A stretch of DNA of 64,000 bases from a virus (Duplodnaviria; Caudoviricetes). The notes under the pieces are model-generated. The model did not search any database. It had not been told where the DNA came from and worked only from the letters and a program-made list of their open reading frames with translations. The DNA is taken from IMG/VR virus record IMGVR_UViG_3300013286_000001, positions 1,007-65,006 of that record; one strand, written 5' to 3'. Of this stretch, positions 1 through 64,000 are shown piece after piece (position 1 is the stretch's first letter; every line of letters begins with the position of its first letter). The position numbers were made by a program, and so were the translations under genes.

Positions 1-8805: not shown

Positions 8806-8882
8806 TGGTGGGCCGGACAGGACTTGAACCTGCGACCGATCGATTATGAGTCGACTGCTCTAACCAACTGAGCTACAGGCCC
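8806..8882 (-). tRNA. tRNA-Ile2 (CAT anticodon, lysidine type)
   Basis: Cloverleaf GGGCCTGTAGCTCAGTTGGTTAGAGCAGTCGACTCATAATCGAT...GGTTCAAGTCC...ACCA; C4-G69 and C5-G68 TilS determinants; resembles ileX-type rather than Met. Confidence 0.9.
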
Positions 8883-8888
8883 AAAATT

Positions 8889-9602
8889 TTAAATAGAACA
8901 ACCCATCTTAGCAAAGATGTGAGTTAGGCTTGGATACTCGAGTTCGTCCAGTACACCAGAACGGTCTTTGCACTGATATTGCCAGTTTGCTTTTGTCCGC
9001 AGCTGACGAGCGCCATTGTTGGCAATTTCCAAGGCAAATACTTCGTCAAGCAGATAAGGCATGCCGGACTGTAGCATTTTACCTGGAAATTTCATACCGA
9101 TTTGGGTGGTGCCCATTACATCGTCAGTTACTTTTTCCGCTTTGCAGAGGAAGACAATATTGTGGTGGGTCGGCAAATCACGGAACGCACGCACCAGACC
9201 AAGAACGTCTTGGCCGAGAATACCATATGCTTGACGCGGGTCTTTTACTGTGGGGTTAGCCAAGGCTTCGGTTAAAACTGTTTCTGCAGTATCAGACAAC
9301 GAGTCAAGAATAACTGTTTTATACTGTAATGCAGCGGGCGTTTGCAGCCATGCATAAATTTCTTTAAGCTTGGCAACTGTAGAAACATCAATGTACGGAA
9401 CATTGTATGTAACCCAGTCTTGATCAGCGCCGTACACTTTGGCAATATTGTCTGGGCTGAGAGACAACAAACCGCGTTCAGCGTTCAGCAAAAGCGGCGC
9501 TGGAGCAGATGCTGCAATCATAGTCTTGCCATTACCGCTAAGGCCGTAAATGGCCATTCGGATTGGTCCGGGCGGTGTAGCACCTGTTACTTTAACTTCC
9601 AT
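8889..9602 (-). CDS. Sak4-like / AAA_24 ATPase (ssDNA annealing)
   Basis: YGLSGNGKT Walker A, AERGL, VILDSLS, KDRSG. Confidence 0.85.
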   Translation of the reverse strand: MEVKVTGATPPGPIRMAIYGLSGNGKTMIAASAPAPLLLNAERGLLSLSPDNIAKVYGADQDWVTYNVPYIDVSTVAKLKEIYAWLQTPAALQYKTVILDSLSDTAETVLTEALANPTVKDPRQAYGILGQDVLGLVRAFRDLPTHHNIVFLCKAEKVTDDVMGTTQIGMKFPGKMLQSGMPYLLDEVFALEIANNGARQLRTKANWQYQCKDRSGVLDELEYPSLTHIFAKMGCSI

Positions 9603-9628
9603 TATCTTGTCTCTCAGTTCATTTAGCT

Positions 9629-9657
9629 ATTATATTGCGCTGCTTAAGGCTTGTACA
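9629..9657 (-). promoter_or_regulatory. sigma70-like promoter
   Basis: TGTACA-17nt-TATAAT. Confidence 0.75.
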
Positions 9658-9704
9658 ACTTTATTTAAAATAAATGTTCCCAGCAACGCGCAACTGGGTT
9701 ATAA

Positions 9705-10091
9705 TCAGTTGGTTTCGACTTCCGGCGCTTTAGTGATCTTGACCTGAGGACTGCCTGGCGAAGTAGTAATGGCTTCAAGAGCTGCTTCAAGATCATCGCC
9801 AGTTAGTGCTTTAAGACCTGTTGCGCTGATAGTATAGCTGACTTTGAAAACGCCGGCAAATTTTTCTTTGCCAAGCTTTTCTCGTGCGTCAGCCAATGAA
9901 GGCTCAAACACCTTGACATTTTCAGTATTGGTGAACGACAGTTTATAGCCATCCATCGCAACGGTCTTTGAGCCTTTCTTTGTATGACCCGAGCGCGCAA
10001 GTAGCTCAAGCCGCGCATTAAGCTCAAGCTCTTTAATCTGCTCAAGCGACTTTTTAATGGCTTCCCACTTTGGAACAGTCATTCCGCTCAT
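9705..10091 (-). CDS. hypothetical protein (recombination module)
   Basis: 128 aa ORF coupled to the upstream gene; ITTSPGSPQVKI end. Confidence 0.75.
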   Translation of the reverse strand: MSGMTVPKWEAIKKSLEQIKELELNARLELLARSGHTKKGSKTVAMDGYKLSFTNTENVKVFEPSLADAREKLGKEKFAGVFKVSYTISATGLKALTGDDLEAALEAITTSPGSPQVKITKAPEVETN

Positions 10092-10525
10092 TGTTTTACT
10101 CCTGGCGTAACAGCGTCAATCAAAGCGTCTGAACTGCCTTTAACACGGATGTCCGGCAGAATTGTTTGAGGCTTGAACTCAACGCGATAGTGGTAAACGC
10201 TTACGTCAGCACCATACAGCTGTTCGCTGAAGTAGGTCACATTATCTGACAAACCAAGCGAATGCTTTTTATACTCCTTGGGCCCAACTTTACAAGTAAC
10301 GTCCAACTTGCGCGCGCTACTTGCGTCAAACGCACAACGGCCTTCAATTGACAGCATATAGCCACCAGTGATTCCATTGTATAAAACGATGCGCCGTGTA
10401 ATTTCAAAGTTGTCGGCTGCAGCAGACAGGTTGCGTGAAGCAATATCTGCGTCACGGCCACAACCAGAAAGTACACTTGCAGAAAGAGCAAGTAACCCAA
10501 CTGTTTTAAGCAATTTGATTTTCAT
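10088..10525 (-). CDS. conserved phage lipoprotein
   Basis: Signal peptide with lipobox LSGC; ADIASRNLS.AADNFEI.RRIV.YNGIT family motif. Confidence 0.85.
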   Translation of the reverse strand: MKIKLLKTVGLLALSASVLSGCGRDADIASRNLSAAADNFEITRRIVLYNGITGGYMLSIEGRCAFDASSARKLDVTCKVGPKEYKKHSLGLSDNVTYFSEQLYGADVSVYHYRVEFKPQTILPDIRVKGSSDALIDAVTPGVKQ

Positions 10526-10595
10526 TTATCAACTCCAACTATTATTTATGAAGTTCAATTATAACTTATTACTTGTTCTTTTGTAACCTACTTTA

Positions 10596-13061
10596 TTACT
10601 CTTCATTTGACTGTTGAACTATATAAACTTGAGTATCAGCTGGGAGCGCAGAAGCAGTAATACCCAGCGGAATACCGCCAGGAGTTCTTAGCTCAATTAT
10701 GCCTTGGCCAACTAAACTTTTAAGGGCTTCGTCTCGGCCTTGAGTGCTAATCTCTGGCCGGCTTAAGCCAAAGAATCGTGCAGTATACTGACTAAATAAC
10801 CCGACTGTTAGTACATGAGACTGAATGCTTTTATCCAGCGTAGTTGATAATCGGCCAGCTTTGCGCAGTAACTCTCGAATTGAATCAAGGTCTGTACCTT
10901 CCGTATAGAATTTAATAACAGCTAACTCATAGCGCGATGCTTGGTTAACGGTGTTCATTGCATGCTTGGCTTGGTGTGTAGTTGTATCAACAGTTCTCGC
11001 AATGCTTTTAAAGAGTAGCTGAGCGTTTTGCTTAACAAACTCCATGACTGCAATGCCCCATTCAAGAGACTCAACAGTATGACTGGCACTCTCAGGTTCT
11101 TCAGACCAAGCGTAGATAGCCGACAGATATTGCGCGTAAGTAATATAACGGTTAAACGCATCTTCTTCCGCGTCACCACCGTCGCCTTTACTTGCTGTTC
11201 CAAGTTCCAGTAGCCTTCTTACCAATGGAACGTTTGAGCGCAACAATTCTTGAGAATGAAGCACGGTAACAGTAGGCGAAGTAGTATAGCGACGAACCAG
11301 GTTTGTTGCTTCCGATAGGTCGATTTGAACTTCACCGTCTGGAACTTCAAACTTGCCATTCCAGCTGTTTGCATCAATGGCCGGCTCATTACTTACCCAC
11401 AGTACCAGCCGAGCTAGCAGCCCGTCGCCAAGATGCTGCATTAATACCGGCTTCATTGCCTTGATTGTAGACAGATAAGCGAGCTGAACAACGTAATCTT
11501 GCAAGTCTACTCGACCGCTGTTTGTATTCTTGTCGGCTGAAGTTGTTGCGCCTGGGGCACAGACATTTTCAGTAAACTCTTTGAGAAAAGCTTTTGCCCC
11601 GCCCGGGTCGTTAGACGTAGCAAAGTTGGCTTCAGCTTCATCGACTAGCCCGATTGCTGCGGCTTGTTTTTCAAACAGTGAGATACTGGCCGCAAGTTTG
11701 TTTGCGCCTTGAAGGCCTTTGCCCATGTCCCGAACTGGGGTAAGGGGCAACGCGCCCATCGAGCCTTCAGCCTGTAGGGTTTGCGACACAAGTCTTGCAA
11801 AGTCTCGGATTCGTCGATACGCTCGTGACTTGCCGCGACCTGAGTTGGCCAGTGTGAAAAAGTGAACAATAGGCCGTTTACAGATTGCGTCTGTAATAAC
11901 AGCTTTACCTGTGCTCAGGTATACAGCTTGGCACAGCAGCCGATCGCCAGCAAGCATGCGAGTAAGCTGAATAATCGACGGTGTAGAAACGTCAAAGGCA
12001 ACTTCGCTGACACGGTTCAAAGCTTCTGCAAGTATCCGCATGTTCTTTGGTAAAGGCGGTGGCTCGAGCAGCACAACTGACTCAATAGTCGGTGGAGGCA
12101 ACATAGCAACAACTTCTTGGCCCATCGATAAGTTGAAAGTAACCATCGGCAGTTCAAGCGAGTTGTTCTTTACCATATTGTTGTAGTGCAAGTCAAACAG
12201 CGAGACCAAGTCAGTCACTTTGCGTTGACGCTTTGGCTTTGTGATGTTTGCTTCATCAGCGCACGGGAAAGACAAGAATACGCGTCGCATCTGGCCTGCG
12301 TCAGCAGAGTAGCGCGAAAGACGCTGGACGAATACTCGCATGACGTCCGAGTTAAGCTGTTGCTGTGGGTCTTTGGCGTAGGCTAATGCTTCTGGGTCTT
12401 CTTTGAATTTCTCAATAAGATATTCGTCAGCCACTTCTTCGCCAACAAACTCGTGACGCAAATTGGCTTGTGCGCGTAACTCAGCGTTTTCTCGAGACTT
12501 TGCAGAAATGACCTCTTCAAAGTACGGCGTCAATGGCTGAATATCCGGCCACGCTGGATTTGAACGACCAGTCATGTACAAAAAGGTGCCAGCCCCTCGG
12601 GCGTCTATGCCGTCTACTACCTTGGCAATAACGCCGGCCACTTCTGCCGGGCAGCTAAAAATTTGGTGTAGGCCGTTACCGCGGCTGGACGTCTCTGTCC
12701 AAGTTTCGTTGGCTTTGCATAATGAAGTGTAGCCGGGGTTGGCCGCCAAGTCGTCGTAGTCAAGAACAATAAAACCCGGCTGAATAAGCCAGATGTGCCC
12801 CATGGCAGTGGCTTTAGGATGTTCTTTGAGATAGACCTGAACTTTGACGGATAGTGGGTGCTTTGACATCGACGCAATAGCAGCAGTTGCTACTTCGTAG
12901 TTCACCAAGGTTTCTGGCCGACTAACGTCAGGAGCACGACCTGTCATGTGAACTTGTTTTTTGTAGGCTTGGCCATCTTCATCGATAGCCAATTGCCAAA
13001 CTCCCCAGACTGGAGAGCCGTCAATCAAACACTGTGGGTAGGATGCCGCGCTTAGGGTCAT
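10596..13061 (-). CDS. primase/polymerase-helicase (AEP N-terminus plus DUF3987-like NTPase)
   Basis: IVLDYD, ETSSRGNGLH, LYMTG; ANSGRGKS Walker A, LVDE, DGLLARL; start at ATG 13061 preferred over TTG 13121. Confidence 0.75.
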   Translation of the reverse strand: MTLSAASYPQCLIDGSPVWGVWQLAIDEDGQAYKKQVHMTGRAPDVSRPETLVNYEVATAAIASMSKHPLSVKVQVYLKEHPKATAMGHIWLIQPGFIVLDYDDLAANPGYTSLCKANETWTETSSRGNGLHQIFSCPAEVAGVIAKVVDGIDARGAGTFLYMTGRSNPAWPDIQPLTPYFEEVISAKSRENAELRAQANLRHEFVGEEVADEYLIEKFKEDPEALAYAKDPQQQLNSDVMRVFVQRLSRYSADAGQMRRVFLSFPCADEANITKPKRQRKVTDLVSLFDLHYNNMVKNNSLELPMVTFNLSMGQEVVAMLPPPTIESVVLLEPPPLPKNMRILAEALNRVSEVAFDVSTPSIIQLTRMLAGDRLLCQAVYLSTGKAVITDAICKRPIVHFFTLANSGRGKSRAYRRIRDFARLVSQTLQAEGSMGALPLTPVRDMGKGLQGANKLAASISLFEKQAAAIGLVDEAEANFATSNDPGGAKAFLKEFTENVCAPGATTSADKNTNSGRVDLQDYVVQLAYLSTIKAMKPVLMQHLGDGLLARLVLWVSNEPAIDANSWNGKFEVPDGEVQIDLSEATNLVRRYTTSPTVTVLHSQELLRSNVPLVRRLLELGTASKGDGGDAEEDAFNRYITYAQYLSAIYAWSEEPESASHTVESLEWGIAVMEFVKQNAQLLFKSIARTVDTTTHQAKHAMNTVNQASRYELAVIKFYTEGTDLDSIRELLRKAGRLSTTLDKSIQSHVLTVGLFSQYTARFFGLSRPEISTQGRDEALKSLVGQGIIELRTPGGIPLGITASALPADTQVYIVQQSNEE

Positions 13062-13206
13062 ATAGTAAATCGCCGAAAGAAAGGGTTGCCAGCTGGTCGT
13101 GCTGGGATTACTAATCCGCAAAAGGCTGTACTACTACCCTGAGAGAGACCAATCTCTCGACGTCGGCGAACGCTTTGATAGCAGCACAGTCTTTTGCAGA
13201 CTAGAG
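13062..13206 (-). promoter_or_regulatory. structured 5' leader of primase gene
   Basis: 22-bp G:U-rich stem 13116-13199 and 7-nt complementarity 13163-13169/13070-13076. Confidence 0.6.
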
Positions 13207-13213
13207 GAAAGTA

Positions 13214-13242
13214 ATAATAGGCTTTAAAAAGGAATAAGTAAA
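13214..13242 (-). promoter_or_regulatory. sigma70-like promoter for primase
   Basis: TTTACT-17nt-TATTAT. Confidence 0.65.
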
Positions 13243-13260
13243 TGCTAGCGTAAACTAGCT

Positions 13261-13791
13261 TTACTCAACGTCAATAGTTAACTGGTTAGGCCAGTCGCGA
13301 TCGGCAATAATAGCCTCTTTCAATGCTTCTGCGTTAAGAGTATTGAGTTGTGTGGTTACCAGCCGCAGAGCTTCTGCGCGAATGTTTTGGTGTGACAAAG
13401 TTAGCCGAGCAGTTTGCGTGGCTTCGCTTTGGACTCGCTGACGATAAGGCAAAAGCTTGGCTTCGGTGTTGGTAAGTTGCATTACCTGAAGAGTTGCGGC
13501 GTCTGCCAAGGCTTGAGCCTTTTTAGCTGACGCCATCCACTTGTCGTAGTCTTCCGGAGTTTCGCATTGCAGTGCTTTATGTAAAGCAGCATGTGCTGCC
13601 ATCTGCCCAGCAATTACCAATGAGTTGTGGTGGCGAATCATAACCGAGTAATCGCCGGCTTGGCAATGCGAAAGCAGTACGTCAGCATGAGCTGCAAGTA
13701 AAGCTGGATCACCCATCCCCGAGGCTAACCCAGCGGACATACCAAGATAAGTGGCCGGATCAAGCGAAGGGCTTAGCTTTTCATTCGACAT
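13261..13791 (-). CDS. hypothetical protein
   Basis: 176 aa helical ORF with AAGGAGG RBS. Confidence 0.8.
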   Translation of the reverse strand: MSNEKLSPSLDPATYLGMSAGLASGMGDPALLAAHADVLLSHCQAGDYSVMIRHHNSLVIAGQMAAHAALHKALQCETPEDYDKWMASAKKAQALADAATLQVMQLTNTEAKLLPYRQRVQSEATQTARLTLSHQNIRAEALRLVTTQLNTLNAEALKEAIIADRDWPNQLTIDVE

Positions 13792-14155
13792 TTTCAGCCT
13801 CCTTTTTCAGCATATTTTGAAAGCTGTCTTCAATTGTCTTCTTCAATACGTTTTGAATGTTATCGTCGCCAATACGCATAAGCCATTCGTCTTTTGCAAG
13901 GCCCTGAGCGTTGTAGACTGGCTGTTTAAAAAAGTCGCAAGCAATAACAACTTTGCCTTGCAAAACTTCTACCAACCAGCGTTTTGAGGACGAAGCAGTA
14001 TAGTGAATAGTTGTAGGCATTACGCCAACTTTTACAATTATTTCGTAATTTTTTCCAGCTTCAATTTGCTCAATAACGCGTACTGTCTTACCAATATTTT
14101 CTGGCACAAACGAGTTGATGATTATTGCCAAGCATCCAGGTTCAATCGGTTTCAT
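13781..14155 (-). CDS. hypothetical protein
   Basis: MKPIEPGCLAIII...NIGKTV.V phage motif; promoter TTTACA-17-TATGAT at 14187-14215. Confidence 0.75.
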   Translation of the reverse strand: MKPIEPGCLAIIINSFVPENIGKTVRVIEQIEAGKNYEIIVKVGVMPTTIHYTASSSKRWLVEVLQGKVVIACDFFKQPVYNAQGLAKDEWLMRIGDDNIQNVLKKTIEDSFQNMLKKEAENVE

Positions 14156-14219
14156 TCTCAAATACCTAACGGTGATTAATGAAAGAATCATAAACCCTTT
14201 CTAGATTTTTGTAAACCCT

Positions 14220-15110
14220 TTCGCGCGCTATATAGAAGGACGGTAACCCACAGTGATAGGCCATGAGGCTCAAGGGATGAAACAAGCTGTTTTACACCCT
14301 CTTACGTTACTTTATAACTACTAGATGCAAATGCTCGCATCGATGCGCATCAGGCTATCCGCGTAATCTTATGGAGCCTGAATTCGTCTAGCTAGCAACC
14401 AACGCTGATTCACGGCGATGCGTCCTATTTTAGCAAACTAGCCTGATGCAAAATCCGCATCTGTTTTGCATCTGTTTTGCATCAGGTAAAGCGCATAAAA
14501 GCTATTAAGCAGATTTATTTAAACTAACAACTTGGATCAGTGACTTTAAACCTTCTTTCTGGCTTATTTTGGTTTGAGATTTGCATCAGCTGACTCTTGC
14601 ATCAGGCCTCGCATCTGTCTAAGCCCTTGTTTTATAAGGCTTTTTAGTCTCCTGATGCAAAGATGCGCGTCAGGCAGGGTGCCCTATATTTGCTAGGGTG
14701 TGTAAGTCCATATAGGCCTGTCTATATATTTTTAATTTTTAAAAAATATATACAGCTATAGGCTATTGGTAGTAAGTAGACGGACAAATGGAGACTTACA
14801 CACTAGCTGATAGCAGGTAGGGCTAGGCCGCATCCGCCTAGGCCATCCGCATCTGCATCAGGCCGCATCACCTGCATAAAGCTAAACGCACAGAATTTAG
14901 ACCAAAGGTAATGAGATCAAGCACTTAGGCTCCGTGCAGCACAGATGCAAACTAGATGCATCTGGTGCGTTAGGCTACGCAACAAAAGGTGTACTTCGCC
15001 TAGCATTTGCTATATGATGCGAGAGTTACGAGGATTTGCATCAGCTAAAATTCGAGCAAATCTGACCGGAATAGTCTAAAGAGTCGCGTTGCCGACCACT
15101 GTGGGTATCT
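14220..15110. repeat. putative replication origin: GCATC repeat array around an AT-rich palindrome
   Basis: 23 GCATC/GATGC copies in 14324-15042; AT core 14721-14752; ORF-free gap between divergent transcription arms. Confidence 0.7.
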
Positions 15111-15121
15111 ATAGATAAAGA

Positions 15122-15150
15122 TTTACTAAAGAAGTTTTGCGCTATATAAT
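15122..15150 (+). promoter_or_regulatory. sigma70-like promoter
   Basis: TTTACT-17nt-TATAAT. Confidence 0.75.
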
Positions 15151-15178
15151 TAAACGTCTTATAAATAAGGAATAAATA

Positions 15179-15772
15179 ATGCTACCAGTATACTTTTGTT
15201 ACGCCATCAAATTAAACAGCACAGAAGAACTTCGACCTACTAGCGAGAAAGGCTGGTTTACTACTTTGGCAAGAAAAGGAGAAAAGCAGTCTACTACGCG
15301 TTGGAAAATTGATTTGACGGGTATTAAGCTATTTGTTTCTGAGCAAACAGCTTATAGAGCTTTACGCTCAACGTCTAAGCCTGAATCAGCTAAGTACGGC
15401 TATACGCAAGAAGAATACGAAAGTCTTTTTAGCATTACTAAAGTGTTAGTAAGTAAAGAGCTGTATGAAAGTACAGCAGAAACTGTTGCAAAGCTCAAAA
15501 AGCAAAATGAGGCAAGAGCCTCGTCGCGCAAGTCTAAAACTACAACAATTTCTGCTGTTAATAAGAAGAACGACTTGCTGGAGGGGGTAGAACTAAGCAC
15601 GGTGTTTAGCGCTATCGTTCGCACTGACAAGGGCCGCATATCTGTAAAACGTTTCAGAACACCTGAAGCGGCATTACGAGAGCTCATGAAAAAAGTAGAC
15701 CTAAGCTATTTAACGCTAGTTAGGATCATTTCAGAGACGATTATAAAAGCGCCTACCTCATTGCTGAAGTAA
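15179..15772 (+). CDS. basic hypothetical protein adjacent to putative origin
   Basis: 197 aa Lys/Arg-rich ORF with TAAGGA RBS. Confidence 0.75.
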   Translation: MLPVYFCYAIKLNSTEELRPTSEKGWFTTLARKGEKQSTTRWKIDLTGIKLFVSEQTAYRALRSTSKPESAKYGYTQEEYESLFSITKVLVSKELYESTAETVAKLKKQNEARASSRKSKTTTISAVNKKNDLLEGVELSTVFSAIVRTDKGRISVKRFRTPEAALRELMKKVDLSYLTLVRIISETIIKAPTSLLK

Positions 15773-15790
15773 GCGCCATTGGCATAGCTG

Positions 15791-16051
15791 TTACATTTGG
15801 CCAGCTATCATATTGGCTCGACGCATGAAGTACTGTAGCTTGTCAAGATCAGTATCAATGGCGTATATCAAAATACCTTTGATGCTAATTACGTAACAAT
15901 GTTTTGTAGCAATGGTGTACGACGGGAAGTCTTTAGAATCTGCAATATCCACTATTACAGATTGCGCAAGAGTAACTTGCTCCAGCGCAGCTTTATGCAT
16001 CTCAATGGCTACGTAATAGCCAATTTGCTCAACTTTATTTAGGTCTTTCAT
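15791..16051 (-). CDS. hypothetical protein
   Basis: 86 aa ORF with AAGGA RBS. Confidence 0.7.
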   Translation of the reverse strand: MKDLNKVEQIGYYVAIEMHKAALEQVTLAQSVIVDIADSKDFPSYTIATKHCYVISIKGILIYAIDTDLDKLQYFMRRANMIAGQM

Positions 16052-16067
16052 TTTGGTATTTCCTTAC

Positions 16068-16229
16068 TTAAACAGCAATATAACGAAACTTTTGATTGGC
16101 GATATTGGATTGCAATTCACGCTCTAAAAGCATTTTAGCAACACCTTCAGTCGTAGCGCTATACAGATTGTGCCAAATACCTTCAGCTTCAACAAATACT
16201 TGGACGTAAAAAGCAGCTTTAGTTTTCAT
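16068..16229 (-). CDS. hypothetical protein
   Basis: 53 aa MKTKAAFY..., AAGGA RBS, promoter TGTACA-17-TATAGT at 16273-16301. Confidence 0.65.
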   Translation of the reverse strand: MKTKAAFYVQVFVEAEGIWHNLYSATTEGVAKMLLERELQSNIANQKFRYIAV

Positions 16230-16423
16230 TTTGTATTTCCTTTAGTAAGTGTGTTTGCTTGTTGATGTATCTACTATAAGGTAGTCGGCAGCTGTTGTAC
16301 ACTTTTATTAACCACTTTATCAATTGATTGTTCTAATCCCTTAGCCGATAGCCATGCGAACAATCAATTGTCCGCTGCAAGCCGCAACTGCTATAATGAA
16401 CGTACAAACAACGGAGACATCAA

Positions 16424-16654
16424 ATGAACATTTTTGAAATTAACCAGGCTATCATTGATGCTTCCATCCCAAGCTACGGTGTGGAGACTGAACAAGACAA
16501 CGGCGCTCTTGATGTTGTATACCTTGCAGACTACGAAGCTCAGCTGATGGATGGCATGATCTTTTTGAATGATAGCTGCACTGATAACGACATTGCTGAG
16601 TTTGCGGATATTGAGTCGCTTATTGCGCACTTGAAGAACATTATCAAGCTGTGA
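16424..16654 (+). CDS. small acidic early protein
   Basis: 76 aa Asp/Glu-rich; own promoter and GGAG RBS. Confidence 0.75.
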   Translation: MNIFEINQAIIDASIPSYGVETEQDNGALDVVYLADYEAQLMDGMIFLNDSCTDNDIAEFADIESLIAHLKNIIKL

Positions 16655-16774
16655 GCCAACTGCACAGCCACGGCGCTGCATGCCACTGTGGGTTGATAGC
16701 AAATAAAGTGTACAAAGCCAATCAGCTGCAGTACAATAGACATTCACTAACTTATATTATTAAAAGGAACGGCC

Positions 16775-17128
16775 ATGAACTTTTCAGACCTTGTAGGCTT
16801 GACGTTGCGCGCAATTGAAGGCGCAGAAGCTGGCAGTGAAGAAATTACACTTTATGCCGACAATGGTAGCAGTTTTAAAATGTATCACGACCAAAACTGT
16901 TGCGAGTCAGTAAACGTTAACGATGTAGAAGGCGACATTGCTGACTTGATTGGCAAACCTTTGGTGCTAGCAGAAGAGGCTAGCAATGAAGGAGACGAAA
17001 GCAGCTATGGCTCGAGCACATAGACATTTTATCGCCTAGCAACAGCTAAAGGCTTTGTGGTATTTCGCTGGTTTGGCGAGTCTAATGGCTATTATAGCGA
17101 AGAGGTAAGCTTTAGAAAAAATAAACTA
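16775..17128 (+). pseudogene. conserved phage protein interrupted by TAG
   Basis: HDQNCCESV...[30 protein letters not shown]; TAG at 17021-17023 where the family motif has Trp (TWTFY). Confidence 0.75.
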
Positions 17129-17194
17129 AACGTTTACACGCTCAGTGTTTGTTGGTACAATAGACACATACCAACGAACATCGAGGAATGAATC

Positions 17195-17323
17195 ATGACT
17201 ATTGAGCGCAAAATCAAACTGCTGGAAGCCCAGTACGCTGCTATGACTGTTAACACTAAGCTGCGCGACAAAGTGGCTTTGATTGCACAAATTCGTGATC
17301 TTCAATCCCAGCTGGAAGCCTAA
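17195..17323 (+). CDS. small coiled-coil hypothetical protein
   Basis: 42 aa; promoter TTTACA-17-TACAAT at 17133-17161; GAGG RBS. Confidence 0.6.
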   Translation: MTIERKIKLLEAQYAAMTVNTKLRDKVALIAQIRDLQSQLEA

Positions 17324-17325
17324 TC

Positions 17326-17469
17326 ATGTACTATCAAGCCACTGCTACTGTAAACGGTCAGCTGTTTGAATCTGGCTTCTACCACGAAGGCCGTGACTGG
17401 GCTATCCGCATGCTAGTACGCCAAATCGGTTTTGAAAACCTTTCACTGATTACTGTTGAGGTGATGTAA
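17326..17469 (+). CDS. hypothetical protein
   Basis: 47 aa MYYQATATVNG..., tightly packed with neighbours. Confidence 0.55.
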   Translation: MYYQATATVNGQLFESGFYHEGRDWAIRMLVRQIGFENLSLITVEVM

Positions 17470-17628
17470 ATGACAGACTATGACTTTAACACTGTAGAAA
17501 AGCGTCGAGCTTTTTACATTGCCAACTACGGCAGCATTCGCCAATGGGCCTTGTTTCGTGTAGCCACTTGCTGGCGGCTTCGCAAACGCTTGCCACGACT
17601 TACTGCTAAAGCAAACAGCTTGGCATGA
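17470..17628 (+). CDS. hypothetical protein
   Basis: 52 aa, GAGGTG RBS. Confidence 0.55.
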   Translation: MTDYDFNTVEKRRAFYIANYGSIRQWALFRVATCWRLRKRLPRLTAKANSLA

Positions 17629-17647
17629 TCATTCCTGGAGAAAAGCA

Positions 17648-17923
17648 ATGACTATGCGATACGTAACCAACAACCAACTTTATCAAAACGGTGAAAGCGT
17701 TGACCATTCGGCGTGGTGGCTTGCTGTCTATTTGCTTCGAGTCGAATTGGCACAGCTTAAAAGCCAAGACTTTACATTGCTTTTGTACGTAGCTGACAAC
17801 ATTTGCCCTGAGCAGTATGTCGAGCCAGTCTACCTCATGCTACGCAGTTCTCACTTCGAGTCGGTCGCCTGGGCATTGGACCAACTCGAAATTCCAAAAG
17901 AAGAATTTCTTAAAGCGGTGTAA
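17648..17923 (+). CDS. hypothetical protein
   Basis: 91 aa, GGAG RBS. Confidence 0.7.
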   Translation: MTMRYVTNNQLYQNGESVDHSAWWLAVYLLRVELAQLKSQDFTLLLYVADNICPEQYVEPVYLMLRSSHFESVAWALDQLEIPKEEFLKAV

Positions 17924-17990
17924 ATAGCTGTTTACGAGCAGCTAAGCATTGCGCTACAATCAAAGCTTCTAACTTACTAAAGGTGTCAGC

Positions 17991-18364
17991 ATGAAAGTCT
18001 ACGCAATCCGCCACACTCCAACCGGTTTGTTCATGCCAGTACCCACAGGTAAGAACGGCAGTGGCTCATCCTATTGGGACCCGCTTGAAGACAGCCATAA
18101 CCCTCAAATCACCAAAACGCCGGTTGATGGCGTAGCTGTTTACGGCACACCGCTGCCTCGGCTGTTTCCACTTCGTCGATCAGCAAGCTCAGCCTTGACA
18201 CAATGGCTGCGTGGTCGGCATGTTTCAATAACTAGCGGCTGTTCTCCGTGCGTAGCCGTTAGCTACGCACGGAGATGAATTGGTGCGCGTAGACATTGTG
18301 CCAGACCCATCGCGCAAAGCTGACGACATGAAATTGTTGCGTTTGAACTTGTGGGGGTGAAGTA
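17991..18364 (+). pseudogene. hypothetical protein, probably frameshifted
   Basis: MKVYAIRHTPTG...PRLF; coding-like sequence continues in other frames (PDPSRKADDM / EIVAFELVGVK*) up to the next ATG. Confidence 0.5.
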
Positions 18365-18544
18365 ATGGCCATTGCAAAAGTAGCTGAACCTGAAGTAATT
18401 GTACTTACGCTTAGCTTGTCTGCGGCCGAAGCTAAAGAGCTCAAAGCTGTAACTCAAAATCAATTTACTGCGGCTGACGAAGCAGTAGAACTCCGGGAAG
18501 TTCGTCATGCAATTTGGCATGCGCTTAATTTGGCTGGAGTGTAA
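18365..18544 (+). CDS. hypothetical protein
   Basis: 59 aa MAIAKVAEPEVIVLTLSLSAAEA... Confidence 0.6.
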   Translation: MAIAKVAEPEVIVLTLSLSAAEAKELKAVTQNQFTAADEAVELREVRHAIWHALNLAGV

Positions 18545-18545
18545 T

Positions 18546-18752
18546 ATAAACATCCTGGACCAGCAACAAATTGAGGCAAGCGCTTACCACGTAGCGTTGT
18601 GCGCTCAACTTATTAGTTTACAAGCTCGCTACGATGTGCTAATCTGTTATGCGCTTAATGTAGACTTTCAGCTCGAAGCGCATATAACGCTTAAACAGAT
18701 TGAAGCTATCCAGAAAGCAATCGACGAAAATGCAAAGGCACAACTGAAATGA
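18546..18752 (+). pseudogene. hypothetical protein with apparent ATG->ATA start
   Basis: GGAG at 18536 followed by in-frame ATA at 18546. Confidence 0.4.
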
Positions 18753-18922
18753 CAACTAAACTAACTGACAGTCCAGCTTTTGCCCGACCAAAAAGCCCTA
18801 AAGGCTGAAATCGAAATCGCTAAAATGAACCTGGAGAAAAAGTAATGATTGTTGATTTTGATTTTAGCAGAGGCCCACACAAACCTTTACGTACAAAACA
18901 AGAATCAGCTGAGGAAACAGTA

Positions 18923-19104
18923 ATGACTTTTAAACATGAAGATCGTTATATTATTATCAAGTTGAAAAACCTTACTGAGGACCAACTTGACTCGCTTGAA
19001 ACACGAATGGACAACTAAGAAATTGTTCCTCTTGAAAACTGTCTTATAATCGAAGACGATTGGCCCAAGTACGCTTGGGTGTCATTGAGGAGCGTTCAAA
19101 ATGA
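18923..19104 (+). pseudogene. conserved phage protein (RYIVIKLK...DWP type) with internal TAA and frameshift
   Basis: EDRYIIIKLK...DN*EIVPLENCLIIEDDWPKY; TAA at 19016-19018. Confidence 0.6.
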
Positions 19105-19526
19105 CTGAACAAGTAATGGGCCGTATCCACCACACAAAAAATTGGTATAATCTGCGCGCTTAATAGCGTTGGCCAACAACTACGTGACGATACCAAACTT
19201 TACGAGCATCCAGCTGAACACAAAGAAACTGACGCTAAGTCTCGAACCGCTTGGATTGCAGTTGTGCTGCAAAAATATCCAACTGCTGAAATAGGGTAGT
19301 AGGTACACTGGCAACAGCAGCCTACAACGGTATTCAAGTCGGCACTTGGCTCCCATATGCGTGGACTGTAAAATGAACAGTTACCGAATGAGCTTTACAT
19401 CATACACCGATGCGTGTGACTACGCAGATAAACTGAAAAGACAAGGCTCAAGTACTCAATTGATGGCTCTTGTTCGGTCAAGCGAGGGCTGGGATGTAAC
19501 TTGGCGAATGCCTTAGGAGAACTGTA

Positions 19527-19781
19527 ATGAGCAAAATATGCTGGAGTTGTGAACGAACTGGAGAAGGCGGATTTTTGGTTGTAGCACAAAAAGTGCTACC
19601 ACTCGGCCGTGTGTATAAGGCTGGCTTTACAACTGTTAAAAGGGATTTTAGCTGCTTTACTATTCGGCAACAGCGGTTTTACTTGTTTACAGTTATTGAA
19701 GCGCTAACTAACTATATGGAAGCAGCTGTTGAAGACGGACCAATAAGCTATGTAGCTGTTAGCGCAAAAGTTGCGCAATAA
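19527..19781 (+). CDS. hypothetical protein
   Basis: 84 aa, AGGAG RBS. Confidence 0.65.
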   Translation: MSKICWSCERTGEGGFLVVAQKVLPLGRVYKAGFTTVKRDFSCFTIRQQRFYLFTVIEALTNYMEAAVEDGPISYVAVSAKVAQ

Positions 19782-19783
19782 AC

Positions 19784-19810
19784 AAAGCCCTCAACTAAGA
19801 GGGCTTATTT
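19784..19810. terminator. intrinsic terminator between convergent genes
   Basis: aagccctc-aactaa-gagggctt-attt. Confidence 0.7.
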
Positions 19811-19825
19811 GTCGCCCACTGTGGG

Positions 19826-20023
19826 CTAGGTGTAAGCAATCTCGTCAAACTCGTCAGCAGTAAGAGCTTGGCGAGCAGCTTTAATAATTGCTGCAAACTC
19901 AACTTGCTCTTTAGCCGTGAACAAGTCGCCAAAGTCAGTGATGTCGTCATCCATGTGGAAGAAACGGCCTTCAATGTTCAAGCGAGCTACAAAAGCTTTG
20001 AAGTTGTTGGCTGCAGTAGTCAT
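19826..20023 (-). CDS. hypothetical protein
   Basis: 65 aa with FH.DD motif; promoter TGTACA-17-TATAAT at 20070-20098. Confidence 0.75.
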   Translation of the reverse strand: MTTAANNFKAFVARLNIEGRFFHMDDDITDFGDLFTAKEQVEFAAIIKAARQALTADEFDEIAYT

Positions 20024-20174
20024 TTATTTAATTCCTTAAGTAAGTTGTTTGTTTCGTCTTGATGTATCTATTATACGCGCTGGGCAAAGGGCTGTACACG
20101 TTTATTTTCACATGGTTTCTTATTGGTTAACAGCCACTTGATATGGACAATTGATTGTGCGTGCTTGCCAGCTG

Positions 20175-20215
20175 TTGGCATAATTAACTCATCGAAACGA
20201 ACAACGGAGCAAGAC
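20175..20215 (+). repeat. 41-bp promoter/RBS cassette, exact inverted copy at 63158-63198
   Basis: TTGGCATAATTAACTCATCGAAACGAACAACGGAGCAAGAC. Confidence 0.9.
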
Positions 20216-20218
20216 AAG

Positions 20219-20422
20219 ATGCGACATAACACATATTTGCTATTTATTTGTGACGGAGTTCAGTGCGAAATAGCTGACAATATACTTTACCGCAATGGAA
20301 TTCGCATAGGTCGGTTTATTACTACAGTTTCAGTTTTACCACTAAAAAAGCTAAAACTTAAAAATGCGCGAATTGTAAAACCAAACAAAGGCCCATTATC
20401 AAAGCAAAAATGGCTACAATAA
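20219..20422 (+). CDS. hypothetical protein
   Basis: ATG right after the cassette RBS. Confidence 0.6.
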   Translation: MRHNTYLLFICDGVQCEIADNILYRNGIRIGRFITTVSVLPLKKLKLKNARIVKPNKGPLSKQKWLQ

Positions 20423-20463
20423 ATGCTGAAGGCTTTGTTAACACAACTAAACGGAGATTGATC

Positions 20464-20667
20464 ATGCAACTCAAATTTATTAAAGACATTTTTGAACCCG
20501 GCTTTACCGAGCTAACAGTTAGCAAAAAGTATGAAGCTTACTCGGCTGTAACTGACGACGGATTTTACGTCATTACTGATGACGGTACACCCCATTATTT
20601 TACAAGCCTTAATGCAGGCCCTCAGCCGGACGGCTTTGATACAAACGATTGCTGGGAGCGTGTATGA
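20464..20667 (+). CDS. hypothetical protein
   Basis: GGAG RBS; LT..K.YE...V.DD.G motif. Confidence 0.7.
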   Translation: MQLKFIKDIFEPGFTELTVSKKYEAYSAVTDDGFYVITDDGTPHYFTSLNAGPQPDGFDTNDCWERV

Positions 20668-20921
20668 GCCAGCTTGCCAAAGACATTATTGAAGCAATGC
20701 AGCGCCAAGCTGTTGAAAAGCAACGGCCTTGTATTGTCAGCCTTGAAGGCTATGAGTTTCGCTGTACGCCAAAGCGTGTCGGTCCGCCTGAAACCTTTTT
20801 TCTTGTTAATGGCTGTTACTTTGCAGAAGGCGACGTCAAACGTTTTGTGGCTACTTTTGCTAAGTCAAAACCAATCGCAGCTACTGCTGTTTTGAATGCT
20901 TTAAAAGCTGTAGAAAGCTGA
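20664..20921 (+). CDS. hypothetical protein
   Basis: ATGA overlap with the upstream gene. Confidence 0.7.
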   Translation: MSQLAKDIIEAMQRQAVEKQRPCIVSLEGYEFRCTPKRVGPPETFFLVNGCYFAEGDVKRFVATFAKSKPIAATAVLNALKAVES

Positions 20922-21085
20922 GGCTTCCAGAAGGTTCTCGTCGCCAGTAAGCTTCATGGCGGAGTTTTGCCTTGCAGGCCTAGTAAAATGTATAGGACAC
21001 GGTCCGGACGCCTCTACGGAGGACAGGGACACGTAGCATTAAACTTTCAAAGGCCGTTTCAGGCCATTAATTTATAGGTGATTGT

Positions 21086-21337
21086 ATGACTACTCAAGCA
21101 CATAAGGAATTTGACGCGTGGTATCGTGGCGTTTGGCCTGAAGAATCGATGAACGTTAAAGGCCATTTGCATAAAAACCAAATGTGTGCAGCTTGGCTTG
21201 CTTCGCGTGAAGCAATTGTAGTAACTTTTCCAGAAATCGATGACTGGGCCACCGAAACAAACGAAATTATTTGGCAGTGTGAAGAACACGTCAAAACAGC
21301 TGGTCTAACAGTAGTCTACGAGAAGTCAACCAAATGA
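21086..21337 (+). CDS. hypothetical protein (EFEAW...AWQASR type)
   Basis: EFDAWY, AAWLASREAIVV.FP motif common in phage accessory genes. Confidence 0.75.
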   Translation: MTTQAHKEFDAWYRGVWPEESMNVKGHLHKNQMCAAWLASREAIVVTFPEIDDWATETNEIIWQCEEHVKTAGLTVVYEKSTK

Positions 21338-21588
21338 AGTATATTGTAACCAAAGACGAAAATGGTAAAGAAGAAATCTTTATCTTTCCTAAAGCAGTCA
21401 ATCACGATTGTTTTGCAGAAGCGGTACAACGTATACGCGACCAATCTACCGGTCGGTGGCGTCGAATTAAGCGTACGCCAATTGCAGCTGGCTTTACTGA
21501 CGGCAGGCAATGCCTCGGCCGTAGTGAGACACTTAACCTAGACTCGCGTGGTCGTCTTGACGAAATGCTTATTGACGGTAACGGCTGA
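21334..21588 (+). CDS. conserved small phage protein
   Basis: MKYIV, F..H, AAGF, C.GRSETLNLDSR..D motif. Confidence 0.8.
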   Translation: MKYIVTKDENGKEEIFIFPKAVNHDCFAEAVQRIRDQSTGRWRRIKRTPIAAGFTDGRQCLGRSETLNLDSRGRLDEMLIDGNG

Positions 21589-21708
21589 TGTGGCCTATTT
21601 ACATTTTCATAGCAATGGGTGTATTATCTACCTGTGGCATATTACTATTTGCAGCAGACATGTTGCGTTATGCCTTTACGGGTAAAACCTTTTTGTTGAG
21701 GAAAAACA

Positions 21709-21951
21709 ATGGCAAGCATTGAAGGAATTAAGTTGGGCGATTATGTGCATGCAAGTCGCTGGTCTGATCAAGACCCAAACGACCCATGATGTGTAGGTCA
21801 TGTCACTAAAGTTTATGACAAGTTTATTGTTGTTGGAGCATTTAGCGAACGCGCTTGGCCTAACGCCGTAAAGATTGATGATGCTGAAGGCAAGTGTTTG
21901 CTAGTAGAGCGAGGCGTTTATACGCAGGAGCAGGTTGATGGGAACAGCTAG
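21709..21951 (+). pseudogene. hypothetical protein interrupted by TGA
   Basis: GDYVHASRWSDQDPNDP*CVGHV; TGA at 21787-21789, GAGG RBS. Confidence 0.65.
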
Positions 21952-22119
21952 CGCAGAACGTCGGCTTGAAAAAGACCGAGCAAAAGCGTTGCGCGCTCTC
22001 AAACTCTGGGAGCGCGGTCACGATTTGCTTTCAATCTCACAAATGGTCGGGATTCCGGCCGGTAGTGTCACCAAGCCATTGAGCTTGGTCGGCGATTACG
22101 CGAAGTAGGTATTAAATAA
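21938..22119 (+). pseudogene. HTH-like protein, probably frameshifted
   Basis: LLSISQMVGIPAGSV then AIELGRRLREVGIK* in another frame ending just before ATG 22120. Confidence 0.5.
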
Positions 22120-22356
22120 ATGGATCCTCTACTGAAAGAATTTGCACAAGTAATTGTTGACAAGCAAGAAGACAATGAATGGCAATGCTGCCAGTTTTGT
22201 GATGAGCGTCAATATCACGTCAGAACAAACGCTGCGGGTGAAGAGTTGCCGCTGTACGAATGGCATTGGAAATGTGACCACCTTCCTGGTTGTGTTGTGC
22301 CGAAAGCTGAGCTGTTGTTGGCTACTGAGCTTTTACTGGAAATAAAAAATGTATAA
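22120..22356 (+). CDS. Cys/His-rich hypothetical protein
   Basis: CQFC...H..GC motif. Confidence 0.7.
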   Translation: MDPLLKEFAQVIVDKQEDNEWQCCQFCDERQYHVRTNAAGEELPLYEWHWKCDHLPGCVVPKAELLLATELLLEIKNV

Positions 22357-22469
22357 AGTTTGTGCACGTTGCGCTACTATTATGCAGGTAAGCTGTTTAG
22401 CTTGCTCAGCTTGCGCTTGGCCAAACCATGCAAGCTTTAAGCCAATTCCTTTACATTGAGACTAACTAA

Positions 22470-22973
22470 ATGACAATCAAATATAATGTGTTTGGCGCTA
22501 AAACCCGCAACGGCAAAGAAATTTTGCCTATGGCCTTTGGCGATCGAGCTGAAGCTGAGCGCTTTGCCAAATATCATGAAGGCTTAAGCGTTCCACAAAA
22601 TCTTCGCAAGCATCCCGGAAATGTACAAGCTTTTAGCAGCGACCGTAAAGACTTTGAGAAGCCCACAGTCGAGCAAACTGAAGCGGCTGAAGAGTTCTTT
22701 GCTCGACCAGTTGAAAGCTTGGCGTTGCGCCACCAAGAAGTCGGCCGTGTTACGCGCGTTCAAGACATTGTCAGAGTGACCGCTGGCAGCCAGCCGGCCA
22801 CTGTGGGTAGTCCTAACGCCGATCTTGAGTCCGCATACGAAATGGGCTTTAGGCTTGGCATGTCTGCGCATTATGACAGCATGCGGCCAGACGCTGCAAC
22901 TGGAACTCAAGATTACATCGACCAGCGTCGGTCTGACCTTAAAGAACTTATAAGCTGCGATCGTAGCATTTAA
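22470..22973 (+). CDS. hypothetical protein
   Basis: 167 aa ORF. Confidence 0.75.
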   Translation: MTIKYNVFGAKTRNGKEILPMAFGDRAEAERFAKYHEGLSVPQNLRKHPGNVQAFSSDRKDFEKPTVEQTEAAEEFFARPVESLALRHQEVGRVTRVQDIVRVTAGSQPATVGSPNADLESAYEMGFRLGMSAHYDSMRPDAATGTQDYIDQRRSDLKELISCDRSI

Positions 22974-22986
22974 CTGGAGAAAGCAA

Positions 22987-23223
22987 ATGGTAACTGTAAT
23001 TAAGCCAATCGTTCCAGGGATAGGCAAGAAATACTACGCAACAATACTTGGACTATGCCAGGAAGGCAATCCGTACGCTCTTATACCTGTAACAGTATAC
23101 GCTATCGGCATGTTGACTGTTACACTTGAGCACTATGTTGACGGCCGAAAGCGCGATACTTATCGTCAAGGCGATGTTTGTTTTATTGAAGAAGTAGCTA
23201 CCCAACCGGAGAAAGCAAATTGA
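22987..23223 (+). CDS. hypothetical protein
   Basis: GGAG RBS. Confidence 0.7.
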   Translation: MVTVIKPIVPGIGKKYYATILGLCQEGNPYALIPVTVYAIGMLTVTLEHYVDGRKRDTYRQGDVCFIEEVATQPEKAN

Positions 23224-23636
23224 TTATTTCGCAAACTGAAACGCTTGTAGCGCTGGTAACGCAACTTGGCCTGTCGTCAACTGTACCGCTTGATCGCAGC
23301 CTGCACGTGACTGGGCAAATGGTTCCAGGCTCGTCGCTTTACATCGAAGCTGGCGATTATTTCAAATATGGCTTGGCAAAGTTTATCATCAAGCGGACTT
23401 TGCCTTCTGTAGAACCAGTAACACTTACTCTTTATCGGCATGCAACTGGCGAACGCGAAGAAATATTTACTACGCATCTGCCAGCTGACCGCCTTGAGCA
23501 AGCCACGTTTAACAACGCGACAAGTCTATCTGAAGTTATTGTTGCCAACGCTAACGACGTTTGGGAATTATTTGTTGCTGAAGACACAACTGGTATTCCG
23601 CTGGGCTGCGCGTATACCCTTACATTGGAGCCATAG
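23220..23636 (+). CDS. hypothetical protein
   Basis: TTG start after the same GGAGAAAGCAAAT leader as the preceding gene. Confidence 0.65.
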   Translation: MIISQTETLVALVTQLGLSSTVPLDRSLHVTGQMVPGSSLYIEAGDYFKYGLAKFIIKRTLPSVEPVTLTLYRHATGEREEIFTTHLPADRLEQATFNNATSLSEVIVANANDVWELFVAEDTTGIPLGCAYTLTLEP

Positions 23637-23820
23637 TAAATAAAAGTGTACAGTGCCGCGGAAACGCGGCATACTTATATCTAATCACAATCAAGACGGA
23701 GCAAGAAAATGAACTACTCGTTTAACGACTTTCTGATAAGCGACGCTTGCTGCGTCTTAACCTTTGTTGTGCTGGTTATCAGTGCATTCAATTTAGCCGC
23801 TCATTGCTTTTGAGGTTTGT

Positions 23821-24108
23821 ATGAATATTGAAGAAGAACGTAAAGCGTTTAAGCAGTACACTGCGCTAGACTCAAAGGTTTACAACGATGAGCTTGCCAT
23901 TTGGCTTAAAGCCAAGCAGCACGCCACGGATATGGCTAAGCCAACAGTTAAGATTAAGCCAAAAGGCATTTATTCTGAAATGTCAGCTTATCAATGGGTT
24001 GTTTCACTTTTTGAAGGCGAAACATTTAACGGCGTGCTCGAAGACTTTATAACCAAAGAAGATGCTGAAGCTTGGGCGCGTAGCTGTGGATATCGGGTGA
24101 TTGAATGA
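23821..24108 (+). CDS. hypothetical protein
   Basis: GAGG RBS; F.TKEDAE.WA motif. Confidence 0.75.
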   Translation: MNIEEERKAFKQYTALDSKVYNDELAIWLKAKQHATDMAKPTVKIKPKGIYSEMSAYQWVVSLFEGETFNGVLEDFITKEDAEAWARSCGYRVIE

Positions 24109-24437
24109 AAATTCGTATAATGCACACCGGCAGTTGTTTGGCTGTTGGTGGCGGTACTGAAGACGACTTTTGTCATTGTGGTCAACACAACTTTCTTATA
24201 CACTTGCGTGAGCTGCGACTTTGGCACTGGAAGCTCGGGCTTAAACATCGTCAACTGCAATATGATCTTGAGACATTGCAAGCTGAAAATAAAAAGTCCA
24301 GCAGTTTGAAGGGTTGCATTACGACGTATAGTGACGCGACCAATGATCACTTTACTGCAGTACAAACACTTAATGAATTTTTCCCAATTGGCGACACAGC
24401 AGAGCGAGACGCTGAAAATGAATCTAACAAGCGCTGA
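24105..24437 (+). CDS. hypothetical protein
   Basis: ATGA overlap. Confidence 0.7.
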   Translation: MKIRIMHTGSCLAVGGGTEDDFCHCGQHNFLIHLRELRLWHWKLGLKHRQLQYDLETLQAENKKSSSLKGCITTYSDATNDHFTAVQTLNEFFPIGDTAERDAENESNKR

Positions 24438-24582
24438 CTACAAAGCTTTTTGGCAAGGTCGCCCGCAGCTAAAGTCTATTGGCTATGTTGGCGTAGTCGG
24501 AAACAAATTTGACCAAACAGCTGCACTCGCCATCGCGCGTATTGACAAAGTACGGGCACAAACACGCTTGGAGACTAAATAA
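24418..24582 (+). CDS. hypothetical protein
   Basis: 54 aa filling the gap between neighbours. Confidence 0.55.
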   Translation: MNLTSADYKAFWQGRPQLKSIGYVGVVGNKFDQTAALAIARIDKVRAQTRLETK

Positions 24583-24978
24583 ATGAAAGCTAATATCGAC
24601 TGGAGCAAAGCGCCAGAAGGCACAATGGGTTTTCACCCGCAAGCAAATGGTTATGTTGACCATTGGATCAAGTGGGCTGAAAATGGCGACAACTGGTTTT
24701 GTACTTGCGGTTTTGAAGCAGGCGGTTGGGTCAAATACCACGTAAACCTCAACAGCATGTCTCCTCGTTATCGTGCAACGATAGTTGTCGCGCCAGTTGA
24801 AGTATCTCATACATTCGACAATAAAATACTGGACGCTTGGATGGAATACGCCAATAACTTTCGACAAACTATTGGCGTTCAGTCTGCGCAAGAAGCCAAA
24901 CTACGCAGTGAAATTTCTTTGCAGCTATTTGCGGCTGGGTTTGCCGCTGGCGTTAAATCAGCCACTGTGGGTAAATAG
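24583..24978 (+). CDS. hypothetical protein (IDWSKAPEG motif)
   Basis: IDWSKAPEG is a recurrent phage accessory motif. Confidence 0.8.
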   Translation: MKANIDWSKAPEGTMGFHPQANGYVDHWIKWAENGDNWFCTCGFEAGGWVKYHVNLNSMSPRYRATIVVAPVEVSHTFDNKILDAWMEYANNFRQTIGVQSAQEAKLRSEISLQLFAAGFAAGVKSATVGK

Positions 24979-25088
24979 GTTTACAAGCTTTTATTATTGG
25001 CGTACAATTGTTTTAACTTCTATGGTGCTGAATCGTCCTACGTTCCCAATGTCGTTGTAGGCAGCATCACCCAATTAAAGGAATTGAC

Positions 25089-25283
25089 ATGACTCGCGCA
25101 GAGAAATTGCTTGCAGGAAATCAACTTGCTGGACACGCGCGCAAAGCTGCTCAAAAGGCTTGTGCTGGCATGTTGCGCGATCACATACGCAATAAAGACG
25201 TCTATATGTTTACAGACGGTAGCCGTATAATTGTTTGTAAAAATAAAGTAATGCTTGAATTTACCGCCAAGGCCGGAATTTAA
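25089..25283 (+). CDS. hypothetical protein
   Basis: Promoter TTTACA-17-TACAAT at 24980-25008; YMFTDGS motif. Confidence 0.7.
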   Translation: MTRAEKLLAGNQLAGHARKAAQKACAGMLRDHIRNKDVYMFTDGSRIIVCKNKVMLEFTAKAGI

Positions 25284-25286
25284 TAA

Positions 25287-25466
25287 ATGAAAGTGATTGA
25301 CCCACAGCTAGCCAAGCTGTACATTCGCCTTGAACGTGCGCTTGGCTGGAAAGCAGTCTATGCACCAAACGGTGCGAGTGAAGACCCGGCCAACTTTGGC
25401 TTTTGGTCAGAAATTGCAGATTCGCTTCAGACTGACATTAACCAAATAGAGGGGCAACAAAATTGA
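25287..25466 (+). CDS. hypothetical protein
   Basis: 59 aa MKVIDPQLAKLY... Confidence 0.6.
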   Translation: MKVIDPQLAKLYIRLERALGWKAVYAPNGASEDPANFGFWSEIADSLQTDINQIEGQQN

Positions 25467-25750
25467 TCTTCTCAGCAATTGTTACTGTTTGCTTTGCGCT
25501 AGAAGGCAAGCAACCTCATTGCTTAATTTCCGCACTAAGGTCTGTTAAGTTTGAGACAGTTACTGACTGTGAATTGGAAATTAAAAACGCTGCAGTATTG
25601 CTTGAAGCTAACACTAAACAGCAAGACCCAACGCTTTTGACTTTCAGCAAAGGCGAATGCCTAGGTGCCAAACAATTTGCCCAACGCATTGAAGACATAC
25701 CGGCTTTTACTGACGGGCTTGGTGCTACATACACTTTACGCTTTTATTGA
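25463..25750 (+). CDS. hypothetical protein
   Basis: MIFSAIVTVC...C...F....C type; followed by terminator hairpin ~25753-25782. Confidence 0.7.
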   Translation: MIFSAIVTVCFALEGKQPHCLISALRSVKFETVTDCELEIKNAAVLLEANTKQQDPTLLTFSKGECLGAKQFAQRIEDIPAFTDGLGATYTLRFY

Positions 25751-25976
25751 AAACAGCCGCTAGCTATTAGCGGCTTTGTTTTAATTTCTTTTTGGTATTA
25801 CGCAAACAGCAGAGGAGTTAGTATAATGAATCCTTATATAGGCGATAGACCACTCGATCCGCCGGACGAATACGAGTGTCTAGACTGCTTTAGCACATTC
25901 AGCTCTAACGCAAAGTTGCTTGAGCATGCTAGGCGTTGCCCAGAAAATATTAATGTTGAAGATCTAGAGGTGGATC

Positions 25977-26543
25977 ATGAGTGAAGTGAAATTTTATGCG
26001 CTGGACCAGCAGCGAGGTGGTGATTGCTCTTGGTTTAACCTTGAAGATTGTAAGAAAGGCGAAGCTGAGTACGTGGGAATATCCGACTTTGACCGTGTAA
26101 CCGCCGAGCGTGATGCGGCGCTGACCTCTCTTGATTCTGTCGACGCCAGCGCGCAAACGCTGCATGAGGTTATCACTCGGCTGCAACACCGCCTGACCGC
26201 AGCGGATGAGCGGGCGGATGCTTTGGACGTCGAGTGGTCTAGAGCCATAACTGAGCGCGGCTTGCTAGGGCTGCAGGTGGATGTGCTGGAGGCTGTATCG
26301 GTCAAACAGGCCGCCCTCCTTGATGAGTTGGGCATTCCGCTTGATGAAGTCGATGACCTTTTCGGGGAAACGCTCAAGAACGCTAAGCGCTATGAGTATT
26401 TGCGCCTTGTCATGGCCGTTGAAAACTTCCCGACCCCACACCCTGAATGGTCCGAGCCGTCAGAGGTCGAGAGCAAACGCATTGACGATCTTTGCGATGC
26501 CGCACTCAAGCCAGCAGAGGGTGGTGGCGATGAAGCGATCTAA
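25977..26543 (+). CDS. Ead/Ea22-like coiled-coil protein (prophage-derived)
   Basis: DFDRVTAERDA, LQHRLTAADERAD and NAKRYEYLR motifs typical of Pseudomonas prophage accessory proteins; GC-richer codons. Confidence 0.7.
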   Translation: MSEVKFYALDQQRGGDCSWFNLEDCKKGEAEYVGISDFDRVTAERDAALTSLDSVDASAQTLHEVITRLQHRLTAADERADALDVEWSRAITERGLLGLQVDVLEAVSVKQAALLDELGIPLDEVDDLFGETLKNAKRYEYLRLVMAVENFPTPHPEWSEPSEVESKRIDDLCDAALKPAEGGGDEAI

Positions 26544-26737
26544 ACGGTTCCGGTTGTCCTACCTTGCGCTTGTGGTTCGTGCCTACGATCTTCGCACCTT
26601 CCAGGGAATATACCGGCAAATGAAGGCGGACCCGATATTCGCGCATGTGGTTACGAGGCTTAACCCGTGAAAGACCAACTCCCCGCCCACTGCTGGTGCC
26701 TGCTGGCACTGGCACAACTGATTTGCTGAGGTGATTT

Positions 26738-26992
26738 ATGCTGCATGAACTCAAAATACGTAAATGCTTTTTCGAGCCTGTGCTGGAGCGAATCAAGACC
26801 TTCGAGATTCGCCGGAACAATGATCGTGGATTCCAGGCTGGTGACGAGGTTCTGTTTCATGAGGTCAGTGAAATCAGCCAAAACGTAACTACCGGGCGCC
26901 AGGCAAAAGGGCGAATCACCTACGTCCTCAACTACGAGCAGAAAGAGGACTACGTGGTCTTCGCTTTCGAGCTGTATGGGGCGAAGCCATGA
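26738..26992 (+). CDS. DUF3850 / ASCH-PUA domain protein
   Basis: HELKI...FEPV...KTFEIRRNNDRGFQAGD. Confidence 0.85.
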   Translation: MLHELKIRKCFFEPVLERIKTFEIRRNNDRGFQAGDEVLFHEVSEISQNVTTGRQAKGRITYVLNYEQKEDYVVFAFELYGAKP

Positions 26993-27432
26993 CCACCAAC
27001 CAAACGATCGACGGCGTGCCGCGTGAGCTGCTGGAGAGGATGTATCGCCTGCTTGCATGGGGCGGCAATTCCAAGAATGCGGCTTTAGAGCTGCGCGCCC
27101 TGCTGGATGCGCCCGCTAAGCCAGAGCCAATTTATCCCGCTGTACCGTTCTCAAGTCGTGCAACGTATCCGCGTCAGCCTCAACCCAAGCCAGCCGCCCA
27201 GCCCCAGGGCGAGCCGGTAGCATGGATCGTCACTGATATGAATGACGACACCTACTTCGCATATGATAAACAGACGCCGAACGACAAACCGCTCTACGCC
27301 GAGCAGCCCACATTGGTAGCGGTGGTGCTGCCTGAGCGCATGACTCTGAGGTCATCTGATGGGTCTGAGACATATGAGACCAAGGCATGGAACGCCTGCC
27401 TAGACGAAGTAATCCGCCTGAACACCAAATAA
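26989..27432 (+). CDS. prophage-like hypothetical protein
   Basis: MTTNQTIDGVPRELLE, QPQGEPVAW, PLYAEQP, WNACLDE. Confidence 0.75.
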   Translation: MTTNQTIDGVPRELLERMYRLLAWGGNSKNAALELRALLDAPAKPEPIYPAVPFSSRATYPRQPQPKPAAQPQGEPVAWIVTDMNDDTYFAYDKQTPNDKPLYAEQPTLVAVVLPERMTLRSSDGSETYETKAWNACLDEVIRLNTK

Positions 27433-27610
27433 CCATTATTTTCAAGGAAATTATTGTGGCTAAAGATCATACGCTAGACATTATGCTTGAGCACCAACGC
27501 GGTTTGCTTTTACGGTTTGCTATGTACACGCCACAATGGTATGCCGTAAACAATAATATTTCAGCCCTAGTACGCGATTGGCGTAAAATTAACACTTTGA
27601 AGGCCGCCAA

Positions 27611-28030
27611 ATGAATGATCAAGAATTTGACTATCTCAGCGCAGAACTGGCAATGGCCCAAAGCCAGGGCGCAATCAGCTTTTTGGTAAATACCAAAGAT
27701 ATGTAAGCGCTCCTGCGCGCCGCCCGTCTCTGGCGAGCCACTGTGGGTAAACCAAAACTGTTTGGCTATATGTCGGCAGACAAAATTCGTAGCATGTGTG
27801 ATGGTAATGTTGATAGTAGCCGTGCTGTTCGACGTCAATCCGACCACCGGGCAACACCAGTTTATTTTATTGAATTAGAAGGCGAAGACCTTCGCGATCG
27901 TGAACAGCTAATCCGAAGAGACCGGCGGGCAAAGCGCGAGGCCAAATTTAAACGCCTTACTGATAAGGGTATTATTGTACCTGCAAAGCAAAACGAGTTA
28001 CAATTAAGTCTTCAGCTACTAACAGAGTAA
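27611..28030 (+). pseudogene. hypothetical protein interrupted by in-frame TAA
   Basis: MNDQEF...KDM*ALLRAARLWRATVGKPKLFGY in one frame; TAA at 27704-27706. Confidence 0.6.
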
Positions 28031-28035
28031 CTAAA

Positions 28036-28200
28036 ATGGTCAGTAAAGGTAAAGTAAAACATTTAAAATGGCTGCTGTCAGTGAGTATTTCATTTCAGCA
28101 ATTTGCTAGCACAGCACCTACTGTTCCAGCCCATATGCTTTACGGTATGGCACGTCAAGATTACCTCGCATACTGCAAACGAAACGGGTTTAAGCCATGA
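28036..28200 (+). CDS. hypothetical protein
   Basis: 54 aa, coupled to the next gene. Confidence 0.55.
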   Translation: MVSKGKVKHLKWLLSVSISFQQFASTAPTVPAHMLYGMARQDYLAYCKRNGFKP

Positions 28201-28364
28201 AAGAAATTAAAAATGATCCAAACGGTTGGGTCGTTTACATTGATAACGTCAAGTTAGCTATTGGTCGTGAGCTTACTCAAAAAGAAGTAAGCGACGCAAT
28301 GACAAAGGGCTATATCCTTTCTAAATCAGCGGAAGACTTCGCTAAGACGCTAAAGGCAGACTAA
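28197..28364 (+). CDS. hypothetical protein
   Basis: 55 aa, ATGA and TAATG overlaps. Confidence 0.6.
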   Translation: MKEIKNDPNGWVVYIDNVKLAIGRELTQKEVSDAMTKGYILSKSAEDFAKTLKAD

Positions 28365-29452
28365 TGAAAACTTACCAACTACCAATGACCCGCGATTACG
28401 TCCGCCATTGGGATTTGAAGAAAGCTGTTCAAGAGCTTCTTCAAAATGCCATTGACTCAAGCGCTCCGTTTGAACACGAATTTTATGAGTGCGGCGGCGG
28501 AATGACTGGACTGGCTATTCGCTCTCGTGGTGTTGAACTACCGTCTTCTTCACTTTTGTTGGGTTCAACCTCCAAAGCAGAAAACGACAACGCCATTGGT
28601 AGCTTTGGCGAAGGCTACAAAATTGCGTTGCTTGTGCTTACTCGCCTGTCCAAGCGTCCAGTTGTTCTAAACAATGGCGTAGAATGGTCAACTTCTTTTG
28701 AGCAGTCTGAAGCGTTTGGCGCTGAAGTGCTCACTATTGAAGAATGGCCTAACAAAGAGTCAGAAAGCGAAGGCCTTGCTTTCCACATTGAGTATTTGTC
28801 AGAAGAAGACGTGGCCGCTATTGCCAGCTCTTGTTTGCAAATGCAAAGTGTCGACGATATTGGCAAGATTATCAAATGCCCACAGGGCGACATTTTGCTG
28901 GATAAACCCGGCCAACTGTTTGTCAACGGCTTGTATGTCTGTGAGACGAAGCATCGTTACGGCTACAGCATCAAGCCAGCGTTTCTCAAGCTGGAACGGG
29001 ACCGTCAGACAGTCAGTAACTTTGACCTTTCTTGGGTTACCAAGGAAATGTGGTTTTCCACCAAAGAACACAAGCTAATGGCGCAAATGATTGCTGATGG
29101 CGTTCCTGATATGGAATATGCAAACTATGGCGCGCCGGAAAAGGTTAAAGATGCCTGTGTTGAGCACTTTACGTCAGTCAACCCTCCAGACACGCAGATT
29201 GCCCGATCACCGGAGGAAGTGCGAGACCTCAAGGCGGCTGGCGCATCCAACCCAGTTTATCAAAATCCGACTTATTACTCCTGCGTAGCTACTGCTCCAA
29301 GCTATACTCCGCCGTTAAAAGTGATTGATATTCATACGCCAAGCGCGGTTATCAAACGCTGGTATGAAGAAAATAAAAAATATATGCCTCGCTTGCCTCA
29401 AGTCGCTCTCAAGAAAATCATTTCCGACAGCGAGAAATGGACCAAGAAATAG
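28364..29452 (+). CDS. GHKL (Hsp90/MORC-like) ATPase domain protein
   Basis: ELLQNAID, LLLGSTSK and IGSFGEGYK Bergerat-fold motifs. Confidence 0.85.
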   Translation: MKTYQLPMTRDYVRHWDLKKAVQELLQNAIDSSAPFEHEFYECGGGMTGLAIRSRGVELPSSSLLLGSTSKAENDNAIGSFGEGYKIALLVLTRLSKRPVVLNNGVEWSTSFEQSEAFGAEVLTIEEWPNKESESEGLAFHIEYLSEEDVAAIASSCLQMQSVDDIGKIIKCPQGDILLDKPGQLFVNGLYVCETKHRYGYSIKPAFLKLERDRQTVSNFDLSWVTKEMWFSTKEHKLMAQMIADGVPDMEYANYGAPEKVKDACVEHFTSVNPPDTQIARSPEEVRDLKAAGASNPVYQNPTYYSCVATAPSYTPPLKVIDIHTPSAVIKRWYEENKKYMPRLPQVALKKIISDSEKWTKK

Positions 29453-29473
29453 CTTCAGTCTCAAAGTGCACCT

Positions 29474-29510
29474 AGCCTGAAACCTCCGTAGCTGAGTTTC
29501 AGGCTTTTTC
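29474..29510 (+). terminator. intrinsic terminator
   Basis: agcctgaaac...gtttcaggct-ttttc. Confidence 0.7.
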
Positions 29511-29696
29511 TTATAGGTTAGACTAGGCTAAAATAAAGAAGCCGTATGGAGGCTACAGGAGACCGTAGGAATAAAGGGCAGTTGATAAAGCTAAGCCATA
29601 TAGCTGGAAATAACAGCACAACCGCTTAATATGCGCTATATGTCTAAAGAAATGGTACTGTATAGAGTATAATTGATTGTCTAGAGGAAATAATTT

Positions 29697-29924
29697 ATGA
29701 AAGTATATCAAGATGAATGGGACAAAGATATTGGTCGATGCTTAGAAAAGGCAAGCCGTATGTCGGTACTGCACAACAGCAAGTGCCATCTAGCCAGTTT
29801 TTCATCGAACCGCCGTTACCGGCCTGAATTAAAAGTATTTTTAGACGGGTTAGTTCCAGCGCGATATACAGTCGTAGAAACTATTCATCCACCTTGCGTT
29901 ATTTTACGGAGCAGTAACGTATGA
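29697..29924 (+). CDS. hypothetical protein
   Basis: GAGG RBS. Confidence 0.65.
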   Translation: MKVYQDEWDKDIGRCLEKASRMSVLHNSKCHLASFSSNRRYRPELKVFLDGLVPARYTVVETIHPPCVILRSSNV

Positions 29925-30196
29925 CGGTTAAGAAAGGCTTTGTAATTATGACAGTGGCAGGCGAGTTTGTTAACTGCTATAATGTTAGCAAGCATATTGG
30001 CTACGAAAAATGTTATGGTACTTGTGAGCTTAATCAAGCTTCAGTATTTGATATGCGAGAGCTAAACGCAGCAGTCACTACTGAGGGTAAATTGTCAACG
30101 CTTCTTGTTGACGGCGTAGTCCAATCAGTGGTAATGGTTGAAGCCTACACCACACGCCAAGTTGCACTTGGCTTGCCGCCACTTGAGGAAAAGTAA
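29921..30196 (+). CDS. hypothetical protein
   Basis: ATGA overlap. Confidence 0.7.
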   Translation: MTVKKGFVIMTVAGEFVNCYNVSKHIGYEKCYGTCELNQASVFDMRELNAAVTTEGKLSTLLVDGVVQSVVMVEAYTTRQVALGLPPLEEK

Positions 30197-30523
30197 ATGA
30201 GCATAAATAAAGCGCTAGCTGTTTTCTTTGGTGTAATGTTAATTTACGCTGTTACAATGATAGTGGTAATAGTTAGTAGTAAAGGAAATTGCCAAGCGGC
30301 TGAGCGCACGCAAGTTTACCCGGCTTACGACTACGGCAAATCGCGGTCGTTTGATCAACAAAATTCTGGTAATGCACATTACCAACAAAACCGGCCGGCT
30401 GATAGCTACCGCTCAACAATCGAGCGCACGCAAAATAGTCGTAGCGTAGAAAGTCAACGCGCACAACAAAAACAGCTAAATTACGAAAACCGTAACTCCT
30501 ACCAGCGGAGCAATTCTAAATGA
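30197..30523 (+). CDS. membrane-anchored Gln/Asn-rich protein
   Basis: N-terminal TM segment then low-complexity polar tail. Confidence 0.65.
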   Translation: MSINKALAVFFGVMLIYAVTMIVVIVSSKGNCQAAERTQVYPAYDYGKSRSFDQQNSGNAHYQQNRPADSYRSTIERTQNSRSVESQRAQQKQLNYENRNSYQRSNSK

Positions 30524-30652
30524 AAGGCATTGAGATAATTTGTTTCTTAGTTTTTGTTGGTCTGACACTACTTGCGCTTGACGAGTCGCATAGCGCAAAA
30601 GCAGAACTACAAACAGTCAAAGCTTCTTGCCCAATCTCTCAAGGAAAATAAA

Positions 30653-31030
30653 ATGGCAACAGTAATTCGAGTTATCAAGTACGAAGGCAACGAAGCAGCT
30701 GTGCGTAACGCTATTCAGCTATCCAAAGCGCTGGGCTTGCATAGCTTTCCTGGAAACCAGCTTACTGGTGGCTGGAGCATGGTAATCGCTGAGCATTATA
30801 GCGATCTACCCAAACTTGTTGAGCTAACTGAGGAAGAAGTTGAGCGTTCAATGGCACATGAGCGACTGACTAAGCTGCTTGGCTACATGGCGTCTAACGT
30901 CAAGGAAGGCGGTTGGGAAAGAGTTGAAGATGCTGGCGGTATTGCTGGTTGGGTCGGTATTGACGAGGCGTTAAAGTTTATTGATGCTTTGCCAATCTGT
31001 AATGCAGGTTTGATGGAGAAAGGTAAATGA
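30653..31030 (+). CDS. hypothetical protein
   Basis: AAGGA RBS before ATG 30653. Confidence 0.7.
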   Translation: MATVIRVIKYEGNEAAVRNAIQLSKALGLHSFPGNQLTGGWSMVIAEHYSDLPKLVELTEEEVERSMAHERLTKLLGYMASNVKEGGWERVEDAGGIAGWVGIDEALKFIDALPICNAGLMEKGK

Positions 31031-31308
31031 AAAAGCAATCGCCCTTACAAAAAGTCTGTATGCAATACGGTAAAGACTGTTTTGCCATGAGCAATACCTG
31101 GGCGCTAATTCAATTCCTCAAAGCAAACGGCCAGCACGCTACTGCCCTACAGGTTGAAGCCGCGCTTAGCCGAGCCAAGACAATTGCTCGTGCCAATTAC
31201 TTTGCTCGACGCAAAGAGCTTCAGCCAGACTGGAAAGACTGGGACGCACAGCGAGAAGAGCACTATCAAGAAATGCTCAATGAGGACCGAGCCCGTCGCT
31301 TCTCCTGA
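31027..31308 (+). CDS. hypothetical protein
   Basis: ATGA overlap. Confidence 0.7.
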   Translation: MKKQSPLQKVCMQYGKDCFAMSNTWALIQFLKANGQHATALQVEAALSRAKTIARANYFARRKELQPDWKDWDAQREEHYQEMLNEDRARRFS

Positions 31309-31435
31309 CACTGTGGGTAACACTATAAAGGTTTAGCATTGGCTTTACAAAGCCTTGCTAAACCTTTCTCATTTACAAGTCAATCGATTTGCGCTAGACT
31401 GCCCGTAATCCCCGCTTATTACTGGCCTGACAAGA

Positions 31436-31798
31436 ATGTCCGACTTAACCCCACCTGACGACAAACACCAGAAGCGCCAAGAAATTCTTGATGAGCTTTG
31501 GGCGCTTGTTGCTAATACCGAGCACCCTGGGAGTGTAACAGTAGCAGCCCTTGACAAAATAGCCAAGATTGAAAATGCGTATGCACCAATCAAAATTGAA
31601 ACCAAAAAGAAGTTTGTCAACTTGGCTGACTTCTACGCCAAAGTGGTGCTACCTGCTAACGACTTTGCGGCAGACATTAAGTCAGAAGCTACAGCATCAA
31701 CAGTGCCAACTACTACAACTTCTGCGCAGGTTGTTGACAACGAGTCATCGGATGAACTGGACGACAACGAAAATGACCTGGACGACTTTTTCCCATGA
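31436..31798 (+). CDS. putative terminase small subunit
   Basis: Overlaps terL start; AALDKIAKI helix; promoter TTTACA-17-TAGACT at 31372-31400. Confidence 0.55.
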   Translation: MSDLTPPDDKHQKRQEILDELWALVANTEHPGSVTVAALDKIAKIENAYAPIKIETKKKFVNLADFYAKVVLPANDFAADIKSEATASTVPTTTTSAQVVDNESSDELDDNENDLDDFFP

Positions 31799-33183
31799 TT
31801 CAAATGAACCCCGCCCTTCAAGACGTTTGGTTTACACCAGCACGATTTAAATTTGTTTATGGTGGTCGTGCATCCAGTAAGTCATACGACTTTGCTTCTG
31901 CAATTAGCTTTTTAGGCAGTGAGCTTAAGCTGACTGTTGTAGTGGCTCGGCAGTTTCAAAACTCTATTGCGCAAAGTTGTAAGTCTCTTATTGAAAACCG
32001 TCTCGAGCAAATGGGACTAAGTGAGCAATATGACTTTCAGCAGACCACAACTCTAGACTTGGAAACTGGTACTCAGTATTTGTATTACGGTATTGCCCGC
32101 AACTTGCAAGAGATTAAATCGCTTAACGGTGTCAATATCCTCATTATTGAGGAAGCTGGCAAGCTGACCAAAGAGCAATGGCAAACCATTGAGCCAACTA
32201 TTCGTGAAGACTTTTCTGAGATTTGGGTTATTTGGAACCCAGACTTAGCCACTGACTTTATGTGGTCGATGGTATTGAATCCGCCGGCTGACTCAATAGT
32301 TCGTAAAATTAACTACGATCAAAACCCATTTTTGTCCAACACAATGATTGCATCAATCAAGGACGCCAAGAAACGTTTACCGCCGGAAGAGTTTGACCAT
32401 ATCTATAAAGGTGTTCCTCGCACTGACGATCAACTTAGCTTTATCAAACCGTCCTGGCTTCGCGCGTGTGTTGATGCGCATATTAAGCTGAATCGGCCGG
32501 GAATAGCTCAAGGCGAAAGGCGACTAGGCTTTGACATTGCGGACGCTGGCGAAGATACCTCAGCGTTAGCTGACGCCAGTGGAAACTTTTTAAGGTCAAT
32601 TGAAGAATGGGCGTCTACCGAGGACCAGCTTCTTCAGTCTGTGCAGTATGCATATCACAAAGCAGTAGAGGCGAATGCGGTACTTGTTCCGGACGTAATC
32701 GGTATTGGTGCATCGGCCATCCCGAAAATAAACGAGATGAACGAAGTGCGGGAGGCTAAAGGCTTACCCACAGTGGAACATGAGAAGTTTCACGCCGGCG
32801 AGTCAGCTTCCGAATACCTCTATGTTGACGAGACCAACTGCGACGAGTACTTTACTAACAAGAAAGCAGAGGCTTGGGGCACGCTAAGCGATCGAGCACG
32901 CAACACGTTTGTGCTGCTGTCGGCTATTGAGCGCAATCTTTCGCCTGAAGACATGCCAGTCTTCGAGGACGAAGAGCTATTGTCTATCAGTAGCGAAATT
33001 GAATGTCTTGAAAAGCTTTTTATGGAGCTATCAGCTCCGCGTAAAATCATTGATCTTGCTGGCAAAGTGATGTGTGAGAAAAAGGCAGACCTAAAAAAGC
33101 GCAATGTGCCGTCGCCTAACTTGGCAGACGCGGCAGTCATTGCGCTGTACCGTAACAATGGCGCTGTTGGTTTCTTTGGCTAA
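31795..33183 (+). CDS. terL: terminase large subunit (PBSX/XtmB type)
   Basis: YGGRASSKS, IIEEA, PTIR, WNP, GFDIAD and SPNLADA motifs. Confidence 0.93.
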   Translation: MIQMNPALQDVWFTPARFKFVYGGRASSKSYDFASAISFLGSELKLTVVVARQFQNSIAQSCKSLIENRLEQMGLSEQYDFQQTTTLDLETGTQYLYYGIARNLQEIKSLNGVNILIIEEAGKLTKEQWQTIEPTIREDFSEIWVIWNPDLATDFMWSMVLNPPADSIVRKINYDQNPFLSNTMIASIKDAKKRLPPEEFDHIYKGVPRTDDQLSFIKPSWLRACVDAHIKLNRPGIAQGERRLGFDIADAGEDTSALADASGNFLRSIEEWASTEDQLLQSVQYAYHKAVEANAVLVPDVIGIGASAIPKINEMNEVREAKGLPTVEHEKFHAGESASEYLYVDETNCDEYFTNKKAEAWGTLSDRARNTFVLLSAIERNLSPEDMPVFEDEELLSISSEIECLEKLFMELSAPRKIIDLAGKVMCEKKADLKKRNVPSPNLADAAVIALYRNNGAVGFFG

Positions 33184-33503
33184 CGCTTGGTTCGAACATC
33201 CGGAAGGCTGAGGCTTACACCTTCCACCTGTGGGCAATCGTGAATCCAGCCGCCTTCCTCACGGAGGCGCGGCTTTCCTTTATCAAGGCCCCAATGCAAA
33301 CCGCCTTTTTGGCAGTAGCTGCATATGATATGCGTTGGAGTTGCCTTTGGCTCTTCGACTTTCATATCGAGTATGATGGGAACCATAGTGGCTTTACAGT
33401 TTATATTGTGTGAAGGTCTGGTGCGACGGCCTGTTTGCATTGCCCAGACAAAAGCTTGGCCCTCAATCATGCGTTCAATCATTTCGTCAGCAATATCACC
33501 CAT
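33180..33503 (-). CDS. zinc-ribbon hypothetical protein
   Basis: MGDIAD, CSYC...LHW...H.C; AGGAG RBS. Confidence 0.75.
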   Translation of the reverse strand: MGDIADEMIERMIEGQAFVWAMQTGRRTRPSHNINCKATMVPIILDMKVEEPKATPTHIICSYCQKGGLHWGLDKGKPRLREEGGWIHDCPQVEGVSLSLPDVRTKR

Positions 33504-33518
33504 AAATTTCTCCTACAA

Positions 33519-33546
33519 CAAAAGGGCTTTCGCCCTTTTGTTTATT
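33519..33546. terminator. intrinsic terminator
   Basis: aaaagggc-tttc-gccctttt. Confidence 0.8.
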
Positions 33547-33555
33547 TGTGATTGA

Positions 33556-34125
33556 TTACTCGCCGCCAGCAGCTTGCAACTCAGCTTCACGAGTGGCTGT
33601 AATGGCTTCAATTGTAGCATCAAAATTGTAGTTTACGCCGTACAACTTGGCAATCAAAGCGAGTACTTTGGCCTCTTTGGTTTTCTTTTCAGCAGTATTA
33701 CCAAAGCCGCGGGTGGCTACAACGCCACGATCTTTCCGCCAGTAGCAAAGGTAGCTACTTACGACGCCTTTGGAAGTTTCTGGCGAAGCAGCATGTGCTG
33801 CTGCCTTAAGGTCTTCACCGGCAGCTTGAGCCGCATCAAATGCTGCGTAGAGTACGTCACGTTTGCTGCCGCCTTCTTTTTTCTCACGCTTTTGCGGAGG
33901 AGTAGGAAGTTGTACAGTCGGCTCATGCACAATCAGCGCACCAGTTTCTGCGTTCAATTCTGGCTCAGGAGTAACAGCTTCAAGTTTCAGTTCTTGCAGC
34001 AGTTCTTTAAGCTCAGGAACTTTCATTGCGTTGCAGCTTTCTTGGCCGTAGCCTGCATTAAAAGCAATGATTTGGTTGATCAGCTTTTGCTTTGCAGTTA
34101 CTTTGGCGTTAGTTGCGTCAGTCAT
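33556..34125 (-). CDS. putative DNA-binding protein (paralog of 2974-3459)
   Basis: N-terminal MKVPELKELL (Rho-N/SAP-like) and SKGVVSSYLCYWRKDRG helix; own promoter and terminator. Confidence 0.55.
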   Translation of the reverse strand: MTDATNAKVTAKQKLINQIIAFNAGYGQESCNAMKVPELKELLQELKLEAVTPEPELNAETGALIVHEPTVQLPTPPQKREKKEGGSKRDVLYAAFDAAQAAGEDLKAAAHAASPETSKGVVSSYLCYWRKDRGVVATRGFGNTAEKKTKEAKVLALIAKLYGVNYNFDATIEAITATREAELQAAGGE

Positions 34126-34317
34126 GATAAGCCTCGTTATTTAGCTAGATTAGATTCAACATGCTTGTTGCTTGTTGATGTGTCTATTATGCTCAGTAGA
34201 CTGCCCTGCTGGAAATACCGTTATGGAATAAGGGTTATGCTAATTGGCTATTTCTATATTCATCACAACTGTGGCAGTCGCATGTGCTTACGTAATAAGA
34301 AGTAGAGCCCCTTAATA

Positions 34318-34346
34318 TTTACTAAAAAGGTAGGCCGAGATACAAT
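34318..34346 (+). promoter_or_regulatory. sigma70-like promoter for portal operon
   Basis: TTTACT-17nt-TACAAT. Confidence 0.7.
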
Positions 34347-34376
34347 CGGCTAAATCGTACTCAAGGCCAATTAGCA

Positions 34377-36218
34377 ATGAAGTTTCTGAACTTGTTTTCC
34401 AGAAAAGCAAAGCCTACAGCTGTTGCTTTGCCCACTGATAAGCAAGAGCAGGGCGTTCTTGACCTTTCCGCCAAAGCAGGTTTTGGTGAAGAAGTTCCTA
34501 CACTTGGTCAAGACCTTCAGAGTGTATTGGCTCGCTCTATTCAGCGGTCAATTACAGACATTCCAACAATAGATTCAAGTTTAATCTTTACTGGTGACTC
34601 TGCAGTTGAAGCAGTTAAAAAAACTAAAGTTGGTGACGCCTTTTCTGGCACGCAAGATTTATCTGTAGGCTCTATTTCTCCGGCACTTACTAGCTGGTAC
34701 GCCTCTCAAGGTTTTATCGGCCATCAGCTTTGCGCAATTATAGCGCAACACTGGCTAGTAGGCAAGGCTTGCGCAATGCCTGCAGAAGACGCCTTGCGTA
34801 ACGGCTGGACAACAGACTTTAAAGGCGTAGAAGACGCTAACCAGGTCGAAGAGCTTACTGAAACGCTGAGCACACTGGACTCGAAGTTTAACCTGGACAA
34901 GGTACTTCTTGAAGCCGCAAAATTTACCAACGTATTTGGCATTCGCATTTTGATTCCGCTTGTTGACGCGACTGACCCCGAGTATTACAAGAAAAAATTC
35001 AACGCTGACGGTATTACACCAGGTTCGTTTAGAGGCTGGACGCAAATCGACCCACAGTGGATCTTCCCGCTGCTCGATTCGGTTGGTGCGTCTGACCCTA
35101 GCAGCCCTGAGTTCTACGAGCCTACTTTTTGGGTAGCTGGCGGCGTAACTTATCATCGGTCGCATTTAGTCATTTTCAAGACTGAAGAGCCGGCGGATAT
35201 ACTCAAACCAAGTTACTTGTTCTCGGGCATTCCGCTTACCCAGCGAATCGCTGAACGAGTTTACGCAGCTGAGCGAACTGCCAACGAAGCTCCGCTACTG
35301 GCGATGTCGAAACGGACAACAGTCCTTAAAGTTGACTTGGCCAAAGCTAAGATGAAGCTTTCAGCTTTCCTTGGGCGAATTCAGCAGTGGGTCAATTACC
35401 GCGATAACTACCAAGTAAAGGTTATTGGTAATTCGGAGGATATGACGCAGACTGATACGTCGCTTGCTGACCTTGACGTTGTTATCATGACGCAGTATCA
35501 GCTTGTTGCAGCTATCGCGCGTGTTCCAGCAACTAAGCTTTTGGGTACTTCGCCAAAAGGCTTTAATGCCACTGGCGAACACGAAATGAAGTCGTACCAC
35601 GAGTACCTTGAGTCTATTCAGTCTACTTGGTTCGATCGATTCCTTGAGCGTCATTACTTGCTGGTGTCGCTGTCCTGCCTGGACGGAATTGAAATTAGAC
35701 ATACTTGGGAGCCTGTTGACTCGGTCGGTGCAGAAGTTGCGGCCAACATCCAGAAGACCAAAGCTGAGACTGCCGCTATTTACCTCGATCAAGGCGTTAT
35801 CTCACCAGATGAAGATCGCAGCAGACTTCGCATGGACAAAGAGTCTGATTACAATTTGCCAGAAGACGTTGACGCCCCAGGCGTTCCAGAGGAACCGGCG
35901 CCAGGAGCTGAACAGTCCGGCGCAGAACCCACTGTGGGCGATGTAGAAGAGCTACAGCCTGGCGAAACCATTTTGGACGATATTGTGCTTGCCACTGCGC
36001 TGGTGGTTGCCGAGCCTGTAGTAGAAGTTGGTCCAAGCATTTCTACTGAAAAAGTGTCTGAAACTCTAGCCCAACTTGCCGGTGCGCTCAGTAAAGTTCA
36101 ACTCAAACCGCAGGCCACAGTCATCATGGGTGTAACCCCAACGGTTAAAAGTATTGAGCCATCGGTAGTACCCGTTCCTCCAGCAAAGTTTGCGTGTAAA
36201 GAAGCGCCAAACGAATAA
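34377..36218 (+). CDS. portal protein (DUF1073 family)
   Basis: FIGHQLCA, HRSHL, AAIARVPATKLLGTSPKGFNATGE; position after terL. Confidence 0.9.
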   Translation: MKFLNLFSRKAKPTAVALPTDKQEQGVLDLSAKAGFGEEVPTLGQDLQSVLARSIQRSITDIPTIDSSLIFTGDSAVEAVKKTKVGDAFSGTQDLSVGSISPALTSWYASQGFIGHQLCAIIAQHWLVGKACAMPAEDALRNGWTTDFKGVEDANQVEELTETLSTLDSKFNLDKVLLEAAKFTNVFGIRILIPLVDATDPEYYKKKFNADGITPGSFRGWTQIDPQWIFPLLDSVGASDPSSPEFYEPTFWVAGGVTYHRSHLVIFKTEEPADILKPSYLFSGIPLTQRIAERVYAAERTANEAPLLAMSKRTTVLKVDLAKAKMKLSAFLGRIQQWVNYRDNYQVKVIGNSEDMTQTDTSLADLDVVIMTQYQLVAAIARVPATKLLGTSPKGFNATGEHEMKSYHEYLESIQSTWFDRFLERHYLLVSLSCLDGIEIRHTWEPVDSVGAEVAANIQKTKAETAAIYLDQGVISPDEDRSRLRMDKESDYNLPEDVDAPGVPEEPAPGAEQSGAEPTVGDVEELQPGETILDDIVLATALVVAEPVVEVGPSISTEKVSETLAQLAGALSKVQLKPQATVIMGVTPTVKSIEPSVVPVPPAKFACKEAPNE

Positions 36219-36291
36219 TTTAAGGTCCCGTTCCTCTACTGCTTCGTGGGGTTACAGTGGAGTGAATGGGACCGCCCTCTAAGGAGTTAAA

Positions 36292-36861
36292 ATGAGTAAG
36301 TACGCAGATCTTATAATTGCTCTAACTGCTGCACTAGCTATGCTTAAAAAGGGCGGCTATATCGGCGATGCTGAAGGTGATAAATGGATTACAACCTCTA
36401 ACGGTAAAAAAGTTGAGCTTGATAAAGACGGCAATGTAAAGAAAGGACTTGGCGGAGGGCATGAAGGAGAAAATCTAGCTGAAGTTGCTAAAAAGCTATC
36501 AGCAGCTGCGCGTAAAACAGAAATAGGTACGCCAGAGCGCGCAGCTGCTAACAAAGCTGCTCAAGAAGCCGGCAATAAAGCTGCAGCAGCTAAAAAAGAA
36601 TCCGCGGCTAGTGCTTCTGCGACTCACAAAGAGCGTATAGCAAAAGCCATATCTGCCGCTAAACCCGCAGACATTAAGTCGGAAGCTACACAAAACGCCA
36701 AGCTAGGCGTCTTACAAGCGGCTTATCACGAGCCAGGCGAGCCGGGCAATTATACCTCAAAAGTTACTGCGGCCTATAATAAACAGTTTTCTGGCAAAGA
36801 AGATAGCTCTGAGGCCAAGAATGTAAGAGCTGCGCTAGCTAAACAAGGTTACGCCTGGTAA
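36292..36861 (+). CDS. putative head-packaged basic protein
   Basis: GDAEGDKWITTSNG...GLGG motif then Ala/Lys-rich body; AAGGAG RBS. Confidence 0.6.
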   Translation: MSKYADLIIALTAALAMLKKGGYIGDAEGDKWITTSNGKKVELDKDGNVKKGLGGGHEGENLAEVAKKLSAAARKTEIGTPERAAANKAAQEAGNKAAAAKKESAASASATHKERIAKAISAAKPADIKSEATQNAKLGVLQAAYHEPGEPGNYTSKVTAAYNKQFSGKEDSSEAKNVRAALAKQGYAW

Positions 36862-37662
36862 ATGGCCAAGCCCTTTAATGCCAGAACAACGCGAGAGCGC
36901 GCCAAAAAGCCAACCATTAGAGTTGGCAAAGCTCTTATCCCGTCGCTTGCGTTAGAGCTTGAATACTATCGAGAAATTTATAACGCGGTATATGAGGCTG
37001 TTGTCGGTGAAGTTTTGCCCTTCAAGCCAGAAGGCTACGCGGAAGACCGGCTAACTGTTAATAGCTTAAAAGCTTTGCAGCGTAAAGCCTACGCGCTAGT
37101 CGCACGGGCAGTAGCCAAAATCAATCGGCATTCAGCTAAATCTACCTGGGCGTCAATCGAAGAGCTAGCCAAGGATAATCTCACTGTGGGTAAAGTGAGT
37201 ATGGAACCTTTATTACAGCAACAGATAGAAACTAACGTAGGGCTAATAACAAATCTCGGCGAAGAAGCTCGGGCTAAACTAACTGCCCTGTATAAAGAGC
37301 ACGGGCCGGATCAAGCAACTATCTACAAAGAGCTAAAGCATATGGTCTGGTACAGGGCCAAGCTTATCGCTCGTGACCAAAATGCCAAAATATTTACTAG
37401 TCTTAACACTTCGCGTATGTTAGAGTCTGGGCTCAAGACTTTTATATGGGACCATTCCTCGGCTGGTAAAACGCCTAGGCCTTGCCACGTTAAGCGCGAT
37501 GGCCACACTTTTCTGCTAACAGGTGGACCGGCTGAATTATATTTTGAAGACGGTAGCGATGCAAATTACGCTTTTGGCGGTAAGCAGGCTGACGCCGGCA
37601 AACCAGGCTGGGCAATCAATTGCCGCTGTCGTATGCGTCCTACAAGTAGCCTAGACGATTAA
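36862..37662 (+). CDS. MuF-like head morphogenesis protein
   Basis: RAKLIARDQ, W.HS, R.CH, PG.AINCRC. Confidence 0.88.
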   Translation: MAKPFNARTTRERAKKPTIRVGKALIPSLALELEYYREIYNAVYEAVVGEVLPFKPEGYAEDRLTVNSLKALQRKAYALVARAVAKINRHSAKSTWASIEELAKDNLTVGKVSMEPLLQQQIETNVGLITNLGEEARAKLTALYKEHGPDQATIYKELKHMVWYRAKLIARDQNAKIFTSLNTSRMLESGLKTFIWDHSSAGKTPRPCHVKRDGHTFLLTGGPAELYFEDGSDANYAFGGKQADAGKPGWAINCRCRMRPTSSLDD

Positions 37663-37783
37663 CCCCTATTTGTTTACCAGAAAAAAAGTTCAGTCTATAA
37701 TTGAGAAAACTTGCCAGCGAAGTAATTCCGGCATATCAATTCTTTGGCAGCTGAAGGAAACAGCTACTCAATTGGAGAACTGC

Positions 37784-38086
37784 GTGGAACACTACGTAGA
37801 CCGTCTGCTAGAGTTTGCGCACTTATGTATGATATCACTTCTTGCAGCTTGCGCAAAAATTTCGTATCAAACACTGCATGGCAAACCTTTTAAGTTTGCT
37901 ACCTTTCTTGCACTTCTTATGGTAGCTGTTTTTGCTGCCTTTCTTGCAGGCACTTTTCTTCCGCCCGATCTTGCCTACCGCGATGGCATAGTCGGTATTG
38001 CCGCTTGGTCTGGTAGCGAGTTTGTTCGAGCAATCGAAACTCGGCTTCTTGCCAAAATAAAAGGTAATGATAATGTCCCTGGTTAG
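37784..38086 (+). CDS. putative holin
   Basis: GTG start after GGAG; 2-3 TM segments; upstream of endolysin. Confidence 0.65.
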   Translation: MEHYVDRLLEFAHLCMISLLAACAKISYQTLHGKPFKFATFLALLMVAVFAAFLAGTFLPPDLAYRDGIVGIAAWSGSEFVRAIETRLLAKIKGNDNVPG

Positions 38087-38414
38087 CTATCTGTACGCTG
38101 TTGCAACAATTCCATTACCGCAATGGGCAGCTAGCATTATAAGCCTAATTGCTATCTGTTATGGCAGTTGGCTTATTGTGCATGCGTACCATGACTGCCC
38201 AAAAGTTTTTGCAGTATTTTCTGTTGCTGGCGCAAGCATGTACTTAATTATGCTTGTTGCCCAACTCATGGACGCAGTAGCAAATACCACCAGTCAAGAT
38301 AGCGTTATAGCTACTGGCTTTTGTCAAGCGGCGCCAGTCCGTGTGCTTTACGATCTTTTTATGGCGTCAATAAACTTAATGGTCTTACGCGCATTACATA
38401 ACGCGCATAAGTAA
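38067..38414 (+). CDS. membrane protein (holin/antiholin candidate)
   Basis: Three hydrophobic segments within the lysis cassette. Confidence 0.6.
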   Translation: MIMSLVSYLYAVATIPLPQWAASIISLIAICYGSWLIVHAYHDCPKVFAVFSVAGASMYLIMLVAQLMDAVANTTSQDSVIATGFCQAAPVRVLYDLFMASINLMVLRALHNAHK

Positions 38415-38424
38415 GGAGAATTCT

Positions 38425-38964
38425 TTGGACGCATTAATGCTGTCGCGAGCAATGAGTATTCCGTTAGTCAGAGCGCAAAAGTGGGCACAGCCCCTTACAG
38501 CGGCAATGGAAGATGCGGTCATTAATACTCGATTACGCCAAGCAGCTTTTTTGGCCCAAATTGGCCATGAAACTCTGTCGCTTGTATACGTCAAAGAAAT
38601 TGGCGGTAATACTTACTTTGAAAAGTATGGCAAAGGCGATCTTGCTGCTAAACTCGGTAACCTCACACTTAGCGACGGACCGAAGTTTCCGGGCCGTGGA
38701 TTAATTCAAGTTACTGGCAGAGCAAACTACAAGGCTTGTAGTCTAGCTCTATTTGGTGACACTAGATTGCTGGATACACCTGAGCTTCTTGAAGACCCAC
38801 AGTGGGCCGCAATGTCTGCAGTTTGGTACTGGAAAAAGAATAGCCTGAATAACCTGGCGGATGCTGATCGATTCACAGACTTAACACGCAGAATTAACGG
38901 CGGGGTTAACGGTCTTGAAGATCGTAAGGCCCGATACAAAACCGCTTTATCAGTATTGGTATAA
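38425..38964 (+). CDS. endolysin, glycoside hydrolase family 19
   Basis: AAFLAQIGHE, GRGLIQVTGRANY, TRRINGG.NGLEDR. Confidence 0.93.
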   Translation: MDALMLSRAMSIPLVRAQKWAQPLTAAMEDAVINTRLRQAAFLAQIGHETLSLVYVKEIGGNTYFEKYGKGDLAAKLGNLTLSDGPKFPGRGLIQVTGRANYKACSLALFGDTRLLDTPELLEDPQWAAMSAVWYWKKNSLNNLADADRFTDLTRRINGGVNGLEDRKARYKTALSVLV

Positions 38965-38966
38965 CT

Positions 38967-39497
38967 ATGTCGCCGCTTGATAAGCTATTTCCGTATTTAC
39001 TGGTGGCGGGTTTAATATTTTCCGCGCTGTTTGGTGCTTATTGGTACGGCGGGTCGGTAGAACGCACTAAGTGGGAAGTAAAAGAAGCCAAGCGCAATAC
39101 CGACGATACTGCTGCTAGGCTCGCCGCAGAGACTAAAGCGCGAGAGCTAGAACTAGCTTACAGCATAGCCAACCAGAAGGTAGTAGCAGATGGCCAACAA
39201 CAAATTGATAGTATTAAAGCTTTGCTTGATTCCGCTAACGCTAAGTCTACTGGCGTGCAGCAACGGGCAGACCAGCTTGCTAACAAACTTGCCAACAGTT
39301 CAAGAAGCCTCAATTCCTGCACTGCCGCAGCAAGCAAGACAGCTGCCGATACCGCAAGAGTACTCGCCGACGTATTTAGTTTGGCTGACTCAGCAGCGGG
39401 AGTCTTGGCTGAAGCTGCTGAACAAGCAAGGACTCGCGGACTAACATGCGAAAAAGCTTATGATAGTCTTGTTGCTAACAGCAAACAAAAGAAGTAG
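38967..39497 (+). CDS. i-spanin (Rz-like, DUF2514 type)
   Basis: N-terminal TM, coiled coil, RGLTCEKAYD end. Confidence 0.85.
   Translation: MSPLDKLFPYLLVAGLIFSALFGAYWYGGSVERTKWEVKEAKRNTDDTAARLAAETKARELELAYSIANQKVVADGQQQIDSIKALLDSANAKSTGVQQRADQLANKLANSSRSLNSCTAAASKTAADTARVLADVFSLADSAAGVLAEAAEQARTRGLTCEKAYDSLVANSKQKK
39190..39444 (+). CDS. o-spanin (Rz1-like lipoprotein) embedded in +1 frame of the i-spanin
   Basis: Signal peptide with lipobox LLAC and Pro-rich mature part. Confidence 0.75.
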   Translation: MANNKLIVLKLCLIPLTLSLLACSNGQTSLLTNLPTVQEASIPALPQQARQLPIPQEYSPTYLVWLTQQRESWLKLLNKQGLAD

Positions 39498-39692
39498 GGA
39501 GCTATTATGCGACGCAGGCTGCTAACGTTTACTTTTTTGTTTATCCTTAACGCAGTGTCAGCCCGCTCAGTTTGCAGACAATATTGAGGACCTGTGGGTT
39601 ACAGTTACCACGAGTAAAAAGAGTGTTACCAGCACCGCCAGTCGGAATAGCTTTTTGGTTAAATAAAGTTGGTTGACTTTTAACCCGCAATA

Positions 39693-39721
39693 TTTACAAG
39701 CTGTAACTCTTGGATTAGAAT
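39693..39721 (+). promoter_or_regulatory. sigma70-like promoter for head operon
   Basis: TTTACA-17nt-TAGAAT. Confidence 0.65.
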
Positions 39722-39749
39722 GAAGCCAGTTATTTAGAGTTAGTACCAC

Positions 39750-41069
39750 ATGCGGATTATCTTTGATGCATCGGCTTCACCAAGCTCTCGGCGTCTTGAC
39801 GACAACGGGTTCTTGCACGTTTCCGCATGCCCAATTACTTCTTTTGGCGTATTTGATTACGCCAGAGCAGAAGCGGAACTTCCGGGTGATCCTAATGAAC
39901 TAGTTAAAGTTCTTCGCGCTAAAGAAGTCATTTCTTCTGCCGAATTCATTGCCTCTTGCCAAAATCTTCCAATTGTCAATAACCACACCTATATTGAAGG
40001 TGTGACAGTTGACGCCGAGCCTGGCGAAGAAGACGGCATGGACCCCGATAAAAAGGGTGTTAACGGTGCAATGACCAATGTGCGATTTGATGAAGAGTCG
40101 GGCTGGGTAGTTGCTGATTTAGTATTTTACTCTCGTACAATGATTCGTCTAATCCTATCAAATAAAAAGGTAGAGCTATCCCTTGGCTACACCTGTAAGT
40201 TTGTTCCGCTAGAAGGCCAAGCCGAAGCAGCAGAGCAAACGGATATGTCCGGTAACCACCTAGCTCTGGTGGACCGGGCCCGTGTACCGGGCGCTCGAGT
40301 TCTTGACAGCGCTTTTCCCGACGCATCCCTTGAGGGCAATGAAATGCCAAAACCAGTTGTAGTAAAGAAAACAATGGACGCCGATGCGCTGTCCGCCTTG
40401 CGTGAAGCACTGTTGCCGGCTCTGACTGCTTTTCTCGAAGGTCAAGGCGGCGGCGAGTCTGCAACTGATCCTGCAGCAGACCCGGCCGTCGACCCAGCAG
40501 CTGACCCTGCTGTAGAACTTTCGCCTGAAGAGCAAGCTGCCAAAAAAGCCGCTGAAGAAGCTGCTGCTGCTGAAGCTAACGTTGATCCAGAACCTACTGG
40601 TGACGAAGGCGAGGAGGCCGGCGCAGTCGTTGGCCTGATCCAACAGCTTATTGCTGCCTTAAAAGGTGGTGCTGCTGATCCTGCTGTTGGTGATGAAGGC
40701 AATCTTGATACTGACCCAGTAGACAAACCCACTGGCGACGAAGACGGCGAAGAACAAATTGCTGCCAAGCCTAAAGAAGGTGTAACAATGGACGCTATGT
40801 TTGCAGCTGTTGCAAAACGTGATGAGCTGTATAAGCGTGTTTCTCGTGTGGTCGGTGCTTTTGACTGTGCAGCTATGTCGCACGATAAAGTTGCCAAGTA
40901 TGGCGTTAAAAAACTGGGCATTAAATGCGCAGACGGTCATGAAGTAACTGCACTTGATGCATACTTGCTGGCTACAGACAAGGCGGCAGAAACTGCTGCT
41001 AAACCAAAAATCGTTGGTGACAGCATGCCGTCTAGCACTGAGCTTGACGCGTACCTGGCCGGTAAGTAA
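39750..41069 (+). CDS. prohead protease/scaffold (DUF2213)
   Basis: R..D.NGFL, ELSLGY, NHLALVDRAR, acidic scaffold tail. Confidence 0.9.
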   Translation: MRIIFDASASPSSRRLDDNGFLHVSACPITSFGVFDYARAEAELPGDPNELVKVLRAKEVISSAEFIASCQNLPIVNNHTYIEGVTVDAEPGEEDGMDPDKKGVNGAMTNVRFDEESGWVVADLVFYSRTMIRLILSNKKVELSLGYTCKFVPLEGQAEAAEQTDMSGNHLALVDRARVPGARVLDSAFPDASLEGNEMPKPVVVKKTMDADALSALREALLPALTAFLEGQGGGESATDPAADPAVDPAADPAVELSPEEQAAKKAAEEAAAAEANVDPEPTGDEGEEAGAVVGLIQQLIAALKGGAADPAVGDEGNLDTDPVDKPTGDEDGEEQIAAKPKEGVTMDAMFAAVAKRDELYKRVSRVVGAFDCAAMSHDKVAKYGVKKLGIKCADGHEVTALDAYLLATDKAAETAAKPKIVGDSMPSSTELDAYLAGK

Positions 41070-41080
41070 GGAGAACACCC

Positions 41081-41608
41081 ATGTCGTTTCAAACTACGGT
41101 CGGCTTTCGCAATACCAGCGGTTTCCTGGGCCAAATCATCCGTGAAGTGCCAAGTGTTGTAAAGGTATGGCGCTTGAGCAGCCAAACTGCTGTGCCAAAC
41201 ACCTTCGGTAAAGCATTTACTGCATCGCCAGAAGTTGTTACTACCCCAGAAATGGGCCTTCAAGCGATCAAAGTTGCTGCAGTAGGCGGTACTGCGGCGT
41301 TTGCAGGCATCTTGGTCAATCCAAGCGAATTTGCAAATTCTGGCTCGGCCGCTGGCACGCTAGCACCAAACTTGAACCTGCCAGCTTACTCACGCACAGA
41401 ACTCATGACTGAAGGCGAAGCTGTTGTTTCGTTTGCAACTGCTGTTGCGTACGGCGACGGCGTAGCGTTTGATCCAGCAACCGGCGCACTTGTTGCTCCT
41501 GGCGCGGGCATGACTACTATTGTTGGCGCAATGGTGACTAACACCATCACTGCTGCTGGCTTGACTACCATCAGTCTTGCGAAGCTGCCAACTCCAGCCT
41601 CCGCTTAA
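41081..41608 (+). CDS. head decoration / minor capsid protein
   Basis: Between protease and MCP; FGKAF, FAGILVNP. Confidence 0.75.
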   Translation: MSFQTTVGFRNTSGFLGQIIREVPSVVKVWRLSSQTAVPNTFGKAFTASPEVVTTPEMGLQAIKVAAVGGTAAFAGILVNPSEFANSGSAAGTLAPNLNLPAYSRTELMTEGEAVVSFATAVAYGDGVAFDPATGALVAPGAGMTTIVGAMVTNTITAAGLTTISLAKLPTPASA

Positions 41609-41669
41609 TAACCATCTAGTCGCCGCACTTTACGCGCACCCACAGTGCGGCGACAATAAGGAGCAAAAT

Positions 41670-42767
41670 ATGAGCAAAGTTCACAGTCATTTGAAAGCTA
41701 CGGACGTTCGTGCTTTCAATATGGTCACAATTGGCGACCAAGCCGTGCAGTCTCTCGCACGTCTGGGCATCCATATTGACCCAGCCATCGTGCATCGTCA
41801 AGTGCGGGCTCTGTCGGTAGGCGACTCCTCGTTTGTTGCGCCGGTTACCCAGGGTTCCATTACTACCCCAATCCAGTTCCTGCAGGCTTGGCTCCCAGGT
41901 TTTGTGCAGGTAATTACCGCTGCCCGCAAAATCGACCAGTGCATCGGCATCACCACTGTGGGTAACTTCCACGATGCCGAAGTTGTGCAGGGTATTGTTG
42001 AGCCAGCCAACTCGGCTACCGAGTACGGCGACTACAACGCTATCCCGCTGGCTGAGCTGAACGTCAACTTCGAGCGTCGTTCGATTGTTCGCGGTGAACA
42101 CGGTATGTCGGTAGCCTTGCTGGAAGAAAAACGCGCATCAGCCATGAACCTGAACGTCGCTGAGCAAAAGCGTCAAGCTGCTGCAATCGGCCTGGAAATC
42201 ATGCGTAACGCGATTGGTTTTGGCGGTTGGTTTGCTGGTAACAACCGTACTTTTGGTATCCTGAACGACCCGTTCCTGCCCGCTTACGTGGCAGTTGCCG
42301 GTGCAGCTTGGGCCACCAAAGACGCCTTGGCAATCATGTCCGACATTCGTACTGCGATTGCTCGCCTGCGTACTCAGTCTCAAGACAACATCGATCCTGA
42401 AAACGTTGATATGGTTCTGCTGATTGCCACCTCCTGCGTCGATTACCTGTCGGCCGTTACCATCAACGGCGTATCGGTTCGTGATTGGCTGACTCAAACC
42501 TACAAGCGTATTCGTATTGAATCCGCTCCACAGCTGAACGCAGTTAACGCCGGTGCAAACGGTTTCTACCTGTACGCCGAGAACGTTGACAACTCGATCG
42601 ACGGTTCTACCGATGGTGGCATGGTGTTCAAGCAATTGGTAGTCAGCAAGTTCATGACTATCGGCGTAGAGAAAAAGGTAAAGCGCTACGTGGAAGACTT
42701 TGCCAACGCCACTGCTGGTGCGCTCTGTGCTCGGCCTTATGCAGTAGTGCGTTTTTCGGGTATCTAA
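41670..42767 (+). CDS. major capsid protein (DUF2184 type)
   Basis: AAGGAG RBS; EYGD, FGILNDP, GALCARPYAVVRFSGI; strongly biased codons. Confidence 0.9.
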   Translation: MSKVHSHLKATDVRAFNMVTIGDQAVQSLARLGIHIDPAIVHRQVRALSVGDSSFVAPVTQGSITTPIQFLQAWLPGFVQVITAARKIDQCIGITTVGNFHDAEVVQGIVEPANSATEYGDYNAIPLAELNVNFERRSIVRGEHGMSVALLEEKRASAMNLNVAEQKRQAAAIGLEIMRNAIGFGGWFAGNNRTFGILNDPFLPAYVAVAGAAWATKDALAIMSDIRTAIARLRTQSQDNIDPENVDMVLLIATSCVDYLSAVTINGVSVRDWLTQTYKRIRIESAPQLNAVNAGANGFYLYAENVDNSIDGSTDGGMVFKQLVVSKFMTIGVEKKVKRYVEDFANATAGALCARPYAVVRFSGI

Positions 42768-42789
42768 CGAAAACTGCTGCTAAGGTAAA

Positions 42790-42818
42790 TAAAAGGGGAT
42801 TTTATCCCCTTTTATTTT
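42790..42818 (+). terminator. intrinsic terminator after MCP
   Basis: aaaagggga-tttta-tccccttt-tatttt. Confidence 0.85.
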
Positions 42819-42945
42819 ATCACACGACTATAGCTTTTATTTACTAAATAAATCAACCACAGGTTTATTCCCAATAGGTTTACTTAATAATCTGCTCTGG
42901 GCTATAATAAACCTGTTAAAACCCCCCAAAGGTAAAGGACTTTTT

Positions 42946-43383
42946 ATGTCTAAGTACGTACTTTCTACAGCCACTTGCAGTCAGCGATTTGTTGACTATC
43001 ATCTTGGTGCAAACGGCGGTGTGCATTCGGTGCTCAAAGAAGTGCTGATTAAAGGCGGTGCAAACTCGCCCAGCTCTACCAGCGGCTTTGGCGATCTTGC
43101 CAATACTGAAGGCGGTCAACCGCTGTGGACTCCGCAGGGCTGCGTCACTACTATCACCGATGAAGAAGCAAAGTTTCTTGAGTCGCATGAAGGTTTTCAG
43201 GCTGCAGTTAAGCGCGGCTTTTATACTGTCATGGATAAGAATCCGGGCGATAGCCACTCCAAGCTGGCCAAAATCGTTGAAAGCGATATGACCAAAAAAG
43301 ATGGTTCTGCGCCGCTCAACAAAGAAACGCTTAAAGGCGCCGTCAAAGTCACTACTAAATTGAAAGTAGACGACGAGGAATAA
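42946..43383 (+). CDS. conserved virion-associated protein
   Basis: V.IKGGAN, TPQG..T motif; promoter TTTACT-18-TATAAT at 42879-42908. Confidence 0.75.
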   Translation: MSKYVLSTATCSQRFVDYHLGANGGVHSVLKEVLIKGGANSPSSTSGFGDLANTEGGQPLWTPQGCVTTITDEEAKFLESHEGFQAAVKRGFYTVMDKNPGDSHSKLAKIVESDMTKKDGSAPLNKETLKGAVKVTTKLKVDDEE

Positions 43384-43386
43384 GTA

Positions 43387-43827
43387 ATGGCCGTAGCACT
43401 CGACATTCCAGCGTTTAGAGCAATGTTTCCGTTATTTGCTAACGAGACCACTTACCCTGATTTGCTCATAACAATGTACTGGGCGCAAGCTAAGTGCATG
43501 ATGGATGACGAGTGCTACGACGGTTGTTTACCGTCCGGCGATTGCGCTGAAATTCACATGTATTTGCTACTTGCGCACTTTTTGTCACTGCATAAAAACA
43601 TCATGCGCAATAAGCAAGGTGGTTTTGTCAGTAGCTCTACGGTAGATAAAGTATCGGTAACTAAGGTTACTCCACCCGTAGTAGATATGTTTGACTGGTG
43701 GATGTCACAATCGCCTTTTGGTCAGCAGCTTTTGGCTTTGCTACTGGTAGACTCGGTAGGCGGCTTTAGCGTTGGCGGACTGCCCGAGCGTCAAGGTTTC
43801 CGCAAAGTGTACGGCACTTTTGAATGA
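43387..43827 (+). CDS. head-tail adaptor (DUF4054)
   Basis: FRAMFP.F, LLLAH, S.TVDKVSV, W..SPFGQQL. Confidence 0.85.
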   Translation: MAVALDIPAFRAMFPLFANETTYPDLLITMYWAQAKCMMDDECYDGCLPSGDCAEIHMYLLLAHFLSLHKNIMRNKQGGFVSSSTVDKVSVTKVTPPVVDMFDWWMSQSPFGQQLLALLLVDSVGGFSVGGLPERQGFRKVYGTFE

Positions 43828-44273
43828 AAAGCAAACTCGAACAACATGCAGAAATTTTGCGTCAACTAGACGGTACAAATACTGACCTAGGTTGGTTCGA
43901 GAATGCTACTTATCCAACTGGCGAAAGTGTTGCTGCTGTAATGATGGCTAACGAAGTTGGTAGTGTTGGTTCGGCCACAAAGGCCCCTACCCCAGCACGT
44001 CCGTTACTGCGGCAGACTGCAGCAGTACTAGACGAAAAAGTTCCGGCCTACATTGAACGCCGAAAAATGGAAATGATGGAAGGTACTCTTTCAGTCGAAG
44101 AATATCGTAAAAAGCTTGGGGAGGCCATGGTAGCTACTGGTCTTGAAGTACTGAAGAAAGGCGATTTTGCCCCTAATGCCGAGTCGACTATTAGGAAAAA
44201 AGGTTTTGACAGACCGCTTGTTGATACCAGTTTGCTCGGGCAGTCACTCACGTACAGGAATGATGCAGAATGA
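43824..44273 (+). CDS. neck / tail completion protein
   Basis: PARP.LR, PNAESTIRKKGFDRPLVDT. Confidence 0.8.
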   Translation: MKSKLEQHAEILRQLDGTNTDLGWFENATYPTGESVAAVMMANEVGSVGSATKAPTPARPLLRQTAAVLDEKVPAYIERRKMEMMEGTLSVEEYRKKLGEAMVATGLEVLKKGDFAPNAESTIRKKGFDRPLVDTSLLGQSLTYRNDAE

Positions 44274-44650
44274 CTAGCGGCGTTCCAGGTTCTAACCTTC
44301 TTGAAGATGCGTTTGAAGCCATTGAAACAATGGAAGTTCTTGTTAGCCATCAAGGCGAACGAATTAAAAATGCTGTTGGCCAGTACGTAACTCCGTTTGA
44401 ATTGCCTGTAGCCTTTGAGGGGAGTGTGCAAGCTGTCAATAGATCCGCTTACCAGCAACTTGGTCTGGACTTTAGCAAAAAATATGCGACTATCTACTTG
44501 TGCGCAGATGTTCATAGTTTTACTCGTAATACATCGGGGGACAGAATAACTGTTGGCACAAAGAATTTTGAAATTGTAAGCGACTTGGACTGGTTTGAAA
44601 TAGACGGTTGGGTAGGTCTTTTGTGTGTCCAGCTGGTACTGCCAATATGA
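44270..44650 (+). CDS. head-closure / neck protein
   Basis: VPGSNLL, GSVQAV, GD.I, DW...DGW. Confidence 0.75.
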   Translation: MTSGVPGSNLLEDAFEAIETMEVLVSHQGERIKNAVGQYVTPFELPVAFEGSVQAVNRSAYQQLGLDFSKKYATIYLCADVHSFTRNTSGDRITVGTKNFEIVSDLDWFEIDGWVGLLCVQLVLPI

Positions 44651-45198
44651 CAGACAACGATGTTATCGCGAAAATTATAGAACTACTAAACGCTAAGTTC
44701 GCTATTTGGCCGTACCCTGTGGGCTACGGCCCGATAGAGGTGCAGCAAAAGCAGCAACCAACAAAGCAAGGTATTCCCTCTGCTCCGGCAATATTTGTAG
44801 AAAAGTTATTCGACCACCGCTACGGTTGGGTTGCTGTTTTGCAGGAAGAAACTTCTGACCCAACAAAGCTGCTAGAAACTGAAAACCAACTATACAACAC
44901 GACGTTTCAAATTTCTGCACTTGCTTTGCAGGACCCCAGCCGAATTGACTTGCCCACAGCTAGTGATCTTTGTAGTGATGCTTGCGCAATCTTGCAAAGC
45001 CGTTACGCACTCCAGAAGTTTACAGAGGCAAAAATTGCAGTCTTCCGCGTTTCTGATGTGCAAAATAACTATATAACTGACGATCAAGACCGTCAGGAAG
45101 CAGAACCTTCTTTTGATATAGTGCTTAGCTACACAAGGACTATTGCTTCACCGATCGACAAAATTGCCAGAGTCGACTGGAAAATTGTACCCGTATAA
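44647..45198 (+). CDS. tail terminator / neck protein
   Basis: MTDND, QPTKQG, TTFQISAL, PSFDI; precedes the sheath. Confidence 0.75.
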   Translation: MTDNDVIAKIIELLNAKFAIWPYPVGYGPIEVQQKQQPTKQGIPSAPAIFVEKLFDHRYGWVAVLQEETSDPTKLLETENQLYNTTFQISALALQDPSRIDLPTASDLCSDACAILQSRYALQKFTEAKIAVFRVSDVQNNYITDDQDRQEAEPSFDIVLSYTRTIASPIDKIARVDWKIVPV

Positions 45199-45216
45199 CT
45201 TCCCGTAGGAGGGAGC

Positions 45217-46740
45217 ATGACTATTTCTATTAAGCGTTACGTCGACATTACGTCTGGTGTTGGCGGTGAAGCCGGCGTGCCTCGACGCGAGTTTGGCTTG
45301 CGTCAATTTACGCAAAATCCACTTGTGCCAGCTGGCGCAGTGGCTTCCTTTACCCAGCTTATAGACGTACAAAAGTATTTTGGCACTGCTGCTGACGAAT
45401 ATAAAGCAGCAGAAAAGTACTTTGGCTTTGTGTCTAAACAAATTACTAGCCCTAAGCGCATGTCTGTTGTTCGCTGGCATCCGGCCGCAGTTGCTCCTGC
45501 AGTATACGGTTCACCAATCTCTGCAGGGGTGAGTGCTTTTGCGGCTATTACAGCAGGCACACTCGCTATTAGCGTCTCTGGTACTGAACCAGCTGAAATA
45601 ACTGCAATTGACTTCAGCGCTGCGCTTACAATGGCAGACATTGCAACAATTTTGCAAACCAAAATACGTACCTCAGCGCTTCCGCAACTTGCGACTGCCA
45701 CTGTGTTGTACGAAACCAACCGCGGTGTTTTGATTCTCACTGGTGCTGTTGCAACGCCAGGTGATACACTGACATTTGAAAACTCCGGTGTTGACGACCT
45801 TGGCGCTATGACAGGCTGGCTCACTGGCTTGCAAGTTAATCAGACTGGCGCGGTCGGTGTAACTGCGCAAGAAGCTGTTGCCAACAGCGCAGACGAGGAC
45901 GATAACTTCGGTTCGTTTGAGTTTACCGGTACTGTTATCCCAACTACCTTACCGGCAATTGTTGCTATTGCAGCTTGGAACCACGCGCAAAACGTTAAGT
46001 TCATCTACTGCCTGGCTGTTAGTGGCGTGGTCGGTGCTTCTTACTCTGCAGCGCTCATTGGCTACAGCGGTACGGCGCTTACTCTGCTGGCAGTTAACGA
46101 TGATGGTAGTGATCATCCGGAACAGATTCCAGCAGAAATCTTGGGTGCTACCAACTTTAACCGCCCAGCAGCTTCGCAAAACTATATGTTCTACCAGTTT
46201 AGCAATCGGCTATTTGCGGTAGACAGCAACCCGGCCGCAGACACTTGGGACGCTTTGCGGGTAAACTATATTGGTCGTACGCAGACCGGCGGCCAAAAAC
46301 TTGCCTTTTACCAAAAAGGCTACTTGATGGGCGACTCTACTGCGCCTATTGACATGGCTGTTTATACCGGCGAGATGTGGCTTAAGGATGCTTTTGTTAG
46401 CACAATTATGGGCGGCTTTTTGGCACTGCCTAGCATGCCAGCAAACGCAGAAGGCCGTATCACGCTGTTGAGTCTGTTGCAAGACCCAATAGACCAGGCC
46501 TTGACTAACGGCGTTATCTCTGTTGATAAAGAGTTTGATGCTACTCAACGAGCATATATCACTCAGGTCACCGGTAGCTCAGACGCATGGCGCCAGGTTC
46601 AGTCTAAGGGCTATTGGATTGATGCGGCAGTAGTAAAAACAGTTGAAAACGGCATTACTACCTACACTGCTGAATACGTCCTTGTCTACGGCAAGAACGA
46701 CCAGATTCGCAAAGTTACCGGTAGTGACATCTTGATCTAA
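45217..46740 (+). CDS. tail sheath protein (DUF3383)
   Basis: ISIKRYVDITSGVG, YFG...EY.AA..YF, NYMF, IRKV.G.DILI. Confidence 0.9.
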   Translation: MTISIKRYVDITSGVGGEAGVPRREFGLRQFTQNPLVPAGAVASFTQLIDVQKYFGTAADEYKAAEKYFGFVSKQITSPKRMSVVRWHPAAVAPAVYGSPISAGVSAFAAITAGTLAISVSGTEPAEITAIDFSAALTMADIATILQTKIRTSALPQLATATVLYETNRGVLILTGAVATPGDTLTFENSGVDDLGAMTGWLTGLQVNQTGAVGVTAQEAVANSADEDDNFGSFEFTGTVIPTTLPAIVAIAAWNHAQNVKFIYCLAVSGVVGASYSAALIGYSGTALTLLAVNDDGSDHPEQIPAEILGATNFNRPAASQNYMFYQFSNRLFAVDSNPAADTWDALRVNYIGRTQTGGQKLAFYQKGYLMGDSTAPIDMAVYTGEMWLKDAFVSTIMGGFLALPSMPANAEGRITLLSLLQDPIDQALTNGVISVDKEFDATQRAYITQVTGSSDAWRQVQSKGYWIDAAVVKTVENGITTYTAEYVLVYGKNDQIRKVTGSDILI

Positions 46741-46790
46741 ATCCTCAAGCCCACAGGTAGATACTGTGGGCAACTTAAGGTGAAAGTAAT

Positions 46791-47246
46791 ATGAGCACAA
46801 ATATTTCGCTGTTTGGGTTTAGCGTACGGATTGTCGCTGACCGAACTTTTCCTCAGGGTTTTACAATTACTGAATGGGCCGACGACCAGCCGCCTGTCGA
46901 CAGCTCCAATATCGAAACAGCAGGCTTTGGTATGGGGCCTAATGGCGACATGGTAGTTTGGCAAAAACCTGCAGCTCTTCAATCCAGCTACTCAGTTATC
47001 CCAAACTCTGAAGCTGACCGCAACTTGACTATTTTGCATGAGGCAAACCGGATTAGCAAGTCCAAAGGTATTGTGCCGATGGACAAAGTAACTGCTACTG
47101 CTGTTTACCAAGACGGCCGAGTAGTCACGCTTAGCCAAGGCATTTCGCATAGCGGTCCTGCTGTGCCTGCAGGCTCGCAAGACGGTCGACTGTCCAGTCG
47201 TACTTTTGGCTTTGTCTTTGAAGACCGAAACGAAACTCGGCCATAA
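46791..47246 (+). CDS. tail tube protein
   Basis: TFPQGF.IT.WADD, MGPNGD, GRL....F.F; follows the sheath. Confidence 0.85.
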   Translation: MSTNISLFGFSVRIVADRTFPQGFTITEWADDQPPVDSSNIETAGFGMGPNGDMVVWQKPAALQSSYSVIPNSEADRNLTILHEANRISKSKGIVPMDKVTATAVYQDGRVVTLSQGISHSGPAVPAGSQDGRLSSRTFGFVFEDRNETRP

Positions 47247-47260
47247 AGCAGTCGTGTATA

Positions 47261-47289
47261 AAAAGCCCGATAACTTCGGGTTTTTTATT
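47261..47289 (+). terminator. intrinsic terminator
   Basis: aaaagcccga-taact-tcgggtttttt. Confidence 0.8.
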
Positions 47290-47350
47290 ACCTGGTATTT
47301 ACTAAAGATGATGCCCTACAGTATAATGCAAAGACTATTGGAGTCTTCTT

Positions 47351-47644
47351 GTGAAAAAAATTCCGCTTCAGGCTGTGCCAAATCAGACACTAACGTGCAC
47401 ACTTGGCAAAAAATTGTTTGATATAACAGTTCAGCTAGGCGCATCTGGTGGAACTTTACTGTCTGTGACCGTGGACGGCGTAGTGCTGTTTAGCTCACTG
47501 CTGTCTGCCCGTGGTGCTCAAATGATGATAGCGCCATTTGCCGCGCAGTATGGCAACTTGGTTTGGATTTGCTCGGATGGCGATAGCTACCCAACGTATA
47601 CAAAGTTTGGTACAACGCATGGCCTATATTGGTGGCCGCTATGA
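47351..47644 (+). CDS. baseplate-associated small protein
   Basis: IPLQAVPNQ...P.Y..FG.TH.L; promoter TTTACT-18-TATAAT at 47298-47327. Confidence 0.7.
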   Translation: MKKIPLQAVPNQTLTCTLGKKLFDITVQLGASGGTLLSVTVDGVVLFSSLLSARGAQMMIAPFAAQYGNLVWICSDGDSYPTYTKFGTTHGLYWWPL

Positions 47645-48354
47645 AAAGCGGGCCGTTAGTAAAAAGTCCAGGCGACGACCAATCATTAGCATCTACTATG
47701 CGTTTTATCCAGCGTGCCATAGAAATGGACATGGAAAATTGCTTACCATGCCGGGTAATGGATTATGATAGAAAGGCAAATAGAGCGACAGTCAGACCTG
47801 CAATTATGTCTACCGTTCGGTCAACTGAGTCTACTGATCTAATAAGAAAAAACAGAGTAGCAATTCCTGATATTCCGGTGCTAAGTCTTGGGGCCGGCGG
47901 TTTTCACATTAGTTTTCCTGTCAAGCGCGGCGATTTGGGGTGGATTTACGCTTGCGACCGTGATATATCTCTATTTCTTCAGTCACTTACTGAACAGCCT
48001 GCAGGCCTTGACGGTGCTAGCCATAAGTTTAGCGATGCTATTTTTATACCTGATGTATTTAGCAAATATACAATTAATGAAGAAGATGAAGGCGCATTAG
48101 TAATACAGTCAACCTCATCAGCTACTCGTATAAGTGTACGCGAAGATAATATAAAAATAACAGCGCCTGTTAAAATTCAGTTAGACACGCCTTTGACGGA
48201 AATTCTACATGATTTGACTGTTAGTGGTAATACAATACTTGAGCAAAATTTGAGCGTCACTGGCCTAGACGCGACATTACCGCAGGCAACCACTGTGGGT
48301 GGAGCAATAGTTTACGGGCACGATCACGGAGGGGCGGTTCCGCCGTTCGAATGA
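47641..48354 (+). CDS. baseplate central spike (Gp138/gpV-like)
   Basis: LP..V..YD, FPVK.GD.G...ACDRDIS, H..SDAIFIP, C-terminal H.H. Confidence 0.85.
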   Translation: MKSGPLVKSPGDDQSLASTMRFIQRAIEMDMENCLPCRVMDYDRKANRATVRPAIMSTVRSTESTDLIRKNRVAIPDIPVLSLGAGGFHISFPVKRGDLGWIYACDRDISLFLQSLTEQPAGLDGASHKFSDAIFIPDVFSKYTINEEDEGALVIQSTSSATRISVREDNIKITAPVKIQLDTPLTEILHDLTVSGNTILEQNLSVTGLDATLPQATTVGGAIVYGHDHGGAVPPFE

Positions 48355-48827
48355 AAACTACTAAAATACATTGTATAGGCGGAATTAAATTTCGCTTTAC
48401 AAAAATACCAGCAATACCAGCCCGAGAATTACTATCTGGTATGGAAGCGGACTTTGATGTGCTGCGCCCGTTTATTGAAGTGTCTACTACCACTGGATGG
48501 ATAGTACTGGACAGTACAGCTACAATAGAAAAGCATATTAGCTCATGGGAAACGCTCACGCTCGCTGAGTTGTATTCTTACGACTACAACTACGGTTTTT
48601 TAACTGGTTGGAAACCAACGCCTCTTCCTGCAAAAATGGAAGAAAGTTCTTATCGTGTTGCAGAAACAAAAAATGTAGACGCAGCAGTTGCAGCTTTAAT
48701 AACTAACAATATGGCAAACTACGAGCAGTTGCGTGACTCTTACTCGTTAGAAGAAGCATTTAAGCTACTAGACGTTTTAACTGTTAAAAAAATTAATGAA
48801 TTTCGTGCAGCTGAGGCTTCCAAATGA
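48351..48827 (+). CDS. tail assembly chaperone-like protein
   Basis: KFRFTKIPA...; A.Y.QL...YSLEEAF.L C-terminal part. Confidence 0.6.
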   Translation: MKTTKIHCIGGIKFRFTKIPAIPARELLSGMEADFDVLRPFIEVSTTTGWIVLDSTATIEKHISSWETLTLAELYSYDYNYGFLTGWKPTPLPAKMEESSYRVAETKNVDAAVAALITNNMANYEQLRDSYSLEEAFKLLDVLTVKKINEFRAAEASK

Positions 48828-49228
48828 AAGAAGTTTATATCCCCACAGGTGACGGCAAAACGGTTCTTGCTTTCAACGTGCATAAGTTTAGTCCACTCGA
48901 TGGTCGGAAAATTCTGGCTTATTATCCGCTCTCAATACTCAATAAAGAGCATACATATAACAGCAACGAAGCTGCTATGCGTAAGCTAATGGCTTACTGC
49001 TCTGTCGGTAAAGAAGAAGAAGAAGAAGAAGAGCAAGTCCACCTAACAGATGATGCGCTTATAAACGAACACGTGCCCGACTGGTGGACACTTGTTCAGC
49101 TTGAATATGCTTGCCTAAAATATAACTGTTCGTTCCTAGAGGGAACAGACTTACTTACAGTGGCAAAAGCAAGTATGACTAACGCTCTTAAAGGACTGGT
49201 AGCAGACCATTTGGAGCGCATTAAATGA
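48824..49228 (+). CDS. tail assembly chaperone-like protein
   Basis: KF..LDGR.I...YP, LI.EHVPDW.TL..LE...YNCSF. Confidence 0.65.
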   Translation: MKEVYIPTGDGKTVLAFNVHKFSPLDGRKILAYYPLSILNKEHTYNSNEAAMRKLMAYCSVGKEEEEEEEQVHLTDDALINEHVPDWWTLVQLEYACLKYNCSFLEGTDLLTVAKASMTNALKGLVADHLERIK

Positions 49229-49578
49229 GTACATTGACGTTGGCAATGGATAGCAATCGTGATTTGTTTATGAATCGCTTTAGTAGTTTAGAGACTAAAG
49301 CAGACGAAGAAGCAATGGCTGATTATTTAACCCAGCGTCTTTCGACATTAAAAGGTGAATTTAGGTTTAATAAGCCGCGTGGTATAGCGTATATGACAAC
49401 TGTGTATACCTCGGGTAAAGAAGGCATTCCTGCGCTTAGAGCAAATATTATTGCCGCATTATCTGCCACTGAAAACGTTGTTGGTATTTCCTATTTAAAC
49501 ATGGCCCAAGCAGAAGACAACCTTGAGTTTGAGCTAAGTGTTGCCACCATTTACGGCCAAGTCTACCTGCGGGTATAA
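49225..49578 (+). CDS. baseplate wedge / sheath initiator
   Basis: RL....GEF.FN..RGI.Y, TIYG. Confidence 0.7.
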   Translation: MSTLTLAMDSNRDLFMNRFSSLETKADEEAMADYLTQRLSTLKGEFRFNKPRGIAYMTTVYTSGKEGIPALRANIIAALSATENVVGISYLNMAQAEDNLEFELSVATIYGQVYLRV

Positions 49579-49581
49579 GTC

Positions 49582-50199
49582 ATGCTAGAATTTGTTTCCG
49601 GTATTGTTGCGTCTGCAAAAGAAAAATTTGCAGATGCTAAATCTTTTTTACAAGGCTTGTTTGAAGGCCAAGTTCGCCACGGCGTATTTGACAACGACGG
49701 TATAACCAATATTTTTCCTAACGTTGGTATCTTAAGCGTTGATATTATTCGGGATAAAACAGTTGCAAGCCACCCGCTAGAAATAAATGTTTACCAGCAA
49801 GATAATATAGTAGTAAATCCTGTAATCATTACTATTATTCTTGCAGCAGAATCCGAAGAAGTAGACAATCTTTACAATACGCTTGAACAGCTTTACGCTT
49901 CTGACACTGTACTGTTAAGTGTGATGTGTGATAACAGACTGTACACCAATATGGTTTTGCAGTCTTTGCCAATACGCCGTGATCCTAGCAAATATGACCT
50001 GCTAGAAGTCCCTATTGTGCTCCACGAGTTCATCTACCGTAGAGCTCGCGTGACGCTCATGAGCAGCCCTGAAAATGTAGACTTAGCAGAATACACGGAT
50101 CGCCAAAAAGCTGGCCTGGTGCAGCCTCAGACGGTCTCAGGAGCAGATGAGATAAGCGTGCAGGCTCAAAAAACAGTAGTGCCAGGGAGTACAAACTAA
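49582..50199 (+). CDS. Dit-like tail tube initiator
   Basis: SHPLE...DN...P, LYTNM.L, E. Confidence 0.7.
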   Translation: MLEFVSGIVASAKEKFADAKSFLQGLFEGQVRHGVFDNDGITNIFPNVGILSVDIIRDKTVASHPLEINVYQQDNIVVNPVIITIILAAESEEVDNLYNTLEQLYASDTVLLSVMCDNRLYTNMVLQSLPIRRDPSKYDLLEVPIVLHEFIYRRARVTLMSSPENVDLAEYTDRQKAGLVQPQTVSGADEISVQAQKTVVPGSTN

Positions 50200-50717
50200 T
50201 GAACCAAATCGGAACATTTGGGCTGTTTGCCTACTTGATTGCTTCAAAGACTATGCCTATCGGTTTTCCTATTAAAGCGTTTGCTGACGACGCAGATAGT
50301 ATTCAAGTACACGAGGCAGAAAACGGTCAAGCAATTCTTGATCTTAATGGTAAAGTCGTACGCTGGACTGTAGCAAACCCGTTAGTTATCAGCATTGCAG
50401 TTATGCCCAACACCGTAGAAGATGATGTTCTTGCAGTCATTTATAACGCTAACCGCGTATCTAAGACTTCTAAATCAGTAAACGATAGTATTAACCTTAT
50501 GGTTAAATATCCAAATGGTGGAATACGCACTTTTGTGCAGGGCCGAATAGTCGCAGGCCCGTCCGCGTATACAGCTACTGCAGAAGGCCGTATGATTGGT
50601 AATATTTACACATTTGCGTTTGGCGATCAGTATGCCCTTACGGTAGCAGCTGTACTGAACACGATAGCAGGCCAACTTGGTATTGGCGATAAAATTTCTA
50701 GCATAACTGGACTATAA
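50199..50717 (+). CDS. second tail-tube-like protein
   Basis: T.P.GF.I..FADD, D.NG..V.W, ANR.SK; aligns by eye with 46791-47246. Confidence 0.75.
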   Translation: MNQIGTFGLFAYLIASKTMPIGFPIKAFADDADSIQVHEAENGQAILDLNGKVVRWTVANPLVISIAVMPNTVEDDVLAVIYNANRVSKTSKSVNDSINLMVKYPNGGIRTFVQGRIVAGPSAYTATAEGRMIGNIYTFAFGDQYALTVAAVLNTIAGQLGIGDKISSITGL

Positions 50718-50718
50718 T

Positions 50719-51081
50719 ATGCTGATCGAACTTAGTGGAAAACAATTTCGTTTAACAAAATTTCCTCCTATAGTTGGTCGACGCCTTATGACAAAAGGCA
50801 TTGGAGTGAACGGTATATTCTCCAGAGATGTTGCAACTTGGTTACCAATACTTGAATTTGTTTCTGTAGGCCTTGGCCAAGACCAGTGGATTCCTTTATC
50901 CACTGTGACAATGCTAAATAACCACGTTCCTGAAAGTATGCAAGCTGAGTTGCTTACTGCTATACTCCAGTTTAACTGCAGCGAAATTGATGGGCTAATC
51001 AGCGGGCCCACAATCGGCGATGCACTGTGGGCAGAAGTTTACGACGCTGTTGCGGAGGCTTTTAAACAATGGGTATTTTAA
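50719..51081 (+). CDS. tail assembly chaperone-like protein
   Basis: GKQF.LTKFP..VGR, NNHVP, FNCS; overlaps tape measure start. Confidence 0.6.
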   Translation: MLIELSGKQFRLTKFPPIVGRRLMTKGIGVNGIFSRDVATWLPILEFVSVGLGQDQWIPLSTVTMLNNHVPESMQAELLTAILQFNCSEIDGLISGPTIGDALWAEVYDAVAEAFKQWVF

Positions 51082-53018
51082 ATACTTTCTTTTTACGCTA
51101 TCGTGCAGATACCGGCCAAGCTGTAAAAGATATTGAAAAGCTTTCTGCTGCTGAGCAAAAAGAAGCTAAGATACACGAAAAAAATGCGGTTAAGCGTAAA
51201 AAGGATTCTGCTGACACACAAGAACACATGAAAAAAACCACCGAAACTTCTAAGAAATTAGGTGAAAGCTTAACGCAACTAAGTGAAGGTGGAACAAATA
51301 AACTTGGCGCGCTTAGAGCAGCGTCTAGTACCTTCTCTGAAGCTCTTGGTTCTATTGGCGCGTCAGGCGCTGTTGCAGCCGTAGGTATTGGTGCAGTCAT
51401 TGCGGCTATTGCAGTTGCTAACTCAGGTATTGAAGATGCTCGTGTGGCGGCAAAAGAAGCCATTGAGCTTGGCGAAAAAGCATTCGACGCGCGCTTAGCC
51501 CAGGGCGAGCTTATTCGTCTACAGGGTCAAGGCCGAGCTCGTGGCATTAGTGATGAGACGACTTCACAGTCTGCTAAAGGTGTTTACGACCGGGCGTCTG
51601 AAATACGCGCAGCACAGCGTCAAGCTGCAAGAGACCCAGCTTCTGCGTTTAATAACCCGCTAATCAAGCAAGCAAACTTGTGGAAAAAAGCGGGCGTTGA
51701 TGTTGCTGCCGGGCTTGAGAAGCAAATGACCCAGCAGGACAAATATCTGCGTGGCCTCAAAGATGCAGGCCAGGAAGAACGTGCACTAGTTGAAGGCACA
51801 CAACTTTTTGGTAGGACGCTTGCGGACGTTAAAGCAGTGTTGTCTACTACGCAGAAGCAAATGGACGAAAATGCTCTTGCAATGGCAAAAGAGTCTCAAG
51901 TGCGCAGAGGGCTACAAACCTCGTCTGAAAGTCTATCTACTTCTGAAAATAAGTTAGAAGCTGCGCGTAAAAGTAACGACGAACGTGTTCGACAGCATAC
52001 AGTTCCAGCCACTGACGCGTTTACCAAAGCTCTTACTGAATGGGAAAAAGCTGTTGGCCCATTAAAGGATGCCTGGGGAGAGTTTGTTGCTTATTTAATA
52101 AACGGTATGGCAGAGCTGCTAGAGGGCGCAACAAGTTTCCTTAGGAAAACAGGAATTATAGACGATAACAGAACACCTGAGGCAAAAATAGAAGAACAAG
52201 TTAAGGCAAAAGTTGCACTTAACGAAGATTTGTATGGCCGTATGAAGGGCCAGTTAAAACCAAGTGAAGAAGGGTTTGAAGCAGCTAAAGCCGCTTTCCT
52301 TAAGGATATAGCAGATAAAGAACGGGCACGACTGACAGGCCCAGCCAACGAAGCAGAAGCAGCTCGTAAAGCTGGACTGTCTGCTACAGCTGGTCAAGCC
52401 GCTAAAGAGCTTGTTGCAAGCGGTAAAATGACTGAGTCACAAGCTGCTGCTGCCGCAAAAAATGCTATCAGTCAAGGCGAAAAAGATCCCAGTGTCAGTA
52501 AGCTGGAAGACATAAAAACCTTGATGACTGAGAGTAACGCTGCTCAGGCCGAAGAAGGCAAAGTACAAAAAGCACAAACAGAATATACAAAGAAAATTGA
52601 AGCCAACACGATGGCTCTTGTTAATACTGGGCTTGAGCAAGCTATGGCGCTGTGGGCTGCAAACGTTGGTAAAGGTGCAGGTGTTGGCTCAGGCTCTATG
52701 CAAGGCGAGACTCAAATAGACTACGAGAAACGAGTTCGAACTATGCAGCGTACGATAAACCCTAATGCTGCCAGAAAAATGAGCATGGACAGAGCTGCAG
52801 TAGGCGCTATGTCAGGTCAAGCCGAACAGCTAAACAAAGCAAAAAGCGCAAGTCTTGGAAATACGGACCAATCAAAAACTGTACAAATTGATACTTTAAA
52901 AGTTGAAGTTGTTAGTCAGGTGCAAGACGTCGCCGGACTTGCTCAAGATGTCGGTGTAAGTATCCGAGACGAGTTGCGGTACGCTGCAGCAGAATTTGCT
53001 AGCCCAGTGGTGAGCTAA
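51069..53018 (+). CDS. tape measure protein
   Basis: 649 aa Ala-rich helical protein with one hydrophobic segment. Confidence 0.8.
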   Translation: MGILNTFFLRYRADTGQAVKDIEKLSAAEQKEAKIHEKNAVKRKKDSADTQEHMKKTTETSKKLGESLTQLSEGGTNKLGALRAASSTFSEALGSIGASGAVAAVGIGAVIAAIAVANSGIEDARVAAKEAIELGEKAFDARLAQGELIRLQGQGRARGISDETTSQSAKGVYDRASEIRAAQRQAARDPASAFNNPLIKQANLWKKAGVDVAAGLEKQMTQQDKYLRGLKDAGQEERALVEGTQLFGRTLADVKAVLSTTQKQMDENALAMAKESQVRRGLQTSSESLSTSENKLEAARKSNDERVRQHTVPATDAFTKALTEWEKAVGPLKDAWGEFVAYLINGMAELLEGATSFLRKTGIIDDNRTPEAKIEEQVKAKVALNEDLYGRMKGQLKPSEEGFEAAKAAFLKDIADKERARLTGPANEAEAARKAGLSATAGQAAKELVASGKMTESQAAAAAKNAISQGEKDPSVSKLEDIKTLMTESNAAQAEEGKVQKAQTEYTKKIEANTMALVNTGLEQAMALWAANVGKGAGVGSGSMQGETQIDYEKRVRTMQRTINPNAARKMSMDRAAVGAMSGQAEQLNKAKSASLGNTDQSKTVQIDTLKVEVVSQVQDVAGLAQDVGVSIRDELRYAAAEFASPVVS

Positions 53019-53983
53019 TGGCCAATACAATGTATGTAGCTGATTTACTCAACAAAGTAGATCAGCGTCGCTTAAGCCTTAGAATTGGCTCGGATACTAT
53101 AGTAGAAGAGTTTACTGAGGAATTTTACATAACGTGTAGAACAAAGAAAAATGTATTATCAGTACAAAATCAATGCACTATTTCTATCGATAATTTAACT
53201 GCTGAACGCCGTAACTTTTTGCTTGGGTATTTTACGCAGTGGGAAAGCCGAAACTACAGCCAACCATTTATTCCAGTAGACATACGTATAGGCCGTGAAA
53301 GCAATGAGAGCCAGCTGACTACTGTTTTTCGCGGCGCTATACTTGAGACCAGCTTGGGTAATCCCCCGGATATTACGCTTGGTCTTAAGTGTATTACAAG
53401 TTTGATCGATATGAATATAGCTAGCACAGATTATGTTTCTCGTACACTGCCAAAAATATCTACCCACAGGGAGTTGTGTCAGTGGGCAGCTGACTTAGTT
53501 AATATGCCACTTAGGTATGAGGTGTCTATACCTTTGCCGGCTGTATCGGCTAGTGCCCATGCAACCGTTATTCAAAAAGCCTATAGCCTTACTGCAGTTG
53601 TAGGCATGCTGGCAAACTTTCATAAAGATAAAGTTTGTGTATTTGTTGACGATGGTGTGCTGATCGTTACTGAGTGGGGTAAAGCCTTACAAGGTGAAGT
53701 TGTTGAAGTCAGTGCTGCAAACTGGCTTATAGGTATTCCCACTGTAACGCAATGGGGCGTACAATTTACCACACTTGCAGACGCGCCTATTAAGCTAGCG
53801 GGCGCAGTTAATCTTATTTCTGAGCTTAACCCGTCAGTTAATCAGCCTTGGGTCATGACTCAGGTCGAGTACGATCTTACATCAAGAGATACCAGTTGGT
53901 ACGCAACTTGGTCAGGCTCACCTAGCGCTGCAGCTCCATCTGCTACTGAGCCTGTAGTTTACGAAGAGCTTGACATGTGGTAA
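53018..53983 (+). CDS. baseplate hub protein
   Basis: N.C.I.I.NL, GRE, VF.G.I, LIGIP. Confidence 0.75.
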   Translation: MANTMYVADLLNKVDQRRLSLRIGSDTIVEEFTEEFYITCRTKKNVLSVQNQCTISIDNLTAERRNFLLGYFTQWESRNYSQPFIPVDIRIGRESNESQLTTVFRGAILETSLGNPPDITLGLKCITSLIDMNIASTDYVSRTLPKISTHRELCQWAADLVNMPLRYEVSIPLPAVSASAHATVIQKAYSLTAVVGMLANFHKDKVCVFVDDGVLIVTEWGKALQGEVVEVSAANWLIGIPTVTQWGVQFTTLADAPIKLAGAVNLISELNPSVNQPWVMTQVEYDLTSRDTSWYATWSGSPSAAAPSATEPVVYEELDMW

Positions 53984-54009
53984 AATAATAGCATTCATTG
54001 GAGATTTTT

Positions 54010-55218
54010 ATGCCGTATAACTATATCACGCAAACAGGCGTAATTGTCCCTGATACTAGTACGCTGAAGTCTGATGTTCAAGGTGAATATACAAAGCAGT
54101 TTGGGGCTTCTTTGTTGCTTGCTGATGATACTCCGCAAGGCCGTCTGATCGACGTAGAAGTTACTGCACGTGACTTAGCTATACGCGGAGCAGCTGAACT
54201 TGCTAACCAAATTAACCCAAATATAAACTCAGGCATCTTCCTAAAAAGTGTAGCAGCTCTACACGCAGTAGAGGCACAAGCTGAGTCTTATACGATTATT
54301 CCAGGTGTAGTCGTTACTGCCCTACCAACAACTGTTATTCCCGCCGGCTCTCGTATTGCAGATACTGCTGGTAATTACTTTAAGGCTATTACGCGAATAA
54401 CAGTTCCCGCGGAAGGCACTATTACGGCTGATTTCCAAGCTGTTGCGCCTGGGCCTATTACACCTGACTTAAACAGTGCCAAACAAATTGTTGATGGCGT
54501 GTTTGGCTGGTTAACAGTAAATAATCCGTTAGCTGCTACTCCTGGTTCTTTTGAAGAAACAGACGATGCGCTTCGTCTTGCACGTAACGCAAAACTATCT
54601 TTGCTGTCGAAAGGCCCGGTTGAGGCAATAAGCGCAAACTTGCTGGCAGCCCCTAATGTTAGATGGCGTAGTATTCGTGAAAATGATTCTGATACCGCGC
54701 AGACTATTGATGGTGTTGTAATGACCCCGTCTAGCACTTGGATTTGTGTCCAAGGCGGTGCAGACGATGATATAGCATTGGCGTTTATCAGAAGCAAACA
54801 GACAGGTAGCCCTTTAACCATCGGTTCAGGTAACGGTACTCCAGTCCTTTACGCAGTAGTAGACCCAATAAGCGGTCAAACTTACCCCGTCATGTTTACA
54901 CGCCCTGTCCCTAAGCCAGCACTCATGCGAGTTACTGTGGGTAAGGGTTCTGCTATTGACCCCTTTACAGCAGTTCCTGACGCGGTTATGCGGTACGCAA
55001 ACGGGTTACTTGCTGGTGAGTTGGGTTTTGTAGTTGGTGCAGTTATTAGTCCCTTTGAAGTTGCCGCAGCAATTAACATCCAGCTTCCAGAACTTTTTAT
55101 AAAAAAAGTTGAACTAGCATTTGCTAGCGATGGTATTTATTCTACAAACGAATTACCAATAGCTCTTTGGGAATTGGCTACCATAACAACAGGTACTATC
55201 TCGATAGTGGTGAGTTGA
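54010..55218 (+). CDS. baseplate J-like wedge protein
   Basis: TPQGRLI, NP....G.FL, EETDDALR.R, V.GG.D..IA. Confidence 0.9.
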   Translation: MPYNYITQTGVIVPDTSTLKSDVQGEYTKQFGASLLLADDTPQGRLIDVEVTARDLAIRGAAELANQINPNINSGIFLKSVAALHAVEAQAESYTIIPGVVVTALPTTVIPAGSRIADTAGNYFKAITRITVPAEGTITADFQAVAPGPITPDLNSAKQIVDGVFGWLTVNNPLAATPGSFEETDDALRLARNAKLSLLSKGPVEAISANLLAAPNVRWRSIRENDSDTAQTIDGVVMTPSSTWICVQGGADDDIALAFIRSKQTGSPLTIGSGNGTPVLYAVVDPISGQTYPVMFTRPVPKPALMRVTVGKGSAIDPFTAVPDAVMRYANGLLAGELGFVVGAVISPFEVAAAINIQLPELFIKKVELAFASDGIYSTNELPIALWELATITTGTISIVVS

Positions 55219-55905
55219 TTGGATAACAAAATAAAATTAATGCCGGACTTAGCGGCTAACATAACCTGGCAGTATGATGGTGCCCCTAACCTAAACGGAT
55301 TAGTGACAAAAAAAAGTGATTGGTATGCTACTAACTGGGGTAACTTTTGGAATGATTGGTACGTTGCAGTATTTGATCTTAAAACTGCAAATAGATTTGG
55401 CTGTGTTGTATGGGCTATTATTCTAAACATACCAGTTGGTTTAGTGTATAACCCCCAAGCCGTTGGTAATACGCCGCCTTTTGGGTTTGGGGGTGGTCGT
55501 GAAAATTTTAATAATGCTAACTTTTTTGGTGCTGACCCGGCAGTAACACTTACGCTTGAAGAGGCCAGAAAACTTCTTCGTGTTCGTTACTACGCTCAAA
55601 CAATGAGTACTACAATTTCAAATATAAATGGCATGCTCAAAGACGTATTTGGCGCAGATGGTTTGTCCTATATAGAAGAAACAGTTGGTGGTGCAGCTGT
55701 TCCGCCTTTTGGGTTTGGTATATACAGACAAAATTTTAACGCTCCCTCAAACTTTAACGATTCTATTTTATACGGAAGTGTTAAAGCAATGGTACAAAAG
55801 TATATTTTTACCTTTCCACTTTCGCCTAACTTTAAAGCTGCGTTACAAATGTATCTTCCTAAAGGCTCAGGCGTACAAACTATAATTTCTTCACCGGCCG
55901 CGTGA
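55219..55905 (+). CDS. baseplate protein (DUF2612)
   Basis: WQYD.A..L, FDL.TAN.FG..VW.IIL, LP..SGV. Confidence 0.85.
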   Translation: MDNKIKLMPDLAANITWQYDGAPNLNGLVTKKSDWYATNWGNFWNDWYVAVFDLKTANRFGCVVWAIILNIPVGLVYNPQAVGNTPPFGFGGGRENFNNANFFGADPAVTLTLEEARKLLRVRYYAQTMSTTISNINGMLKDVFGADGLSYIEETVGGAAVPPFGFGIYRQNFNAPSNFNDSILYGSVKAMVQKYIFTFPLSPNFKAALQMYLPKGSGVQTIISSPAA

Positions 55906-55932
55906 AGAACCAACAAGCTATTGGAGTACAAA

Positions 55933-64000: not shown

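Follow-up and report, generated by a model that had tools for sequence, protein, structure and literature searches.

A conserved leader RNA with two long-range pairings before a phage primase-polymerase gene, a candidate translational operator

The window, a stretch of 64,000 nucleotides of phage DNA, makes up nearly all of a 65,006-bp uncultured virus record, which has direct terminal repeats and is rated complete. On its minus strand lies a gene for a protein of 821 aa (10596-13061; start codon ATG 13061-13059), and the neighbours of this gene belong to replication and recombination, namely a Sak4-like annealing protein, a VG64/RDF-family protein and DUF7173. The product of the 821-aa ORF was found to match phrog_3022, 'DNA primase', among the PHROG families (E 2.3e-16), with zero sequence matches in Pfam or PDB. 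The N-terminal domain of its AlphaFold model resembled the phage NrS-1 primase-polymerase N300 (7rr4; Foldseek E 4.1e-6, prob 1.00), in a model of poor overall quality (mean pLDDT 58.6; N-terminal blocks 64-85). A Walker-A-like NTPase segment, ANSGRGKS, was recognised by eye in the homologue alignment. The modelled fold thus points to an NrS-1-like primase-polymerase as the product of the regulated gene. In the earlier designation of this gene as a primase-helicase, the primase part is fairly supported by phrog_3022 and the NrS-1 fold match, and the helicase part is only hinted at. The protein model ends in a helix-strand segment at the C terminus, which in our reading may be a DNA-binding domain.

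The primase-polymerase is rare, with 4 proteins recovered from 5.8 billion by a word-indexed search. A profile search of 1.84 billion cluster representatives gave 12 matches, with only 4 full-length relatives. Relatives with flanking DNA came from three viral contigs and one metagenome contig, so that the leader comparison covers five sequences of three lineages, represented by the window with L002/L003, by L004 and L005, and by L006. Protein identity to the window is 95% for L002/L003, 52-53% for L004 and L005, and 56% for L006, and the homologues begin at the methionine equivalent to ATG 13061. Protein and alignment searches of viral, metagenome and genome contigs yielded nothing beyond the same four records, zero relatives were added by queries with two distant homologues, P0005 (39% identity) and P0006 (35%; another homologue, P0002, has 68%), or with the 176-aa gene upstream, and an annotated phage collection held no match to the window at either the DNA or the protein level. 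Relatives of about 90% identity in sequencing runs X3 and X4 span the leader, and none of the 40 differences listed, out of 339, falls between 13049 and 13503. Contigs X2 and X5 stop at 13178-13180, and such contig ends are uninformative about RNA ends. Among the sequencing runs listed as containing the stretch, none is recorded as RNA, X5 being RNA by guess only.

Upstream of the gene, a promoter-like site on the minus strand (13214-13242) consists of a -35 element TTTACT (13242-13237), a 17-nt spacer and a -10 element TATTAT (13219-13214). It scored 9 of 12 in our scan, which recovered the promoter placed there by the first-pass annotation, and TTTACT, the 17-nt spacer and TAnnnT stand at the same place in L002, L004, L005 and L006. 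A transcript predicted from this site would start 1-4 nt upstream of a long stem that opens a leader RNA domain of about 145 nt (13206-13062, minus strand). This leader is the best-conserved stretch of the neighbourhood, above the gene itself. Between the window and L003, 142/145 positions are identical in the leader, 2122/2466 in the gene and 448/531 in the upstream gene; between L004 and L005, the corresponding figures are 136/144, 2139/2471 and 423/488. One copy of the element was found per genome, always before the primase-polymerase gene, in 4/4 phage genomes.

The last part of the leader has a possible coding reading, as the listed ORF has a long form of 841 aa that opens at TTG 13121 on the minus strand. 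Translation from this TTG would make 13121-13062 coding and add 20 residues to the protein, and the frame is open in the window and in L002. This start, which the first-pass annotation had set against its own RNA reading, is close to impossible on the evidence of the relatives: in L004, L005 and L006, in-frame stops occur 11, 21 and 5 codons upstream of the start, with no start codon between. Moreover, a 2-nt indel immediately upstream of the ATG distinguishes L004 from L005, the PHROG match begins at residue 37 of the long form, and the stretch is conserved above the true coding sequence at the nucleotide level, without a third-position pattern.

The leader folds into a compact set of nested helices, all read from the minus strand. 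In MFE folds its closing stem pairs CUAGUCUGCAAAAG-A-CUGUGCUGCUAUC (13204-13177) with GGUAGUAGUACAG-C-CUUUUGCGGAUUAG (13138-13111). The 5' strand (13177-13204) comprises P1 (13204-13191), a mismatched A (13190) and P2 (13189-13177), and the 3' strand (13111-13138) comprises P2 (13138-13126), a mismatched C (13125) and P1 (13124-13111), and contains TTG 13121. The window stem thus has 27 pairs and one A.C mismatch, five of the pairs being G:U, and is longer than the 22-bp helix with G:U pairs that had been proposed here. It closes a three-way junction bearing hairpins A and B; hairpin C comes next, followed by the start codon at 13061. Hairpin A (P3; 13160-13173) carries in its loop region UCGCCGA (13169-13163), which is the 5' strand of a long-range pairing, PK1. 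Hairpin B (P4; 13141-13158) has the stem GAGAGA/UCUCUC and the loop UUGGUC (13152-13147), which is the 5' strand of a second pairing, PK2, and hairpin C (P5; 13089-13105), with the stem CCAGC/GCUGG and the loop ACGACCA, supplies the 3' strand of PK2, GACCAG (13098-13093). The stems of hairpins B and C had both been recognised beforehand, and were found again at 13158-13141 and 13105-13089. UCGCCGA had also been located correctly but described as unpaired; in the MFE fold it is partly paired, with CGCC forming the loop of a weak hairpin, GCGUU/GACGU. Directly 3' of hairpin C, the unpaired letters AACCC (13083-13087) are kept in 5/5 leaders.

Folding energies and comparison of the relatives support this architecture. 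A 166-nt stretch with the leader had an MFE of -57.5 kcal/mol, compared with a shuffle mean of -40.07 (sd 4.21; z -4.14), and 0/200 dinucleotide shuffles folded as well. Folded separately, 5/5 leaders gave the same nested architecture of closing stem, three-way junction, hairpins A, B and C, and AACCC, with a closing stem of 27-29 pairs and at most one mismatch or bulge in all three lineages. The junction linkers are short and lineage-specific (AAA/U/A, C/G/C and AG/A/AC), and conserved unpaired letters are few, being confined across the three lineages to AACCC and loop letters. An alternative, competing pairing of 10-12 bp is present in two lineages. ARAGORN found no tRNA or tmRNA in 12800-13400.

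For covariation, the covariance model R2 was built from the window and L002 only and then used to align the remaining leaders, giving alignment A10. Alignment A7, from model R1, was left out of the counts, MAFFT having put the P1 3' strand of L004/L005 one column off. In A10, the nested helices are paired in 98.5% of 203 cells, with 19/41 pairs changed on both sides, and sliding the partner by 1-3 columns lowered the paired fraction to 34-45%. The long stem of 27 pairs is paired in 100% of cells over the five sequences, and 13 of its pairs changed on both sides; the same is true of 4/5 positions in the stem of hairpin B and 4/4 in that of hairpin C. In shuffle controls of the nested helices, 0/500 reached the observed value for four of five measures and 3/500 did so for further pair types, figures that are not probabilities because the alignment is fitted to the structure and holds three lineages only. 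The pattern of hairpin B was found in 96 stretches of viral contigs, and model R1, run over 80 listed loci, recovered from them two already known contigs only.

Two long-range helices tie this nested fold together. PK1 joins the loop region of hairpin A to UCGGCGA (13070-13076, minus strand), which lies at the Shine-Dalgarno position, 8 nt upstream of the start codon. The exact complementarity of UCGCCGA to this stretch before AUG 13061 had already been noticed in the window. The pairing recurs with other letters, being UCGCCGA:UCGGCGA in the window and L002, GCUCCGG:UCGGAGC in L004/L005 and CCUCGGU:ACCGAGG in L006, with duplex energies of -11.2, -11.0 and -11.1 kcal/mol in the three lineages. 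PK2, which the first-pass annotation did not have, is a kissing pair of 5-7 bp between the loops of hairpins B and C, formed in the leaders as UUGGUC:GACCAG, UUGGUC:GACCAA or UAGCCAC:GUGGCUG. With PK2, the leader forms a double pseudoknot, which goes beyond a simple lock of one loop onto the ribosome-binding site.

Both pairings were counted by script because the spacers differ by 1-4 nt and the strands stand out of register in tool-made alignments. Scored on our own structure-anchored positions, a procedure that leans towards the structure, 35/35 cells are paired for PK1 in the five sequences, with 3 positions invariant and 4/7 changed on both sides, and 30/30 for PK2, with 5/6 positions changed on both sides. 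With the partner slid by 1-3 nt, on the same footing, 6-20/35 cells were paired for PK1 and 1-16/30 for PK2. When complementary stretches were sought between the junction interior and the 3' tail, PK1 and PK2 appeared at equivalent places in every lineage, and of 5000 dinucleotide shuffles of the 3' tail in each of the three lineages, 5, 9 and 3 had both pairings correctly placed. Covariation runs through all six helices of this conserved fold, which is held at a fixed distance from the start codon. The comparison of homologous leaders that had been suggested as a check of the structure therefore came out in its favour, as the stem, hairpins A-C and the 7-nt pairing recur in three lineages with compensatory changes. 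That a structured RNA with both long-range pairings exists is considered very probable.

The strand on which the structure is read bears on whether it works as RNA or as DNA. Between the window and L002, the leader has 3 differences in 145 positions, all in stems and with pairing kept; two of them jointly turn G:C into A:U, and the third turns G:U into G:C. Across the leaders, the long stem contains 16 G:U cells vs 2 A.C cells, and the sense MFE is lower than the antisense MFE in 5/5 leaders, so that the structure is read in the sense RNA. The inverted repeat could otherwise act as DNA, serving as an origin or single-strand initiation signal, or forming a cruciform to which the replication protein of the adjacent gene binds. 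Origins are often found beside or inside initiator genes, the modelled protein ends in the helix-strand segment that is putatively DNA-binding, and the reverse strand scores 27.6-40 bits with covariance models R1 and R2. Yet on the opposite strand the 16 G:U cells of the long stem would become A.C mismatches, the better fold is that of the sense strand in all five sequences, and loop interactions at a fixed distance from a start codon would be meaningless for DNA; a DNA function is accordingly held to be highly improbable. The weaker matches of the covariance models to the opposite strand are an echo of the palindrome.

As had been reported, no canonical Shine-Dalgarno sequence precedes ATG 13061, and many other genes of this phage have matches of 6-7 nt (TAAGGAG, AAGGAGG); a script counted such matches in 72/83 genes, a number that is inflated because the script chooses the best-matching start. 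The 3' strand of PK1 lies 8, 8, 10, 12 and 9 nt from the start codon in the window, L002, L004, L005 and L006, respectively, the last value assuming a TTG start. This TTG of L006 lies 13 codons upstream of the called ATG and restores the Y-P motif that the homologues conserve at residues 8-9; this motif supports it as the beginning of the L006 gene in place of the called ATG but does not prove it, and were the called ATG correct, about 47 nt would separate PK1 from the start. The PK1 3' strand contains GGAG or GAGG in L004/L005 (UCGGAGC) and L006 (ACCGAGG), and in the window lineage it contains neither. The spacing of these motifs from the start, 9-13 nt, is long for a functional Shine-Dalgarno, and the window lineage lacks them, so that masking of the Shine-Dalgarno may be too narrow a description of PK1. 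In the nested folds, the start codon and the spacer are unpaired or weakly paired.

Based on these observations, a model is proposed in which the leader is a cis-acting translational operator whose folded state represses initiation on the primase-polymerase gene, a reading that we hold to be probable, if by a modest measure. The first 145 nt or so of the mRNA would form one compact RNA domain, with the stem of 27-29 bp at or near the 5' end, and PK1 and PK2 would tie the downstream part back to the three-way junction. PK1, with its 7 bp and about -11 kcal/mol, would then lie over the stretch 8-12 nt upstream of the start codon, and the folded state should hold initiation low because PK1 covers a position that the 30S subunit needs. 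Such an elaborate and conserved shape is most likely read by a protein, which would set the level of the replication enzyme, and the likeliest reader of the operator would be the primase-polymerase itself or another phage replication protein. Repression as the sign of the effect, like any trans-acting factor, is what we infer from the structure and its place. We estimate that an end-to-end stack of hairpins B and C with the kissing helix between them, about 17 bp long, could together with a linker of 4-5 nt just span the stem of about 78 angstroms; as a speculation, this span could explain why the length of the stem is conserved.

The main rival to repression is that the same fold activates, that is, that a pseudoknot of the IncI-alpha/IncB kind helps initiation at a weak or absent Shine-Dalgarno so that the folded state is ON. 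The gene in the window has no Shine-Dalgarno in a phage that otherwise uses strong ones, the PK1 core of the window, CGCC:GGCG, has the letters of the IncI/IncB pseudoknot, the spacing from the start codon stays within 8-12 nt, and the start codon itself is free of pairing in the nested fold. Translation in IncI/IncB plasmids is activated by a pseudoknot in a comparable position, and the effect in the phage may have either sign. Activation is nevertheless considered unlikely, as the leader has no conserved leader peptide able to drive the switch and no inhibitory hairpin over the start for a pseudoknot to undo. The window leader has no ATG, its GTG and TTG mini-ORFs vary in frame, place and length among the lineages, and no end at the start codon is conserved across them. 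Nor was an antisense promoter found inside the leader; the plus-strand scan gave none in 13060-13260, and the sole plus-strand candidate, at 12826-12855, is weak (9 of 12). In two lineages, furthermore, the PK1 3' strand offers GGAG or GAGG, which pairing would hide.

It could also be argued that the 27-29-bp stem is the essential part, as an RNase III site and/or a stabiliser at the 5' terminus of the mRNA, and that the long-range pairings are secondary. The stem is kept at this length in every lineage with hardly a defect, exceeds the two helical turns that RNase III requires, and lies 1-4 nt after the predicted transcript start, like known 5' stabilisers. A processing site alone would leave the two covarying loop interactions, AACCC and the fixed start distance unexplained, and we regard this reading as quite unlikely. 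Cleavage is, however, compatible with an operator, of which it could be the release step: host RNase III cutting the long stem would separate loops A and B from the message and might thereby lift the block.

The complexity of the fold allows for a ligand as well. If the leader were an undescribed riboswitch aptamer, a small molecule linked to DNA synthesis would stabilise the double pseudoknot and shut or open the ribosome-binding site. Cobalamin riboswitches hide the ribosome-binding site with kissing loops, and the energy of PK1 stays near -11 kcal/mol in all lineages, as would suit a tuned switch. A multistem junction with two pseudoknots is of typical riboswitch complexity by criteria quoted in the literature (PMC5737381). 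Short junction linkers whose letters change from lineage to lineage, few conserved unpaired letters besides AACCC and the loops, and a leader family found in one rare phage group before one gene only all make an aptamer very unlikely. Rfam, in which the first-pass annotation had proposed to search, offered no match to a known family. In the Rfam 15 gathering scan of the whole window only one tRNA (8809-8882) and no leader family was found; a permissive scan of 12950-13350 (E up to 10) returned two miRNA-precursor models only, with 28.3/20.5 bits vs cut-offs of 80/100, and int-alpA (RF02996) did not match at the leader. A wider form of the idea, which we consider unlikely, is that the leader belongs to a new class of sensing RNA that gates synthesis of the primase-polymerase by replication state, with free replication enzyme or a nucleotide-type metabolite as a possible signal. 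The 27-29-bp stem would then be a fixed-length strut, the top loops would dock onto the ribosome-binding region at its base, and the competing 10-12-bp pairing of two lineages would represent the switch in its other state.

Whichever factor reads it, the operator would touch a sparsely described subject. To our knowledge, translational control of phage replication proteins has been detailed for few model phages only (T4 gp32, gp43 and RegA), and no cis-regulatory RNA for a primase-polymerase of the NrS-1 type was found in our literature search or in Rfam. At about 145 nt, the compact and strongly covarying leader is a defined object for probing and for mutate-and-rescue experiments, is small enough for structure determination, and could help to decide whether initiation is hindered or helped by a pseudoknot at the Shine-Dalgarno position. 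Rarity limits its practical reach, as the leader family was recovered from four phage genomes and a single metagenome contig.

Among known systems, the leaders of the IncI-alpha/IncB rep genes, ColIb-P9 repZ and pMU720 repA, are the closest in layout. In these plasmids, a pseudoknot with the core CGCC:GGCG before the ribosome-binding region of rep activates translation. In both the plasmids and the phage, an upstream hairpin loop pairs with a stretch just before the ribosome-binding region of a replication gene, and the window has CGCC in the loop and GGCG inside the 7-bp PK1, while its relatives keep the pairing with other letters. Unlike the plasmids, the phage has no leader-peptide ORF of the repY/repB type coupled to the primase-polymerase gene and no inhibitory stem-loop masking the start in its leader folds; it has instead a second kissing interaction and the 27-29-bp closing stem, and the gene served encodes a phage primase-polymerase and not a plasmid Rep. 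The parallel drawn by the first-pass annotation consequently holds for the loop-to-ribosome-binding-site pairing and, in the window, for its letters, but not for the leader peptide, the start-masking hairpin or the letters in the relatives, and it is a resemblance, not membership.

Protein-read pseudoknot operators of E. coli offer a second comparison. The S4 site of the alpha operon is a nested double pseudoknot, and the S15 site lies in rpsO; both are translational operators read by a protein, in which, as in the phage leader, a multi-helix pseudoknot includes the ribosome-binding region. They are unrelated to the leader in sequence, gene and organism, and the phage pairing lies 8-12 nt upstream of the start without spanning it. 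In common with operators of the S4, S15 and gp32 type, the phage PK1 3' strand abuts the ribosome-binding region in 5/5 leaders, a count in which L006 is taken with its TTG start. The gene 32 pseudoknot is a simple H-type one, well upstream of an unstructured, A/U-rich ribosome-binding region, whereas the phage leader combines a three-way junction with two long-range helices, one of which directly covers the stretch before the start. Gene 32 of T4 and RB69 resembles the present case in being a replication-protein mRNA of a phage with a 5' pseudoknot, which serves translational self-control according to published reports (PMC535899, PMC3014915, PMC10690425).

The closing stem taken by itself recalls the RNase III sites of phage leaders such as the lambda N leader and T7 R1.1, which likewise place a long, near-perfect double-stranded stem ahead of an early or replication gene. 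With 27-29 pairs, it exceeds the criterion of about 20 bp of near-continuous double-stranded RNA and is a plausible candidate substrate of RNase III; we know of no RNase III site with covarying loop-to-ribosome-binding-site and loop-loop pairings. The leader motif may be among the 8,495 candidate structured RNAs catalogued from IMG/VR 3, and the word 'primase' is absent from the main text of that catalogue (PMC10690425). In conclusion, we class the leader as a new RNA family of an already known kind, that of the pseudoknot leader linked to the ribosome-binding site.

Two lineages have a competing pairing available, in which the 3' half of hairpin A and the 5' half of hairpin B of the leader pair instead with the tail directly preceding the start codon of the primase-polymerase gene. 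Its 10 bp in the window join 13150-13166 with 13071-13080 on the minus strand (CGUCGAGAGA with UCUUUCGGCG); in the related leader L004 it joins 2346-2357 with 2457-2470, where GGCGGG is matched by CCCGCC and the adjoining GGCUUC by GGAGCU. In L006, another of the compared leaders, only the GGG:CCC portion is possible. The competing pairing may represent the other state of a switch, or may have arisen by chance. Immediately 3' of hairpin C lies an unpaired AACCC (13083-13087, minus strand), which is kept in all five leaders and lies outside the assigned pairings.

The gene caller's start for P0004, the homologous protein encoded by L006, looks 13 codons too short when the sequence of the region 2495-2535 is read. 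An in-frame TTG at about 2495 would bring back the Y-P motif that is conserved in the family; with this TTG as the start the distance from the pre-start strand of PK1, the long-range pairing with the hairpin A loop, to the start becomes 9 nt.

Ahead of the leader, the gap that separates the stop codon of the upstream gene from the -35 hexamer contains a small palindrome (GCTAGTTTACGCTAGC; 13244-13259, minus strand), which was scored as terminator-like in a scan. Different short palindromes occupy the same place in L004 (TTGCTAGCTA) and in the related leader L005 (TAGCCATTGGCTA); the palindrome of the window may serve as an operator or act as a weak terminator. On the plus strand, the scan returned a promoter-like site within the primase gene (12826-12855) and a terminator-like hairpin within the upstream gene (13364-13378). 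Both are weak matches, which together would bracket a putative antisense transcript across the leader.

Among contigs from other sequencing runs that match this region, two end within the leader, record 2 of X2 at 13180 and record 9 of X5 at 13178, while those of X3 and X4 are continuous through it. The stops at 13178-13180 are probably assembly breaks at the inverted repeat; they are uninformative on RNA ends.

The replication protein encoded downstream of the leader (821 aa; 10596-13061, minus strand) has no Pfam or PDB match at the sequence level and is rare, with only about 12 relatives among 1.84 billion cluster representatives. Its replication module also holds a tRNA gene (8809-8882, minus strand), directly downstream of a Sak4-like gene. 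The structural model of the protein has a pLDDT below 50 over residues 433-580, and its predicted N-terminal fold resembles that of the NrS-1 primase-polymerase.
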